The notes: generated by a model from the sequence alone, not told the origin. 64,000 nt of DNA from an uncultured delta proteobacterium (GCA_963737905.1 CAVTUQ010000010.1:64001-128000), one strand, 5' to 3'. Positions 1 through 64,000 are shown, counted from the stretch's first letter. A program made the numbers and translations.

Positions 1-575
1 ATATTTCGAATCCAATAGAGTTGCAGCAGCATGTCCGCGGCGGCAATGCCACCGACCGCCACGAAAGCCGCGCGCCAGCCGAAGGTGGCGATAATTCTAC
101 TCGCAAGCACGGCGCCGATTGCGCCACCGATTCCATAGGACACCGAGACTAGGCTTGCGCCGAGCCCGCGGCGATTCGGCAGCAGATCGGACATGATCGC
201 GTAGAGCGACGGAGGGGTAAAACCGTAGCCGATCCCCGTGAGGGCGAGAAAAAAGAAGAATAAGATCGGGTGACCACTCACTCCGGCCAAGCCGAAACCG
301 AGCGCGAGAAGACTCAACCCGGTAATCAATACGGTCTTGCGTCCGATTTTATCCGCTAGACGGCCGGCGATACCGCTCGTTAACGCCGCGATGATCATCA
401 TTACCGAGAACAGGCTGCCGGCTGCGATCGTGGAAAGTGAAAAGGTTTGACGGATTTCAGGAAGAGCGATGCCCAGGGTCGCTACCATCATCGATGGCAT
501 CAGGTTGGAGCATGGGACGATGCAGAGCGTCAGGCGTTGCTGCCGCCTGTCTGCCGCTGGTTTAAGGCTTTCGAT
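1..575 (-). CDS. MFS transporter, N-terminal part (runs off the left edge of the window)
   Basis: Manual translation gives ...MPSMMVATLGIALPEIRQTFSLSTIAAGSLFSVMMIIAALTSGIAGRLADKIGRKTVL..., with MFS motif A (GxLADKIGRK) and hydrophobic helices. First ATG is at 500, but the frame is open to about 575, so the start is uncertain. Confidence 0.85.
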   Translation of the reverse strand, partial: MESLKPAADRRQQRLTLCIVPCSNLMPSMMVATLGIALPEIRQTFSLSTIAAGSLFSVMMIIAALTSGIAGRLADKIGRKTVLITGLSLLALGFGLAGVSGHPILFFFFLALTGIGYGFTPPSLYAIMSDLLPNRRGLGASLVSVSYGIGGAIGAVLASRIIATFGWRAAFVAVGGIAAADMLLQLYWIRN

Positions 576-583
576 GAGAATCC

Positions 584-931
584 TTATTTGAGAGGAATCA
601 TGATGCAATCGCGAGGCTGGCCGCCGATCACCCGAGTGATGTGACCATGGCCAGTGGTATCGTCCGCAAGCATGACGTCGCCGGGCCCGAAACGCCTCAC
701 CGTACCGTCGCCGGTTTCGATCTCGACCTGTCCGGCGAGCGTGACGACATACTGACGCCGTGGTGCCGGATGATAATTGCTCCGATGGGTTGGCGGCACG
801 CGACGAAAGATGATCCCGTCCACCGATTGAAGCTCGGAAACTTCCATGTGTCCCCGGAGGTTGAGTTCAATCTCAAGGTCTTCGAAATGAGATTCGTTGT
901 CCGTTCCGGTGTATATTCTAACGACCTTCAT
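584..931 (-). CDS. Cupin-domain protein
   Basis: MKVVRIYTGTDNESHFED...HPAPRRQYVVTLAGQVEIETGDG...DDTTGHGH has cupin-like His/Glu motifs. Probable start is the ATG at 931. Confidence 0.8.
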   Translation of the reverse strand: MKVVRIYTGTDNESHFEDLEIELNLRGHMEVSELQSVDGIIFRRVPPTHRSNYHPAPRRQYVVTLAGQVEIETGDGTVRRFGPGDVMLADDTTGHGHITRVIGGQPRDCIMIPLK

Positions 932-989
932 GAGTTGGGTTGTAGGAGAATCGGTGGGAAAAAGCAAGGCGAAAAAACCCCGAATCATA

Positions 990-1028
990 GTTCCAATCGT
1001 TCCAGCCGTTCAAGTCGTTCCAAACGTT
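990..1028. repeat. Tandem 9-mer array, 4 x GTTC(C/A)ANNC
   Basis: GTTCCAATC GTTCCAGCC GTTCAAGTC GTTCCAAAC GTT read directly. Confidence 0.8.
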
Positions 1029-1130
1029 GGGCTCTGATTTGTGACCACGAAAGGTCTTTGCCGTGAGGAAGAAAATGGCCTATAAACGGTTCTAGTAAAT
1101 TCCTTGGTCCTGAGAGTGAGGAGTAATTCC

Positions 1131-2552
1131 ATGAGCGAAGAAATTTTAAATCAGCTGGCCGCAGATATGAACAAACTCCTCACCGAACCGGTGGGGAGCC
1201 GCAGTGTCAAAATAACCGACCTGACGCCGCGAGACGGGCAGCAGTGCAAACTGGCGACCCGGGTGACCACTGACGACTTGATGCCACTGTGTGCTGCGCT
1301 GGACAACTGTGGGTTTTATGCCGTGGAAGTTTGGGGCGGCGCGACCTTCGACGTGTGCATGCGCTACCTTAAAGAAGATCCGTGGGAGCGTCTACGGCGC
1401 ATCAAAGCAGTGATGCCCAAAACCAAATTGCAGATGCTCCTTCGCGGGCAGCATATTCTGGCCTATCGGCCCTACACCGACAAAATCGTTTGGAAGTTCG
1501 TCGAACGGGCCATCGCTAATGGTATGAACGTCTTCCGGATTTTCGAGGCGACCAATGATTTCCGAAACATCGAGACCGCGACCAAGGCCGTGAAAGAGCT
1601 CGGCGGCGAGGCTCACGTCGAAGTCAACTACACCGTGAGCCCGGTTCATACTCTGGCTAAATGGATGGAGTATGCCGAGCAACTCATCGAGGTCGGCGCG
1701 GATTGGTTGTCGTTCAAGGATGCCACGGGAATCCTCACACCTTTCGATAGCTACAGGATTATCAAGGGGATAAAAGATCGCGCGAAGGGCAACCTGCCGG
1801 TTTTGCTCCATTGCCACGACATGGGTGGAACCTCCAGCATGTCTCACCTGATGGCCATCTTGGCGGGCGTCGATATGATCGACACGGTGTTGTCCCCGCT
1901 CTCGTTCGGCTCGGCGCATCCGGCCACCGAGACCATGGTAGCATCGTTAAAAGGGACGCCTTTCGATACCGGTATCGATGTGAAGATCTTGGAAGAGCCG
2001 GCGCAAATCACGCGCCAGATCAAAGAAAAATACGAAAAGTACGAGACTGGATATACGGGTGTGAGTGCAGACGTGTTCATTCATAAGGTGCCCGGCGGCA
2101 TGATCTCGAACATGGTGGCGCAATTGAAGGAAGCCAAGCGGATGGATCTGATGGAGGCGGTGCTGAAAGAAACGCCGAGCGTCGAGAAGGACTTAGGCCA
2201 TCCGCCGTTATTGACGCCGACGAGCCAGATCGTGGGAGTTCAAGCCGTGCTCAATGTCCTGGCGGGCGAGCGATACAAGATCGTTAGCAGGGAGACCAGC
2301 GATTACGTAAAGGGAAAGTATGGGCGTCCACCGGGTCCGGTGAGCCAGGAACTGATCAAGAAAATCATGAAAGACAAAGAGCCGGATTATTCGCTCCGCT
2401 CGGGCGAGCTGGCCGATCCTGGGGATTGGGATAAGGCGGCCAAAGATCTCGGGCCGCTGGCGAAAAGCGATGAAGATCTTCTGCTCGGAGTGCTTTTCCC
2501 GATGCAGGCAAAGGAGTTTCTAACGCTCAGGGAAGGTAAGGGACTGCACTAA
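1131..2552 (+). CDS. Pyruvate/oxaloacetate carboxyltransferase (PycB/OadA-like), no biotinyl domain
   Basis: Motifs RDGQQ..LATR, EVWGGATFD, EDPWERLR, QMLLRG, HCH, VPGGMISN and TPTSQIVG. RBS GAGGAG precedes ATG 1131. Confidence 0.9.
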   Translation: MSEEILNQLAADMNKLLTEPVGSRSVKITDLTPRDGQQCKLATRVTTDDLMPLCAALDNCGFYAVEVWGGATFDVCMRYLKEDPWERLRRIKAVMPKTKLQMLLRGQHILAYRPYTDKIVWKFVERAIANGMNVFRIFEATNDFRNIETATKAVKELGGEAHVEVNYTVSPVHTLAKWMEYAEQLIEVGADWLSFKDATGILTPFDSYRIIKGIKDRAKGNLPVLLHCHDMGGTSSMSHLMAILAGVDMIDTVLSPLSFGSAHPATETMVASLKGTPFDTGIDVKILEEPAQITRQIKEKYEKYETGYTGVSADVFIHKVPGGMISNMVAQLKEAKRMDLMEAVLKETPSVEKDLGHPPLLTPTSQIVGVQAVLNVLAGERYKIVSRETSDYVKGKYGRPPGPVSQELIKKIMKDKEPDYSLRSGELADPGDWDKAAKDLGPLAKSDEDLLLGVLFPMQAKEFLTLREGKGLH

Positions 2553-2555
2553 GAA

Positions 2556-2594
2556 GTTCAAGACGTTCAAATCGTTCAAGCCGTTCAAATCGTT
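2556..2594. repeat. Tandem 9-mer array, 4 x GTTCAANNC
   Basis: GTTCAAGAC GTTCAAATC GTTCAAGCC GTTCAAATC GTT. Confidence 0.8.
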
Positions 2595-2699
2595 TTTCGG
2601 AGATGGCTTGCCAAAAAGCAGCCAACGATATTTCGGGGATCGAAAATAGAGGATCGAGGATCGCGATCTCCAATTTTCCATTCTCGATTTTCCAGAAAC

Positions 2700-3608
2700 A
2701 TGCCTGAGCTTCCGGACGTTACCGTTTACATCGAGGCGCTCGCGGAACGGGTCCTGAATCGGGCGATTCAGAAGATCCGCATCGGCAGTCCGTTTGTTTT
2801 GCGCTCCTTCGATCCGCCGATTGGCGCCGCAGAAGGAAAGATAGTTTTAGCGCTTCGACGGCTGGGCAAACGCATCGTCTTCGAGCTGGAAGAGGAGCTT
2901 TATCTTATCGTTCATCTCATGATCGCTGGGCGGCTTCATTGGAAACCGAAGGGAGCGAAGATCGCCCGCAAATACGGACAGGCGGCGTTCGATTTTGGCA
3001 ATGGCACGCTCCTTTTAACCGAAGCCGGAACCAAGAAGCGAGCCTCGATCTACTTGGTACACGGAAAGGCCGCCTTACGAGAGCATGATCCCGGGGGTCT
3101 GGAAGTCTTTGATGCGAGCCTCGAACAATTCCGCGAAGCGCTCACGCGTGAAAATCACACATTGAAACGCTCGCTCACCGATCCCCATTTGTTCAGTGGG
3201 ATCGGCAACGCCTACTCCGACGAGATTCTCCACCGTGCGCGGCTCTCGCCGATTCGCCTCACCCAGCAAATGACGGCCGCTGAAATTGAAACACTTTACC
3301 GCGCGATCAGAGAATCGCTCAACGAATGGGTGGAACGGTTGCGCAAAGAAAGAGGCTCAGGATTCCCGGAAAAAGTCACGGCCTTCCGCCCCGACATGGC
3401 CGTCCACGGCAAGTACCGTAAGCCCTGTCCGGTTTGCGGCTCTCCAGTCCAGCGCATCGTCCACGCCGAGAACGAAACCAACTACTGCGCGACATGCCAG
3501 ACCGGCGGAAAGTTACTGGCCGACCGATCGTTGTCGCGACTGTTAAAACAGGATTGGCCGCGGACCTTGGAGGAGTTGGAGGAAGTACGTAGGGCACGAA
3601 CGGAGTGA
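2700..3608 (+). CDS. Fpg/Nei family DNA glycosylase
   Basis: N-terminal MPELPDV, H2TH motif GIGNAYSDEIL, C-terminal zinc finger CPVC...CATCQ. Confidence 0.93.
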   Translation: MPELPDVTVYIEALAERVLNRAIQKIRIGSPFVLRSFDPPIGAAEGKIVLALRRLGKRIVFELEEELYLIVHLMIAGRLHWKPKGAKIARKYGQAAFDFGNGTLLLTEAGTKKRASIYLVHGKAALREHDPGGLEVFDASLEQFREALTRENHTLKRSLTDPHLFSGIGNAYSDEILHRARLSPIRLTQQMTAAEIETLYRAIRESLNEWVERLRKERGSGFPEKVTAFRPDMAVHGKYRKPCPVCGSPVQRIVHAENETNYCATCQTGGKLLADRSLSRLLKQDWPRTLEELEEVRRARTE

Positions 3609-3626
3609 AGCTCGTCAAGTTGTTTT

Positions 3627-4217
3627 TTACGTCATCGGGATAAATCCAGGTTGGGCGTTCACCCGTTCGATCCAACTCCGAATCTTGGGAAAATCGTCCA
3701 GCGGGAAACCGCCTTCGTGGGAGACGTGCGTGTAGGCGAAGAGGGCGATATCGGCGATGGTGTAGTCCAGAACGAGGAAATCATTTTTTCCCAAGTGGGT
3801 TTCCATGATTTTGAGCGCCGCCCAGCCGCCGTCGCGCCGGGCCGCTAGAGTCGCGTCGCGTTCGGGTGAATCAGCTTTGTGTTGTAGCCAAAAACGCGAG
3901 GTGGCGATGTAGGGTTCGTGGCTATATTGTTCGAAGAACAGCCATTGAAACACTCGGGCCCAACACTTGCGGTCCTCCGGCAAGAACTTTGTGTCCCTCG
4001 CAAGATAGGCCAGAATCGCGTTCGATTCGGCAAGAACGAAACCGTTGTCATCAAGCACCGGGGTACGGCCGTTAGAGTTGATCTTCAGAAACTCCGGTGT
4101 CCTGCTTTCGCCTTTCAAGATGTCGACTTCAACGATTTCACAGGCCATGCCAAGTTGAGCCAGCAGCAGCCGAACTTTGTATGAGTTGCCGGAGTAGGCG
4201 ACGTTATAGAGTCTCAT
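3627..4217 (-). CDS. Glutathione S-transferase family protein
   Basis: SGNSYKVR, INSNGRTPVL, LAESNAIL, TIADIAL motifs. Confidence 0.92.
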   Translation of the reverse strand: MRLYNVAYSGNSYKVRLLLAQLGMACEIVEVDILKGESRTPEFLKINSNGRTPVLDDNGFVLAESNAILAYLARDTKFLPEDRKCWARVFQWLFFEQYSHEPYIATSRFWLQHKADSPERDATLAARRDGGWAALKIMETHLGKNDFLVLDYTIADIALFAYTHVSHEGGFPLDDFPKIRSWIERVNAQPGFIPMT

Positions 4218-4227
4218 GGGAATGAGG

Positions 4228-4423
4228 GTTCAACGTTCAAGGTTCCATGTTCAATGTAACGAAGCTACTGCAATACCGATACAGCGAGGGTTCTTCGAAT
4301 AAGCAAGATTTCTCGTCGCTTCGCTCCATCGGAATGACAAATGATGGGGTCGTGTACTGAGTGCCATTTCGAGCGAGAACCGAGAAATCTTTAACGTTGA
4401 ACGTTGAACCTGGAACCTTGAAC
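4228..4423. repeat. Composite hairpin: inverted 7-mer arrays enclosing a REP-like inverted pair
   Basis: Four GTTCAAN-like units (4228-4255) face four NTTGAAC-like units (4396-4423). Inside, AAGATTTCTCG (4305-4315) and CGAGAAATCTT (4381-4391) are a perfect inverted repeat. Confidence 0.75.
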
Positions 4424-4425
4424 TT

Positions 4426-5562
4426 CTAAATCTGGCTTTCGAGTATCTCCAGCCCATCCAAGCGATCGATGAGGTAAAGCTTACCGTCGTCCGAACGGAA
4501 AACATCATTGCTCTGAACCGCCGTTTGATCTTTACCTGGCAATGGAACGTAATAGCCGACTTCCTTCGGGGCGAAAGGGTTTGAGAGGTCAAGGGCGCGC
4601 AGGCCGCCGGCGAACCACGTGACATAGTGTATGTTGTCGTAGACTTGTTCTGCGGGTTGATGGGCGCCAAAACGGCTGCCGGGCTTGGACTCGCCGTCGT
4701 ACGGAATCATGTAGTTTGCGACCGGGATGGGGCGGGTCTCTTCTGTGATATCGACCACCCAGAGAAAAGCGTTGGGCGTCGGCATCAGCTTCTCGCCGAC
4801 TTCCTCGTCCGTGACGATCATAAAATCGCGGTCCATAATCTTATTCGCCAATGGCAAGGTCGTGTGCGTGGGGCACGGGTAGGGCGGGCTCCAGTCGAAC
4901 ATGCTCAGGGTTTTGGGTTTGCTCATGTCCGAGATATCGACGATGGCGAATCCGCCGAACCAGTAACTGATGTATAAACGGTCGTCGCGGCGGATCGGAT
5001 GATGACATCGGCGGTCCCAGCCATGCCAAGTGGGTGTTTCGCCGCCGGCGGCCCATTGGCCCGGCATCCACCAGCGACCTACTTCTTCCGGCTTCTCTGG
5101 ATTTTTTAGGTCTAGAATCAACGCAATGTTTCCGACGTAGCCTTCCATGTGCGGTGAAAGATACGCGTAGCGGCCGTCGAAGGTGAAACGATGAACGCCC
5201 TTGGCGGCGGCCTTGAAAAACGCGATCTCGCGCGGTCTTGTGCGATTCGAGATGTCGAGGACTTTCAGACCGCCTTGCGGTTCTCCCTTGGTCTTATAAC
5301 GCTCGTAGTTGATCAGCATCACGTCGCCGCTGACGCGGACCTTGTGAGAATGAATGCCCTCGGGCACTTCGAGCTGAGCGACAAGCTTCGGGTTCTTTGG
5401 ATCGTGGACGTCGATGATGGATGTGCCGTGCGGCGGTTCGATGTGACCCACGTAGGCGTAGCCGTTCTCCACGACGATGGAGCCTCCACCGGGAAGGTCC
5501 ATGCGTCCGATCTGTTTGATTTTTTGACTCACGCCGACTGGCAGTTTGCCGTTCGTTGCCAT
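4426..5562 (-). CDS. LVIVD-repeat beta-propeller protein
   Basis: Repeated units GYAYV...IIDVHDPKNP, LILDLKNPEKP, IVDISDMSKP, ALDLSNPFAP. RBS GAGG precedes MATNG at 5562. Confidence 0.85.
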   Translation of the reverse strand: MATNGKLPVGVSQKIKQIGRMDLPGGGSIVVENGYAYVGHIEPPHGTSIIDVHDPKNPKLVAQLEVPEGIHSHKVRVSGDVMLINYERYKTKGEPQGGLKVLDISNRTRPREIAFFKAAAKGVHRFTFDGRYAYLSPHMEGYVGNIALILDLKNPEKPEEVGRWWMPGQWAAGGETPTWHGWDRRCHHPIRRDDRLYISYWFGGFAIVDISDMSKPKTLSMFDWSPPYPCPTHTTLPLANKIMDRDFMIVTDEEVGEKLMPTPNAFLWVVDITEETRPIPVANYMIPYDGESKPGSRFGAHQPAEQVYDNIHYVTWFAGGLRALDLSNPFAPKEVGYYVPLPGKDQTAVQSNDVFRSDDGKLYLIDRLDGLEILESQI

Positions 5563-5603
5563 GGGTATTGCCTCCCTCTGGGTTGTTGGAATTGGTGTTA
5601 GAT

Positions 5604-5757
5604 TAATCCAGGTTTCCTGTGAAGAAGCATTCACCACAGAGACACAGAGTCCGCAGAGTTCGGAGAGTTTTTTTCAAGAAATCTCTTACTCCGCGTCCTC
5701 GGCGCCTCCGCGGTGCAATCTCCGAGTCCTGCTTCACAAGAAAGCCTGAAGCCCCTA
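5604..5757 (-). repeat. MITE-like dispersed hairpin element, copy 1
   Basis: Homologous along its length to the reverse complement of 16454-16608. Near-terminal IR CAGGTTTCCTGTGAAG / CTTCACAAGAAAGCCTG, with TA at both ends. Confidence 0.8.
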
Positions 5758-6393
5758 GTTTTTTGCCTTCTGAATCATCTCCAGAACTTGGTCGGTGGTT
5801 CGCACGCGCGACATCCGCGGAAAAATAAGCTCCATCAGAGTGTCGTGAGCGCGTTGGTCATGAGAGGTGCCACAGCCATCCCGCACGACGATCATGTTGT
5901 AGTCCAGATCTCTGCCCGAGTAAACCGTGGACGTTACACCTACATCGGTGGAGCCACCGGAAATGATCAAGGTGTCGATGTGGCGCGAACGAAGGGCGAG
6001 ATCTAGATAGGTCTGATGGAAAGCGCTCCAGCGATATTTGGGAATATAGTAGTCGTCCGCTTGCGGTTCCAGGTCGGCAAGCACGTCGGAGCTCTTGTCA
6101 CCGGCGATGACGTGCATTTTCGTCTGGGTTACTTCGCCCTTCGGCCAGGGTGTCAGTGAATTGTTCGTATCGGTGAGAAGTAACGCTGTGGTCGCGTTGT
6201 CCGGACGATGATTCCCTTTGGCGAAAAAAAGCGGCAGCCCAGCAGCCCGTCCTGCCTTACTGAGCCGGACGGCGTTTTGAATCCAGGGTTTCAGCACCCT
6301 GGGTTTGCCTGGTTCCGGCGCGGGCACATAGCCGTTCAAAATATCGAAAAAGAGCAGTGCCGTTTTCTTTAGACTGAAATCACTTACATTCAT
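5755..6393 (-). CDS. Isochorismatase-family hydrolase
   Basis: TALLFFD, K..RWSAF..T.LD..LR...IDTLII.G.STD.GV.ST...G.DLDY motifs. Confidence 0.88.
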   Translation of the reverse strand: MNVSDFSLKKTALLFFDILNGYVPAPEPGKPRVLKPWIQNAVRLSKAGRAAGLPLFFAKGNHRPDNATTALLLTDTNNSLTPWPKGEVTQTKMHVIAGDKSSDVLADLEPQADDYYIPKYRWSAFHQTYLDLALRSRHIDTLIISGGSTDVGVTSTVYSGRDLDYNMIVVRDGCGTSHDQRAHDTLMELIFPRMSRVRTTDQVLEMIQKAKN

Positions 6394-6403
6394 GGCGGAT
6401 CTC

Positions 6404-7162
6404 CTAGCGGATCTTGATGCCCCGTTTTTCCTTTTCCTCTATCACTTTCCAACCCTGATCGGTATACCATTCGATCTGCCGGAATAGTCCAGTAAAAATC
6501 CGCACGTCTTTGTCTTCGAGGCCCGCGCGGCCCAGGATTCGTCGGAAGGCCAAGAGCATATGTTCGGGATTCTCCGAATCGAGAAAGCCGATTTTCAATA
6601 ACACCTTCCGCATGCGGTCAAACAAGCGCTCGACATCCTCAGCCCGGGCGCGCTGAATTCCGGCATTCTCTACCGGCGACAGCGATGCCAGATAAAGTTC
6701 ATAAAGGCAGATGACGGCGGTTTGAGCGACGTTGAGCGATGGGTAGTCCGGATGCGTCGGGATGGTCATGAGTAGCTGGCAATGCTCGACGTCCTTGTTA
6801 CTCAAACCGTGATCCTCGGGCCCAAAGATGAGCGCTACCTTGCTTGTGTTTGCCACCGCAGTGATTTCACGGGCCAGGTCTCGCGGGGTCTTACTGTGTT
6901 TGCGGTAAAGTCCGGTTCGGCAAGTTGTTCCCACGACGAGAGCACAATCCGCGATCGCTTCACGCAGGGTGTCGTAGCCTTTTGCGTTGCCGAGGATATC
7001 GCGGCCGTGGGCGGCCATGGCCCGTGCCAAAAAGCTCCGGGTGCGAGCTTTGCCGACGATGGCCAATTCGGTCTGACCCATATTTTTCATGGCCCGGGCG
7101 ACGGAGCCGATGTTTCCCGATCCCCGCGGTCTTACGAGTACGATCCGAATGTTGCCCAACAT
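6404..7162 (-). CDS. trmJ: TrmJ/LasT family SPOUT RNA methyltransferase
   Basis: IRIVLV.P...GNIGSVARAMKNMG, FGPEDHGL, SLNVAQ. Confidence 0.88.
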   Translation of the reverse strand: MLGNIRIVLVRPRGSGNIGSVARAMKNMGQTELAIVGKARTRSFLARAMAAHGRDILGNAKGYDTLREAIADCALVVGTTCRTGLYRKHSKTPRDLAREITAVANTSKVALIFGPEDHGLSNKDVEHCQLLMTIPTHPDYPSLNVAQTAVICLYELYLASLSPVENAGIQRARAEDVERLFDRMRKVLLKIGFLDSENPEHMLLAFRRILGRAGLEDKDVRIFTGLFRQIEWYTDQGWKVIEEKEKRGIKIR

Positions 7163-7204
7163 GAAGATGCTTCTACTCAGTTTTTCGGCAGGGTGAAAGA
7201 GCGG

Positions 7205-7858
7205 TCACCCTTTGGCAAAAGGACAAAACTTATTCTTCCGGATGATGCTCCGGTTCATATCGTCGAATTCAGTTCTGTAGCCCAAGTCTTCGTGCATGAT
7301 AGATGCACGGTCGTCAACGTGTTCCGCGCCAAAGATGTGGGCAAGTTCGTGAATCAAAGCAACAACATCCGGTTCCGGTTCGGCGTTTGCGTCCTTGTAA
7401 TGAAATGGCTTATTGACTGGGGTGACGACATAATTTCCCAGTCCTTGTTGACAATTGCCGATTCGGTCGACGCGCGGCCGGCCGGCGACGAAGTATCGGC
7501 TGGTCCCTTCCGCAGTGAACGCAACGATCAAGTCATAGCTTCCATCCTTCTTCTGGCTGGGAAAGTCTTGCTCGACCCTGGCCAGCAAATCGACAGTGGA
7601 GTGTATCCTTTCCTGTGCGGGCCAGGGTAAGGCACTCTGAGTAACAAGCCGAATGCCGAATTCGCGTTCGTAATAGTCGGAGGCTGATTCGATCAGGCCG
7701 CGAGCCTCATCTGGCCAGCGGGAGTTTCGTGCTCTGAAGCTCACATCGGCCAGCGCTTTGACGCGCACGACCCGCTGGGGTTCGGGAGCGAAAACAGCGC
7801 AGGAAGAAAGGCAAAGCGCACTAAGGATGGAGCAAATTATCCGTCGGCGCGTAATCAT
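7205..7858 (-). CDS. Zinc metallopeptidase lipoprotein (metzincin-like)
   Basis: Lipobox-like LSSC, HELAHIFGAEH (HExxHxxGxxH), followed by Met-turn SIM. Confidence 0.8.
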   Translation of the reverse strand: MITRRRIICSILSALCLSSCAVFAPEPQRVVRVKALADVSFRARNSRWPDEARGLIESASDYYEREFGIRLVTQSALPWPAQERIHSTVDLLARVEQDFPSQKKDGSYDLIVAFTAEGTSRYFVAGRPRVDRIGNCQQGLGNYVVTPVNKPFHYKDANAEPEPDVVALIHELAHIFGAEHVDDRASIMHEDLGYRTEFDDMNRSIIRKNKFCPFAKG

Positions 7859-9337
7859 CTGTCAATACGGGAACGTCTTGATCGGCTAACACGCCGTCAT
7901 AATAGGCGACGCCAAGGTCGTTGATAGGGTCAGGGAAGAGGCCTTTATCGAGGCGGCGGCGCGCTTGACGATTTCCTTGATATCGAGTCGCTGTTTGTCT
8001 TTGGTCGCGACGACGATCACGTTTTGTATGGTGTCCACGCTGACGTTGTCCGGACGGCGGGCGGCAAAAACGTAGGTTTGCGGGAAGATGCGGCGTTGGG
8101 TTTTGACAAAGGCGCGAGCGATTCTACCGGAGGGGCCGGTGACGGCGCTTATGAGATTGGCGACGACGATACCGTTGGTGGTCAGTTTTTTCTGCGCCAG
8201 CTCGAAAAACTCCTGCGTGGCCAGGTGAAACGGCATCGCATCTGAGTAGTAGGCGTCGATCAGGATGATATCGTATTGATTTGGCGTACGGGTTAAAAAA
8301 AGCCGTCCGTCCTGGGCGTAGAGCCGAAGATTTTTACCGTCCCGGACGTTAAAATGACTTTTTGCCAATTGGATGACTTCAGGATCAATTTCGACAACGT
8401 CGATCTCCAAGGATGGAAATTCTTTCTGGAGCTTTTTCGGGATCGAGCCGCCGCCGAGCCCGATAATAAGGATCTTCTTCGCATCGGGTCTAAAGGCGAA
8501 GCCCAAGGAGGTATAGCGGGAATAGATCAGGCGGAGCGCCGTTGGATCCTTCAAATTCATGGCGCTTTGCAGTGTCCGGTCGAAATACATATACCGGGCC
8601 TCGTCGTCTTCCTCGATGCGAATGCGATGGTAGAACGTATCCTTCTCCAGCAATGTTTTCGTTCGCGCCCAAAGCGCCGGTGTCCAAGCCATCGTGATGG
8701 ATCCAATAATGACCGATAACGTCGTCACCGCGCGGGCCAGCTCAATTCCCTTTATCTTTACCATTGGCACCACGACCAGTGAAAGGCAGACTAATATGAT
8801 ACCGAGAAAGTGAATGATATTACTGACACCCATAAGCGGTATCAAGTAAAAAGCGGTCAAAAGGGTACCAAGGATACTGCCGCAGGTAGACACGGCATAG
8901 AGAGTTCCAGCGGTGCTGCCAACAGTGGAAAGTTTAGTCGCTGCCAATCGTATGACGTAGGGCGAGATGGTTCCCAAGAAAACCCCCGGCAACAGGAAGT
9001 AGATGCTGCTCGCGATCAAAGGATTCAGCCGGGTACCGAAATCGATGCCGGCGATCCACTCATTAACATCTCGGTAGATGAAGGGAAGGCAAAAAATCAG
9101 AATACCCGGAATCAATAGCAAAGTGAGAAGCCGGGAATAAGAAGGTTCGCGAGCTGAAAGCCACCCGCCCCAGTAATAACCGATGCTGAGAGCAGCCATC
9201 ACTACAGAGATCAGGCTCCCCCAAACAAAAATTGAGCTGCCGAAATAGGGAGCCAACACGCGGCTGCCGACGATCTCAAGACTCATCAAGACGGCCCCGC
9301 TTACGAACACGACGACATTGAGCAGAAATTGCACCAT
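7821..9337 (-). CDS. Fused membrane domain / spermidine-synthase-like SAM-binding protein (1-bp frameshift near 7952)
   Basis: N-terminal TM helices, IGLGGG, VEIDPEV and DGR motifs. The alternate frame after ~7952 restores the family C-terminus ...VPVLTDDYAPTDNLLHP* (stop at 7821). Confidence 0.85.
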
Positions 9338-9339
9338 GG

Positions 9340-11340
9340 TTAAGGTTCCCAACTCCAATTTCTTTCCTCATCGACAACCGTGACCGGCTCGAGCAGGTCT
9401 TCTGAAATACCCTCGATGAATTGAGAGGGACGAGACAGGACCATGCGTAGCCCGCGGTCGAAGATCTTGATCGGATAGCTGATGAAAAGATTTTCTTTGG
9501 CCCGCGTGGCCGCGACATACAAGAGCCGGCGCTCTTCTTCGAGTTCCTCGTCCGTGTTGATATTGTAGAAGGAGGGAAATCTTCCCTCCAAAGCCCAGAT
9601 GATGAAGACGGAATGCCATTCCAGCCCCTTCGCCGAATGGACCGTCGAAAGGATGAGCGGGCCCTCGTCGGGATTCACAGCCAAGACGCCGGCGACACTA
9701 TCGTTAGGGGGTTCGAGCGCCATGTCAGCCAATAGACGCTCCAGGCTGCGATAGCGGTCGGTGATTCCCTGAAAGTGCTCCAGGTCACGAAGCCGCTTCG
9801 GGTGATCATCCGGATGGGTTCGCTTGAGGATCGGCGCGTAATACTGCATGAGGTATTGGGTCTGCTCTGCGGGACGTTCCGCTTGCGCCGCGTATTGTAG
9901 GACCTGAGCCAGGGTTTTGAGCTCGTGGGCAATCCTCGCCTTGGCTTGAAAGGTGCGCAACCGTTCGATGGGTTGGCTTCCTTGCAGGAGCCAGCTCGTG
10001 ATCTTCTGGCTCATTTGCGGTCCGACTCCTTCCAGGAGCAGCAAAACCCGGTTCCATGAAATCGTGTCCTGTGGATTGGCCAGGACGCGCAAATGGGCCA
10101 AGAGGTCCTTAATGTGGGTGGTCTCCATAAACTGAAAGCCGCCGCGCTTGATGAACGGAATATTGTGCCGCGCCAGCTCCAGTTCCAAGTCGAATGAATG
10201 GAAGCTCGATCGAAACAAGACCGCGATGTCCCAGAGCGGCACGCCTTCCTCGCGCAGCTCCAAGATCTTCTGACAGACGAAACGGGACTGCATTTGTTCG
10301 CTCTCGGCCTGGACCAGAACGGGGGTCTCGCCTTCTTGTTTGTGGGTAAAGAGTCGCTTGTCATAGCGCTCCTTGGCCCGCTGGATGATATTATTGGTCA
10401 AATTCAAAATGGGCTGCGTGCTGCGATAGTTTTCTTCAAGTTTGATGATGCGAGTTTCCGGAAACGCCTCGGGAAAATCCATGATGTTGCGGAAATCGGC
10501 GCCCCGAAATGAGTAGATACTCTGCGCATCGTCGCCCACGACGGCCACGTTGTTGTGCGTGGCGGCCAACAAGCGGATAATCCGGGCTTGAAGATAATTG
10601 GTGTCCTGGTATTCGTCGACCATGATGAACTGGTAAATCTGGGAAAGACGGCGGCGGATCTCTTCCTGATTACTAAGCAGACCCTTCAGCTTGGTTAAAA
10701 GGTCGTCGTAGTCGAGGAGTGCTTTGGTGGTTTTGTAATCGACGTAACGCTCATAGAGCCGCAGCAGCTCTTCCAGTGAATCATAGAGATGAGGGTACTC
10801 TCGCTCCAGCAAATCCGGCACGGTGATTTGTTTGTTGACGGCCATACTGAATATTTCCGCGACCGTCTGCTTGCGTGGAAACCGCCGGTCTTTGGAATTG
10901 AGGCCCATCTCGGTTCGCAGCAGCTGAATCGCGTCCTCGCTATCCGACCGGTCCATAATGGTAAAGGAAGGAGAGAGACCGTCCCGCCGGCCGAACTGGC
11001 GCAACACCAGGTTGGCGAACGAATGAAAAGTTCCTCCCGCGACTTGCGTGCAGCGGTTATCGATCAGCAGGCTAGCGCGCCGCAGCATCTCCTCGGCAGC
11101 CCGGCGAGTGAAGGTCAGCAGTAAAATGGAACGGGGATCAACACCGATATCGATAAGATGCGCAACGCGATAAACCAAGGTGCGGGTCTTGCCGGTGCCG
11201 GCGCCGGCGATGATCAGCAACGGTCCCTCGACCGTCGTCGCCGCTTGGTACTGAGCGTGGTTGAGCTCTTTACGATAATCGAGGCTTGAGGGACGATGTG
11301 GGGAGAGAGTTGTATTTTTGAGAATGTACTGTTTCGTCAA
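9340..11340 (-). CDS. UvrD/PcrA/Rep-family ATP-dependent helicase
   Basis: AGAGTGKT, VDEYQDTN, VGDDAQSIYSFRGA, ENYRST, TVHSAKGLEW, EEERRLLYVAATRA. Confidence 0.95.
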   Translation of the reverse strand: MTKQYILKNTTLSPHRPSSLDYRKELNHAQYQAATTVEGPLLIIAGAGTGKTRTLVYRVAHLIDIGVDPRSILLLTFTRRAAEEMLRRASLLIDNRCTQVAGGTFHSFANLVLRQFGRRDGLSPSFTIMDRSDSEDAIQLLRTEMGLNSKDRRFPRKQTVAEIFSMAVNKQITVPDLLEREYPHLYDSLEELLRLYERYVDYKTTKALLDYDDLLTKLKGLLSNQEEIRRRLSQIYQFIMVDEYQDTNYLQARIIRLLAATHNNVAVVGDDAQSIYSFRGADFRNIMDFPEAFPETRIIKLEENYRSTQPILNLTNNIIQRAKERYDKRLFTHKQEGETPVLVQAESEQMQSRFVCQKILELREEGVPLWDIAVLFRSSFHSFDLELELARHNIPFIKRGGFQFMETTHIKDLLAHLRVLANPQDTISWNRVLLLLEGVGPQMSQKITSWLLQGSQPIERLRTFQAKARIAHELKTLAQVLQYAAQAERPAEQTQYLMQYYAPILKRTHPDDHPKRLRDLEHFQGITDRYRSLERLLADMALEPPNDSVAGVLAVNPDEGPLILSTVHSAKGLEWHSVFIIWALEGRFPSFYNINTDEELEEERRLLYVAATRAKENLFISYPIKIFDRGLRMVLSRPSQFIEGISEDLLEPVTVVDEERNWSWEP

Positions 11341-11511
11341 TGGGGCTCCAGTTGCAGGTTAAATTACCTATTTTCCCGGAATCCGGCAAGGGATGAGCGG
11401 CGACTATTAAATATGGAGGGTGACCGAAGAGGGACGAGGGTGCACCGAATTATAAGAGGCCAGGATGTTTCGTGTTGTTAGCCGTGTAATCTATGATAGC
11501 CTTGTAGCATC

Positions 11512-12193
11512 GTGAAATCGGTACCGAAGCGCCGCTCGCCGGCACACTTCTGGTGGTGGACTTGCAGCTTGATGGTCGTGCTGGCTCTGGTCAAATCCCA
11601 TCCGGCCAATGGCCAGATGAAGGTCCAAGAGTATTACGACCGGGACTACGGCTATGTGTTTCAATATCCCATGCAGTTGGAAGCTCCAGCGGTTGCCAGA
11701 GGGCGATGCCAACAAGGACATTCGGCTCTTGCTTCAGGGACCAGAGGGAAGCGACTTCATGGTGGTCGTCGATAAAACAAAAACAACCCTTGAGAAAACC
11801 GACTTCGAAAACGGTTCCGAGCGAGCACAGCGCGTCGACGCGCTGATGCAACAAACGATTGCCCAGATTTACCAATCGATCTCAGAGGACATCAAAGCGG
11901 TGAGCATGAAGGTCGGCGAGCGCCGTGACCTCTCTAATGAATTCGGGATCAAATTTTATATTGCGACCCTCAATGAGATGAAAAACGGGAAACCGATTAT
12001 TGTGGCCGGAATTCATGCTTTCCCCTTCAACAAGGATTACTCCGTTAACTTCACCATGACCACGTTTTACGACCCGGCGGCGACCCAGGAGAACCAAACA
12101 CTGACAGATGTCTTTAACTCATTCCGATTGATCGGAGAGCCTCCAACGGGCAACAGCGAGGTAAAGCCTCCCGCAGATAAAGAACCCCGCTAA
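11512..12193 (+). CDS. Secreted PsbP/DcrB-like hypothetical protein (1-bp frameshift near 11668)
   Basis: Signal peptide plus YYDRDYGYVFQYP joins CSWKLQ... if one C of CCC is removed. The Y..F.YP..W pattern is typical of PsbP-like folds. Confidence 0.6.
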
Positions 12194-12212
12194 TTAATAA
12201 CGGTTCGTCTCT

Positions 12213-12875
12213 TCAGTTCGACGGCACGGCCGACGGCCTCTGCGCTGTCGGGTTGGGCACAAAAATCAGGAAAGATTGCCGGTCAAGAAAGTTGAACTCG
12301 TTTTGCAATCTGTAGCCCGCTTGCTCCATCTCTCTTTTGATAAATTCGCTAGGCGTGTAGTGCTTCCACAAGCCGTCCAGCCATCCCCTGCGATCGAATT
12401 CGACAATGGCGATCCGGCCGTTTGGGCGGAGATATTTCCGTAGGTTGGTAAGATAGCTTACGCGGTTATCGATATGATGATAGGTATTACTGGTAAAGAT
12501 GAGATCGACCCCAGGGGAGGGCAGCAAGGGATCGTCTGGTTTAGCGAGAATCACTTCAATGTTTCCAACCCCATCCTTCCTTGCCCGTTGTGCGACCAAA
12601 TCGTTCATCTCTTCGTCGACATCAACGGCGTAGACTTTGCCCTGGGGACCGACGGCCTTGGCAAGTGAAAAGACAAAATAACCACCGCCGGATCCGATGT
12701 CGGCAACCCGGTCTCCCGGACGGATCCGAAGTGATTCGATGACCCGGTCCCGCTGCTGCCATTGATCCCGGCTGAAGCCTTCGTAGGCGCACTGCTTCAG
12801 CCGCGCGCAGCCGACAATGAGAAAAAGGATCAGCAGCTGAACTTTGATTAGCTTCGTGGCGCGCGGGAGCGTCAT
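12213..12875 (-). CDS. Class I SAM-dependent methyltransferase with lipoprotein-like signal
   Basis: VADIGSGGGYF, VYAVDV, LRPNGRIAIVEF; N-terminal LFLIVGC. Confidence 0.88.
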   Translation of the reverse strand: MTLPRATKLIKVQLLILFLIVGCARLKQCAYEGFSRDQWQQRDRVIESLRIRPGDRVADIGSGGGYFVFSLAKAVGPQGKVYAVDVDEEMNDLVAQRARKDGVGNIEVILAKPDDPLLPSPGVDLIFTSNTYHHIDNRVSYLTNLRKYLRPNGRIAIVEFDRRGWLDGLWKHYTPSEFIKREMEQAGYRLQNEFNFLDRQSFLIFVPNPTAQRPSAVPSN

Positions 12876-12896
12876 TAGAAGAGTCGCCGGGGTAAG

Positions 12897-13286
12897 TTAG
12901 TGCTGTGATTCAGTTTTCCGGGCGAGGTTTTCGAGAGCTTTTTTGACTTTTTGGCGCAGTTCCACAACGTCGAAGGGTTTGCCGATGAAATCGAATGCGC
13001 CGAAATCCATAGCCTTGGCGGCCAATTGCTGGGAATTCACTCCGGTGAGCATGATGACTTCGCAGCTAGGGTGAATCGTTTTGATCTGTCTCAGGATCTC
13101 GATGCCGTCGGTTTTCGGCATGAGAATATCGAGCAATACCACCTGGGGTCTTTCCTCTCGGACTTTACTGATTGCCGCATCCACCGACGCCGCTTCCAGC
13201 AAGCGATATTCTTTGCAAAAAACCATTTTGAGGGATTCGCGGACCCCCACTTCATCGTCGACTGCCAGTAACAGCGGTGAACTCAT
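12897..13286 (-). CDS. Stand-alone response regulator receiver protein
   Basis: AVDDE, LLDILMP..DG, MLTG, KPF; no output domain. Confidence 0.88.
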   Translation of the reverse strand: MSSPLLLAVDDEVGVRESLKMVFCKEYRLLEAASVDAAISKVREERPQVVLLDILMPKTDGIEILRQIKTIHPSCEVIMLTGVNSQQLAAKAMDFGAFDFIGKPFDVVELRQKVKKALENLARKTESQH

Positions 13287-13551
13287 GGAATCTAAGCAGC
13301 TTAAGCTAGCTGAGACTGATTGCAATTGGTTGCTTAAGTTAATGTGTCACTAAGTCGGCGACCTCGCAAGGGGAAAATTCGCTATGCGAAATAATTACCT
13401 AAAGCACATTGTTTGGGAAGGAGGTGATCGACTTCCGTGGAATGCAGAATCGTGCACCCGGCCCGAGGATTTTCCGTTTGGAAGATCCACCGAGGCAATA
13501 TCAAAGCAGGTTTGCGACTACGAGCGTTAAATCTTTAGAACCCCTCGTTTG

Positions 13552-14736
13552 TTATCGCCGGACAGCCAGTTCTGCACAGCGCGGAGAGTCAGCCGCATGA
13601 CGCGAGCAGTCTCGGGCGATATCCTCGATGGGTTTATCAAAAAAGGTCCGTAAGTACTGAATGCTCACTGCAAAGCAATGTTCGCGATCGGCACTGTTGG
13701 CGAACGCGGCGCAAAAAGGCATGGCATAGCGGCCGTCCCAGGTATTGTCCACCAGCGCATAGACCACCCCCTCCATGCAGGCAAAACGATTGTTGTCATG
13801 GACCCGCTCGCAGGCTTGAGCGACGGGTCGGGGTTGCCCGGTGCGCGCTTCGTTGGAAAGATCGCGTCCGATGGAAACTGTGCAAGCCACTCGATAAGCT
13901 CCGGCTTTTGCGCACTCTTGAAGCATTTGTTCCGTAGAAAGCCCCATTTCCATCATCCTCGAGGTTTGCATCATGTAACATTCCTGCCGATACTGGTCGG
14001 GCAGCTGGTTGCAGGGAGCGTGGTAATCCGTAGGACTGAAGTTCTTTTTTTCATTCGTTGCGTTGGAGACATTTTCCATGAATACGCCACCGTAACAAGA
14101 ACTCCGGCTCCAGTCGTCGTCGAGCGCATCGCAAATATCCAGTGATGATTCCAGCTGATAAGCGGAAAAAAACAGGATCGCATGACCGAGTCCGTGCAGG
14201 CACTGATAGCGCAATCTTAAGGGCGTGTTGGAATCACAGGCGGCGGTCGCTTTTTGTTTCAGCTCTGCTTGGCTGGGGTGCTTATAGGTTTCCGAATAGA
14301 TGTCGTCGCCGCGGAGAAAGCGTTCCACCGAACCATGATAGCAACCAGAGTGGCAGGTCTGGTCGCAGGCGGAAAAAGAGTCGTGAATATTGCCCTTGAG
14401 CCGAAACGTCTCCCGACCGATGGCATGGACGACGGGATGACAGTCGCGCCGCAACTCAGGGTCCTCCGCTTCAAAACGCTGAATCAATTGGAGCACCTCG
14501 GCGGTTGTGTGGTTCTCGAAGGCCTCGCGAAAAAGATGATCAAGGCATTCCGTACTGCGAGATTTTTTGAGGCAATCCTTCATGGCTTCCAAAGACGGCA
14601 GACCGGCATCTGTTTTATTTGCGGGACGTTGATCGGTCTCCTGAGCCTGGATCACAAACGGAGCCAAGCATACGATTAGGCCAAACAAAAAAAATAAACT
14701 CTTATCAATGAATATGGCGGAACGAAAATTACCCAC
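13552..14736 (-). CDS. Secreted Cys/His-rich repeat hypothetical protein
   Basis: Signal peptide; motifs CHPVVHAIG, CHSGCYHG, CLHGLGH, CYGGVFME; about 20 Cys. RBS GGAGG precedes the GTG start. Confidence 0.75.
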   Translation of the reverse strand: MGNFRSAIFIDKSLFFLFGLIVCLAPFVIQAQETDQRPANKTDAGLPSLEAMKDCLKKSRSTECLDHLFREAFENHTTAEVLQLIQRFEAEDPELRRDCHPVVHAIGRETFRLKGNIHDSFSACDQTCHSGCYHGSVERFLRGDDIYSETYKHPSQAELKQKATAACDSNTPLRLRYQCLHGLGHAILFFSAYQLESSLDICDALDDDWSRSSCYGGVFMENVSNATNEKKNFSPTDYHAPCNQLPDQYRQECYMMQTSRMMEMGLSTEQMLQECAKAGAYRVACTVSIGRDLSNEARTGQPRPVAQACERVHDNNRFACMEGVVYALVDNTWDGRYAMPFCAAFANSADREHCFAVSIQYLRTFFDKPIEDIARDCSRHAADSPRCAELAVRR

Positions 14737-14954
14737 CAGGCATCCTCCCAGTTATTGCGGAGCATTCTAGCGAAAAGTGGCTCGAGGCGCAATTATTTGA
14801 TAGGCTCGCGGCGCGAAAATGGTATCATGAATGGAGACTCGTCATTCCGTCAACCATTGAGCCGGAGGAATTACCGTCACCAGATTGTGTTTGCGAGCGT
14901 TTTCTGAATTAATTGTCAGAGTTTTTCATCGTCTAAAGAGAGCCGAGAGTCGGG

Positions 14955-15809
14955 ATGAAAAAGAGATTTTTGTCTTTTGCTTGGATTGGCGTCATTTTTT
15001 TAGTGGGGTCCGCCGTGCCCGCCGGTCAACCGATAGTCAACTCACCCACGCCGGAGAAAGTACCCGTCTATCAGCCAAAGCACTACCCCTTCGACGGAGG
15101 CGAGAGGGCCGTTTACAGGGCGAGCTGGAACGGTATTCCCGTGGCCACCGCAGAGATCTCTACGACTTCTCAGATAATCGATGGCAAGAAATTCTACAGC
15201 GTTCGTGTCGAGGCCAAGACATCGGCAATACTCGACTTAATTTGGAAAATGCGCGATACGATCACTTCAACCATCGAGGCCAAGGCGCTAGCACCGACCC
15301 GGTTTACCTTTAGTCAAAGGGAGAACCGAAAGGTCATCGATACTGAAGCCAAGTTCGATCCCAGGACGAAAAAATGGTCGGTTCATCGTGACGAACGACG
15401 CAAGATAAAGAAATACGAATTCGATCAGCCGCCCAATACCATCGACCCGATCACCGCCGTTTACCTGGCGCGGAGTCAGGATTTGAGGGTTGGCGATCAC
15501 CTTTACTTCAATATCTTCGGGGGAAAGTATCGTTATTTGCTGGATTTGGAAGTCGAGCGGCGAGAGAAAATCCAGATCGCGTCCGGTAGGATCGATGCCT
15601 TCAAGATTGTTCCGCGGATCCAAAACCTTATGAAGCACGGTTACGCGCAAAGAATGAATGACGCTTCGGTTTGGATCTCCGCGGATGAGAGACGCATTCC
15701 CGTCATGCTCAGCAGTAAGATTTTCGTCGGAAACGTCTACATGGAAAGGATCGAAGACGAGATTGGGAACCAAGCGGCGGAAGTTCGGCATCCCGATCAT
15801 TCAAGCTAG
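14955..15809 (+). CDS. DUF3108-like secreted protein
   Basis: Signal peptide, PF..GE...Y...W.GI, DPITAVY..R, WIS.DERRIPV pattern. Confidence 0.75.
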   Translation: MKKRFLSFAWIGVIFLVGSAVPAGQPIVNSPTPEKVPVYQPKHYPFDGGERAVYRASWNGIPVATAEISTTSQIIDGKKFYSVRVEAKTSAILDLIWKMRDTITSTIEAKALAPTRFTFSQRENRKVIDTEAKFDPRTKKWSVHRDERRKIKKYEFDQPPNTIDPITAVYLARSQDLRVGDHLYFNIFGGKYRYLLDLEVERREKIQIASGRIDAFKIVPRIQNLMKHGYAQRMNDASVWISADERRIPVMLSSKIFVGNVYMERIEDEIGNQAAEVRHPDHSS

Positions 15810-16082
15810 CCATCCGGATGCAAGGTATTTCAATCGTTAGATTTATAGGGACAGAAGGCAATGTCCGTTAGCGAAACTCGATCGATCCTTCTCTTGCTCT
15901 TGCCCGCCCGGTCCTCTTCGATTGTTTCCTGGCGGTTTCCGCCGCGGCCCGGCTAAACGCCAAAAAAAGCTGACGGAATAGTTTGTCGTCCGAGACCTGA
16001 ACACTGACATCTGGTTTCTGTGCCGGTGTCAGTAAACGAAGCTCCTGCCCGGTCGTCTAACGGGCAAAGGAGGATGTTCACG

Positions 16083-16448
16083 ATGAACATCAAATCCGGG
16101 GCGACCAAACAGGCAATCGGCATGATCGCTGGTGCGGCCCTGATCGGGACGCTAGTTGCGGGATGTGCCGGCGGGCCTATTACGACGCGGGAAAAGGGGG
16201 CGGGTATCGGGGCTCTCGGCGGCGCGGCAGTTGGCGGGCTGATCGGCTCCGCTGTCCGGCATCCCGCTTTAGGCGCAGCCATCGGAGGGGGTCTTGGTTT
16301 GGGCGCAGGTGCTTTAATCGGCGATCAATTGCAAGGGCGTGAAAACCAAGCTTGGGAGCAAGATCAACAAATCTACAGGAATCAGCAAGACATTTCGCGG
16401 CAGCGCCAAGAATTGGAAGATCTCCGGCGCCGGGGACCGGAATATTAG
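16083..16448 (+). CDS. Glycine-zipper lipoprotein
   Basis: LVAGC lipobox, TTREKGAGIGALGGAAVGGLIG...GALIGDQ, Gln-rich tail; RBS AAGGAGG. Confidence 0.85.
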   Translation: MNIKSGATKQAIGMIAGAALIGTLVAGCAGGPITTREKGAGIGALGGAAVGGLIGSAVRHPALGAAIGGGLGLGAGALIGDQLQGRENQAWEQDQQIYRNQQDISRQRQELEDLRRRGPEY

Positions 16449-16453
16449 GTTTT

Positions 16454-16608
16454 TAGGGACTTCAGGCATTTCTGTGAAGTAGGACTCGGAAATTGTACCG
16501 CGAAGGCGCGGAGGACGCGGAGTAAAGAGTTCTTGAGTAAGAAATGCTCCGATCTCTGCGAACTCGGCGCCTCTGTGGTGAAACTTCTTCACAGAAAACC
16601 CGGGAATA
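16454..16608 (+). repeat. MITE-like dispersed hairpin element, copy 2
   Basis: TA-GGGACTTCAGGCATTTCTGTGAAG...CTTCACAGAAAACCCGGGAA-TA, homologous to 5604-5757. Confidence 0.8.
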
Positions 16609-16630
16609 ACCGTTTTTTAAAGAGACGCCT

Positions 16631-16753
16631 ATGTGGGCTGCGATACGCAAAAACTGGGACTACCTGGCTCTCACGTTTCTACTCGGAGTGTACCTGACGG
16701 GCGCGGTTGCTGTGGCCATTATCTTGATACTGACGCTGTCTCAGACGTTTTGA
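16631..16753 (+). CDS. 40-aa single-TM small protein (not in ORF track)
   Basis: MWAAIRKNWDYLALTFLLGVYLTGAVAVAIILILTLSQTF*; purine-rich AAGAG upstream. Confidence 0.6.
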   Translation: MWAAIRKNWDYLALTFLLGVYLTGAVAVAIILILTLSQTF

Positions 16754-16782
16754 CCGGCCATTCAATTCTCTAACAACTATCA

Positions 16783-17397
16783 TTACTCGCTGGATTCATG
16801 ATTCGGGGACTTGGCTGCATGTTCAACGAGTTGCTCAAGCTCCTCATAGGGCTGCGCTCCGACCATGAGATAGCGCCCCGCGAGGAAAGTCGGCACGGCG
16901 TTCACACCGACGGCGGCGCAGCGGCGCCAGTCATTATCAACGGCCTCTTTGAAGCTGCGACCTATGAGAACGTCGGTTGCTTCGTCGGCCGGAAGGCTGA
17001 CTTCCTTGGCAATCTCCACGAGGGGCTCTACTTGCCCGATATTTTTTACATCGACAAAATAGGCTCGGAAGAGCGCCGAGTGTATCTCGTCCCCTTTCCC
17101 TTTGCTTTCGGCCCATTTTGAAAGTTCCTGCGCCAGCCGGCTGTTGTAGGACATGTTGCGCTCGGTGTTATACGGGAGCCCCTCGCGGTCCATGTTCACT
17201 TTCATGCGCTGATTTCTTGCGACGATTTCGGGTCCCCTCATGCTCCCCTCCACCGGAGTCTCAGGATGAAGCGGGAATTGCGTGAACTTGGTCGTCAGAT
17301 CGTAATTCGCTTTGAGTTTCTCGACACGCCCGGTGACGAGATAGCACCATGGTCAAACAAAGTCTGAAAAGATTTCGAGAACGAGTGGCTCGGACAT
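16783..17397 (-). CDS. DsbA/FrnE-family thiol oxidoreductase, predicted selenoprotein (UPWC)
   Basis: RBS GGAGGG and ATG 17397 give MSEPLVLEIFSDFV-TGA-PWCYLVTGRVEKLK...FPLHPETP, in frame with ORF 16783-17253, which has the cis-Pro motif AVPTF and GAQP. Confidence 0.88.
17318..17341 (-). promoter_or_regulatory. Putative bacterial SECIS hairpin
   Basis: Minus strand TCTCG-T-CAC-CGGGC-GTG-T-CGAGA starts 11 nt after the UGA, with a G-containing loop about 20 nt downstream of it. Confidence 0.6.
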
Positions 17398-17470
17398 AAT
17401 CCCTCCGTTTTCAGCTGTGTTTCTCGGATAATCAGGATTCTACTGTTCCTGGTTGGCCGAAGTCAAAGGG

Positions 17471-18028
17471 CTATCGTTGTTTTGTGAGCTCAAGCTGAGG
17501 CGAAGTCGGATAGAAGATCTTTGTCCCCTTTGGCGTTGCGAATGGCGGCAAGTGATGCTCGTGACAGCCATCGTCCAGAATATGACGTACAGAAAAGCCG
17601 CGAACTAGAAACGCATCGGCCAGAAGCTGCCGATGGCAGCGCCACGGCACGGCCTCGGCGCACATGATGGCGATCCGTTTGCTCGCCACGAGCTGTTCCA
17701 TTTCTTGCATAATTTTTTCGAATCCAGGCGTGAGCATAAAATCCGCGTAGGCGCGAAATGCGCCTACTTTCCAAGCCGTGTTCTGAGAATCACTAGATGG
17801 CTGTCGGAACCCGCCGAGATCTTCCCGCCAGAGGTAATCGAGGTTCTCGTTGCGCAAATATTCGACCAACGCCTCTTGGCGAAAATGCGGATAACGGCGC
17901 GAGGAGGGCCAGCGGCGCACATCGACGAGCAGTTCAATGCCATGAGCCTTCAGAAGCGCTGTGAAATTCTCAATGGTTCTTGTGGAATGGCCGATGGTAT
18001 GAACGGTGCTTGGCAAGTTGGAATTCAT
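17471..18028 (-). CDS. DUF488 family protein
   Basis: TIGHSTR, LVDVRRWP.SRR.PHF, MCAEAVPWRCHR. Confidence 0.9.
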   Translation of the reverse strand: MNSNLPSTVHTIGHSTRTIENFTALLKAHGIELLVDVRRWPSSRRYPHFRQEALVEYLRNENLDYLWREDLGGFRQPSSDSQNTAWKVGAFRAYADFMLTPGFEKIMQEMEQLVASKRIAIMCAEAVPWRCHRQLLADAFLVRGFSVRHILDDGCHEHHLPPFATPKGTKIFYPTSPQLELTKQR

Positions 18029-18106
18029 AGGATTTATCTTTGGCCTCATTACCAAAATAGCCGAATCCTAGCTGATCGCAACGGAAGGGGATGCTATGAT
18101 CGCGCC

Positions 18107-19322
18107 ATGTTTCGTTCCGTGCCGCTGACGCTTTTTTGGTTCGTCTACATGGGTTCTGTGGGGATCGTGCTGCCATACTACAGCCTTTATCTCAAGGAGA
18201 ACGCCGGCTTGTCGGGAACGGAGTTGGGTTGGGTCCTGGCCACCCTCCCGCTCGTGAGCATCGTCGTGCAGCCCTTCTGGGGACACGTCGCAGATCGAAC
18301 CGGCGCCCGCAGCCGCATCGTGGTCGTTCTCTCCATTGGAACGGCGCTCGGCTACCTCGCCCTCGCTGCGGCCGGAGGTTTTTGGGCCATCTTGTTTGCT
18401 ACGGCGGCGATGGCGGTTTTCGGGGCCGCTGTGCTGCCTATCACCGTTTCCGTGAGTCTGGCAATCCTCCGCGACGCTGGACCCCATGCTTTCGGCTTCG
18501 TGCGTGTTTGGGGCACCATTGGATATTTTGTCTTGATTGTGAGTTTTCCTTGGATTCTGGAAAGCTATCAGGCAGCTCGAGGGTTTTCACCGCCAAAAGG
18601 CGGGGCTACCGAGCCGGGATTGGGGATCATGTTTGTTGTCACCGCCGTCCTCGCCGCGATATCAGCGCTGGTCGGCTTTTTTTCTGCCCCGGCAAGGTAT
18701 TGTCTCCATGCGCGCTGCGCGCGGCGATTGGCGTATGCTCTTGGGCAATCGCGCCTACATTCGTTTTCTTCTCTTCTCATTTGCGGCATATCTTCTATCG
18801 CAGGGACCGATGTGGCTGTTTCCGATTTTCGTTCGCTCGCGCGGCGGCGATATCGAGACGATTCGCAACATGTGGGTTTATATGCTTGTCGTCGAGATTC
18901 CGCTGGTGCTGGCCTCGGGGAGTGGCTTACAGCGCCTCGGCGCCCGCGGGTTACTCGGGGTCGGCGTTGTCGTGGGTGGACTACGTTGGCTTCTTTGCGC
19001 TTTTATCAACGACCTGCACCTTCTCTCACTCGTGCAGACCCTTCACGGCGTGACGGTAGTGGGTCTCCTCATGGGCGGCCCGCTTTATCTCGACGTCGTG
19101 GCGCCGGAAAAATTGCGCTCCACAGCTCAAGCGCTCCTGTCCATGGTCGGGGTCGGAATCGCAGGGATTGTATCGAATCTTGGGTCGGGGTGGTTGTTGG
19201 ATGCCGCAGGAATCAATGCACTCTACGCGGCGACGGGGATCGGTTCGGCTCTTCTGGGTTGCCTTGTCTGGTGGATACTGCCTGCGCCCAAGCGCGCGGG
19301 AAGCGGATCAACTTGCAATTGA
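18107..19322 (+). CDS. MFS transporter (1-bp frameshift in T7 run 18677-18683)
   Basis: MFRSVPLTLFWFVY...WGHVADRTG...FGFVRVWGTIGY. Removing one T joins the C-terminal ORF 18633-19322. Confidence 0.85.
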
Positions 19323-19391
19323 CGTGATGCCCGTTTATACGAGATCATAATTGCTAGAACCAAGTCGCACAATATTTGGGAGCAACGTCAC

Positions 19392-20480
19392 ATGAAGAAG
19401 ATCGTCACTATCCTGATTGTCATCATTTCGGCTGCACTGCTTTCGGCGAGCCACTCAGAAACTCTGTACGCGGCTGCGGCTCAGACGACGGCTGAGCAGC
19501 TCTACGCGGAATTGGCGAAACTCAAGCCCGATCAGCGGGCCAAGAGACTGGAGGAAGGCGCGCGCAAGGAAGGCAAGCTCACTTTCGTTCATACCTGGCG
19601 CGGCAAGATCGCACGCGATTTCGGGAGCGCCTTTGAAAAACGATACTCCTATATCAAGTTTGAGATGAGCGACCTGGGTTCTCAGGATGCCGCGGAACGC
19701 TTTATCGCGGAAGAGCGGACGGGACGTCATCTGACGGATATCCTTAGCCTAGCCGTCCCAGATCTCGCCGTGGTTCTGAAACAGAACTTGGTTGCCCGGT
19801 ACCCGACACCCGCGACCGGTAAGATCCTGAAACAGTACGCCGGATTTGTCGATCAGGAGAATCGCTGGACGGCGTGGTACTGGAGCGAGCACGGGATTTC
19901 TTACAATACAAATCTGGTGAGTGCCGCTCAGGCGCCCAAAGAATGGTTCGATTTGTGTAAACCGGCGTTCAAGGGCCAGGTATCCTTTGATCCGGCGGAA
20001 ACACGTTTCCTAGCCGGGCTCTACACGATGATGGGCGAGGAGAAGACCAAGCAGTGGCTAAAATGCATCGGTGAGAATCAACCGATCATCCAGACGGGAC
20101 ATACTCAACGGATGGAGCTCATGCTGACCGGCGACCACGCGTTGCAGGGAGACAACTATCTCTACGCGGGCATCGAGGCGATGAGAAAAAACCCTAAGGC
20201 CCCCTACGCGATTGTCTATACGGCGCCGATTCTGGCTTTTGCGGGATCCATGGTCATCAGCAGGAACACGCAGAATCCTCATGCGGCGGCGTTAATGGCG
20301 GATTGGGCGCTTTCGGATGAGGCGCAAAAACTGACCAGCGACTTCCTGCGCGGCCCGTTGACCATTAAGCACCCGTATCTTCCGGACAACATCAAACTGG
20401 TGACTTACAACATCGTGAGCGAGGATATTACTAACCGGCTACACGAGGCCTGGAATCAATACATCGGCCGGCAGAAGTAG
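19392..20480 (+). CDS. ABC transporter substrate-binding protein (AfuA/FbpA-like class)
   Basis: Signal peptide, LEEGARKEGKL, YNTNLV...APK.W.DL, PHAAAL. Confidence 0.85.
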   Translation: MKKIVTILIVIISAALLSASHSETLYAAAAQTTAEQLYAELAKLKPDQRAKRLEEGARKEGKLTFVHTWRGKIARDFGSAFEKRYSYIKFEMSDLGSQDAAERFIAEERTGRHLTDILSLAVPDLAVVLKQNLVARYPTPATGKILKQYAGFVDQENRWTAWYWSEHGISYNTNLVSAAQAPKEWFDLCKPAFKGQVSFDPAETRFLAGLYTMMGEEKTKQWLKCIGENQPIIQTGHTQRMELMLTGDHALQGDNYLYAGIEAMRKNPKAPYAIVYTAPILAFAGSMVISRNTQNPHAAALMADWALSDEAQKLTSDFLRGPLTIKHPYLPDNIKLVTYNIVSEDITNRLHEAWNQYIGRQK

Positions 20481-20568
20481 CGCTCCGGCGATTTCAAGTC
20501 GGTTTTAAGACACAGGCGTAACGCCTTCTACTCGGAGGGCTCATCCTGAGGCCATCGGCAGAGTGTGA

Positions 20569-22293
20569 ATGACTCGGACTAGTGACCGGCTGCTCCCGAG
20601 CGGCGGCGGGATCGTTTTCGTATGTCTGGTCGTCGTTCTCATTTATCAGGTCTTGCTGCCGTTCCTGCTGATCATCTGGACAAGCCTGAAAGTCGCCCAT
20701 CCCGGAGATCCCGAATTCCTTGAACTGAGCTTTACGGCCGCCAATTATTTCCGAGCCTTCGCGATCAAAGAGTTTTGGGAGGCGAGCCTCAACACATTTT
20801 ATTTCGCGTCGGTATCCACGCTGTTCTCGTTCGTGTTTGGAACCTTCCTCGCCTGGGCCGTCGTTCGCACGAACACTCCGCTGGCGCCGTTGATCGGCAT
20901 GATCACACTCGGGCGCATTATTATCCCGGGAGTCATCATCACGATTTCCTGGATACTGCTAGCTAGCCCCAGCATAGGGATTCTGAATTATTTTATTACC
21001 GCGATCACCGGAGTGCGACGGTTCCTGAACATCTACTCCTTCTGGGGGATGGTTTGGGTGCAGTCGCTGGAAATGGCTCCGCTGGCCTACCTGCTGATGT
21101 CGGCGGCTTTCCAATCCACAGATCCACGACTGGAGGAAGCCTCAGCCATTGCCGGAGCCGGAGCATGGCCGACGTTTTATCGCGTCTCGTTGCCGCTTAT
21201 CCTGCCGGCTACGGCAGCGTCGGCACTCTTGTTGTTTATTCAAACGGTGGAGAGCTTTGAGGTTCCGTTATTGCTCGGCGGCCGCGCGCGGGTCCCGGTC
21301 TACACCACCGAGGTTTATTTCAACACGGCGCGCACGCCGACGGATTGGGGCTTGGCGAGCACGTATTCGATGATGCTTCTGGTTTTATCGATGGCCTTAC
21401 TCTTTGTCTATTTTAGATTGGTGCGTCATACCGAACGCTACCAAACCATTACCGGCAAAGACTTCAGGCCCCGTCGCATCGATCTCGGCAGCTGGCGGTA
21501 CCTGACCTGCGCGCTGAGTCTGCTTTTGGTTTTTCTCATCACCGGTCTGCCTTTTATTATAATGTTGTACGCTTCGCTGATGCCGCGTTTTCAGCCGCCA
21601 ACCTTCGAAGCATTGCGTGATGTAACCTTGGTTAATTATCGAAGCCTGCTGGCGGATTGGAACTATTCCGTGAGGCCGCTTTGGAACAGCACCCTGCTCG
21701 GCGTGGGGTCAGCTTCGGTGGTGATGCTGTTGGTTGCTGCCATCAGCTATTTTGTCAACAAGAGCCGTGTTCGTGGCCGCAAAATTCTTGACTTTCTCGG
21801 CTTCGCGCCGATTGCCTTGCCAAGCGTAGTCCTGGGCACGGCCTTCCTATGGTTTTATCTCCTCGTGCCGCTGCCGGTTATCGGAAGCCTCAGCATCATC
21901 GGTCTCGCCTATCTCACGAGGTATATGCCCTACGCGCTCCGTTTTGTCTCGGCGTCGATGGTGCAAATTCATACCGAGCTCGAAGAAGCCGCCGCCGTGG
22001 CAGGAGGGACCTGGTGGAAAAATCTTTATCGGATTTACCTTCCCTTGCTTCGCCCTGGTCTCATGGCCGGATGGTTTTGGGTGATGGTTCACGCGTATCG
22101 AGAGCTCACGATTGCGCTGATGCTGGCCCGGTCCAGAAATCGCACCGCCGCCGTGATCATCTTCGATCTCTGGTCCAATGGATCGTTTCCACAGTTGAGC
22201 GCTTTCGGAGTGCTTATGTTCGTAATACTGATCGTCCTGGTTTCCATTGGCCAGACTGTAGGAAAGCGGTTCGGGGTTCAGGAGCAGGTTTAG
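20569..22293 (+). CDS. ABC transporter permease (FbpB-like, two EAA domains)
   Basis: DPRLEEASAIAGA and ELEEAAAVAGG loops; many TM helices. Confidence 0.9.
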   Translation: MTRTSDRLLPSGGGIVFVCLVVVLIYQVLLPFLLIIWTSLKVAHPGDPEFLELSFTAANYFRAFAIKEFWEASLNTFYFASVSTLFSFVFGTFLAWAVVRTNTPLAPLIGMITLGRIIIPGVIITISWILLASPSIGILNYFITAITGVRRFLNIYSFWGMVWVQSLEMAPLAYLLMSAAFQSTDPRLEEASAIAGAGAWPTFYRVSLPLILPATAASALLLFIQTVESFEVPLLLGGRARVPVYTTEVYFNTARTPTDWGLASTYSMMLLVLSMALLFVYFRLVRHTERYQTITGKDFRPRRIDLGSWRYLTCALSLLLVFLITGLPFIIMLYASLMPRFQPPTFEALRDVTLVNYRSLLADWNYSVRPLWNSTLLGVGSASVVMLLVAAISYFVNKSRVRGRKILDFLGFAPIALPSVVLGTAFLWFYLLVPLPVIGSLSIIGLAYLTRYMPYALRFVSASMVQIHTELEEAAAVAGGTWWKNLYRIYLPLLRPGLMAGWFWVMVHAYRELTIALMLARSRNRTAAVIIFDLWSNGSFPQLSAFGVLMFVILIVLVSIGQTVGKRFGVQEQV

Positions 22294-22351
22294 ATTATGT
22301 TGCAGAAGTTCGCAAAGGATGGCTTGCCGGCGTCATACCCACGAAGCGACC

Positions 22352-22384
22352 TTGTAGGGGCGGGTTTGAAACCCGCCCCTACAA
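22352..22384. repeat. REP-like perfect palindrome (GTAG family)
   Basis: TTGTAGGGGCGGGTTT-G-AAACCCGCCCCTACAA, 16-bp arms. Confidence 0.85.
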
Positions 22385-22447
22385 CAGATGCAGGACAGGC
22401 AGCGACTGTCTAGCATTCTGTTAGAATGACGAGTAATAAGGAAGCGT

Positions 22448-23098
22448 ATGTTCAAGCCTATGTGTCCGCCACGGACGATAATCGTGGTCGGTTGGCTTTT
22501 TTGTCTACTGCTCAGACCGGTGTCGGCAGCGTCCCAGAGTAAATCCGCAAACCAAGCTTTAGTGGGGCCGGGACCGACTCTAGGATCAGCCAGCGCCGCC
22601 GTGACTATTATCGAGTTCTCTGATTTTCAATGCAGTTTCTGTAAAAGGTTTTGGACCGACACTCTGCCCAAGCTTAAAAGTGATTACATCAATACAGGAA
22701 AGACGCTTTTTATTTATCGGCACTTCGCTATTCTAGGAAAACATTCCGAGCAAGCTGCCCTGGCGTCGGAGTGCGCCGCGGAGCAAGGGAAATTCTGGGA
22801 GTATCATGACCAGCTATTTAAGAATCAGGGCGGGCTGGCCTTCACCGAAGCCAAGCTTAAACAATACGCGGGCGGTATCGGCTTGAACGCCGGAGCATTC
22901 GGAACCTGTCTGGGAACCGGCAAGTATAGAGAAAAAGTCGAGCGCGAGACTGTGGCTGCTGCTAATCTAGGAGGGCGGGGGACGCCATTGTTCATCGTTA
23001 ATCAGCGTCCTGTGGTTGGAGCCCAGCCTTACGCTGTCTTTCAGAAGATGATCGAGGAAGAGTTAAAATCCCAAGAGGAGAAAAAGAAAACCAAGTGA
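22448..23098 (+). CDS. Secreted DsbA/BdbD-family oxidoreductase
   Basis: EFSDFQCSFC, EQGKFWEYHD, GTP, GAQPY. Confidence 0.92.
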   Translation: MFKPMCPPRTIIVVGWLFCLLLRPVSAASQSKSANQALVGPGPTLGSASAAVTIIEFSDFQCSFCKRFWTDTLPKLKSDYINTGKTLFIYRHFAILGKHSEQAALASECAAEQGKFWEYHDQLFKNQGGLAFTEAKLKQYAGGIGLNAGAFGTCLGTGKYREKVERETVAAANLGGRGTPLFIVNQRPVVGAQPYAVFQKMIEEELKSQEEKKKTK

Positions 23099-23211
23099 CA
23101 GAGCGCAGGCGCACTGGAAGCGAGGATCTGGCGATCAACACACTGCCCGGCCCGACCGCAACCGCGTCCGCCAACCCTCTCAACCCATGAAACGCAACTT
23201 CGATGACCAAC

Positions 23212-23669
23212 CTAGCTCTGATTGCCATACTTTAGTCGGGTCACACTTCCCGGCCCTGACTGAAGACTGTTACTACAAACAGATTATCGAATTCGCTATC
23301 ATCAATCACCGGCACGCTTCCTGCACCAAGTCGGGCGATTATATCAGGGACGGTATCGCTATGGCCGATCACCAGCACGGTTTGCCCTGTGCGGTTCGAT
23401 AAGATGTCATTCCTTACTTGCAATGCTTCATCCATCTCAATAGCTGAGAGCCCGAGATGGGTGGCTAAGGGTTGCGCTGTCTCTTTCGCGCGAACGTAGT
23501 GAGACCTGTAGATAGCTTTAATACCCGACTGGCCGACTGCATGGATCAACTTTTTTGCCCGCGCTTTCCCGGCGGCATTCAGGTGAGGATCTGGATTAGC
23601 GGAGGTGGGAGCATTCCTTTCCCCATGCCGAATAAGAATTACCGTTGTCACCAAAGAAGCGCTCGCCAT
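23212..23669 (-). CDS. Histidine phosphatase family protein (1-bp frameshift near 23250)
   Basis: LIRHGE and GHSDT motifs. Adding one G gives the C-terminus GSVTRLKYGNQS*. Confidence 0.8.
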
Positions 23670-23895
23670 AGGAATCCCCCAATTTTCTTAGGTCTAATGG
23701 AAAACTCTACGCGCTACGTGAACGAACTGTCAAACAGGAGTGAATCCACACCTTAGTGGATTATGGTTTATACGCACCGGCCATTAACAGAATTTGCTTT
23801 CGCTTGATGGACTCCGCACCATTTGATGAGTCACAATAATGCGATACGCTTTCTTCGACTGAATGGTCTGGGTCACTATGCGTAGTTCGGAATCG

Positions 23896-24720
23896 ATGAC
23901 GCAAGGGGGCGAGCGATTTTTTTCGCCTGACAGGATGATCTGGCAGGTGGACCGCGAGATGGTTTTGCTCCTGGCGGGCGGGCGGGCGCTGCTCATGCAA
24001 CTGGCTCATCCCAAGGTCGCCGCCGGCGTTGCTGGGCACAGCCATTTCAAAGCCGACCCCCTCGGTCGCCTCTACAGGACGATGAGCGCGATGTGGTCGA
24101 TCGTTTTCGACGAGGCTTCGGAGGCGCGTGCCTCGCTGAAACAGGTGAAAAGTGTCCACCGAAGGATTCATGGGATCGTTTCCCCGGCAGAACGATTGCC
24201 TCTCGGGACTCACTATGACGCTCTGGACGCCGAGCTGCTGCTCTGGGTACATGCCACGCTCATCGATTCAGCGATGGTGGCCTATGATCTTTTCGTCAAG
24301 CGGTTCTCGTTCGATGAAAAGTCGCGCTATTACGATGACTCAAAAAAGCTGGCGCGCCTATTCGAGATTCCGGAAGCGCTTGTTCCGGTGTCCCTTGCGG
24401 ACTTCAATACTTATGTTGAGCGAATGTTGCTGGGTGGTGAAATCACCGCGGGGCCTATGGCTCGCGCTCTCGCGGGGGAAATCCTCTATCCCAGCCCATG
24501 GATTTTGCGACCGGCAGCACCATTGTTTCGCCTGATTACTGCGGGCCTGCTGCCGGAAAGATTGCGGGAAGGCTATGCAATTGGCTGGAACGAACGCCGA
24601 GAAAAAGCATTTTGGTTAATTGCCAAAAGCGTCCGACGCTTGCTGCCGCTCATCCCCGGACCGTTACGGATCGTCCCTAATGCCCGCGCTGCGAAGAAAA
24701 CCTTGCCCGCGTCGCCGTAG
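23896..24720 (+). CDS. MpaB/DUF2236 oxygenase-family protein
   Basis: GGRALLMQLAHP.VAAGV..HS.F..DP.GRL.RT, VH..I.G, LLWVHATL. Confidence 0.88.
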   Translation: MTQGGERFFSPDRMIWQVDREMVLLLAGGRALLMQLAHPKVAAGVAGHSHFKADPLGRLYRTMSAMWSIVFDEASEARASLKQVKSVHRRIHGIVSPAERLPLGTHYDALDAELLLWVHATLIDSAMVAYDLFVKRFSFDEKSRYYDDSKKLARLFEIPEALVPVSLADFNTYVERMLLGGEITAGPMARALAGEILYPSPWILRPAAPLFRLITAGLLPERLREGYAIGWNERREKAFWLIAKSVRRLLPLIPGPLRIVPNARAAKKTLPASP

Positions 24721-24748
24721 ATCACGGAAACCAAAAAACCGCCTGGAA

Positions 24749-24797
24749 CCCCTTCGACGGAGTTTATCCCGAGCGAGTAGCCGAAGGGCTCGGGACA
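24749..24797. repeat. REP-like hairpin repeat
   Basis: CCCTTCG...CGAAGGG and TCCCGAGC...GCTCGGGA interleaved inverted repeats. Confidence 0.55.
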
Positions 24798-24856
24798 TGC
24801 TTTGCTCCTTTGCGCGAGGTATATTAAAGGGTCAGCTGAAGTAGTGAGTTTCCATT

Positions 24857-25534
24857 ATGCGAATCCTGCTGGTTGAAGATGATGTGAAAATAGCCGCGTT
24901 CGTTGAGAAAGGATTGCGGGCCGCGGGGTATGCAGTCGATCATACTCCCGATGGGGAAACAGGCTTGCATCTGGCTTTAACAGAACCCTACGATGCCGCC
25001 GTCGTCGACATTATGCTACCGAAACTGAACGGGTTGTCGCTGATCGAAGGGATGCGACTGAAGAAGATCAATACACCGGTTATCATCCTAAGCGCGAAAG
25101 ATTCCGTCGATGATCGCGTCAAAGGGCTCCAGACCGGCAGCGACGACTATATGACCAAGCCCTTCGCTTTTTCCGAGCTGCTGGCACGCGTGCAGGCTCT
25201 AATCCGGCGCGCCGGCGGGGTGTCTGAACCGACGCAGTTGGCCACCGGAAATCTCTCCATGAACCTGTTGACCCGGGAAGTGGTCCGGGAAGGGAAAAGG
25301 ATCGAATTGCAGCCCATAGAATTCTCTTTGCTTGAATATCTTCTACGCAATACCGGGCGGGTGGTTTCAAAGACGATGATTATGGAGCACGTGTGGGACT
25401 ATAATTTCGACCCCCAGACCAACGTTGTCGAGGCGCGGATCTCCCGGCTCCGCGACAAAATCGACAGGGATTTTTCTAAAAAGCTCATCCATACGATCCG
25501 CGGGGTCGGCTATGTCCTTAGGGAAAATCCTTAG
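24857..25534 (+). CDS. OmpR-family response regulator (CusR/CopR-like)
   Basis: Receiver domain plus winged helix; VWDYNFDPQTNVVE..ISRLR.KID, TIRGVGY. Confidence 0.93.
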   Translation: MRILLVEDDVKIAAFVEKGLRAAGYAVDHTPDGETGLHLALTEPYDAAVVDIMLPKLNGLSLIEGMRLKKINTPVIILSAKDSVDDRVKGLQTGSDDYMTKPFAFSELLARVQALIRRAGGVSEPTQLATGNLSMNLLTREVVREGKRIELQPIEFSLLEYLLRNTGRVVSKTMIMEHVWDYNFDPQTNVVEARISRLRDKIDRDFSKKLIHTIRGVGYVLRENP

Positions 25535-26924
25535 ACTGCCGAACACGCTCGCCTTCCGTCTCACGCTCTGGTACGCGGGAATTTTTGCCCTTTGTTCTGG
25601 CGTGGCGTTTCTACTCTTTTACACGCTTATCACTTCGGTGCTTCAAGAACGAACCGATCAGGAGCTGCTGGCTCAAGCGCAGAGGTTCTCCAGCTTGCTG
25701 GCCGGTGACGGCATCGGAGCGGTCAATAACAGCGCGGTTATCGAGGCCCAAGCCGCCGGCGAAAAGAAAGTCTTTTTTCGACTCCTGAATCTCACGGGAG
25801 AGGCCTTTTCTTCCTCCAACATGTCCTATTGGAAAGATATCCATGTGGATGTCGGGGCGATTGAGAAGCTGCTGCGAGGCAGCGGTCCTATTCTGGAAAC
25901 CATTACGATTTCAAACCGCAGCGATGAAGTGCGCATCCTTTATGCCATGCTCAGTCCGACTGTCCTCGTGCAAGTAGGGCAGGCGATGGAAAGTCAGGCT
26001 CGTCTGCTTGACGCGTTCAAGCGAATTTTTATCATCACCATGAGTTTATTGATTTTCCTGGCCGCAGGAGTCGGTTGGTTCATGGCCAGGCGAGCTGTTT
26101 CAGGTATCGAGGCGGTTACCCACACTGCGCGAAAGATCTCCGGCGGCTCGCTTCAGGAGCGGGTCCCGGTAAAACCCAGGGGCGATGAGATCGATCAGCT
26201 GGCCACGACGTTCAATCGGATGGTGGACCGGATTCAAACTCTGCTCACGGAAATCAAGGAAATGAGCGACAACATCGCCCATGACCTGAGAAGTCCGGTC
26301 ACCCGAATCCGTGGCACGGCGGAAGTTACCCTGACGACCGGCAAGTCTCTCGAGGATTACGAGAACATGGCAGCCAGCACGATCGAGGACTGCGACCAGC
26401 TCCTCGATATGATCAACACGATGCTGCTGATATCAAAGACGGAGGCCGGAGTCGAAAAGCCTTCGGGTGAGGCGGTCGAGATCGCGGCTCTCATCCGCAA
26501 AGCCTGCGAACTTTTCGACCCTATTGCAGAAGACAAGAACGTGAGCCTGAACTATAACGCGGCCGAGAAAACCCTCGTCAGCGGCGACGCTCGAATGCTC
26601 CAGCGGATGCTCGCCAATATTCTGGACAATGCCGTGAAATATACCCCGTCAGGGGGAAAAATCGAGGTCTCTCTGACCGGGACCAAGAACCAAAATGTCA
26701 CCATCTCCATTAAAGACTGGGGAGTCGGCATCTCCGGGGCTGATCTGAACCGTATTTTCGAGCGATTCTACCGCTGTGATCAGAGCCGCTCCCAACCGGG
26801 AACGGGGCTGGGTCTCAGCCTGGCAAGGGCCATTGCCAGGGCTCATGGGGGGGACATTACCGTAACGAGCACCCCGAATCAGGGCAGTACTTTTAATATT
26901 ACCCTTCCGAAAGTCGAGGGTTGA
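25512..26924 (+). CDS. HAMP sensor histidine kinase (CusS-like)
   Basis: Two TM helices, HAMP, AHDLRSP H-box, NILDNAVKY, GTGLGL. Confidence 0.93.
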   Translation: MSLGKILRLPNTLAFRLTLWYAGIFALCSGVAFLLFYTLITSVLQERTDQELLAQAQRFSSLLAGDGIGAVNNSAVIEAQAAGEKKVFFRLLNLTGEAFSSSNMSYWKDIHVDVGAIEKLLRGSGPILETITISNRSDEVRILYAMLSPTVLVQVGQAMESQARLLDAFKRIFIITMSLLIFLAAGVGWFMARRAVSGIEAVTHTARKISGGSLQERVPVKPRGDEIDQLATTFNRMVDRIQTLLTEIKEMSDNIAHDLRSPVTRIRGTAEVTLTTGKSLEDYENMAASTIEDCDQLLDMINTMLLISKTEAGVEKPSGEAVEIAALIRKACELFDPIAEDKNVSLNYNAAEKTLVSGDARMLQRMLANILDNAVKYTPSGGKIEVSLTGTKNQNVTISIKDWGVGISGADLNRIFERFYRCDQSRSQPGTGLGLSLARAIARAHGGDITVTSTPNQGSTFNITLPKVEG

Positions 26925-26992
26925 GGGTCGAGAGGAAATTGTTCCTCATTCAATCCTCGATCCCCGACCCTCGACACTCTTTCTTATCCAAC

Positions 26993-27008
26993 ATTACCAA
27001 TTGGTAAT
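26993..27008 (+). promoter_or_regulatory. Palindromic operator resembling a CusR/CopR box upstream of degP
   Basis: ATTACCAATTGGTAAT, a perfect 16-bp palindrome about 90 bp before the start. Confidence 0.6.
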
Positions 27009-27096
27009 CTTCCGGTCAGCGTCCGGTTAACCTCGATTATTTATATTGAGTCAAAATTAACGGGCGATCAGGCCCCTAAACGAGAGGAGACTCATT

Positions 27097-28557
27097 ATGG
27101 AGAACAATTATTTTAAACGGTATTTGCTTGCCCCGGTCCTGGTTAGCGTCTTACTGGGAACTGGATATGGGATATCGAAAGCGGTGAAGGCTTCCGATGC
27201 AGCAGCTACTCCGCCAACCAAGTCGGTTGAAGTGCCGATGGTTCCGGGCAACTTTAGCGAGCTTGCAGAAACGGTTCGCCCTGGGGTGGTCAATATCCAG
27301 GTGGTCAAGAAGGTAAAGAACGTTGCCTTTGGATCGCGTGATTTCTCGGGAAATCCGTTTGGTGAGGACAGTCCATTTGGAGACTTCTTTGGGCGCTATT
27401 TTCAGGGTAATCCGTCGCCTGCTCCCGAGCAGCGCGGTGTCGGCTCCGGGTTCATCATGAGCCGCGACGGGTACATCGTGACGAATAACCACGTGGTCGA
27501 AGATGCGGACCAGATCAAAGTGAAGCTCGCCAGCGGCAAAGAATATAATGCCAAAGTCATCGGTCGAGACCCGAAAACAGATTTAGCCCTGGTAAAGATC
27601 GACGGAGCCTCGGACCTGCATGCTCTACCGATGGGTAATTCGGACGACCTCAAGGTCGGTAGTTGGGTCGTCGCGATCGGCAGTCCCTTCGGTTTGGAAC
27701 AAACCGTGACCGCAGGCATCGTCAGTGCCAAGGGAAGAGTCATTGGCTCCGGACCCTATGACAATTTCATTCAGACCGATGCCTCGATTAACCCCGGCAA
27801 CAGCGGTGGCCCGCTTATCAATACAAAGGGCGAGGTTGTGGGCATCAATACAGCGATTGTTGCCGAGGGCAAAGGCATAGGATTCGCCATCCCAATCAAC
27901 ATGGCCAAGGACATCGCTCCCCAGCTTCAGGAAAAAGGACACGTGACCCGTGGATGGTTGGGCGTAAGCATTCAGGAGATGACACCGGAACTAGCGAAAT
28001 CATTGGGCCTTAAAGAAGATAGCAAGGGGGCGCTGGTTGCGCAGGTCGTCCCAGGGAGCCCGGCGGAAAAGGCTGGAATCGCGCAGGGTGATGTGATCGT
28101 TGAGTTTGGCGGCAAAACAGTCGCCGAGTCCAAAGATCTGCCCCAGATTGTTGCATCGACGGCGGTAGGAAAATCAGTCGATGTGAAACTCTTGCGCGAT
28201 GGTAAAGCGCTCGACCGACAGGTGAAAATCTCTGAGATGGAAGAGAACGTCACAGTCAACAACGCACCTGCTCGGAAAACCTTGGGGATTGCCGTGCAGA
28301 ATCTCACCCCTGAAATGGCCAGAAGGCTCCGGCTCACGATAGAGAGCGGCGTAGTTGTCACCCGAGTTGAATCCGGAAGCCCAGCAGCCGATGCGGGAAT
28401 TCAAACCGGTGATATCATCCGCGAGGTTAACCGCAAGCCGGTAAAAGATGCGGACGACCTAGTTCAAAAGATTGAACAGGTCAAAGATCAGAGTAGTATC
28501 CTTCTGCTTGTCCAGCGCGGACAAAATAACCTGTTCGCCGCTGTCACACCGAAGTAG
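27097..28557 (+). CDS. degP: DegP/DegQ (HtrA) serine protease, two PDZ domains
   Basis: TNNHVV, DLAL, TDASINPGNSGGPL and two PDZ repeats. Confidence 0.95.
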   Translation: MENNYFKRYLLAPVLVSVLLGTGYGISKAVKASDAAATPPTKSVEVPMVPGNFSELAETVRPGVVNIQVVKKVKNVAFGSRDFSGNPFGEDSPFGDFFGRYFQGNPSPAPEQRGVGSGFIMSRDGYIVTNNHVVEDADQIKVKLASGKEYNAKVIGRDPKTDLALVKIDGASDLHALPMGNSDDLKVGSWVVAIGSPFGLEQTVTAGIVSAKGRVIGSGPYDNFIQTDASINPGNSGGPLINTKGEVVGINTAIVAEGKGIGFAIPINMAKDIAPQLQEKGHVTRGWLGVSIQEMTPELAKSLGLKEDSKGALVAQVVPGSPAEKAGIAQGDVIVEFGGKTVAESKDLPQIVASTAVGKSVDVKLLRDGKALDRQVKISEMEENVTVNNAPARKTLGIAVQNLTPEMARRLRLTIESGVVVTRVESGSPAADAGIQTGDIIREVNRKPVKDADDLVQKIEQVKDQSSILLLVQRGQNNLFAAVTPK

Positions 28558-28583
28558 CCGCTCACTAACTTATCTCCCACCCA

Positions 28584-28618
28584 ACAACCCCTCCGCCGGC
28601 AGCGGAGGGGTTGTCTTT
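28584..28618. terminator. Intrinsic terminator between convergent genes
   Basis: ACAACCCCTCCGC-CGGCA-GCGGAGGGGTTGT followed by CTTT. Confidence 0.75.
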
Positions 28619-28622
28619 ACTC

Positions 28623-30104
28623 TCATGCATGTAACCGGAAGAAGTGGCAGTTCCAGGCTTTCAGGTCAACGTACAGCCCGGGGTCGTGCATCTCATCTCC
28701 ATTCCGTTCATAGGTCTGGCCGGATAAAACGTCGACCAAGCGCCAGGTTTTTCCTCGTAACTCGTTCCAAGGCACTTGAACAACGGCCTGTGCAGCGCTG
28801 TCACTGAGATTGACTATGATGAGATAACGCTCCTCGTCCTTGACCCAGCTCCATGCGATGAGATTTTGATAGCTCGAATTATCCGGCCAGCCCGTGCGCT
28901 TGCAGAGAGCCCATCGACCGTCCCGGAACACCGGGGTATTAATGGCGTCCAGGAGCCAGTGATAAAAAATCTGCAATGTTTTATCGGGGATCTCCGGAGG
29001 GCGTCTGCCGAGAAAGACCGGGACTCTAACCTTTCGTCCCTCAAATTGGCCTTCATGGAAGAGTCTCGCTCCCGGCAGGGTAGAGGTCGTTATCACAGCC
29101 GCCCGCTCCTTCGCTGTTACGAACGTCGCGGCGGCACGGGGTTCGTCGTGGTTTTCGATGAAACGAAGGAGCTTCGCCTGGTAGGCAAGCTCGGCGCAGA
29201 GATGAAGCCGCACACTTTCCGCATTGTCGTGCTCCAGACGGTCATAGAGCCGCTTGTCGTAACAAAAGTCGAACCCCTGTTGCTGCAGCTCCCACTCGAG
29301 GTCCCAGTAAGCCTCGGCAACAAACAGGAAGTCGGGATAAGTTTTCTTGACGGTAGGAATCAGGTCGCGCCAGTATTCCGTTGCCGGCCGTTTTCCCACC
29401 CGGCTGCCCCAGGTGCGTTCGAAGATGGAATTCAGCAGAAGCATCGCCATATCGCAGCGAATGCCGTCGCATTGGCCGGCGATACTCAAAACGGTTTCGC
29501 GAACGGCCTGACGAAGCTCGGGTTGGAAGGCATTCAGCTGCAGCACATCCTGCCAGGCCGGAAAATAAGGATCGCGTCCGTATGCGAAAACATGTCCGCC
29601 TAAGTTAATAAAGGACGCAGGATCAATCTTCGCATCGTCAAGATTGCCTTGAACGAAGTAGTTGGGATGGACAATGACCCAAGGATGGTCCGGTGCCACG
29701 TGGTTGGGGACAAAATCGAGAATCAGTCGGATACCTCTCTTCGCCAGTTCCTGGCGAGCCACGGAAAGTCCTTCCGGCCCGCCCAGCTGTTTGTCAACCA
29801 CGTAGCGGCGAACACAATAAGCCGATCCCACATTGTCCTGGGGACGAAAATCGGGCAATGCCCGCTTAAAATCCTCAAGCAGACTTTGGTTCCGATTGGC
29901 AATCGCGATGCCGGCGGGGCTGCGCTCCCAAACCCCCATCAGCCACACCGCATCGAATCCGTGTGCGGCGAGCGCATCCCATTCAGCTGCCGGTACCGAG
30001 CTTAGGGTGACGGAGGTTCCCGCTCTTGTGCTTAGCTCAGAAAGCCAGACCCAAGTATTGATCTCGTAGATAGTTGGATTTCGGGCCCAATTGGACACGT
30101 TCAA
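28623..30104 (-). CDS. GH13 alpha-amylase-family glycosidase
   Basis: LDFVPNH, DGIRCDMA (nucleophile), AEAYW (acid/base), ENHDE. TTG start. Confidence 0.9.
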   Translation of the reverse strand: MNVSNWARNPTIYEINTWVWLSELSTRAGTSVTLSSVPAAEWDALAAHGFDAVWLMGVWERSPAGIAIANRNQSLLEDFKRALPDFRPQDNVGSAYCVRRYVVDKQLGGPEGLSVARQELAKRGIRLILDFVPNHVAPDHPWVIVHPNYFVQGNLDDAKIDPASFINLGGHVFAYGRDPYFPAWQDVLQLNAFQPELRQAVRETVLSIAGQCDGIRCDMAMLLLNSIFERTWGSRVGKRPATEYWRDLIPTVKKTYPDFLFVAEAYWDLEWELQQQGFDFCYDKRLYDRLEHDNAESVRLHLCAELAYQAKLLRFIENHDEPRAAATFVTAKERAAVITTSTLPGARLFHEGQFEGRKVRVPVFLGRRPPEIPDKTLQIFYHWLLDAINTPVFRDGRWALCKRTGWPDNSSYQNLIAWSWVKDEERYLIIVNLSDSAAQAVVQVPWNELRGKTWRLVDVLSGQTYERNGDEMHDPGLYVDLKAWNCHFFRLHA

Positions 30105-30115
30105 ATACCTCTTCC

Positions 30116-32854
30116 TTACTTCTTGGTGAATGCGGCGACTCTGCCCATCTCGAGGAAGTGAGCGCCGTCGAGCCGACCGAATAACTCAATCATCGTCGCC
30201 ACGAGACCCGTCCAACCGGTCTGGTGACTCGCCCCGAGACCCGCGCCGTTGTCGCCGTGGAAATACTCGTAGAACAGCAGATGATCTCTCCAGTGGGGAT
30301 CCGTCTGGAACTTTTCCGTCCCGCCGTATACCGGACGCTGGCCAGAGTCATTTCGGAGAAAGATTCGTGTCAAACGATGGGTGATCTCCTGCGCCACCTC
30401 GAACAGGTTCATCAACCGGCCGGTGCCGGTGGGACATTCGATCTTGAAGGTATCACCGTAGTAGAGGTAAAAGTTCAGTAATGCGCGGATGATCAGCGCG
30501 TTCACCGGCATCCAGATCGGCCCGCGCCAGTTCGAGTTGCCGCCGAACATGCCGCTGTCGGATTCGGCGGGGAGATAACTTACCTCGTGATCCTGCCCCT
30601 CCGCGTTGAATACATACGGATGATCTTTATGGTAACGCGATAGCGACCGGATGCCGTAGCGGCTCAGGAACTCGTCCTCATCGAGCATTCGCGTAAGGAT
30701 GCGGCGCAGCCGCTCGGGATTGACGACCGCGAGAATGCCGCGGTCGCCGTATCCGCGGTGTCCCTGGCCCGTCGGGTGGATACCCTGCAGCAGTTCGGGC
30801 ATCCGCCGGATCCGCTCGCTGAAGTGCGCCAATAGCCGCGGTAACCGCTCGCGCTGCCAAGGCTCAATCACGGTGGTGGCGCACAGCGGCAATAGGCCGA
30901 CCATCGAGCGCACCTTAAGACGGATGGCGCGACCATCGGGCAAGCGCAGGACGTCGTAATAGAACCCATCCTCCTCGTCCCACATGCCGTCCTGACCGAC
31001 GTGGTTCATCGCCCTCCCGATCCACAGGAAATGCTCGACAAACTTCATCGCCAGATCTTCATAGGTCGTGTCGTAGGCCGCAATCTCTACGCCGATATCG
31101 AGCATGTTTTGGCAGAAGAGCGCCATCCAGGCGGTGCCGTCGGCCTGTTCGAGATGGCCGCCGGTTGGCAGCGACGCTGAGCGATCGAAGACGCCGATGT
31201 TGTCGAGACCCAGAAAGCCGCCTTCGAAGACGTTTTTCCCGAAGCGGTCCTTACGATTGACCCACCAGGTGAAGTTGGCCAGTAACTTGCCGAAAGACCG
31301 CTTCATGAACTCGACGTCCCCCTGGCCGCGCAATGCCTGCTCCACGCGATAAAGAAAGATCGTGGCCCAGGCGTGCACGGGCGGGTTTACATCTCCGAAG
31401 TTCCACTCGTAAGCCGGGATCTGCCCGCTCGGGTGGAGGTAGAACGCGCGCAGCATCAGCTCGAGCTGCTCCTTGGCAAAATCCACGTCCACTTCCGCGA
31501 GCGCGATGGTGTGAAAGGCGAGGTCCCAGGCCGCGTACCAGGGGTACTCCCACTTGTCGGGCATGGAGATCACGTGGTCGTTGATCATGTGCACCCATTC
31601 GCGGTTGCGCACCGGCCGGCTCTGCGCGGCAAACGGATCCACGCCGTGCTCTTCGAGCCACTTGTCGACGTCGAAGAAATAGTACTGCTTGCTCCAGAGC
31701 ATGCCCCCCAGGGCTTGCCGCATGATGTTGGCAGCGTCTTCGCTCACTGAGCTCGGCGTGATGCACCGATAGAATTCATCCGCCTCGTTTCGGCGCGTTC
31801 TCAATATCGCATCGAAATCGCTGCCAAAGGGCTCTTCCTTCAGCGCCTCAGGCGCTAGATCCGTTAGGCGCAGCTGAATTTCAGTCTCGGCCCCGCCGGG
31901 CACAGTTATCTGGTAATGGGCGGCGGCTTTGGTTCCGGTGCGGTCTGGATTCACCGCCTCCTGCCGACCGTGGATGACGTAATCATTGATGCCGTCTTTT
32001 ACAAAGCGCCCTTCATTCGGTGAGCCAAAAAGGACTTGATGGTTGGTCTCGTTCTCGGTGAAAAACATCGGTGCAGGTCCTTTGCAATAAAGAAACCGCT
32101 CGCCTAATTCCGAATGGGAGGCCGAGACGGCGCTCATGCCATGGACTCCTTCGATCTGCCGAAGCCGCGGCTTGGCAGTTCCTCCTTGCGATGACCATGT
32201 GCGACGGAACCATAATGTCGGCAGCACATGAAGCAGCGCAGTGTCCGGGCCGCGATTGGCCACCGTAATTTTGATCAAGATATCCTCGGGTGCCGCTTTG
32301 GCATATTCGACAAACACGTCGAAGTAGCGGTCCTCATCGAAAACACCCGTATCCAGCAATTCATACTCAAGCTCGTTGCGCGAGCGCTGCCGGTTGGTTT
32401 CCACCAGGTCCGCGTACGGATATGGCTTCTGCGGGTACTTGTATAGCCATTTCATGTAGGAATGGGTCGGTGTCGAATCGAGATAGAAATAATACTCTTT
32501 GACGTCCTCGCCGTGGTTGCCCTCCGAATTAGTGAGGCCAAAGAGTCGCTCTTTGAGAATCGGATCCTTGCCATTCCATAGGGCCAGCGCAAAGCACAGA
32601 CGCTGCCCGTCGTCGGAGAGACCGGCCAAACCGTCCTCGCCCCAGCGGTAGGCGCGGGAGCGCGCCTGATCGTGGCTGAAGTAGTTCCAGGCGTCGCCGT
32701 TTTCACTGTAGTCCTCGCGAACGGTGCCCCATTGGCGCTCGCTCAAATACGGACCCCACTTCCGCCAGGGGATACCGCGCTCCCGGGCCTCCGCGAGGCG
32801 CTCCGTCTCGGCTCCGGCTTGTTCGGCTGTTAGGGTTGATGTTGGTGATTTCAT
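30116..32854 (-). CDS. GH63/MGH1-like glucosidase
   Basis: WGPYLSERQWGTVREDYS, MPDKWEYPWYAAWDLAF, NSNWRGPIW, GASHQTGWTG. Confidence 0.92.
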   Translation of the reverse strand: MKSPTSTLTAEQAGAETERLAEARERGIPWRKWGPYLSERQWGTVREDYSENGDAWNYFSHDQARSRAYRWGEDGLAGLSDDGQRLCFALALWNGKDPILKERLFGLTNSEGNHGEDVKEYYFYLDSTPTHSYMKWLYKYPQKPYPYADLVETNRQRSRNELEYELLDTGVFDEDRYFDVFVEYAKAAPEDILIKITVANRGPDTALLHVLPTLWFRRTWSSQGGTAKPRLRQIEGVHGMSAVSASHSELGERFLYCKGPAPMFFTENETNHQVLFGSPNEGRFVKDGINDYVIHGRQEAVNPDRTGTKAAAHYQITVPGGAETEIQLRLTDLAPEALKEEPFGSDFDAILRTRRNEADEFYRCITPSSVSEDAANIMRQALGGMLWSKQYYFFDVDKWLEEHGVDPFAAQSRPVRNREWVHMINDHVISMPDKWEYPWYAAWDLAFHTIALAEVDVDFAKEQLELMLRAFYLHPSGQIPAYEWNFGDVNPPVHAWATIFLYRVEQALRGQGDVEFMKRSFGKLLANFTWWVNRKDRFGKNVFEGGFLGLDNIGVFDRSASLPTGGHLEQADGTAWMALFCQNMLDIGVEIAAYDTTYEDLAMKFVEHFLWIGRAMNHVGQDGMWDEEDGFYYDVLRLPDGRAIRLKVRSMVGLLPLCATTVIEPWQRERLPRLLAHFSERIRRMPELLQGIHPTGQGHRGYGDRGILAVVNPERLRRILTRMLDEDEFLSRYGIRSLSRYHKDHPYVFNAEGQDHEVSYLPAESDSGMFGGNSNWRGPIWMPVNALIIRALLNFYLYYGDTFKIECPTGTGRLMNLFEVAQEITHRLTRIFLRNDSGQRPVYGGTEKFQTDPHWRDHLLFYEYFHGDNGAGLGASHQTGWTGLVATMIELFGRLDGAHFLEMGRVAAFTKK

Positions 32855-32979
32855 GGACTTGCTCCTCGAAACAAAGTGTTGTTGTGCTCGGTGTTTTATT
32901 ACAGCATAGTAGCCGGGTGAAAATGAAAGAGGAAAAAAGTGAGGCGTAGCCAGGTCTTCAAATTATTGTTGATTCCTTC

Positions 32980-33652
32980 TCATGTTGCCGACCCGCCGAT
33001 GGTCTTTCCATAGGTTTGAATAGCTTCCACTACACCATGAAAGATGAGTCCCATACCCATGCTAGCGACAAAAAAGCCGACAATGCGCGTGGCCGCGTCT
33101 ATCCCCTTAGGGCCGATGCGGCTGAGAACTGTCTTGGCGTAGGCTAGAAATAGATAGGTGACGAACATCGTAGCCACAATGGCAAGACAGATGGCAACAG
33201 CGGAGGCGAATACAAATTCGGAGTGTTTCACCGTCGAAGTCATGCCAAGGATGGTCGCGATGGCTCCCGGTCCAAACATGATCGGCATGGCAAGGGGCAC
33301 GAAGGCGACGTCTTCATCTTTGGCGCCCGAGCCGCTTGCGACACTAGCCCAGCGATGCACCCGAGGACGAAGGTGAAAACAGGTCGAAGCCGATGCGCAT
33401 CAGGATGATGCCGCCGACAATCCGGACCATGCTCAGTGGAACGCCGAAAATCCACAGTATCAGATGCCCAAAGAAGAGAAAGAAAAATGCCAGGAGCAGG
33501 GCGTAGAAGCAAGATAGGCGCGCGACCCGTTGATGTTCGTCTTCGTCCTTGCCTTCAAGAAGCTCGAGAAAGACCGGCAGGGCCTCCAGCGGATTAATAA
33601 TCGCCAGCAGAGTTGTGAACATACCAACAAAGAGTGTCAGCTCTTGGCTCAT
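32980..33652 (-). CDS. MarC family membrane protein (1-bp frameshift near 33349)
   Basis: AIINPL...F, RIVGGIIL, AFVPLAMP..FGPGAIAT. Removing one G joins the two ORFs. Confidence 0.88.
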
Positions 33653-33685
33653 AATTGATCCCCAAAGGAATAGGTGGATTGATTG

Positions 33686-34021
33686 CTATCGCTGTTGCTG
33701 CGCCTTGAGTTGCTGGAGCTCTCTGCTCTGCTGCTCGATTTGAGCTTGCTGAGCCGACAATTGCTGTTGCACGGCTTGTTCCTGTTTTTGCCGCGCCTGC
33801 ATCTGGTCGCCGATCAAGGCGCCGCCGATCAACCCTACGGCAGCGCCGATGCCGGCGCCGGCGCCGGCATGCCCTGTAGCGCTGCCGATGATGGCGCCTA
33901 AGCCGGCCCCGGTCAGAGTTCCGATGCCGGCGCCCTTCTCCCTCGTTGTCAGAGGCTCCGAGCAGCCGAGAAAAAATGTCGCCAAAGAAATGACTAAAAC
34001 CGTCGTGAGAGTCCTCTGCAT
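33686..34021 (-). CDS. Glycine-zipper lipoprotein (paralogue of 16083-16448)
   Basis: FLGC lipobox, PLTTREKGAGIG...GALIGDQMQ, Gln-rich tail. Confidence 0.85.
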   Translation of the reverse strand: MQRTLTTVLVISLATFFLGCSEPLTTREKGAGIGTLTGAGLGAIIGSATGHAGAGAGIGAAVGLIGGALIGDQMQARQKQEQAVQQQLSAQQAQIEQQSRELQQLKAQQQR

Positions 34022-34060
34022 ATCCCGCTCCTTACTGAGTTCGATGCGTCTATCCGATTG

Positions 34061-34507
34061 TCATTTTGCCGGACTCTTTGCCGGCGCTCCCTTGGAGGGA
34101 TCGACTTTTATGCGATTCGCATGCAACTCTTGAGCAATCGCAACGATGGCTTCAGCAACACGCTTGTTGGGATTGGCCCGGCAGTACTTTTCGATCCGTT
34201 CTTGCAATTGGTCTATGGTAACGGTTCCGACGACGTCAAAGGTGTCCGTGACATAAAAATTGTGCGCGGTGAAAAACCCCGCTACCCAATGCTCGATGAT
34301 CACATCGGCGATTTCGTACTGCTCGGGTGTAAAATTCTCCAGGCGCTTTTCCGAAAACTTAAGGTAGTCGGCGCAGGACCTGGAGCCGACCCCGAGAGCG
34401 AAATACCGACCGTTACTGTCGATGGCCAGCACGTTAGATAGCCACCCTGAAATTAAAAAAACTGCAAGTAGCCCAACCGTCACTAATCTAGAAAGCTTAA
34501 TTCTCAT
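34061..34507 (-). CDS. Secreted hypothetical protein
   Basis: Signal peptide, G.G..SC..Y...W..GF.TA.N...YC..NP two-Cys pattern; RBS GGAGG. Confidence 0.7.
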   Translation of the reverse strand: MRIKLSRLVTVGLLAVFLISGWLSNVLAIDSNGRYFALGVGSRSCADYLKFSEKRLENFTPEQYEIADVIIEHWVAGFFTAHNFYVTDTFDVVGTVTIDQLQERIEKYCRANPNKRVAEAIVAIAQELHANRIKVDPSKGAPAKSPAK

Positions 34508-34609
34508 AGGATTCCTCCGCTGACTCAAAGATTCTTTCTGCTTAAAGCTGCTAAAATTTTTCCGGCACGATGTCCATTCTAGACTAGTCGGTTCGAGATT
34601 TAACCAATT

Positions 34610-35236
34610 TTAGGGCTTTTTCCCGCTGCCAATCGCGCTGATAGCGCCAGCAATTTCTCGGCTCAGATCGGCCACGGTTTCACTCAGCGCGGCCACAGAC
34701 GCTTCGGTGGACTTATCTTTCGCCAGATGAGTCAAATATGATTCCTTGAGGCTGATGGTCTTTTTTGCACTGTCCATGATGCTCCAACGGGCCCGCAACT
34801 CGACGGCTTGCTCCGCATTGGGCTCGAAACGGAGCACTTCCACCTGGACTTGATAGGTGGGCCGTTGGTTTCTTTCCCAGGGGAAAGCGACAATTCTGTC
34901 GGTCTGAAGCAGGATTGACAAATTTTGCGAGAGGACCTGCGAAAAATTTTCTTCCAGTGGTTCCGCCCAACGATCGTTCTCAGCAACCGCAAACCGGTTT
35001 TGGGATATTCGCGTGACGAGCTGTTGACGATCAAGATATCCTGGAAACTTGATCGGGCCCATGCCCAGGGCAAGCGCGTCGGTTCCAGCGGCATCCTGCG
35101 CTCGCTGGCCCGCGCGCGGCAGAGGAGCCAATGCGAAAAACCTTGACGGGTCGGGTTTCGGACCGAGAGAAGCACAACCCGCTGGAATGAGGCACAAGAG
35201 CAAGAGTGTTAAAGGAAGTTCTTTCCAGGAATGCAT
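34610..35236 (-). CDS. PqiC-family lipoprotein (ABC auxiliary component)
   Basis: PAGC lipobox, P.YLDR.QLV, RWAEPL. Confidence 0.88.
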   Translation of the reverse strand: MHSWKELPLTLLLLCLIPAGCASLGPKPDPSRFFALAPLPRAGQRAQDAAGTDALALGMGPIKFPGYLDRQQLVTRISQNRFAVAENDRWAEPLEENFSQVLSQNLSILLQTDRIVAFPWERNQRPTYQVQVEVLRFEPNAEQAVELRARWSIMDSAKKTISLKESYLTHLAKDKSTEASVAALSETVADLSREIAGAISAIGSGKKP

Positions 35237-36246
35237 CAGTCCTCCTTCGACGCGGGCTTTCCGAAGATGAGGGCTCTCGGGTTGCGTTCCAGGTAACCGG
35301 TAAGAGATCGCAGCGACCGTGCCGCCGCGGAAACTTCTCTGAGGCCTTTTACCAACTCATAGTTAACCGGTGAGTCAAGATCGGTCAGTGTCTCAATGTT
35401 GGTCACTGCTGCCTCTGCGCTTTTCATGGTTGCCGTCGCCTGTTGAAGCGCCTTGTCCGCTTCTTTCAGCGATCCACGAGTGTCGATGGAGGTCTGCTCC
35501 AGATTTGCGGCCAGACTCTTGCTGTTGTTATTTAAGGTCACCGCAAGATCACGAATGCTCAGGACCGCCTCATCGATCTTGGGCACGGTTTGCCGCAGCG
35601 AGCGAATCGTCGCCTCCAATTCCGGGGAATTGACGGTGCGTTTGATGCCATTGACGGTTTCGTCTAGCGAGGCGATCAACCCCTTAAAATCGATCTCCTC
35701 AATTTTGTTCATGATCCGGGTCGCGGCACCTTTGGCCTGCTCCAGGGTGGTGGGCAGGGTTGGTATCTCCGGATATTTGTAATCACCTTTTGTGCTCTGG
35801 ACGAGATTGAACGGAGTGCCTGGAAAAAAATCAAGGGAGATAAAGAGCAGTCCTGTAACCAGGCTCTCCATCTCGAGTTGCCCTCGGAGCCCTCTATCCG
35901 CAATTGCTTTAGTGAGGGCTTCGCGGTCCACCGCAGTGACGGCGGCCTGGGTCGCTCCCCTTGAGGCAAACTTTTCCAGGTCGATTTCGATGATCACGGG
36001 AATCTTAAGTTCCTTGTCTTTTTCGAGCTGTAACCTGATGTCCTTCACCGAGCCGATCTCGACGCCCTTGATCTTCACCGGCGCGCCGATGCGGAGCCCG
36101 TTCACCGAATTGTCGAAATAGAGCACGAACTCTCTAGTCTGACGAAACAGTCGGCCCGAGCCGAATACCAGAATCGCAATCACGATCAAAGCCACGGCTC
36201 CAAGCACAAAGGCGCCAATCACAGCCGGGCTCATTTTCTTATTCAT
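35236..36246 (-). CDS. MlaD/MCE-family protein
   Basis: IGAFVLG, SVNGL.IGAPVK.KGV.IGSV, YLERNP.ALIFGK. Confidence 0.9.
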   Translation of the reverse strand: MNKKMSPAVIGAFVLGAVALIVIAILVFGSGRLFRQTREFVLYFDNSVNGLRIGAPVKIKGVEIGSVKDIRLQLEKDKELKIPVIIEIDLEKFASRGATQAAVTAVDREALTKAIADRGLRGQLEMESLVTGLLFISLDFFPGTPFNLVQSTKGDYKYPEIPTLPTTLEQAKGAATRIMNKIEEIDFKGLIASLDETVNGIKRTVNSPELEATIRSLRQTVPKIDEAVLSIRDLAVTLNNNSKSLAANLEQTSIDTRGSLKEADKALQQATATMKSAEAAVTNIETLTDLDSPVNYELVKGLREVSAAARSLRSLTGYLERNPRALIFGKPASKED

Positions 36247-37025
36247 GACTCCTCCTTCTCTCCTCGACGCAAGAACGCCCGCACCTTGGGATCGGGACAA
36301 TGGGCCAAAAGCTCCTTGGGGTCACCGCTGGCAGTCATGGTCTTGGTGTCGGGATCGAGAAACACGCTGTTGTTACCGATGGTGAAGATGCTGGCGAGCT
36401 CGTGGGTCACCACCACCACCGTCGCTCCCAGACTATCGCGCAGCTCGAGAATCAAATCATCGAGGAGCCGGGAACTGATCGGATCGAGGCCCGCCGACGG
36501 CTCGTCAAAAAATAACACCTCGGGATCGAGTGCCATGGCTCGCGCCAGACCGGCTCTCTTCTGCATGCCGCCGCTGATCTGGGACGGGTAATAATCTTCG
36601 AATCCCTTGAGGCCGACGAGTGCGAGCTTCAGGGACGCCACTTCCCGGATCTCGGTCGGTTTCAAGTCGGTGTACTCTTCCAGCAGCATGCCGATGTTTT
36701 CCGCCAGGGTCATAGAGCTCCACAGGCCTCCGGTCTGGAATAACACCCCCATGCGTCTAAGCAGCTCTTGTCTTTGCTCGAAGTCTGCTTTGGTGAAGTT
36801 TTCATCGCCGTAGAAGATATTCCCTTTCGCCGGCTCGATGAGACCGATCATGTGTCTTAGCAAGGTGCTTTTGCCGCTGCCGCTGCCGCCCATGATGATG
36901 AAGACATCGCCATGATTGACGGTAAAAGTGAGATCGCGCATGAGCACGAAGCTGCCGAAGGCCATGGTCAGATCGCGCACTGTGATATGGGGGCTAGCAC
37001 CATTGGCGTTGATCCCTTCGACCAT
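36243..37025 (-). CDS. MlaF-like ABC ATPase
   Basis: GGSGSGKS, ISGGMQKR, FFDEPSAGLDP. Confidence 0.93.
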   Translation of the reverse strand: MVEGINANGASPHITVRDLTMAFGSFVLMRDLTFTVNHGDVFIIMGGSGSGKSTLLRHMIGLIEPAKGNIFYGDENFTKADFEQRQELLRRMGVLFQTGGLWSSMTLAENIGMLLEEYTDLKPTEIREVASLKLALVGLKGFEDYYPSQISGGMQKRAGLARAMALDPEVLFFDEPSAGLDPISSRLLDDLILELRDSLGATVVVVTHELASIFTIGNNSVFLDPDTKTMTASGDPKELLAHCPDPKVRAFLRRGEKEES

Positions 37026-38159
37026 TCAGATTCCCAAAATATAGAAGACAACGGCGAAGATCCCACAGGCTACGACGATGGCGACGATCCCCGTGACCAC
37101 AGCCGATGTCGCGGCATCCCCGACGGCGGAAGAGCTGTTGCCGCACTGGAGACCCCTCAGGCAACCCGAAAGGGCGATCAGTACGCCGTAGACCGAGGCC
37201 TTGAAGATGCCGCCGAAGAGATCGGTCAGTGAGATGGCATTAGCGGTCTCGTGAAAATAGGTGGTCCAGGAGAGGTCCAGCATAGCGACACCGATGACGG
37301 CGCCCCCGATAACACCGACAAAGTCAGCGTAAAGGCACAACAGCGGCATCATCAAAATGAGCGCCATGACGCGAGGAAGAACCAAAAATTCCAGAGGCGA
37401 AAAGCCGGCGGTGGTGAATGCATCGACTTCCTGGGTGACCTTCATGGTGCCGAGTTGCGCGGCGAAGGCCGCTCCGGTGCGTCCCGCCATGATAATGCCG
37501 GTCATCATCGCGCCCATCTCGCGTATCATGGCAATCCCGACCAAATCCGCCACATAGATTTGGGCGCCAAACTGCTTGAGCTGCACGGCGCCGACGAAGG
37601 CAAGGATCACGCCGACCAAGAAGCTTATCAGTGTAACGATGGGCAGCGCCTGGGCGCCGCACTCCTGCATCAGGAGAAATAGATCCGAGGTTCGATAACG
37701 CGCTTTGAGCCGAACAAGCGCGAAAAAAGTCACGGTCATCTCGCCCAAGAAAGCCAGCATCTCTTTACCGGAACCGGCGAGACCAAGGGCGCTGGTGCCG
37801 AAACGTTCAAGGAACGATGCTTGTGTTACTTCCCTGCGGGCGCCTTTTCTTTCCGGCACCGCTTCGGCAAGAGCGAGAAGCTTTCGCACGCCAACGGGCA
37901 ACCCTTCACGGTCCATGGGGATTCCACGCTGCCGGCATAACTCGGAGACTTCAACCAGAAAAGTTAGAACGCTGCTGTCCCAGGATGTTAATCCTTCGGC
38001 GTCAAAGGTAACTCCATGCACCGTCGAAGGAGGCTCCAACTGGCGCTGGACCAACGTGGCGGAGGGAAGCCCGCCGCGCAAGCGCCAGATACCGCGGAGC
38101 TGAACTTTGAGAGTGAAATTGCCTGATAGATTGAACGATAGTTGACTATTGTTTGCCAT
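37026..38159 (-). CDS. MlaE-family permease with N-terminal STAS-like domain
   Basis: WDSS STAS motif, REMG...AGRTG.AFAAQLGTMKV..E.DA. Confidence 0.9.
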   Translation of the reverse strand: MANNSQLSFNLSGNFTLKVQLRGIWRLRGGLPSATLVQRQLEPPSTVHGVTFDAEGLTSWDSSVLTFLVEVSELCRQRGIPMDREGLPVGVRKLLALAEAVPERKGARREVTQASFLERFGTSALGLAGSGKEMLAFLGEMTVTFFALVRLKARYRTSDLFLLMQECGAQALPIVTLISFLVGVILAFVGAVQLKQFGAQIYVADLVGIAMIREMGAMMTGIIMAGRTGAAFAAQLGTMKVTQEVDAFTTAGFSPLEFLVLPRVMALILMMPLLCLYADFVGVIGGAVIGVAMLDLSWTTYFHETANAISLTDLFGGIFKASVYGVLIALSGCLRGLQCGNSSSAVGDAATSAVVTGIVAIVVACGIFAVVFYILGI

Positions 38160-38472
38160 GCTTAAAACGGGTTCGCATTTGGCGGTAGATTGGCATGTTA
38201 GATAAGCTAATGGAGATACTGAGGGAGTCCCACCCATATTCCATCATTTCCCCGTGCTAGTGTTCCAATATCGCATTTTTCTATCATTCCAGTCTGCTTT
38301 GTTCCAGCACTCCATTATTTCTGGGTCCGTCTGCTCACTGACGCCTGATTTCCACGATCTGTGTCTCATCCTACGAAAACGCCAAGAATTCAGTTTTTGC
38401 TTGGCGCTCTTTGCGGCTTTGCGGGGGGATATCCGATGCGTTTTTATCCCGCAAAGCGTTATCGCCGGTGTA

Positions 38473-38850
38473 CTATTTGAGCGCGACGTGCAGTGTCTTC
38501 ATAAACAATTCGTCGTCGAACGGTTTGCGCAGGAAGGCGACTGCGCCTGCCGCCAGGGCCCGGTCGCGGACTCCGACGTCGTCGTGAGCCGTGATGAAGA
38601 TGACAGGGAGCCGATTGCCGCTGCGGGCTAATCGCTCCTGTACTTCCAGGCCGCTCATCCCGGGCATCTGCACGTCGAGGACCACACAGTCCGGCTGAAA
38701 CGACGGCATCGTCTCGATGAGATCGATGAACTCTCGCCCTGAGCTGAACGCGTCCGCATCCATTCCTAGCGAGCGCACCAACCGCTTCATGGCGCGGCAG
38801 ACGGATTCGTCGTCATCGACAATGGCGATCAGTGGCTTGGACTTACTCAA
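38473..38850 (-). CDS. Stand-alone receiver protein
   Basis: IVDDDESV, LDVQMPG, FITAH, LRKPF. TTG start. Confidence 0.88.
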   Translation of the reverse strand: MSKSKPLIAIVDDDESVCRAMKRLVRSLGMDADAFSSGREFIDLIETMPSFQPDCVVLDVQMPGMSGLEVQERLARSGNRLPVIFITAHDDVGVRDRALAAGAVAFLRKPFDDELFMKTLHVALK

Positions 38851-38937
38851 AGGAAATGCTCTCCGCGCGCTGTCGGTGGCGCGACGCTCTATTTTGGTTA
38901 AGCCGGAATCAATCTAGAGGAGTTCGAGGAGTCTGTA

Positions 38938-38957
38938 TATTGGACCTTAGTCCAATA
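38938..38957. promoter_or_regulatory. Palindromic operator, candidate FixJ-family site
   Basis: TATTGGAC-CTTA-GTCCAATA with perfect 8-bp arms, about 90 bp upstream of the receiver gene. Confidence 0.6.
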
Positions 38958-39044
38958 GGGGAGGGAACGAGCGTCAGATGTCAGGTTTCGGGTTTTACAG
39001 AAGGCCTCTGATCCTGTCACCCGAACGCTGAAACCTGCTATCTT

Positions 39045-39665
39045 CTATGTTTTGCGAATTTCCGAGCGCTCGGCAAGGCGCACAAGTTCGGCTACCGAGT
39101 CCACCTGCATCTTATCCATCACCCGCGCTCGATGGACTTTGATGGTCTTTTCCACGATGCCCAGTTCGACTGCGATTTGCTTGTTCAACCATCCCTTGAT
39201 GACCAAACTCATCACCTCGCGCTCGCGCGCAGTTAGATTGTCGATACGCCTTTGGATGTCTTGCAGTTCTTTCCGCTCGGCACCTTCCCGGCGGGCGCGG
39301 GCGAGCGCCTGTTCGATGGCGCGCAAAAGGTCTACGTCGCGCACCGGCTTGGGCAAGAAGTCTACGGCCCCGGCCTTCATTGCTTTCACTGTCGTTGGAA
39401 TGTCGCCGTGACCGGTGATGAAGATAATGGGGAGGACAAGATTGGTGAGCTTTAATTCGTGTTGCAGGTCGATGCCGCTGAGACCAGGCATACGAATGTC
39501 CAGCACAAGACAGACGGGTTCCGTCGCGTCCGGCTTTCTGTCAAGGAACTCACGCGCCGAGCCGAAGGTTTGCACCTGATAGCCCGCCGACTTGATCAGT
39601 CGCGCCAAGGCTCGTCTCACGGAGGGGTCATCGTCGACGAGAAAAACGGTGGGGGAGGTCGGCAT
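39045..39665 (-). CDS. FixJ/NodW-family response regulator
   Basis: ITGHGDIP..V.AMKAGAVDFL.KP, LuxR HTH LTAREREV...NKQIA..LG..EKTIKVHR. Confidence 0.93.
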   Translation of the reverse strand: MPTSPTVFLVDDDPSVRRALARLIKSAGYQVQTFGSAREFLDRKPDATEPVCLVLDIRMPGLSGIDLQHELKLTNLVLPIIFITGHGDIPTTVKAMKAGAVDFLPKPVRDVDLLRAIEQALARARREGAERKELQDIQRRIDNLTAREREVMSLVIKGWLNKQIAVELGIVEKTIKVHRARVMDKMQVDSVAELVRLAERSEIRKT

Positions 39666-39813
39666 GGGGGTGCGGTATTGGGTTTGAGGTGTCGGGTTTC
39701 AGTAGGATTACAGAGGGTCAAGGCTCGGGTGTCGAGTGGAACATGACCCCCGTTCGCCCCCCGTCATTCCCGCGAGATTCTCTAGTCCACTCTCGCTCAT
39801 AATCTTCCCCTCG

Positions 39814-42800
39814 TCACTCGACACTCTCCCCTCGCCCCCCCACCGGCACGCTGAAGTAAAGCGTCGCGCCTCGATCCGGGTTGTTCTCCGCCCACAGGCG
39901 CCCGCCGTGGCCCTCGAGGATGGAGCGGCTGATGGCCAGTCCCATGCCGAGCCCATCGCGCTTGGTGGTGTAAAACGGTTGGAAGATCTTGTCGATCTTA
40001 TCGCCGCTGAGACCCGGTCCGCGATCGCGCACCGCTATCCGGAGCATACCCTCGCCTTCCAGCTCCGCCCGAACGTTGACCTCGCGCTCATTCACCATAC
40101 AATCTTTCAGGGCATCGAAGGAGTTGAGCAATAAATTGAGTACGACTTGCTGCAACTGCACCTTGTCCCCCCGCACCGTCGGCAGGCCAGGGTTTAAATC
40201 GAGAAGGACGCGGACGTTGTGTAGAAGGGCGTCGCCGCGGAGCAGTAGCACTACATCGCGAATGACGTCCGCGAGGTCGAGCGACACAAACGCGACTTCC
40301 TCCTTTTTCACCAGCGCCCGCATCCGTTGGATGACCTCGCTCGCGCGGCTGTCATCTTGAACAATGTCTTTGAGAATCTCGCGCACCTCTTCCAGATCAG
40401 CCGGATTGGCGGCCATGAAACGCTGGGCCGCCTGTGCGTTACTAAGAATCGCGGTAAGCGGCTGGTTCAGCTCATGCGCCAGCGATGTCGCCAGTTCACC
40501 CATAGTGGATATACGCGTCACATGTGCGAGTTCCTGACGGTTGCGCTGAAGTTCAGATTCCGCCTTTTTGCGCTGGGTAATGTCCGTGGATGCGCCCAGA
40601 ACTTGATTCGCGAAGCCATCCTTATCAAGGATGGGACACTTCACCGTCTGAAGCCAGCGGACTTCCCCCTTGGCGTCCGTTAGATGTTCCTCTGATATGA
40701 AGCGCTCTTTCAGTGTGTCCATGACCTCTACGTCCATTCGGTGGAAAAACTCGACCTCCTCGCGGTTGGGATTGAAATCCGCATCGGTCTTGCCAATCAA
40801 GTCCTCAACCGTCGTGCCGTACGCGTCGGCCACCGCTTGATTGACTAGGGTGAAGCGTCCTTGGCGGTCTTTGGCAAAAATAAAGTTCGGATCAATGTCA
40901 ATGACCTGCCGGAGAAATGCCCGCTGATTCTCCAGCGTTTCCTCTCCCCGTTTGAGCTCGGTGATATCGATGGCATTGCCGATATAACCGAGAAACGTAC
41001 CATTGGGTGCAAAGCGTGGCACTCCATGATCCAGGACCCAGCAGTATTCACCGTCAAATCTCCGCAGGCGGTATTCCATGCTAAACTCCTGCCGCGCGTC
41101 GAAGGAGTTGGTGTAGACTGCAATGCAGCGGTCGAAGTCTTCTGGGTGAACGCCCTCTACCCACCCGTTGCCAAGTTCCTGCTCCACGGTGCGACCGGTA
41201 AAGTCGAGCCAACCCTTGTTCAAAAAAGTACAGAGCTTGTCCGTTCCAGCCATCCAGATCATCACGGGCGCTGTATTGGCCATGGTGCGGAAGCGCTCCT
41301 CGCTCTCCCGCAGCGCTTGATCGGCCGTCTTGCGCTCCGTGATGTCGATGGATACGCCGCGCAACCGACGCGGGCTGCCGCTGCCGTTAAATTCGATGCG
41401 CCCGCGCGTCGCAATCCAACGTAAGGCGCCGCCGCTCAACACGACACGATATTCGGCGACGTAGTCACCACCGTTTTGCAAGGCTTGGAGCACCGCCTGG
41501 CGCGTCGGCTCGCGGTCGTCGGGATGCAAGGTATGAATAAACCGCTCAAGGTTAACCGGCTCGGATTCCGCCCAACCGAATAACCGACGGCCCTCCGGCG
41601 TGATCCAGGTTTCGTCACGCGCAGCGTCCCACACCCACAAGCCAAGTCCGGTTGTGTTTGCCGCCAGATTGACGCGCTCCTCACTCTCGCGGAGCGCCTC
41701 CTCAGCCTGTTTGCGCTCGGTAATATCAATCATAAAGCCGCGAAGCTCGACTGGTTTTCCATCCCGATGTTCGCATCTGACGATGTCGTGCATCCAGACG
41801 GTGTCGCCCGACGAGTCGATCATACGATATTCGAATTCAAAATCTTCGGCGCTCTTGCTCAGGGCCAGGCAAGTATTGACCGCAAACTCCTTGTCGTCGG
41901 GATGGAGATGGGACACCCAGAAATCCTTTTCATACCACTGTTCGAGCGGATAGCCGAGAAGCCTCGCGGCTTGTGGGCCCGCGTAGGTGAAAACCCACGT
42001 CTGAATGTCGGCCTTCCAGGGAACGGCCGCGGTGGATTCAACGAGGCCACGAAAATTTTGCTCGCTCTCACGGAGCGATTCCTCCGCGCTCTTGCGCGCT
42101 AAAGCGTTGGCGAAGATTTCTCCGAGCAAGCGCTGCCCCTGCAATAACTCCGAAGAAATCTTGCGCTCTTCTCCAACCGTGTTGAGGCCCAACACGCCGA
42201 TCGCCTTGCCGCCGGCGACCAGCGGAACACTATAAGAGGATCGCACGTGGTATTGCTGGTAGGTGGCGCGATCAGTGCGGGCTTCCGGGGGTAGCCCGTC
42301 CAGGCTTGGGAGACAGACGTCGCGACCAGCGAACAATTCCCGGGCTGACCAGGGAAAATCCTTGTCGGTGAGATCCGATGGAATTTCCGGCACGCCCTTC
42401 GCCCGCCAGATGTAGGCGACCCGGCCCTCCGTGCCCCGGCCGGTAAACACCGACAGCGCAGCGATATCGAATCGCAACAAACTTGCCACTTGGCCGAGGG
42501 CTTCGATGATCCGGGCTTCGACCTTTTCCGGAGCTAGGTTGATGAAAGTGCCGGACAGCTCTGAAACCAATTGCTCGAAGCGCAACCGCTCTTCCAGTCT
42601 CTGTTGCGCCAGCCGTCGTCGGCGCCGCTCTCGGAGCAAGATGTCAATGAGCGCGGCTTCCAGGAGACATAAGGTCAAGACGATGATGATTAGCCACTTG
42701 TACTGCTCCCAAAACGTAGAACTGAATGCTGTTGCCGGCTGATGATTGTGATTCGCTGATCCCCCAGCGACGGAGCTGCTGCCAGTCGTAGACGGGTGAG

Positions 42801-42949
42801 GCGATGCCAATGCGAGCTAAAGCATCGCCGTGAAGGATGCGTACCCGCGGGGGAGGATGGTACGCATTGTTGATAGGGCTCGGCTCAAGATGGGAAACGA
42901 TCAGCAAGCTCAAAAAAACAAATTGCAGATTACGGGTCCAACTTTGCAC
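39814..42949 (-). CDS. GAF/multi-PAS sensor histidine kinase (FixL/NodV-like), N-terminus frameshifted near 42720
   Basis: TM, GAF, four PAS domains, AHELNQPL, GLGMGLAI. Upstream ORF 42644-42949 supplies a signal peptide and DWQQLRRWGISES, which normally precedes ...TFWEQYKW. Confidence 0.88.
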
Positions 42950-42960
42950 AAATCGTCCTA

Positions 42961-45900
42961 CTACCTCAGTGAGAAATCGACCCGACTCAATTTGGCTTTC
43001 GCCTTTTCTTTTTCTTCCGAAGAAAGCGGTTTCGCAGCCACGATGGAGAGGCGATCGGCGGTGACCTGTCCGCTCGCGAGCAAACGGTTTTGGACCACTT
43101 GAGCGCGCCGGTTTGCCAGATCACGCAGATCATCGTCGGTTGCCTGCGCATTCTTGAGCATCAGGCTCTCCATTTCAGGCACCGGCAAATCTTTAGCCAG
43201 ACCGATAAAGTTTCGCGGTTTGGGGAAGCTCTCGTCGCCATAGGCTGCCTTGAGGTAGCGCTCGTATTCAGTTTTGTCGACTTGTACGTCATCCACCGAT
43301 TTGGGAGCGGTTCCTTGCCGTACCAAATCCTTCATCTTTTGCGCTTTCACCTTGCGCTCGACGGAGGTTTGCTTGAGACCCTCGCGATCGTTCACGGGAT
43401 CGACACGGCCGCTGATGTCAAGTTTGAGGGCGGGCCGGTTGTTCATCGCTGTCGTCAAGGATTTGATTTTTGCTTCGGCGCTCTGCGATAGATTGGACCG
43501 GCCGTAGTCAAACTCTATATAACTCAACTCCGCGCCGCTGCCTCCGCCGAAGGCGGAGCCAAGCAGGGCAAAAGGAGATGTGACTGCCCGGGTAATAATG
43601 TTGATAATGATCCTCAGTATAATTCCTCCGACGCTGAACTCCGGACTGTCCAGGGAGCCGCTGATTGGCAGGTTGACGTCGATGACCCCATTACGATCTT
43701 TCAACAGCCCGACGGCGAGCAAAACCGGGAGCTTCGTGGCGGTGGGACTGTCGACCTTTTCTCCGAAGGTCAGCTGGTCGAGAATAATCTGATTCTGCGC
43801 GTCTAGTTTGCGGTTCTCCACTTTGTATTTGACTTTAAATGAGAGTGTCCCTCTCTCGATGCCGTAACCGACATACTTGATCGAATAGGGCGACATGGGG
43901 TTGAGCTCGATTTCTCTGGCATCGGCCGCAATGTCCATATAAAGGTCTTTGGAAAGCGGGTTGATCTTACCCTGGATATCGACCGGCGCCGCGTTGTCCA
44001 GTTTCGCTTGGATCGCGAGGTCGCCGGGAGTGTCCGGTTTGAGCTCGGAGATCGAGCCTTGTACGCCGGTGAGGTTCGCCGAGTAATTGGGCTTGACGAA
44101 GAAGTCGCTGAAGTAGACGTTCCCCGCCTGCAGGTTGATCTTGCCGATGGAAATTTGTTTCTCACTGGACGGCGCGGCTGCAGCCGGCTCGGCTGATTTC
44201 TCTGGCTTGGTTTTGTCGGCCTCGCTATTCTCGGTTTTTTGAACTGCCAATTGTTGTAAATTGAGCCTGCCGTCGGCGCCGAGGATCAAGCGGGAGTAGA
44301 ATTCGGTGAGATTAACTTCGTCAATCCGCAGCAGCATCGGCTGCAGGTCGAACCGGATCCCGCCGAGGTCCAATGACTTCCACTTCAGCAGATCCTGTGA
44401 ACCATCTTTTTCCACAGAGGCGAAATCCGCTACCTGGACGCTGCCCCCATAATTGATGTTCGCGGCGCCGTCACCCCCTATATTCATTGTGAGAATGCCC
44501 TTGCTGCCGACCTCGCCGCCGGTCAGCGAGAAATTAACCTGATCCGCGAGATAGGGCTGGAAAGGGACGACCGAGATCGCTTGAGCGTCCACACTGAGCC
44601 GGCCCCCAACCGGGCGTACCCCCAGAGCTCCCGCCAGCCTCAAGCGCCCCTTATTGTTGATCGTGGCTTGCAGCCTGACTTTGGACCGCGCATTCTTGGC
44701 ATTGGAATGATTTTCTCCCCGGAGCGACAGGGCGGAAACCGTCATGCGTGCCGGCGGGCTCAGCATGCGGTCTTCAAAAGTAACTCGAAAACGATCCAAT
44801 GCCGAGCGCTTTATTTCGACGGCCCATTCGGCCGCGTCTTCCTTCTCCGGCTTCTTAACATCGCTGGCGCCGGCCTGCGTTTTGATCAACCTGGCATAAT
44901 TGATGGTCCCATCAGGATCACGGCGGATAGAGCCGTTGCCGTCGCGGCTTTCAAACGAACCGATCACGATGGATTTTTTTTCGACATCCACCGTGGTGTC
45001 CTTTATAGCCAGCAGCGGAGCGCGCCAAAGCGGCTCGCGGTCGCCGGGCACGTCTAGCCGGAGAGACCGTAAGGCGGCGTTTAGCTCGTCAAGTTTCGTC
45101 TCCAGCCTTTTATCCTCTTTCTCTGCGACAGCAAAGCGAGTGGCGAGATCCAGCAGCCCCTCTGTGATTTCCACCCCAACGACGCTCTCGTAGTAGGGAC
45201 GAAGTCCTTTGAGCTGGAGGCTCTTCACCTCAATCTGGCCTTCGGCCAAAAGTGGTGTGAGCTGAACTGTTCCGCTTTGATTGAACTCTTCTTTGGTATC
45301 GGCCTGGAAAGAAATCTCGGTCGTGGCTTTCTTCTTGGGCTCGTTGGTCAGTTCTTTCACCTCGGCGTGGATATTGTCCAGCCGTTTTTCAAAGGGCCGC
45401 TCGCGGACCTCGGTCGGTGAAGATCACTTTTCCTTTATCGACGACAATCTCATCGACCCGGTAACCGAAGGGCTTCTCATCTGTTTTCTTCTCCGGAGCC
45501 TTTTCGGTTTTGCTCTCGGCAATCAACGAAGTCAGGTTCAGTGTTCCATCGCGGTTACGGGTCACGTGCAGCTCAGGCGCCTGGAGCTTGATGGATTTCA
45601 GAATCGCCCGCTGCGCAAAAACCTCCACGGCCTCAATGACGACATCCAAAGCTGGCAGGTTAAGAAGCGGTGTGTCGGTTTTTTCCTGAAGCACAAAGTC
45701 CGCGACCCCGACGTCGCCGGAAATAGATAGTACGGAGGGTTTGTCTTTGCTGGTTCTGAAGGTCACTGTGAGTTTGGTATTGAGTTGTCCGGCAGGAACT
45801 TTGAAATTGAGATCGACCGGCGAGTATTCGACGTACTTCGGAATCTGTAGCTTATCGATATCGAGGTGAATGGTACTCTCGTGGGAATCCTTGAAGGGCT

Positions 45901-46582
45901 TGGTCTCTCCATCAATCTGAAAGGGCGCGCCGTTTACCAAGGCGTAAAATTCCGGTTGCACTTTGATATCTACCTGGGAAGGAATACTGGAGACAAAAGG
46001 CACCCCGATTTTGATAGCGGAAACCGTGTGTTTCGTTTGTTCCGGTCGGTCGTCGAAGTCGATTCTTCCATCAAGTACCTGAATATTGTTGAGGGCGAAT
46101 CGCGGCGTCGGTCCCGGAGGCTCTTTGGGTTGGTCCTTAGGCGGGCCCTTGGTAAATTCCTCGATCAAGTCGGTGAAGTTGTAAGTGCGATCTTCGTTAC
46201 GGATCAGGCTGATGTAGGGTTTGGTCAGGCGAAGTGCCTTGAACACCGGCGCCCAGCGAAACAGCGATTGCAGCTCCAGATTTGCATAAAGCTCGTCAAA
46301 GGAAACGGCGGTTGCTGAGCCTTGACGTTCTTTCACGAGAAAGCCACGAACGGTAAGGGACATCGTCAAGGGATTAAACCAGATTTGCTCGATGGAGGTT
46401 GGCCGGTGCAGCTTGGCAGAAAGCTCCGATGCGATCTTATTTCTCAACAGCGGTGGGGCAGCCAGCGCCAAGATCACGGTAAAGGCAAAGATCGCGGCAA
46501 GCCAGATCGCTATTTTGCGCGTGCGCGGGTGGCGGACAATCGTGATTGTTCGATCACCCAGTTTTTTGATTTTCGCAGCCAT
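42961..46582 (-). CDS. DUF748 (AsmA-like) protein with C-terminal OmpA-like region (frameshift near 45400)
   Basis: Repeated DUF748-type segments (RN.DG.LN), LP..LAV.LLKDR.G.ID.NLP, LA.RRA..V. The alternate frame ERPFEKRLDNIHAEVKELT joins the two ORFs. Confidence 0.88.
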
Positions 46583-46701
46583 CTGCCGTGAGAGAACAAA
46601 CGCCAGCCTTAAAAATAACTAGCGCAGCGCTAACGCTTTGTCCATCAGGGTCGCACCAGTCCTCTTAGGTAACTAACGCCGCGGATAGGGGGAGTCCATC
46701 G

Positions 46702-46735
46702 GGAAAACCCTGATATGGGGAGTGGAAATCCCTGA
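46702..46735. promoter_or_regulatory. Tandem candidate regulator sites upstream of the DUF748 gene
   Basis: GGAAAACCCTGA (46702) and GGAAATCCCTGA (46724), 22 bp apart. Confidence 0.45.
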
Positions 46736-46794
46736 AGCGGCGAAACGCGCGGGAGAATCTAAACCAAAATGCTAGGGGTGGCGGAGGGTAAGAG

Positions 46795-47238
46795 TTAATC
46801 AGCCACGGTTTGAATTTGCTCGAGCATCAAGCAATAAATTTCGGGCATGCTCCAGTGTCTTGCCCCATGCACGATGAGCCGTTTGTATTCCGGGTTGGGT
46901 AAGGGAACGGTGTCTTCCTTCTCGGCGATGTAAACCAAAACTTCCAGCGGGTTTTCGCTGTTTCCACTGGCGCACACGAACAGCTTTTCTCGCCGGTAGC
47001 CGTCTTCGAAACTGTCAAGAATAATCAGATCGGCTTCACTAACGTCGTAGACGATTCCCCAGACCTCGCTCCCCGAATCCACGAAGATGTTTGCCGTGCC
47101 GCAGTTCCGTAGCCTCGAGTGGCGCGCAATAGCAAAGCGGTAATCCTTTAGACTGGCGACGCAGACAAAGCGAGTCGATGGGCAGCGCCGTTGCATCTGT
47201 TCCCAGTTCATGTTTGAGCCGTATGCAAAGTAATACAA
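46795..47238 (-). CDS. Gamma-glutamylcyclotransferase family protein
   Basis: YFAYGSNM, VWG.VY, LD.FE, P..EY..LI..GA. Confidence 0.9.
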   Translation of the reverse strand: MYYFAYGSNMNWEQMQRRCPSTRFVCVASLKDYRFAIARHSRLRNCGTANIFVDSGSEVWGIVYDVSEADLIILDSFEDGYRREKLFVCASGNSENPLEVLVYIAEKEDTVPLPNPEYKRLIVHGARHWSMPEIYCLMLEQIQTVAD

Positions 47239-47506
47239 ATGTGCGCTTCCTCCGTTTTTAGTCGTCGGATTCTAGGGGAAGATGAATCAACTGACAAGCA
47301 GTCATCATGTAAACATTGAATCTCTCAAAATCCGCCATTTCACACATGCGTTTAGCGGGAATCTGGACTCCCGATTAAAACGTTCGCGGCGACAAACTGG
47401 TGAAAAATCATCCGAGGTTCACTTGACAGCCCGCTGTGGAGGTGATTCATTCAAAAGGTCAATCCGGCAACGGTTTTTTGGCCAAACCGGTTGCTTTTTC
47501 GAATAA

Positions 47507-47533
47507 TTAAAGGTTTAATCATTAAACCTTTAA
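47507..47533. promoter_or_regulatory. Perfect 27-bp palindrome upstream of the mlaC-like gene
   Basis: TTAAAGGTTTAAT-C-ATTAAACCTTTAA. Confidence 0.65.
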
Positions 47534-47591
47534 CAATATGGGGTGTGCCTGACGGCGCGAAGCCGAGTATCCACCCATAGGAGGAGATTTA

Positions 47592-48186
47592 ATGAGTTCT
47601 CTTAGACTCTGGGTTCCTGCAAGCCTTTCTTTCATTCTTATTATCGCTCCCGTTTCCGGTTTTCGCCGGAGAGCCGATGGCGCAGTTGAGTGCCAGTATA
47701 AACGAGTTTGTTACGATCATGTCGAACACGTCGGTAGCCGAATTGCGGGCCACGGGGCTGCCCGAAAAAGCACGTCAGCTGGTCTTTGCCCGCTTCGACT
47801 TTTCTGAAATGACGAAGCGCTCGCTGGGCCCGCACTGGAAATCACTGGATCAGGCGGAACAGCATGAGTTCGTCGACGCCTTCACTCAACGGCTTTTAGT
47901 CGCTTATGGAAAAACGGTCCGCGCCACCGGCAACGAAAAGATTCAGTTCGGGCGGGAGTCTCGGGATGGCCAGCAGGCGAACGTCGAAACCCAGGTTGTC
48001 AGCGGCAATGGTGATCAAACTCCTATCGATTACCGCCTGCACGACGTCGATGGCCAGTGGATGGTGTACGATGTTGTGATCGACAATGTCAGTCTAGTCA
48101 ACAACTACCGTTCTCAGTTCGAGCGTGTCATCACCAAATCCTCAGTGCAAGAATTGCTCCGCAAAATGAAAAACCAAGAGTCGTAA
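47592..48186 (+). CDS. mlaC: MlaC/Ttg2D family lipid-binding protein (1-bp frameshift near 47660)
   Basis: RBS GGAGGAG, signal peptide, FDF.EM..RSLG.HW, VYDV.ID.VSLV.NYRSQF. Confidence 0.85.
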
Positions 48187-49475
48187 AACGCCTTGATCCG
48201 GCTCGGCGAACCTTTAACGTAGTTCGCGATACACTTCTTTTGAGATCCCGGAGCTCGAACCTTCTGTCCCTCCCGGCGAAACAGAAAATCCGACGGCCGG
48301 CAAAAATGTTTGGGAATGCGCCGGCCACCGGGCCTGCGGAATGAGATGAAAAGGGATGACAGTGGAAGGTAGGTTCCTCCCTGGCGTGAAGTCCGAGCGT
48401 TTACCCTGTGGTCTCTCTGCTTAGCCCGCTTTTGAACAGACTCGCAACGCCAGTGCCGCAGGGAGGAATTTGGCAGGTTTGGAAACCGGCACAGTCTCCC
48501 GAAAACTTTCTAAAATAAGCATTAAATTATCGGTGACCATCGAAAGCCTCGTGGGTCTATACAGTTTTTTAGGTTCGAAAAGAATTCTTCCCGAGGCACA
48601 TGGTTCATCGAGGACAGAACGATGCTTACGTCTGGTATCGCGGGGTACCGGCACTCTGTCACTCGGCTGCGGTAGCTCGGATTCCTGGGGCCGGGTTCGA
48701 TGATACGCGCCGCGCTTGTCATAGCGGGAGTCACCGACTTCAGCGACGAGAAGACCACTGGAAACCAGAAGAAGATAATAAGTTGAACCCGGCGATCCTT
48801 GGATATACGCTTGTGCTTCTCGATCTTTTGTTCACTCGCCTTACCTCTTATCGAGGGCGTACGTAATTGCATCGACACTACGGAACTCGTTGGAACGAAA
48901 ATATTGTCCACGGCTGTCCAATCGTTGCTTGAAAAGGATCGGGAGGGTGAACAATCGAGTGATGAATTGTGCAATCGATGAGCCAAACGGGAAAAGGTTG
49001 TGAAGACAGGGAGTTAAAAAATCAACGGGACAACACGATTGTAAAATGAATTAACAAGCTGCGAAGATTCGAGTAGGTTTACGAACCCAAAAGAGCGCCG
49101 CCTCGAATAGTTAGATTGAATTGTCACTACTGTAAGGAATACTTACACAGCAGGCACTATTGCAACTATCTATAACTGCGATTCATTGTCGCGGGAAGAT
49201 CTTATCCGATGATTGTCTATGCTTGTGCGCTCGTGATTTCCCACCAGTTGCCGTTGAGGTCGCTGAAGAGAAAAGAAGCTTCCTCGCCGCTCATTTCGAT
49301 CCTTTCGAGAGCTTTTATTTTCCAAGGCCGGCGAATGGCCTCAAGCCACCGTCAACAGCCAAGATGAGTCTGCTTGCAAACGCGGATCGATGGCACTAAG
49401 AATGACTGCGGCCCTGGTGATCTTTTGTCCTTGTGAGGATGTGGTTTTTAATCTCAAAAGTGGAGGAGACCGTTA

Positions 49476-50552
49476 ATGCTCATCTTGTCTAATGAAGACA
49501 TAGAAAAGCTACTTCCCGTGGGCACCTGTTTGGAAGTGCTCGAAGAGGCCTATCGTGATTTGGGTAACGGCATGGCAGCCACGGTGCCGCGGTATGATGT
49601 TTTCAGTCCGACAAATCCCAACGAATTTTACGAATACAAAACTATGAGTGGGGTCTTGCCGAACCGCAAAATCGCCGCACTACGTCTGAACTCCAGCGTC
49701 GTCAAGTGGTACGAAAAAGCCGGGGGTGTGCGCAAGGACAAATTACCCGTAGCCGGAGGCGACCGCTACGTCGGCCTGGTCATGCTCTTCAGCACGGAAA
49801 CCGGCGAGCCACTCGCGATTTTTCCCGACGGCTATGTGCAGAAGCTGCGCGTTGCCGGCGCCAGCGCCATCGCCGCGCGTTATCTCGCCCGCAAGGATGC
49901 CAAAATCATGGCCCTGTTGGGCTCGGGCTGGCAGGCGAGCGCCCACCTGGTGGCTTTGAGCATGGTGCGTGATCTCAAGCAGGTCAAAGTTTTTAGTCCA
50001 ACACCGGAATCGCGCCACCGGTTCATCGAAGAATGGGGAGGCAGCGTCGCGGCGGAAGTGGTGGAAACGGCCAGCGTCCAAGAGGCGATGGAAGGCGCAG
50101 ACATCATTATGGCGGCCACTAACTCGATTTCTGCTCTGTTTCCAGGCGATCTGCTTAAGCCTGGCGTTCACGTTTCCTGTGTGAAGCCCTGCGAATTTGA
50201 TGCGACGACTTACAAACGCGCCGATCCGCTGATCATCCACTGGCGTGAGGCAAAGCCTTTTCAAATCGCGATTGGAGTCGATCGACAGTCGATCCCCGAC
50301 ATTACCGAAGGCTGGCAACATCCGATCACGCGAGAAGATGCGGCGATATGGGATTTTCCAACACTATCCCAACTCGTTAATGGGCAACACTCTGGAAGGG
50401 TGAGCGAAGAATGCATTAGTTGCTTCTGTAACAACGTTGGTCTCGGTTTACAGTTTGCCGCGGTGGGCAGCGAGGTTTTGGCGCGCGCGCGAGAGGCGAG
50501 AGTCGGGCGGGAAATACCGACCGAGTGGTTCCTCGAGTCTGTGCATCCGTGA
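49476..50552 (+). CDS. Ornithine cyclodeaminase / mu-crystallin family protein
   Basis: LFSTETGEPLA, R.AGASAIA..YLAR, GSGWQA, GLGLQFAA. Confidence 0.88.
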   Translation: MLILSNEDIEKLLPVGTCLEVLEEAYRDLGNGMAATVPRYDVFSPTNPNEFYEYKTMSGVLPNRKIAALRLNSSVVKWYEKAGGVRKDKLPVAGGDRYVGLVMLFSTETGEPLAIFPDGYVQKLRVAGASAIAARYLARKDAKIMALLGSGWQASAHLVALSMVRDLKQVKVFSPTPESRHRFIEEWGGSVAAEVVETASVQEAMEGADIIMAATNSISALFPGDLLKPGVHVSCVKPCEFDATTYKRADPLIIHWREAKPFQIAIGVDRQSIPDITEGWQHPITREDAAIWDFPTLSQLVNGQHSGRVSEECISCFCNNVGLGLQFAAVGSEVLARAREARVGREIPTEWFLESVHP

Positions 50553-51314
50553 TAAACGGTTTCGAGTTACGGGTTTCGCGTTTCGAGTCTATGAAAATTA
50601 AGATTTTGAGCGTCTTTTTTTTGGTAGTTGTTTGGACAAGCGCTTCATTGGCTCAAACTAAACTCAAGGTCGCTTACCCTACCACGGTGGGTTCGATGGC
50701 CGTTCTCTGGGTGGCGAAGGATGCGCGACTCTTCGAGAAGCACGGCCTCGAAGTGGAGCTTATTTATGTTGCCGGGAGTTCCAAGGTCGTCCAGGCGATG
50801 CTCGCCAAGGAAATCCCCATTTCAGAAATCGCGATCCCGGCAGTGATTCAGGCAAACCTGGCAGGCGCCGATTTAGTCATGCTTGCCGACCCAAACCACA
50901 AGCCTGGCCAGAAGATATGGTGAAGCCGGAGATCAAGACTCCGGAGAATCTGAAGGGCAAAAAGATCGGGATTAGTCGATTCGGAACATCCGACGACTTC
51001 TTGCTTCGTTATATACTGGGACAGTGGAAGATACAGCCGGACCGCGATGTCACCCTGTTACAAATGGGAGGATCGCCGGAGATTTTGGCAGGATTGGGTT
51101 CTCGCGGGATTGATGGTGGAATGCTGTCTTCACCGCTCCATCTACGAGCGGCCAAGCTCGGGTTTTCGGTGCTCGCCGATTTGAGCGCCATCGGTGTCGA
51201 TTACCAGGGAGCAGGGGTCGTCACGACCCGCACGTATGCGCGCGAGAATCAGGATGTCGTGCGCCGTTATTTGAGAGCATATGTCGAAGGTTTGCACTGT
51301 TTCAAGACCGATAA

Positions 51315-52670
51315 TGTTGTAGCAAAGTGATTATGTCAGGGGTCAATAGCAACGTGATTATGTCAGGGTATGGGGATGAGAACCCTGACGATGAAGGAAG
51401 AGAAGCGGTTAGAGATTATACAAAGAGTGTTTCGAGGCGAGTTAACGATGGGGAAGGCATCGTTGGTGCTGGGAGTCAGTGAGCGGCAGTGCTACCGGAT
51501 CAAGGCACGGGTTAAGCAGACAAGGAGTTAAGGGAGTGGTGCACGGCAATCGGGGGCGGCTGTGTAAGCGTAAGATCAAGGAGAAAGAGGTCAAGCGCAT
51601 CGTGGAGTTAGCCAAGGGGAAGTACCGGGGGTTTAACGATCATCATTTGACGGAGAAGCTCAAGGAAGAGGAGAAGATCGAGCTGAGTCGGGAAAAGATT
51701 CGGCGTCTTCTTCGTTTTCACGGGATCGCTTCGCCGAGAAAGAGACGTGCGAACAAGCATCGAAGCCGCCGGGAGAGAAAGGCGGCTGAGGGGATGATGC
51801 TGCAAGTGGATGGCTCCCCCCACGATTGGCTGGAAGGACGAGGGCCGTCTTTGTGCTTGATCGGGGCCATCGATGACGCTACGGGCAAGGTGGTGGGAGC
51901 AATGTTTGTCGAAGCGGAGAGTTCTTGGGGCTACTTTCGTCTATTCTCGGAGATCTTCAAAAAACATGGTCTGCCGCACTCAGTCTATGCTGACCGGCAC
52001 TCGATCTTCTGGACTGACAGAGAACCGACCCTTGAGGAGCAGTTAAAGAACCAACGTCCTTCAACCGAGGTGGGCAGAGGCCTGCAAGATCTCGGGGTGA
52101 CCTTGATCCCTGCGGGCTCGCCTCAGGCCAAGGGCAGAATCGAAAGGCTGTGGGGGACTTTCCAGGACCGGCTGGTTAGTGAACTCAGAAGGGCGGGAGC
52201 TAAAACCCAAACCCAAGCACAAGTCGTGATTGAACGGCATCTCCCCGAGCATAACCGCAAATTCTCCAAACCGGCTGTCCAATCAGAGCCCGCCTGGAGA
52301 AAAGCCAGCTCCACCCAGATTGAGCAAGCCCTGTGTTTTAAACAAACACGCACCGTCGCTAAGGACCACACCGTTACCTTTGAAGGCACGCTCTTTCAAA
52401 TCCCCAAAAAATCTCCCTATCGCCCCTACGCCAACAAAAGGATCGATGTGCATGTGCTGTTGGACGGTGCAGTGGAGTTTTTCTACCAAAACGAAAAAAT
52501 CGCTCGCTTCGACTCTAAAACAACGCACAGAATTGGCTTATATCGAACGAACGGCAAGCGGGAAGGGTTCCGCTATGGACCTCTTTCGGCTCTATCAACT
52601 AAAACCCTTGAACTATCACCCTGACATTTTCACGTTGCTGTTACCCTGACAGATTGACGTTGCCACGACA
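51315..52670 (+). mobile_element. IS1202-family (ISNCY) insertion sequence with 17-bp target duplication
   Basis: TGT...ACA ends, two repeated ~25-27-bp units at each end, flanking direct repeat TGTTTCAAGACCGATAA at 51298-51314 and 52671-52687. Confidence 0.92.
51376..52624 (+). CDS. DDE transposase, IS1202/ISNCY type (1-bp frameshift near 51514)
   Basis: N-terminal HTH MRTLTMKEEKRLEII...LGVSERQ, then HGNRGR, QVDGSPHDW, YADRHSIF, PQAKGRIERLWGTFQDRL. Confidence 0.92.
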
Positions 52671-53192
52671 TGTTTCAAGACCGATAAAAACTCAGTCTCA
52701 AGGTCATTGGCAAGTACGCCCGTATTAGCGAGGCGGACGCTTTGGAAGAAACCTATCAGCACTACGCCGTCAAAGTCATGCCGAAAGTGCCATATCCGAC
52801 AACCAAAGGAATTCAGATGGTGTTGGACGAAATCGGCTCCCGCGACGCCAAAGCCAAGAATCTTTCTCCCCCAGCTCTGATCAACGTGAATTATCTAAAC
52901 GAGCTAGAACAGAGCGGATTCATCAAAAGTCTGTACGGCGAGTAGCCCTAATCATCCACCCGAGATCATGACCGAATAGCAAGCCTCTCCGGTGCTTTGC
53001 AATGGGGCCTTTTGAGGAACGGCGTTGTCGGGCTGCTGGAAAATGCCCTCCATGATCCTAACCTTCAGTAAGAACCGCATAGTTTACCTCCTGACAGTTT
53101 GGTTTTGTTGAATTCATGCAGGGCGTCGATATCGTTGTATCTTCAACTGCCCAATCACCGGATGCGGAGAGTGCACCGACGAGATCGCGTTC

Positions 53193-54304
53193 CTATTGTT
53201 TGATGTGTTTCGCAGTTGCCTCGGGCCGACCTCGCCGCCGTATACGTTGCCTTTCGCATCCACCGCTATGCCCTCCGCCGCGCTGGTTCCCTTCATTTCG
53301 AGCGGGTCGGGAATGCGGTACAGAACCTTGCCGTCTTTGAGGTTTCCGATCCGGATACCTCTCTTCCATCCTGGGTGCGGGGCCACGCCGTTGGATTCGG
53401 AATCGGCCACATAGATCATGTCGTTCCGGATGTAAACACCGCTCGGGCGACTGAATTGCTTCCACTCTCCAAGGTACTTCCCGTCTTGATCGAAGATCTG
53501 GATGCGCATGTTTCCCCGGTCGGCAACGAAAAGTCGTCCCTGCGCATCCATGGCAAGGTCGTGAGGCCCCCTGAATTCTCCCGGCCCCGATCCCAACTTA
53601 CCAAAGGACTTAATAAACTTGCCGTCCTTCGTGAACTTGGAGATGCGTGAAACGGTCTCCGGCGGAGCTTGGGGGCTCTGGTTGTGACCCTCCGAGACAA
53701 AAACGTCGCCATTCGGAGCCATTACAACACTGGTCGGCTGGGTCAAGGCGTCCGGTGGACTTCCGGCCACCCCCGGCTTCCCGAGCATCAAGAGGACCTT
53801 GCCGTCCGGACTAAACTTAACGACGACGTGGCCCTTTCCTTCTTCTCCCGGGAACTTCGTGAGTTCTCGCTCGTTTGCAGATCTTTGGTCAGCCACCCAG
53901 ACGTTCCCGTCACGATCCATATAGATCTTGTGGGGAAAAATAAACATGCCAGCGCCAAAGCTCTTCACCAGGTTGCCGGATGAATCAAACTTTAGGACCG
54001 CTGGCAAGGTTGAACCAGCGCAGCTGTCGTACTGGAACGCGGATGCGTCGGGTGGAGTATCGGGATTCGCGCCGCATCGGTCTGCAACCCATACGGATTC
54101 GCCATCGTTATCGATGGCGACCGCGTTCAGTGCCCCCCACGTCCTTCCCTCGGGGAGTTTTCCCCACGGTGCGGTGGTTCGGTACGGATTGGGCAGGTCG
54201 TTGGTGGGCGGGTCTTCATCCTGAGTGTATGCTCCGCCACCACACAGTGTCAGCGCGGCGACGGTCATGAGCATCATCCACCTGGATCGATCTGTATGCA
54301 GCAT
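53193..54304 (-). CDS. Secreted NHL-repeat protein (PAL/6-bladed propeller-like; frameshift near 53212)
   Basis: Signal peptide, G.G.FIFPH, G.GPGEFRGPH.LA.D.QGRLFVADRGN.RIQIFD. Confidence 0.88.
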
Positions 54305-54397
54305 CGGAGCACTCCTTTCTCTCAAGCTTAACGGAGACGGAGCCTGTCAATGAAATGAGACACGCCCGATTGAGAAATTAGACTACAATATCCTCGC

Positions 54398-55507
54398 TCA
54401 GCTGATTTCCCCCCCTAGCCAGACCCTTACCGATGGCTGATCGTTCGTTATAGGGCAATTATGGAAGCCGTTTTTGTGCTCGATGCCCGTCATCGATGAA
54501 TTCATAACCTCTGGGCTCTGCGGCCGAGAGATTTCTCTGGGTTTGTTGATCCATGCGGCAGTCGGTAACAGAGCGGGGCTTGGCAAGCCACGCACAAAAC
54601 GGTGAGGATTTTTCTCATAGGCTTGCTTGAGTACTTCGGTCCTCTGTTCGCGTCGGTTTGCCGCCAGCCCATAGTGAACCTCGTACGGCGTTAAGTATCC
54701 CAAGCCAGAGTGATGATGCTCGTGGTTGTACCAGGGGAAAAACTCGGTCAAGAATCGGTGCGCATCTTGGTAACAACCAAAGCGCTCGGGAAACTCGGGG
54801 CGGTACTTCATGGTCTTGAATTGGCTCTCCGAATACGGGTTGTCATTGGAGACATACGGGCGGCTGTGGGTCTTGGTCACTCCCAGCCCCGCCAACAAAA
54901 ATGCCACCGCCTTGGATGTCATCGGCGCCCCCCGATCCGCATGCACCGTGAGGCACCCGGGCTCGATGTCGTGGCGCTCCACGCTTTGCTCGATGAGTTT
55001 CTTGGCCAACTCGGCCGATTCCCGGTACGCCAGCATCCAGCCCACCACATAACGGCTAAAAATATCCAGGATCACGTAGAGGTAAAAATACGTCCACTTC
55101 GCTGGCCCCAACAGCTTGGTAATATCCCACGACCACACCTCGTTTTGCCCAGTCGCGATGAGCTCAGGGGCTTGATAACGGGGATGTCTGATCTGATCTC
55201 TTCGTTCTCTGACTTGCTGATGGGTTGCCAAGATCCGGTACATCGTACGCTCGGAGCACAGATAGCTTCCCTCATCTAAAAGCGTGGCATAGATTTCCCC
55301 AGGCGCTTGGTCGCAAAACCGCTCGCTGTTAACCACCCCCAGCACGTCCTCTCGCTCGCTTACCGATAAGGCCCGAGGATGAATCCGTTCGGTTACAACT
55401 CCTGGGCTCGGTCGTTGCCATCGGTAGTAGCTGGCCCGCCCAATTCCCACCCCCGCGCAGATCGATTCCACCGTATACGTTGCCTTGTTTTCTCCGACCA
55501 CCCCCAT
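54398..55507 (-). CDS. IS3-family transposase OrfB (integrase core)
   Basis: WSWDITKL, ILDIFSRYVVGW, HADRG, DNPYSESQFKT.K. Confidence 0.93.
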   Translation of the reverse strand: MGVVGENKATYTVESICAGVGIGRASYYRWQRPSPGVVTERIHPRALSVSEREDVLGVVNSERFCDQAPGEIYATLLDEGSYLCSERTMYRILATHQQVRERRDQIRHPRYQAPELIATGQNEVWSWDITKLLGPAKWTYFYLYVILDIFSRYVVGWMLAYRESAELAKKLIEQSVERHDIEPGCLTVHADRGAPMTSKAVAFLLAGLGVTKTHSRPYVSNDNPYSESQFKTMKYRPEFPERFGCYQDAHRFLTEFFPWYNHEHHHSGLGYLTPYEVHYGLAANRREQRTEVLKQAYEKNPHRFVRGLPSPALLPTAAWINKPREISRPQSPEVMNSSMTGIEHKNGFHNCPITNDQPSVRVWLGGEIS

Positions 55508-55917
55508 CAGTCTGTCTCGGCGCTCTTTGCCAGTTCGATCCCCAAAATCTCCGAGACTTTTTTTTGCAGCTCCACTATCCCTTCGGCCCGCTCCGCCCTG
55601 CGCTTAAGCCGCGCATTGTCCCGCTCCAACTCCCGCACCCTCTCGGCTAACGGGTTTTTCTCCCGCCGCTGCGGCCCGCGCTTCCTCCCCTTTAGCCCCG
55701 CCAGCTCTCCGGTCTCCCGTTGCTTGCGCCATGTGGTCAAATTCGACCAGTACAAACCTTCCCGCCGCAAAAGCGCCCCGATCTCTCCGGGCTGCTTGCA
55801 ACTATCCGCCTCTCGCAAAACCTTCGCTTTGTATTCCCCAGTGAACCGCCGCCGCTCCCCCTTCGCCACCACTTCCACCTCCGTTAAAGATTTCACACCG
55901 TTACTTCCTGTTTCCAC
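55507..55917 (-). CDS. IS3-family transposase OrfA
   Basis: RRRFT.EYK..VL.EAD, GALLRREGLY.S.L..WR, ELQKKVS containing an A8 run. Confidence 0.9.
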   Translation of the reverse strand: METGSNGVKSLTEVEVVAKGERRRFTGEYKAKVLREADSCKQPGEIGALLRREGLYWSNLTTWRKQRETGELAGLKGRKRGPQRREKNPLAERVRELERDNARLKRRAERAEGIVELQKKVSEILGIELAKSAETD

Positions 55918-56060
55918 CTGCTTTTCCTTACTCGCCCTCTACACTAAACTATTGGCGGGTAAGTGTCTCATTCACATTGGCAGAGAGGGAGATTCGGATT
56001 GCGAACCAGCGGCGACCCAAGCGAGGTGTTGTCTTCGGGACTCCAGCCTGAGTTGATCGA

Positions 56061-57464
56061 TCAGGTGGTGAGAAGCTTGCCGATCTTTCTTGCATCATGG
56101 AGCTTGTCAAGGTTGAGTAGTGTGTCTTCCAATTGCTCAACGCGGGAGCGCGAGAGAACGCGAGAAGCCAGGAGACGGAATTTTTGGAGCACCTCTTCGC
56201 GCGACATAGGGTGTTTGTCGCTTCCCTTCGCGTGGAAAACTCTCTCGCTGTAGTTCTTGCCGTCTTGCAGCTGGACCTCCATATGGACGCCGTGGCGCCC
56301 TTCGTCTCCCAGCGCTTCGAACTCTGGGTCTTCAACGACTTCTATTTTTTTAGTCGTTTGCAAAACCGTGTCGCTTTGAATGGACTTCTCCGTGATCTGG
56401 TCAACAAAAAAGTCGCGGTCGTGCAGCAGAGCGGCGACGCAGAAGGGGAGATTCATCTGCGCCGTGGTTATGCTCTTTGGCTCATAGGGCCAACCGACAT
56501 GGAGCCTGGTAGCGCGGGTCGTTCGAATGCGGATCTTGTCAATGTTCTCGGCGTTAACCTCCGGGTGATTGTGGAGAATTTTTTTGAGGGCATCGATGGA
56601 TGTGTGATTGCTTCCACAGCAAGGATAAGGTTTACAACCAACGTTGAGCGTTTCAAATCGCTCCCCCAGATCCTGCGTCAGGTGTGACAGGTTGGGGTTG
56701 TCGCAGAAAGTCGAGCAGAAACCGCCATAGGAAGCCTCCAGGACATCTTCGATGCCGGTAAAGCCTTTGTTCGCGAGCAAAGCCCCATAGACACCTGACT
56801 GTGCGGAGCGGCCTGGGTGCATCCGCTTTACCATAGAGGAGTGCTGGGCCGCCATGAGACCCGCGGCTTGAGTGCCGGCAATGCCTAAAGTATGAAGAGT
56901 CTTGACGGGGTCTAACTGGAGCATCTTGGCGGCGGCGGCTCCGGCGGCGAACGTGCCGGAAGTGGCGCTGGGGTGAAATCCTCTGCGGAGCTGGGAAGCT
57001 CCCCCCGTCATGCCGACACGGCAGCCCACTTCATAGCCGGCGACCAAGGCAGTGAGAAACCGTTTGCCATCGACTTTGCCGGCTCGTCGAACAAGGGCAT
57101 CTGCGGCTGGTATTGCTTCCGCGCCGGGATGTATGACTCCAACGCGGTGAAGGTCATCCATTTCGAAGCTGTGAATAAGTGTGCCGTTGGCAAGAGGCGC
57201 GTTGGTGCTGGGGACCTCGGCGCCATCTCCCCAGATGAGCGCTCCCTTTCCTTTTCCCATCTCCTTAGTAAACGAAGTAATTATTTTTCCCCAGGGCAAA
57301 GTAGAACCAAAGAGAGCGCAGCCAAGAGAATCGATGATGCAGAGCTTGACATGCGCGATCACTTCGTGGGGGATGGTTCGATAAGAGAGTCCCGATATAT
57401 ACTCCGCTAGTGTCTGGGTCGGAGAGATCCCCGCAGCAACTTCTTTCACCTGTTGTTTCGCCAT
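56061..57464 (-). CDS. MmgE/PrpD family protein
   Basis: NG...HSFEMDD.H....HPG, GFH.SAT.G, KPYPCCG.NH. Confidence 0.9.
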   Translation of the reverse strand: MAKQQVKEVAAGISPTQTLAEYISGLSYRTIPHEVIAHVKLCIIDSLGCALFGSTLPWGKIITSFTKEMGKGKGALIWGDGAEVPSTNAPLANGTLIHSFEMDDLHRVGVIHPGAEAIPAADALVRRAGKVDGKRFLTALVAGYEVGCRVGMTGGASQLRRGFHPSATSGTFAAGAAAAKMLQLDPVKTLHTLGIAGTQAAGLMAAQHSSMVKRMHPGRSAQSGVYGALLANKGFTGIEDVLEASYGGFCSTFCDNPNLSHLTQDLGERFETLNVGCKPYPCCGSNHTSIDALKKILHNHPEVNAENIDKIRIRTTRATRLHVGWPYEPKSITTAQMNLPFCVAALLHDRDFFVDQITEKSIQSDTVLQTTKKIEVVEDPEFEALGDEGRHGVHMEVQLQDGKNYSERVFHAKGSDKHPMSREEVLQKFRLLASRVLSRSRVEQLEDTLLNLDKLHDARKIGKLLTT

Positions 57465-57610
57465 AAAAAACTCCTTGACGCGCGTGCAGTTCTGTGATTT
57501 TTCATCGGCTCGTAGAAGGGGAGTTGCGTTGCCTACCTACAATATTGTTCGACTCAATCTTTTCCTACTATACCGGCGTGGTTGTCAAGGCATTTAAGAA
57601 GGGAGGGTAT

Positions 57611-58687
57611 GTGAGTACGAAAACGTTGTTCTTTTCAGCTCTGGTTTCTTCGGTGATTGCCCTGGGATTTTCTTCGGTCGGCTCTGCCCAGAGTGCCGCT
57701 TCCGTTCTCAAGCCGTACGAGGCGCTCAAGGGCAAAGAACGGGAACAGAGGCTTAATGAAGGCGCCAAAAAAGAGGGCAGGGTGGTGGTTTACAGCTTTA
57801 CCGCCGTCGACCAGCTGACCCCTCTGCTCGAGGAGTTTCAAAAGAGATATCCGTTTATTAAGGCGGAGCACTACCGGGCCAATGCGACGGGGGTTTTCAA
57901 CAAGTTCACGACTGAAGCACGCGCCGGGCAAACGCTTGCCGACGTCATCGACATCTCCGCCGGTGAGACGTACACGCTGTTACAGATGGGACTCATTGAT
58001 CCTTATCTCTCGCCCAGCCGAGAAGGAATTCCCAAAGAATTCATGGACGATAAAGGGTATTGGACGGCCCACTATCATTTCGTTCTGGCTTTGGGTTTCA
58101 ACACGCAGCATATCAAACCCGCGGAGGCGCCCAAAAGCTACGACGAACTGATCAACCCGAAGTGGAAGGGACGCTTGTCTCTCGATCCGGCGGATCAGGA
58201 TCTATTCGGGGCTCTCTTGCTTCATTGGGGAAGAGAAAAAGCCTTGAACTATTTTAGAAGCCTCGCCAAGCTCGAACCTAGAATGGTTTCAGGACATACG
58301 CAGCAAGCCAATCTCGTCGGTGCCGGGGAGATTCACATGGCGCCGTGGCTCTATGGCTACCGGCCGCTGCAGTTAAAAGACGGGGGAGCGCCGGTGGAGA
58401 CTCTTCTCTTTGACCCTGTGCTGTCCAACCCTGCGTATCTTCTATTAACCAAAAATTCGCCTCACCCCCATGCGGCGGCTCTTCTCATCGATTGGGCCCT
58501 GTCGCCGGATGGCGGCATGAAGTTCTTCGCCGAAAAATTCGGCCGAACGCCGACGCGGACGGGATTGAAGGAGCGCTTCCCTCAACTCCGAGTGGACAGG
58601 TATCTCGTGGTGAAGCCCGAGATCGTAGGACCGAACTTCAAAGAGTTCACCCAGCTCTATAATGAGATTTTTGGGATCGGCAAGTAA
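57611..58687 (+). CDS. ABC transporter substrate-binding protein (AfuA-like class)
   Basis: Signal peptide, EGAKKEG.VV.Y, APKSY.EL..PKWKG, PHPHAAAL. GTG start after GGAGGG. Confidence 0.85.
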   Translation: MSTKTLFFSALVSSVIALGFSSVGSAQSAASVLKPYEALKGKEREQRLNEGAKKEGRVVVYSFTAVDQLTPLLEEFQKRYPFIKAEHYRANATGVFNKFTTEARAGQTLADVIDISAGETYTLLQMGLIDPYLSPSREGIPKEFMDDKGYWTAHYHFVLALGFNTQHIKPAEAPKSYDELINPKWKGRLSLDPADQDLFGALLLHWGREKALNYFRSLAKLEPRMVSGHTQQANLVGAGEIHMAPWLYGYRPLQLKDGGAPVETLLFDPVLSNPAYLLLTKNSPHPHAAALLIDWALSPDGGMKFFAEKFGRTPTRTGLKERFPQLRVDRYLVVKPEIVGPNFKEFTQLYNEIFGIGK

Positions 58688-58839
58688 TCAGTCTTGAGGC
58701 CGTCTTGGAACAGCGACGTTGAAAACTAGAAGTGGACGTGTAGCGTGCAGTTTTCCTTTCGTAGCTCGCTTGCGGCCATCTGCAAAGTCTCCAAAGACGC
58801 TTCCGAGCAGGAATTTTGGCGATGTGATATCATTTGGGG

Positions 58840-59475
58840 ATGCTGAAGTTCAAACCGGCCTTGTTTCTTCCATTGCTGATTCTTTTTGGCTGCTCTCAGA
58901 CAAACACGAATCCCGGAGCGACCTTTTTGGTGGGGCTGAACGGTTATCAGGGGGAGATGGAAAAGCTCGAAGGCCGACCGGAACTTTGGTTCGACCGGCA
59001 GCGAGCCGGGGACTCTTTGAAAAAGACCTATTTAGTGACCTTCGGCGGCTCCCGGGAATTCAATCGCATGGTGGATCTGGACGTAAGACGCCGGGAGTTC
59101 CTCATTACCTTGCGGGCCTCATCGGTGAACCCCGAGCGTGTCAAGGAAATGAAAGAGGAACTGGTCACTATAAATAAGGATGTCGATTCCTTGAAAGAAA
59201 TCGTCAAGAGCCAGGCGGCCAACGCCGAACTGCGATCGCAGCAACAGCCCCAGCAACTCGAAATCGTCGCCGTCATCGGCCTCGTCAATATGGCGATTGA
59301 TTCGTTTGCGTCTATGACGGTTCCGTCCGGTCCGAATCCGCCCAGCACGAAGGTCGGTCCATATGTTGTCAACGACTTCGGCGGCTTATTTTCTACCGTT
59401 ACGACGCCGGAGGGTCAGATCTTTCGTTGCGCGACACTAATTTTTCCGCGAAGAAGGGGCGGGCATCAAGTGTGA
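58840..59475 (+). CDS. Hypothetical lipoprotein (probable C-terminal frameshift near 59445)
   Basis: LFGC lipobox and coiled-coil middle. The alternate frame continues EEGAGIKCEP to a stop at 59512. Confidence 0.65.
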   Translation: MLKFKPALFLPLLILFGCSQTNTNPGATFLVGLNGYQGEMEKLEGRPELWFDRQRAGDSLKKTYLVTFGGSREFNRMVDLDVRRREFLITLRASSVNPERVKEMKEELVTINKDVDSLKEIVKSQAANAELRSQQQPQQLEIVAVIGLVNMAIDSFASMTVPSGPNPPSTKVGPYVVNDFGGLFSTVTTPEGQIFRCATLIFPRRRGGHQV

Positions 59476-59512
59476 ACCGCCCCGGCGAAAAGTCGTAGTT
59501 CGGCGCAATTGA

Positions 59513-59583
59513 AAGTTCAAAGTTCAATGTTCCAGGCTCAACGTTTCAATTCGTTTCGGACTTTGAACATTGAACTTTGAACT
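59513..59583. repeat. Inverted 7-mer array hairpin (same family as 4228-4423)
   Basis: AAGTTCA AAGTTCA ATGTTCC ... TTTGAAC ATTGAAC TTTGAAC. Confidence 0.7.
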
Positions 59584-59655
59584 CAAATATCGATCATGGG
59601 ATGCTCGCCCATCGATCGCTGTTACCAGTAAATAATCCAGGCTGGTAGTTCCTGA

Positions 59656-61015
59656 CTACTTCACATCAAGCAACGCCAGCGCCTCACTCATTTCATCGCT
59701 GGTCGCATCTTTGATATTCCACCAACGGTCCAGCACTCGCGCGGTCTTTTCCTTACCATATACCGGCTCCACCGTGCGCGTGAACTTCTCGCAAACATCT
59801 TGGTCCTTCATCGGATTGTTAGTGTGTCCCAAGGGATCGCGGGGAAAGATTGAAAATATGCGTCCGTCCTTGGTCGTAGCCTTCACTTTCATGGCAACGA
59901 CATTGGGGTAGATCGAATTGACCTCATCGTCGAGGTGAATGTGAATCTTATTCATGAGCGGGCGAATCGCAGGATCGCGGTAGGCGGACTCGTCAAAGGA
60001 CGCAACCGAAATCGTACCGTCCATCAACACTTTGGCAAAAATATAAGGCATGCTGTGGTCGGCGGTCTCGCGGGTCTTCGGGTCCCACTTTTCCGCCTCG
60101 CTGCCGATTTCCGTATAGGCGAAAGTGTAAGTGCCGATATCGATGTCGGTGATTTCGCGCCAGTCCACTTTGGAGCGGATCTCGAGTGCGGCCCACACCG
60201 GCAGCTGGGCGTTGTATTCCACCGGCCAAGCTTTAAGTTGCACATTCGGCGAACGGTAAGGTCCTCCCGCTGTTGGCAGCGGTTCGAATTTAAATGGCCC
60301 GGTGATGAGATCCCACAAACCGTGTTTTCCTTCGAATGGACGATCCGGCCCGGTCATCCCTTCGCCGGCGAGTAGCGCGGCGAAGACGCCGTTGCGGGTT
60401 GCGAACGAAGTCGCCGCGCCTTTCCAGAGCGAAAGCTCACCGGCGCGGGTGTTGCGCATGGGAATATTGGCAACGGCAATGATGGCGACGGCTTGGGCAA
60501 TCTGTTGCGGCGATAGCCGAAGCAGGTGCCCGAGGCCGGCCACGGTACAGATTCCAATCGCGAAACCTTGATCCCATCCTTTATAGCGCAATCCCGTAGC
60601 ATCGCTGATCCGGACGAAAAGCTCGTAGGCGATCACCGTTGCGGCAAGCAATCGACGACCGTCGATTCTTGCAGATTCGGCGATGGCGAGAAAGGCTCCT
60701 TGGCAGTCGCTCGGATGACCGCCGGGATATTGATCGTTAAAATCGAGGTTCCTGATCATTGCGGTGTTCACGAACGCGGCGCTCTCGGCCGTGGATCGTT
60801 CACCGTGAAACAGTATGCGGCCTGGATATCGTTCCGGCGCAGCACCTCGTGCCAGGCGCAGTCCGATTTGTGCCGATTCGCAGTCGTATGCGGCGATGCC
60901 GCATGCCAGGGTGTCGACGAGAAATCTCGTCGCCGCGGCAACGACTTCCTCGGGTAAATGCGTCATATGAAAGTTCGGCGGCGAAATTGGCTATCTCGCG
61001 GGTTAGATTATCCAT
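59656..61015 (-). CDS. MmgE/PrpD family protein, PrpD-like (1-bp frameshift near 60957)
   Basis: MDNLTREIANFAAELSYDA joins LPEEV...; R.LDFND....HPSD, R.GELS.WKG, TRETADHS.PY. Confidence 0.9.
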
Positions 61016-61066
61016 ATTGCTTCAAGACCTCCTCTGCGATTTTCAGAAAGTCTTAACCTTTGACCT

Positions 61067-61366
61067 TCAAGAAAAAAAGCCCAAGTCGCGGTTCCTCAGC
61101 GACCGCGGGAAGTTCGCCGGTTTCTTGAATCTCTTCCATTCCCCGCTCCAGTCGCAACCGCATTGTTTACAGTACCACTCCGTCATGCCTTCCCATTCCT
61201 CACGGTCGGCGCGAGCGGCCTTGCCCTCGTCGATGGATTTTTGGAGTGATGGAGTAATGATGCCGTGGATGATCGGGACGACTTCAGACGAGCCGCATTC
61301 GGGGCAAACCGGCGGTGTTTTTTGTCGTGTAAGCTTGCTTTGCTTCCGCGCCATTTCTTCGGTCAT
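61067..61366 (-). CDS. Small zinc-ribbon-like protein
   Basis: CPECGS..V.PI.HG ... W.CKQCG. Confidence 0.65.
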   Translation of the reverse strand: MTEEMARKQSKLTRQKTPPVCPECGSSEVVPIIHGIITPSLQKSIDEGKAARADREEWEGMTEWYCKQCGCDWSGEWKRFKKPANFPRSLRNRDLGFFS

Positions 61367-61388
61367 CACCACCGGAAGGCAATGGGTC

Positions 61389-62412
61389 TCACTTTAAGTA
61401 ACCTCGCTCGCGATAGAACCGGCGCGCGCCTGGGTGCAACGGAATGTTGTAAGGCGCTTCTTCGTCGTTGGCGCATAACTGGCCGATGTCGAGGGGCTTG
61501 AAGTTGTCCGTCGGAATGAGATGCTTGCGTTTCTCGATGGCTTCGCAAAGCGCGAAGGCGACGTCGTTTGGCATGTCGGCTCGCACCACCATCGGCCAAC
61601 CGCTGAAATCGACAGTCGCTACGTCGGCCGGCATGCCTTTGAAACGAGACTTTGGCACGACGGAAGTGCGATAACCCATTGAGGATAAATCGTTTGAGCA
61701 CCTGTCCTTCGATGGGCAGGTAAACAAAACCTTTATCTAGCGCAGTTTGCCCCCAGCTCTTGATGCCTTCATCGAAAACCGCGTTTACGGTTCCGTTTTG
61801 AATCGCATCGCGCCGGTCCGGATGACTGGGCCGCGATACCGACTGGATCTTGCCGCCCCATTTGCGCAGGTCAGCTAGGGTAAAGCCGGCCGCTTTCATA
61901 ACAGCGGTCACGGTAAACATGGTGGGGCTTGCGGTCAGCGCGTTCTTTCCGGTTACATTCGTGGACAAACGAAGCGGAAAGCGCTCTTTCCTAATCTGGG
62001 ACAGGGACGTAATTCCAGTGGACTCATGAACGGCAAAGCCCATGACATCGTAGGAAGGAAAGGTGGCGATGACGCGCAAAGGCAGTTTCTTTCTGAACGG
62101 GCCCGTGCCCCGGTAGGCGAGGGTGGCCGCCACCGAAGGATTCACCCAGGCAAGCGTGTATTTGCCTTCAGCCACTCCTTTGAGCTCAGCGAAACTGTCC
62201 GCTGCAAAGGAAAGATTAATGCTGTTGGATCCTTCGCGAGATGCGGCGATCAAGGAAAGGCTGAGCTCGTGCCCGGCGCGCGATTCGGTCTGCAAAACCT
62301 GCTCGGCCGCGCGTGTTGTTTGGAAGGAAAGCGAAGTTTCATAGATGGCCGCCGCGAGTTCCAGCAAACCTTTGGCGCGTTGAATCTTGGCGTTGTATCG
62401 GGTCTTTGTCAT
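61389..62412 (-). CDS. TAXI-family (TRAP-type) solute receptor-like protein (1-bp frameshift near 61688)
   Basis: LRVIA.FP, GITSL, VRADMP.D.A, IPLHPGA.RFYRE.G TAXI C-terminal signature. Confidence 0.8.
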
Positions 62413-62419
62413 ATTGTTG

Positions 62420-63430
62420 TCAGATTGATTTCCGTAACTCCCGAGCGACGTCCACCAGCAGCCGTGCCTTGGCGTTGGCGAGATCACGACTGATGGTCAT
62501 CAGGCCACAGTCGGGAGCGAGCAAGAGATTTTTGGGATCGATATATTTGAGCGCCTCCCGCACGCGCGTGACGACCGATGCCAAGGGTGGAACCGGAGTA
62601 TCGCTCGGATCGACGCAACCGAACATCACCAGCCGTCCTTTGCAGAGGCCCAGCACGGCGGGGTCGTAATTGCTCCGCGCAAACTCGACACCGAAGCCGC
62701 CGATCTTGGTCTTCATCAGCTCCTCTAAGAGTTCGGGATATTCATACTCGTGCTGCTGGCTGAGGCCGCCGGGGTAACCGTAACAAAGATGGACGATGGA
62801 CGGAATGTGGATGCCATCCAAACAACGATCAAGGGCCCGCGCGCCGTACTCAAAGACTTTTTCGTGGTAGCGGGTCATGGCAGGCTCGTCGATCTGCACG
62901 ACATCACAACCCGCTAATTGAAGCTCGCGCAATTCTTCGTTGAGCGCCGCCGCAACGTCCATAGCCATAGCTGGCTCGTCATGGTAGGCCTCATCGAGCG
63001 TGCTGTCGATCACCGTCATGGGTCCTGGCACCGCCATCTTGATTGGTTTCGTGGTTTGCGCCTTGGCAAAGCGAAGATCCTCCACGATCGCCGGTTTACT
63101 CCTCTTAATCTTTCCGACGATCCGAGGCACGGGGCGTTCCTGCGCGCGCCGCCGGTAGATCGCTTTAACGGCTTCGTGGGCAAGGTCGACCCCCTCGAAG
63201 GCGGCTAAAATATGGTTGATAAACCCCGTGCGACGCTGCTCGCCGTCGGTCAGCAGATCGAGGCCGAGCTGTTCTTGGGTTCGGACGTTGAGACTCGTGG
63301 CATCGTCCTGCGCCTCTTTAAGCACACTGCCTTCGAGCCGAAAGTTTACTCGACTGCGATCCGTAGCCGCGAGCCAACTTGGACGCGGAAAACTGCCGAT
63401 GGTCGTTGCAGCGATGGGTGGGAGTTGCAT
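62420..63430 (-). CDS. Cobalamin-independent methionine synthase II-family (single-barrel MetE-like) protein
   Basis: TTIGSFPRP, TDGEQRR, QIDEP; Zn ligands HLC, E and PDCG. Confidence 0.9.
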   Translation of the reverse strand: MQLPPIAATTIGSFPRPSWLAATDRSRVNFRLEGSVLKEAQDDATSLNVRTQEQLGLDLLTDGEQRRTGFINHILAAFEGVDLAHEAVKAIYRRRAQERPVPRIVGKIKRSKPAIVEDLRFAKAQTTKPIKMAVPGPMTVIDSTLDEAYHDEPAMAMDVAAALNEELRELQLAGCDVVQIDEPAMTRYHEKVFEYGARALDRCLDGIHIPSIVHLCYGYPGGLSQQHEYEYPELLEELMKTKIGGFGVEFARSNYDPAVLGLCKGRLVMFGCVDPSDTPVPPLASVVTRVREALKYIDPKNLLLAPDCGLMTISRDLANAKARLLVDVARELRKSI

Positions 63431-63475
63431 AGCATCACCTCCAAGGATTTTTCTCTGCCTATATTTGGGCCCTTG

Positions 63476-64000
63476 TCATCCCATGTCTTTCACGAACCGC
63501 ATCATGCGCTGCGCAGGACTCGGGTCGTTGTACTGGTTGTAAAGGCGTTGTCGCGTTCTATCTACTTCACCGCTTTGCAAGCGCTCGTACAACTGGCTGC
63601 GTTTGCCGAAAGGGCTCATGACCATATCGGCGGCGACTGCCATCAACCGCAGGTGCTCGCGGGTGGTGGTCGCGCCGCCGCGAAAATAGCGGTCGATGAA
63701 GGGACCGATCTCCGAGTTGTTCAGGTCCGAGGCACCACCGCTCAACATGAGAGTACTCGTCAGTAAACCCTCCATCGTTCGCTCCGCTCGGTCGGATGCT
63801 TCGATGCTATGGATACGGTAAGCGGGGCTCAACAGCGGCGCCCAGGTGCCGCCGGCGGCCCGGTAACCCTTCGATGCGGCGACCTGCATGCAAGCCCGCA
63901 AGATTTCTATGTCCTGCATCAAACTCGACAAGAGTATTTGCGACGATGCGCTCGTGTTGCGCTTCGCCAACCGGGTCAACAGTTGGGCGACGCCCAAAAA
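63476..64000 (-). CDS. 4-hydroxyphenylacetate 3-hydroxylase (HpaB)-family protein, C-terminal part
   Basis: I.RYF.G...RE..RL...A.D...S.FG.R..LYER..SG matches the HpaB C-terminal pattern. Runs off the right edge of the window. Confidence 0.75.
   Translation of the reverse strand, partial: FLGVAQLLTRLAKRNTSASSQILLSSLMQDIEILRACMQVAASKGYRAAGGTWAPLLSPAYRIHSIEASDRAERTMEGLLTSTLMLSGGASDLNNSEIGPFIDRYFRGGATTTREHLRLMAVAADMVMSPFGKRSQLYERLQSGEVDRTRQRLYNQYNDPSPAQRMMRFVKDMG

Follow-up and report, generated by a model that had tools for sequence, protein, structure and literature searches.

A gene for a probable FrnE/DsbA-like selenoprotein, with an in-frame UGA at the nucleophilic cysteine position, in an uncultured delta proteobacterium

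The gene located on the minus strand at positions 16783-17397 is very probably a genuine selenocysteine (Sec)-encoding gene of the FrnE/DsbA-like type, in which Sec would replace the nucleophilic Cys of the CPWC motif. It was found in a 64-kb stretch of DNA (64,000 nucleotides, GCA_963737905.1, CAVTUQ010000010.1:64001-128000), which is referred to below as the window and from whose first letter all positions are counted. The recoding of UGA to Sec by the host, suggested in a preliminary description of this DNA, is supported at the sequence level by the presence of TGA in 80 of 80 close relatives, by the Cys forms of more distant homologues and by a covarying SECIS-like hairpin. The features of the locus are as follows:

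16783..17397, minus strand: coding sequence of the predicted FrnE/DsbA-like selenoprotein, 204 codons and a TAA stop, with putative Sec at codon 15 (translated with TGA = U)
17402..17406, minus strand: Shine-Dalgarno (SD) sequence GGAGG, 4 nt ahead of the ATG, by direct reading
17353..17355, minus strand: in-frame UGA, codon 15, predicted to be read as Sec; first residue of the U-P-W-C redox motif
17319..17341, minus strand: putative bacterial SECIS hairpin with a 9-position stem containing one U.U mismatch; apical loop CGGGC at 17332-17328
16783..17253, minus strand: truncated ORF of 156 aa with a GTG start, from the mechanical ORF list, which is devoid of strand 1, the UxxC motif and helix 1

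The start codon is the ATG at 17397-17395, preceded by GGAGG at 17406-17402. With TGA translated as U, the frame reads MSEPLVLEIFSDFV-U-PWCYLVTGRVEKLK... and continues unbroken to the TAA at 16785-16783. The TGA at 17355-17353 is the sole in-frame TGA among the 204 codons. The protein segment around codon 15 is MSEPLVLEIFSDFV-TGA-PWCYLVTGRV, and its motif region is FSDFV-U-PWCY. The mechanical ORF call starts at GTG 17253 and thereby drops the first 48 codons, including the active site. These data bear out the preliminary description, according to which the ORF track start at 17253 misses the active site, while a strong ribosome-binding site and an ATG at 17397 bring an in-frame TGA within FSDFV-TGA-PWCY into the gene. 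Its further argument, that an indel cannot explain the TGA, holds as well, because the reading frame does not change across this codon.

Based on the Pfam search, in which U was shown as C, the protein matched the DSBA family PF01323 with an E-value of 1.9e-30 and 106.5 bits (cut-off 25.6). The match extends over residues 7-190 on profile positions 2-189 of 191 and spans the UGA codon. No NCBIfam model reached its cut-off for the 204-residue protein; the best one, the Rcas_1661 (seleno)lipoprotein family, gave 34.8 bits against the required 190. The solved structure closest by sequence was FrnE of Deinococcus radiodurans (5cnw/5cp1; E 1.8e-18; query residues 2-187). In this alignment, SDFV-U-PWCY of the query pairs with SDIA-C-PWCY of FrnE, so that U15 corresponds to the first Cys of CPWC, i.e., to the nucleophilic position assigned to the UGA in the preliminary description.

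An AlphaFold2 model obtained with a 47-sequence alignment as input had a mean pLDDT of 96.0 and a pTM of 0.91. In the model, residues 5-11 form strand 1 and residues 16-31 form helix 1; the UPWC motif occupies residues 15-18, with U15 at the N-terminus of helix 1. Codons 1-48 encode strand 1, the UxxC motif, helix 1 and strand 2 of the predicted thioredoxin fold. The fold search gave TMq values of 0.88 for SCO1869 from Streptomyces, 0.84-0.86 for the FrnE entries and 0.56-0.67 for the classical periplasmic DsbA entries. Thus, by the model and the fold search, the protein has a thioredoxin fold with an inserted helical domain that is nearer to FrnE and SCO1869 than to periplasmic DsbA. Pro169 of AVPTF, the putative cis-proline loop, is invariant in 47/47 and 79/79 sequences. 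By direct reading, there is no apparent signal peptide; strand 1 begins already at residue 5 of the model. The predicted function is that of a cytoplasmic thiol-disulfide oxidoreductase belonging to the FrnE branch of the DsbA-like family.

A scan of a genome collection confirmed 127 relatives, of which the best 80, with 52-90% identity, were kept for examination. The peptide patterns used for the scan were derived from the subfamily itself, so the sample represents the clade and is biased with respect to the wider family. TGA was present at the aligned codon in all 80 loci of this best-80-of-127 set. Most of the loci come from metagenome-assembled genomes (MAGs) labelled as Binatia or 'Deltaproteobacteria', or as Alphaproteobacteria such as Stellaceae; Betaproteobacteria, Acidiferrales, Chloroflexota and Eisenbacteria are represented by single loci and Verrucomicrobiota by two.

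The Cys-form comparison homologues were obtained by an exhaustive search of cluster representatives (46 sequences, about 28-54% identity), which gave an alignment of 47 rows. These more distant representatives are full-length proteins of 196-233 aa, and 45 of the 46 have Cys in the U column; the remaining one (P0247) has W. The alternation of Cys and UGA among homologues, which the preliminary description had put forward as a check, is therefore seen as TGA in 80/80 close relatives and Cys in 45/46 distant representatives, and the alignments indicate Cys/Sec alternation at codon 15.

The closest entries in protein databases look different. In a word-index protein search, 119 of the 120 homologues listed (71-92% identity) are 141-207 aa long and cover 68-85% of the query; P0002 is the only one covering 100%. 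The active-site segment is missing in 15 of the 16 database homologues that were aligned. P0002 spans it and has W at the U position, presumably because the gene call read TGA as Trp. Six clusters of close homologues consist of members of 134-176 aa, except for the cluster of P0002. Among the 53 listed members of eight clusters, 16 carry a name, which is in each case 'predicted DsbA family dithiol-disulfide isomerase', and none is named as a selenoprotein.

The hairpin, said in the preliminary description to begin 11 nt after the UGA, was found as described at 17341-17319. It has the composition TCTCG-T-CAC / CGGGC / GTG-T-CGAGA and follows the 11-nt spacer CCATGGTGCTA. A spacing of 11 nt is also that of the minimal E. 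coli SECIS element. As in the E. coli fdhF SECIS and the consensus bacterial SECIS (bSECIS), the stem-loop lies in the coding region immediately 3' of the UGA, and its small apical loop contains G followed by G or U; the sequence of the window hairpin is unrelated to that of fdhF. The second loop position is G, followed by G in the window and by U in the alphaproteobacterial forms. The U.U mismatch in the window stem is replaced by G.U in other members of the clade. The bSECIS model, as given in passages of a 2026 review (PMC13188914), and the window element compare as follows:

Apical loop: model, 3-9 nt; window element, CGGGC, 5 nt
Upper stem: model, 4-16 bp; window element, 8 pairs and one U.U mismatch
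Loop G: model, in the first two loop positions; window element, G second, then G
Distance from UGA to loop: model, 16-37 nt; window element, 20 nt
Minimum free energy (MFE): model, not above -7.5 kcal/mol; window element, -9.1 kcal/mol

Consequently, the window hairpin, spacing and energy included, lies inside the limits stated in those passages, with a U.U mismatch in the stem for which they give no rule. Among the 81 homologues, -7.5 kcal/mol was reached by 59 for the named structure and by 61 for the MFE of the 23-nt segment alone. The 22 homologues that are weaker by the named structure are mostly alphaproteobacterial forms.

Covariation was evaluated in an alignment of 45 columns and 81 sequences, 50 rows of which are distinct. 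Two pairs are never unpaired in the distinct rows, namely pair 19-33 (GC in 27 rows, AU in 23) and pair 21-31 (CG in 29 rows, UA in 21). Pair 16-36 is CG in 34 rows, UA in 2 and UG in 1, and it is unpaired in 13. None of 500 shuffles reached the observed covariation score or percentage of paired rows, and controls with slid partners did not exceed 0.120, compared with the observed 0.241. At the protein level, the compensatory changes fall on residues 21 and 25, where six codon pairs occur, all of them keeping pairs 19-33 and 21-31:

GTC/GTC: 38 sequences
AGT/ATT: 33 sequences
AGC/GTT: 5 sequences
GCT/ATC, ACT/ATT and AGT/ACT: 1 sequence each

Since a single helical turn separates residues 21 and 25, part of the covariation could stem from protein contacts. 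However, the synonymous choices between GTC and GTT and between ATT and ATC track the partner base, which argues for selection at the RNA level and not only for an i/i+4 helix contact.

Synonymous variation is also suppressed over the hairpin. The third-base entropy is 0 at Thr22 (ACC, 79/79), Gly23 (GGG, 57/57) and Arg24 (CGT, 79/79) and 0.2 at Leu20, compared with a mean of 1.36 bits for 39 conserved four-fold codons outside the hairpin, none of which falls below 0.2. Thus, synonymous sites are frozen over the hairpin only. By contrast with these signals, the 61-nt stretch is no more stable than its shuffles (z = +0.77; equal or better folding in 158 of 200 shuffles), so it is covariation and the conservation of synonymous sites, not energy, that support the hairpin. 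A competing fold directly after the UGA, in which positions 5-12 pair with 20-27, is present among many of the MFE folds. Its pairs hardly vary, and their covariation does not exceed that of shuffles, which speaks neither for nor against this fold. A search of the whole window against Rfam at gathering thresholds gave no match, so that no curated RNA family covers the hairpin. Overall, the comparison with the bSECIS passages of PMC13188914, the compensatory changes and the suppressed synonymous variation support the assignment of the hairpin at 17341-17319 as a putative SECIS.

It should be considered whether the UGA is decoded as Trp, Gly or Cys, through a reassigned code or SECIS-independent read-through, and not as Sec. 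The two database homologues with W at this position (P0002 and P0247) indicate that some gene caller translated TGA as Trp, and the Sec machinery was not found within the 64-kb window: the tRNA scan detected no tRNA there, and the NCBIfam scan gave no match to SelA, SelB or SelD among the 60 window ORFs. Nevertheless, the stops of the 38 family-supported window ORFs are TGA in 19 cases, TAG in 12 and TAA in 7. Since half of these ORFs (19/38) end in TGA, this codon is the main stop codon and not a reassigned sense codon. Moreover, codon 15 occupies the catalytic Cys position of CxxC, where Trp or Gly would abolish the redox chemistry, and at the expected distance it is followed by a hairpin that is conserved, covaries and has the loop signature of a bSECIS.

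One relative also has a tRNA-Sec beside the gene. In L057, an Alphaproteobacteria MAG, ARAGORN found, about 195 nt upstream of the gene copy, a tRNA-SeC (anticodon TCA, 2713-2806) encoded on the opposite strand, and Rfam RF01852 recognised it with 71.5 bits (gathering score 47). This arrangement occurs in only 1 of the 80 loci. The neighbours of this tRNA-Sec encode an acyl-CoA ligase, a glycosylhydrolase-like protein and an acyl-CoA dehydrogenase, and no sel genes were seen among them. Taken against the W entries and the window without Sec machinery, these observations make decoding as a standard amino acid very improbable, and insertion of Sec is the preferred reading.

The integrity of the gene bears on another explanation, in which the TGA is a substitution error of sequencing or assembly, or a nonsense mutation in a decaying gene. 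Broken-looking genes in the window, namely an MFS transporter and an SsuA-like gene, indicate that local damage or assembly errors exist, but the TGA occupies the same codon in 80/80 independent loci down to 52% identity. Its occurrence in 80 independent genomes excludes a substitution error. Furthermore, upstream and downstream of the codon alike, purifying selection acts on the protein while synonymous change is free, and the SD-like core and the ATG are kept at the same place in 78 and 77 of the 81 homologous genes, respectively. An error or pseudogene is refuted in practice and deserves hardly any credence.

The amino acids encoded by codons 2-14 are kept across the 79 full-length genes, with F10, D12 and V14 each identical in 79/79 sequences, while the third positions of these codons vary freely (entropy 0.8-1.9 bits). 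This combination argues that the region upstream of the UGA is translated. The view that the real gene is the short ORF from GTG 17253, preceded by an untranslated leader of 48 codons, agrees with the usual database call, 119 of the 120 listed homologues covering no more than 85% of the query, but it is extremely improbable given that codons 1-48 show protein-level conservation together with synonymous variation in the 79 sequences, supply the strand 1, UxxC, helix 1 and strand 2 part of a confidently predicted thioredoxin fold and have counterparts in the full-length Cys-type homologues.

The gene adds to the known DsbA-like selenoprotein family, described in 2005. In accordance with the preliminary description, which referred to such proteins as documented, passages of three sources mention them. 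DsbA-like UxxC selenoproteins (COG2761) were first reported from the Sargasso Sea metagenome, with nine sequences, in the passage of PMC1088965 concerned; a DsbA-like selenoprotein family is noted in a passage of PMC1794560 for Anaeromyxobacter dehalogenans, Desulfovibrio desulfuricans and Desulfotomaculum reducens; and the review PMC13188914 contains the entry 'DsbA-like protein form 1, PF01323, UxxC'. According to these passages, form 1 and the window protein have in common the Pfam domain, UxxC with Sec (predicted in the window protein) for the first Cys, widespread Cys homologues and a SECIS hairpin, putative in the window, directly downstream with G in a small apical loop. The window protein is likened to the marine, Anaeromyxobacter, Desulfovibrio and Desulfotomaculum examples by the descriptions in these passages and not by a sequence comparison of the sub-lineage. 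A literature search returned no paper linking Binatia with selenocysteine or Binatota with selenoprotein, and none combining 'FrnE-like' with 'selenoprotein'.

FrnE and the window protein share the xPWCY active-site context and the VP(T/F)F cis-proline loop, and no signal peptide is apparent in either. At an identity of 26-27%, FrnE has Cys where the window protein has putative Sec. FrnE comprises 260 residues, and the match stops at its residue 211, which indicates that the 204-residue protein is without the C-terminal tail of FrnE. This tail carries a second Cys pair; the title of the FrnE structure entry names a C239S mutant. As for the Rcas_1661 thioredoxin-like (seleno)lipoprotein family (NF041057), it likewise has a thioredoxin/DsbA-like fold and includes both Sec and Cys forms. 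Membership of the window protein in NF041057 was rejected, since the score of 34.8 bits (cut-off 190; E 1.2e-08) comes from the C-terminal part only.

In the tree, which was built by a quick search with SH-aLRT support only, the window protein falls within a group of 57 rows (support 98) that are all Sec forms and for the most part carry Binatia labels. The Sec forms cluster together, and 2 changes of state are needed. Three Cys representatives lie in an unresolved polytomy with the Sec forms, which leaves one or more Sec/Cys switches in no given order.

The window is syntenic with L001 and L003; its neighbouring binding protein is 96% and the C-terminal half of its MFS transporter 94% identical to those of L001. 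The DUF488 gene directly upstream in the window is common to only 4 of the 80 loci, and divergent protocatechuate-dioxygenase, CMD and alpha/beta-hydrolase genes are found upstream in 19-22 of them. No operon partner is conserved across the clade in the 80 loci. In the window itself, the MFS transporter (near 18130-19327) is divided between two frames, and the SsuA-like binding protein is split at 50917-50923.

A second DsbA-like gene of the window, at 22448-23098, has an ordinary CSFC motif and is a Cys form; it stands closer to NF041057 than the FrnE-type protein does, with 145.6 bits, though still under the cut-off of 190. In addition, the window frames with one or two in-frame TGAs were listed in a search for further selenoprotein genes. 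The most promising of them, the frame 34609-33689 (minus strand) with a TGA at 34063, was rejected as a selenoprotein, as it reads as two adjacent genes in the same frame, the second opening with its own Met and a lipoprotein-like leader. The methyltransferase at 12213-12875 was also rejected, because it matched selenoprotein-named models through the methyltransferase domain only.

Based on the established bacterial pathway, we suggest the following mechanism for the product of 16783-17397. During translation, the putative SECIS hairpin would recruit SelB-GTP with Sec-tRNA(Sec), and this complex would compete with RF2 for UGA-15 and decode it as Sec. If selenium or SelB were lacking, the ribosome would release a peptide of 14 residues. 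The full-length product may cycle between a selenolate/thiol form and a selenenylsulfide with Cys18. Its targets in the cytoplasm may be disulfides or other oxidised substrates, in line with what has been proposed for FrnE.

A broader and tentative reading, which we regard as possible though rather doubtful, is that an obligate-Sec FrnE-type clade exists in soil and groundwater Binatia and in Alphaproteobacteria (Stellaceae and relatives), and that the SECIS shapes the protein itself. No reversion to Cys was found in the clade among the 80 genomes kept as the best of the 127 relatives. Residues 21/25 change only in hairpin-keeping codon pairs (V/V, S/I, S/V, A/I, T/I and S/T); the RNA structure may thus dictate the choice of amino acids in helix 1 near the active site. 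If both parts were true, i.e., the lack of Cys reversion and a protein shaped by its SECIS, the clade would offer a clean system, provided by nature, in which to ask what keeps some redox enzymes from returning from Sec to Cys.

The knowledge of Sec decoding and of the DsbA-like selenoprotein family is unchanged by this gene, and the result would not surprise a selenoprotein specialist. It is useful for annotation: the gene is systematically mis-annotated, and the proposed reading would restore the active-site residue and mark the host as a selenium user. In this way, it may point to selenium use in poorly known soil lineages, and soil bacteria of the Binatia and Stellaceae types would join the organisms in which selenium is invested in a thiol-disulfide enzyme of the cytoplasm.

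The selenoprotein gene (window 16783-17397, minus strand) shares the window with a second DsbA-like gene and with several genes that are apparently in pieces or lie beside transposases:

22448-23098, plus strand: Cys-type DsbA/thioredoxin-like gene (FSDFQCSFCKRF) whose product has a hydrophobic leader
about 18130-19327, plus strand: MFS transporter, apparently divided between two frames (ORFs at 17633-19327 and at 18633-19322)
32980-33360, minus strand: MarC/NAAT transporter ORF, C-terminal half only
50525-50923 and 50917-51330, plus strand: SsuA/SaoX-like substrate-binding protein, in two overlapping ORFs
51479-52624, plus strand, and 54398-55507, minus strand: transposase genes (ISNCY-family and IS3-family)

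The product of the second DsbA-like gene scored 145.6 bits against the Rcas_1661 thioredoxin-like (seleno)lipoprotein family, under the cut-off of 190. Each of the two MFS ORFs matched one half of the MFS profiles, a pattern that points to a frameshift, to a pseudogene or to an error in the assembly; the C-terminal half was 94% identical to its counterpart in the related locus L001. The MarC/NAAT ORF covered positions 115-220 of the 223 in the family profile, the N-terminal half being absent from it. The split SsuA/SaoX-like gene was adjoined by the two transposase genes.

Among the 80 loci kept as the best of 127 confirmed relatives, 19-22 (including L004, L005, L010-L013, L015, L016, L020-L022 and L025) had an upstream flank with oppositely oriented genes for a protocatechuate 3,4-dioxygenase, an alpha/beta hydrolase and a CMD-family protein. 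This beta-ketoadipate-pathway-like set was not present upstream of the window gene. In L057, a locus from an Alphaproteobacteria MAG, a tRNA gene was found close to the homologous selenoprotein gene:

L057 2713-2806, minus strand: tRNA-Sec gene, divergent, about 195 nt upstream of the selenoprotein gene

The remaining neighbours of this tRNA gene were acyl-CoA metabolism genes, with no sel genes among them. Near-identical copies of the Binatia-type gene also occurred in four MAGs labelled as Udaeobacter, Verrucomicrobiia, Chloroflexota and Eisenbacteria (L002, L009, L031 and L033), and these labels suggest either mis-binned contigs or recent transfer.

The selenoprotein has a third Cys-type position, at residue 160:

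about 16918-16920, minus strand: codon of residue 160 (motif WRRC)

Of the 79 Sec-form genes, 56 encoded Cys at this residue and the other 23 encoded Ser; none of the 21 full-length Cys-form homologues among the matches listed had Cys there. At the active site, the distant homologue P0247 (33% identity) had its first Cys replaced by W (IYSDYIWPYCY). This W may be another TGA translated as Trp, in which case P0247 would possibly represent an independent Sec lineage within the family.
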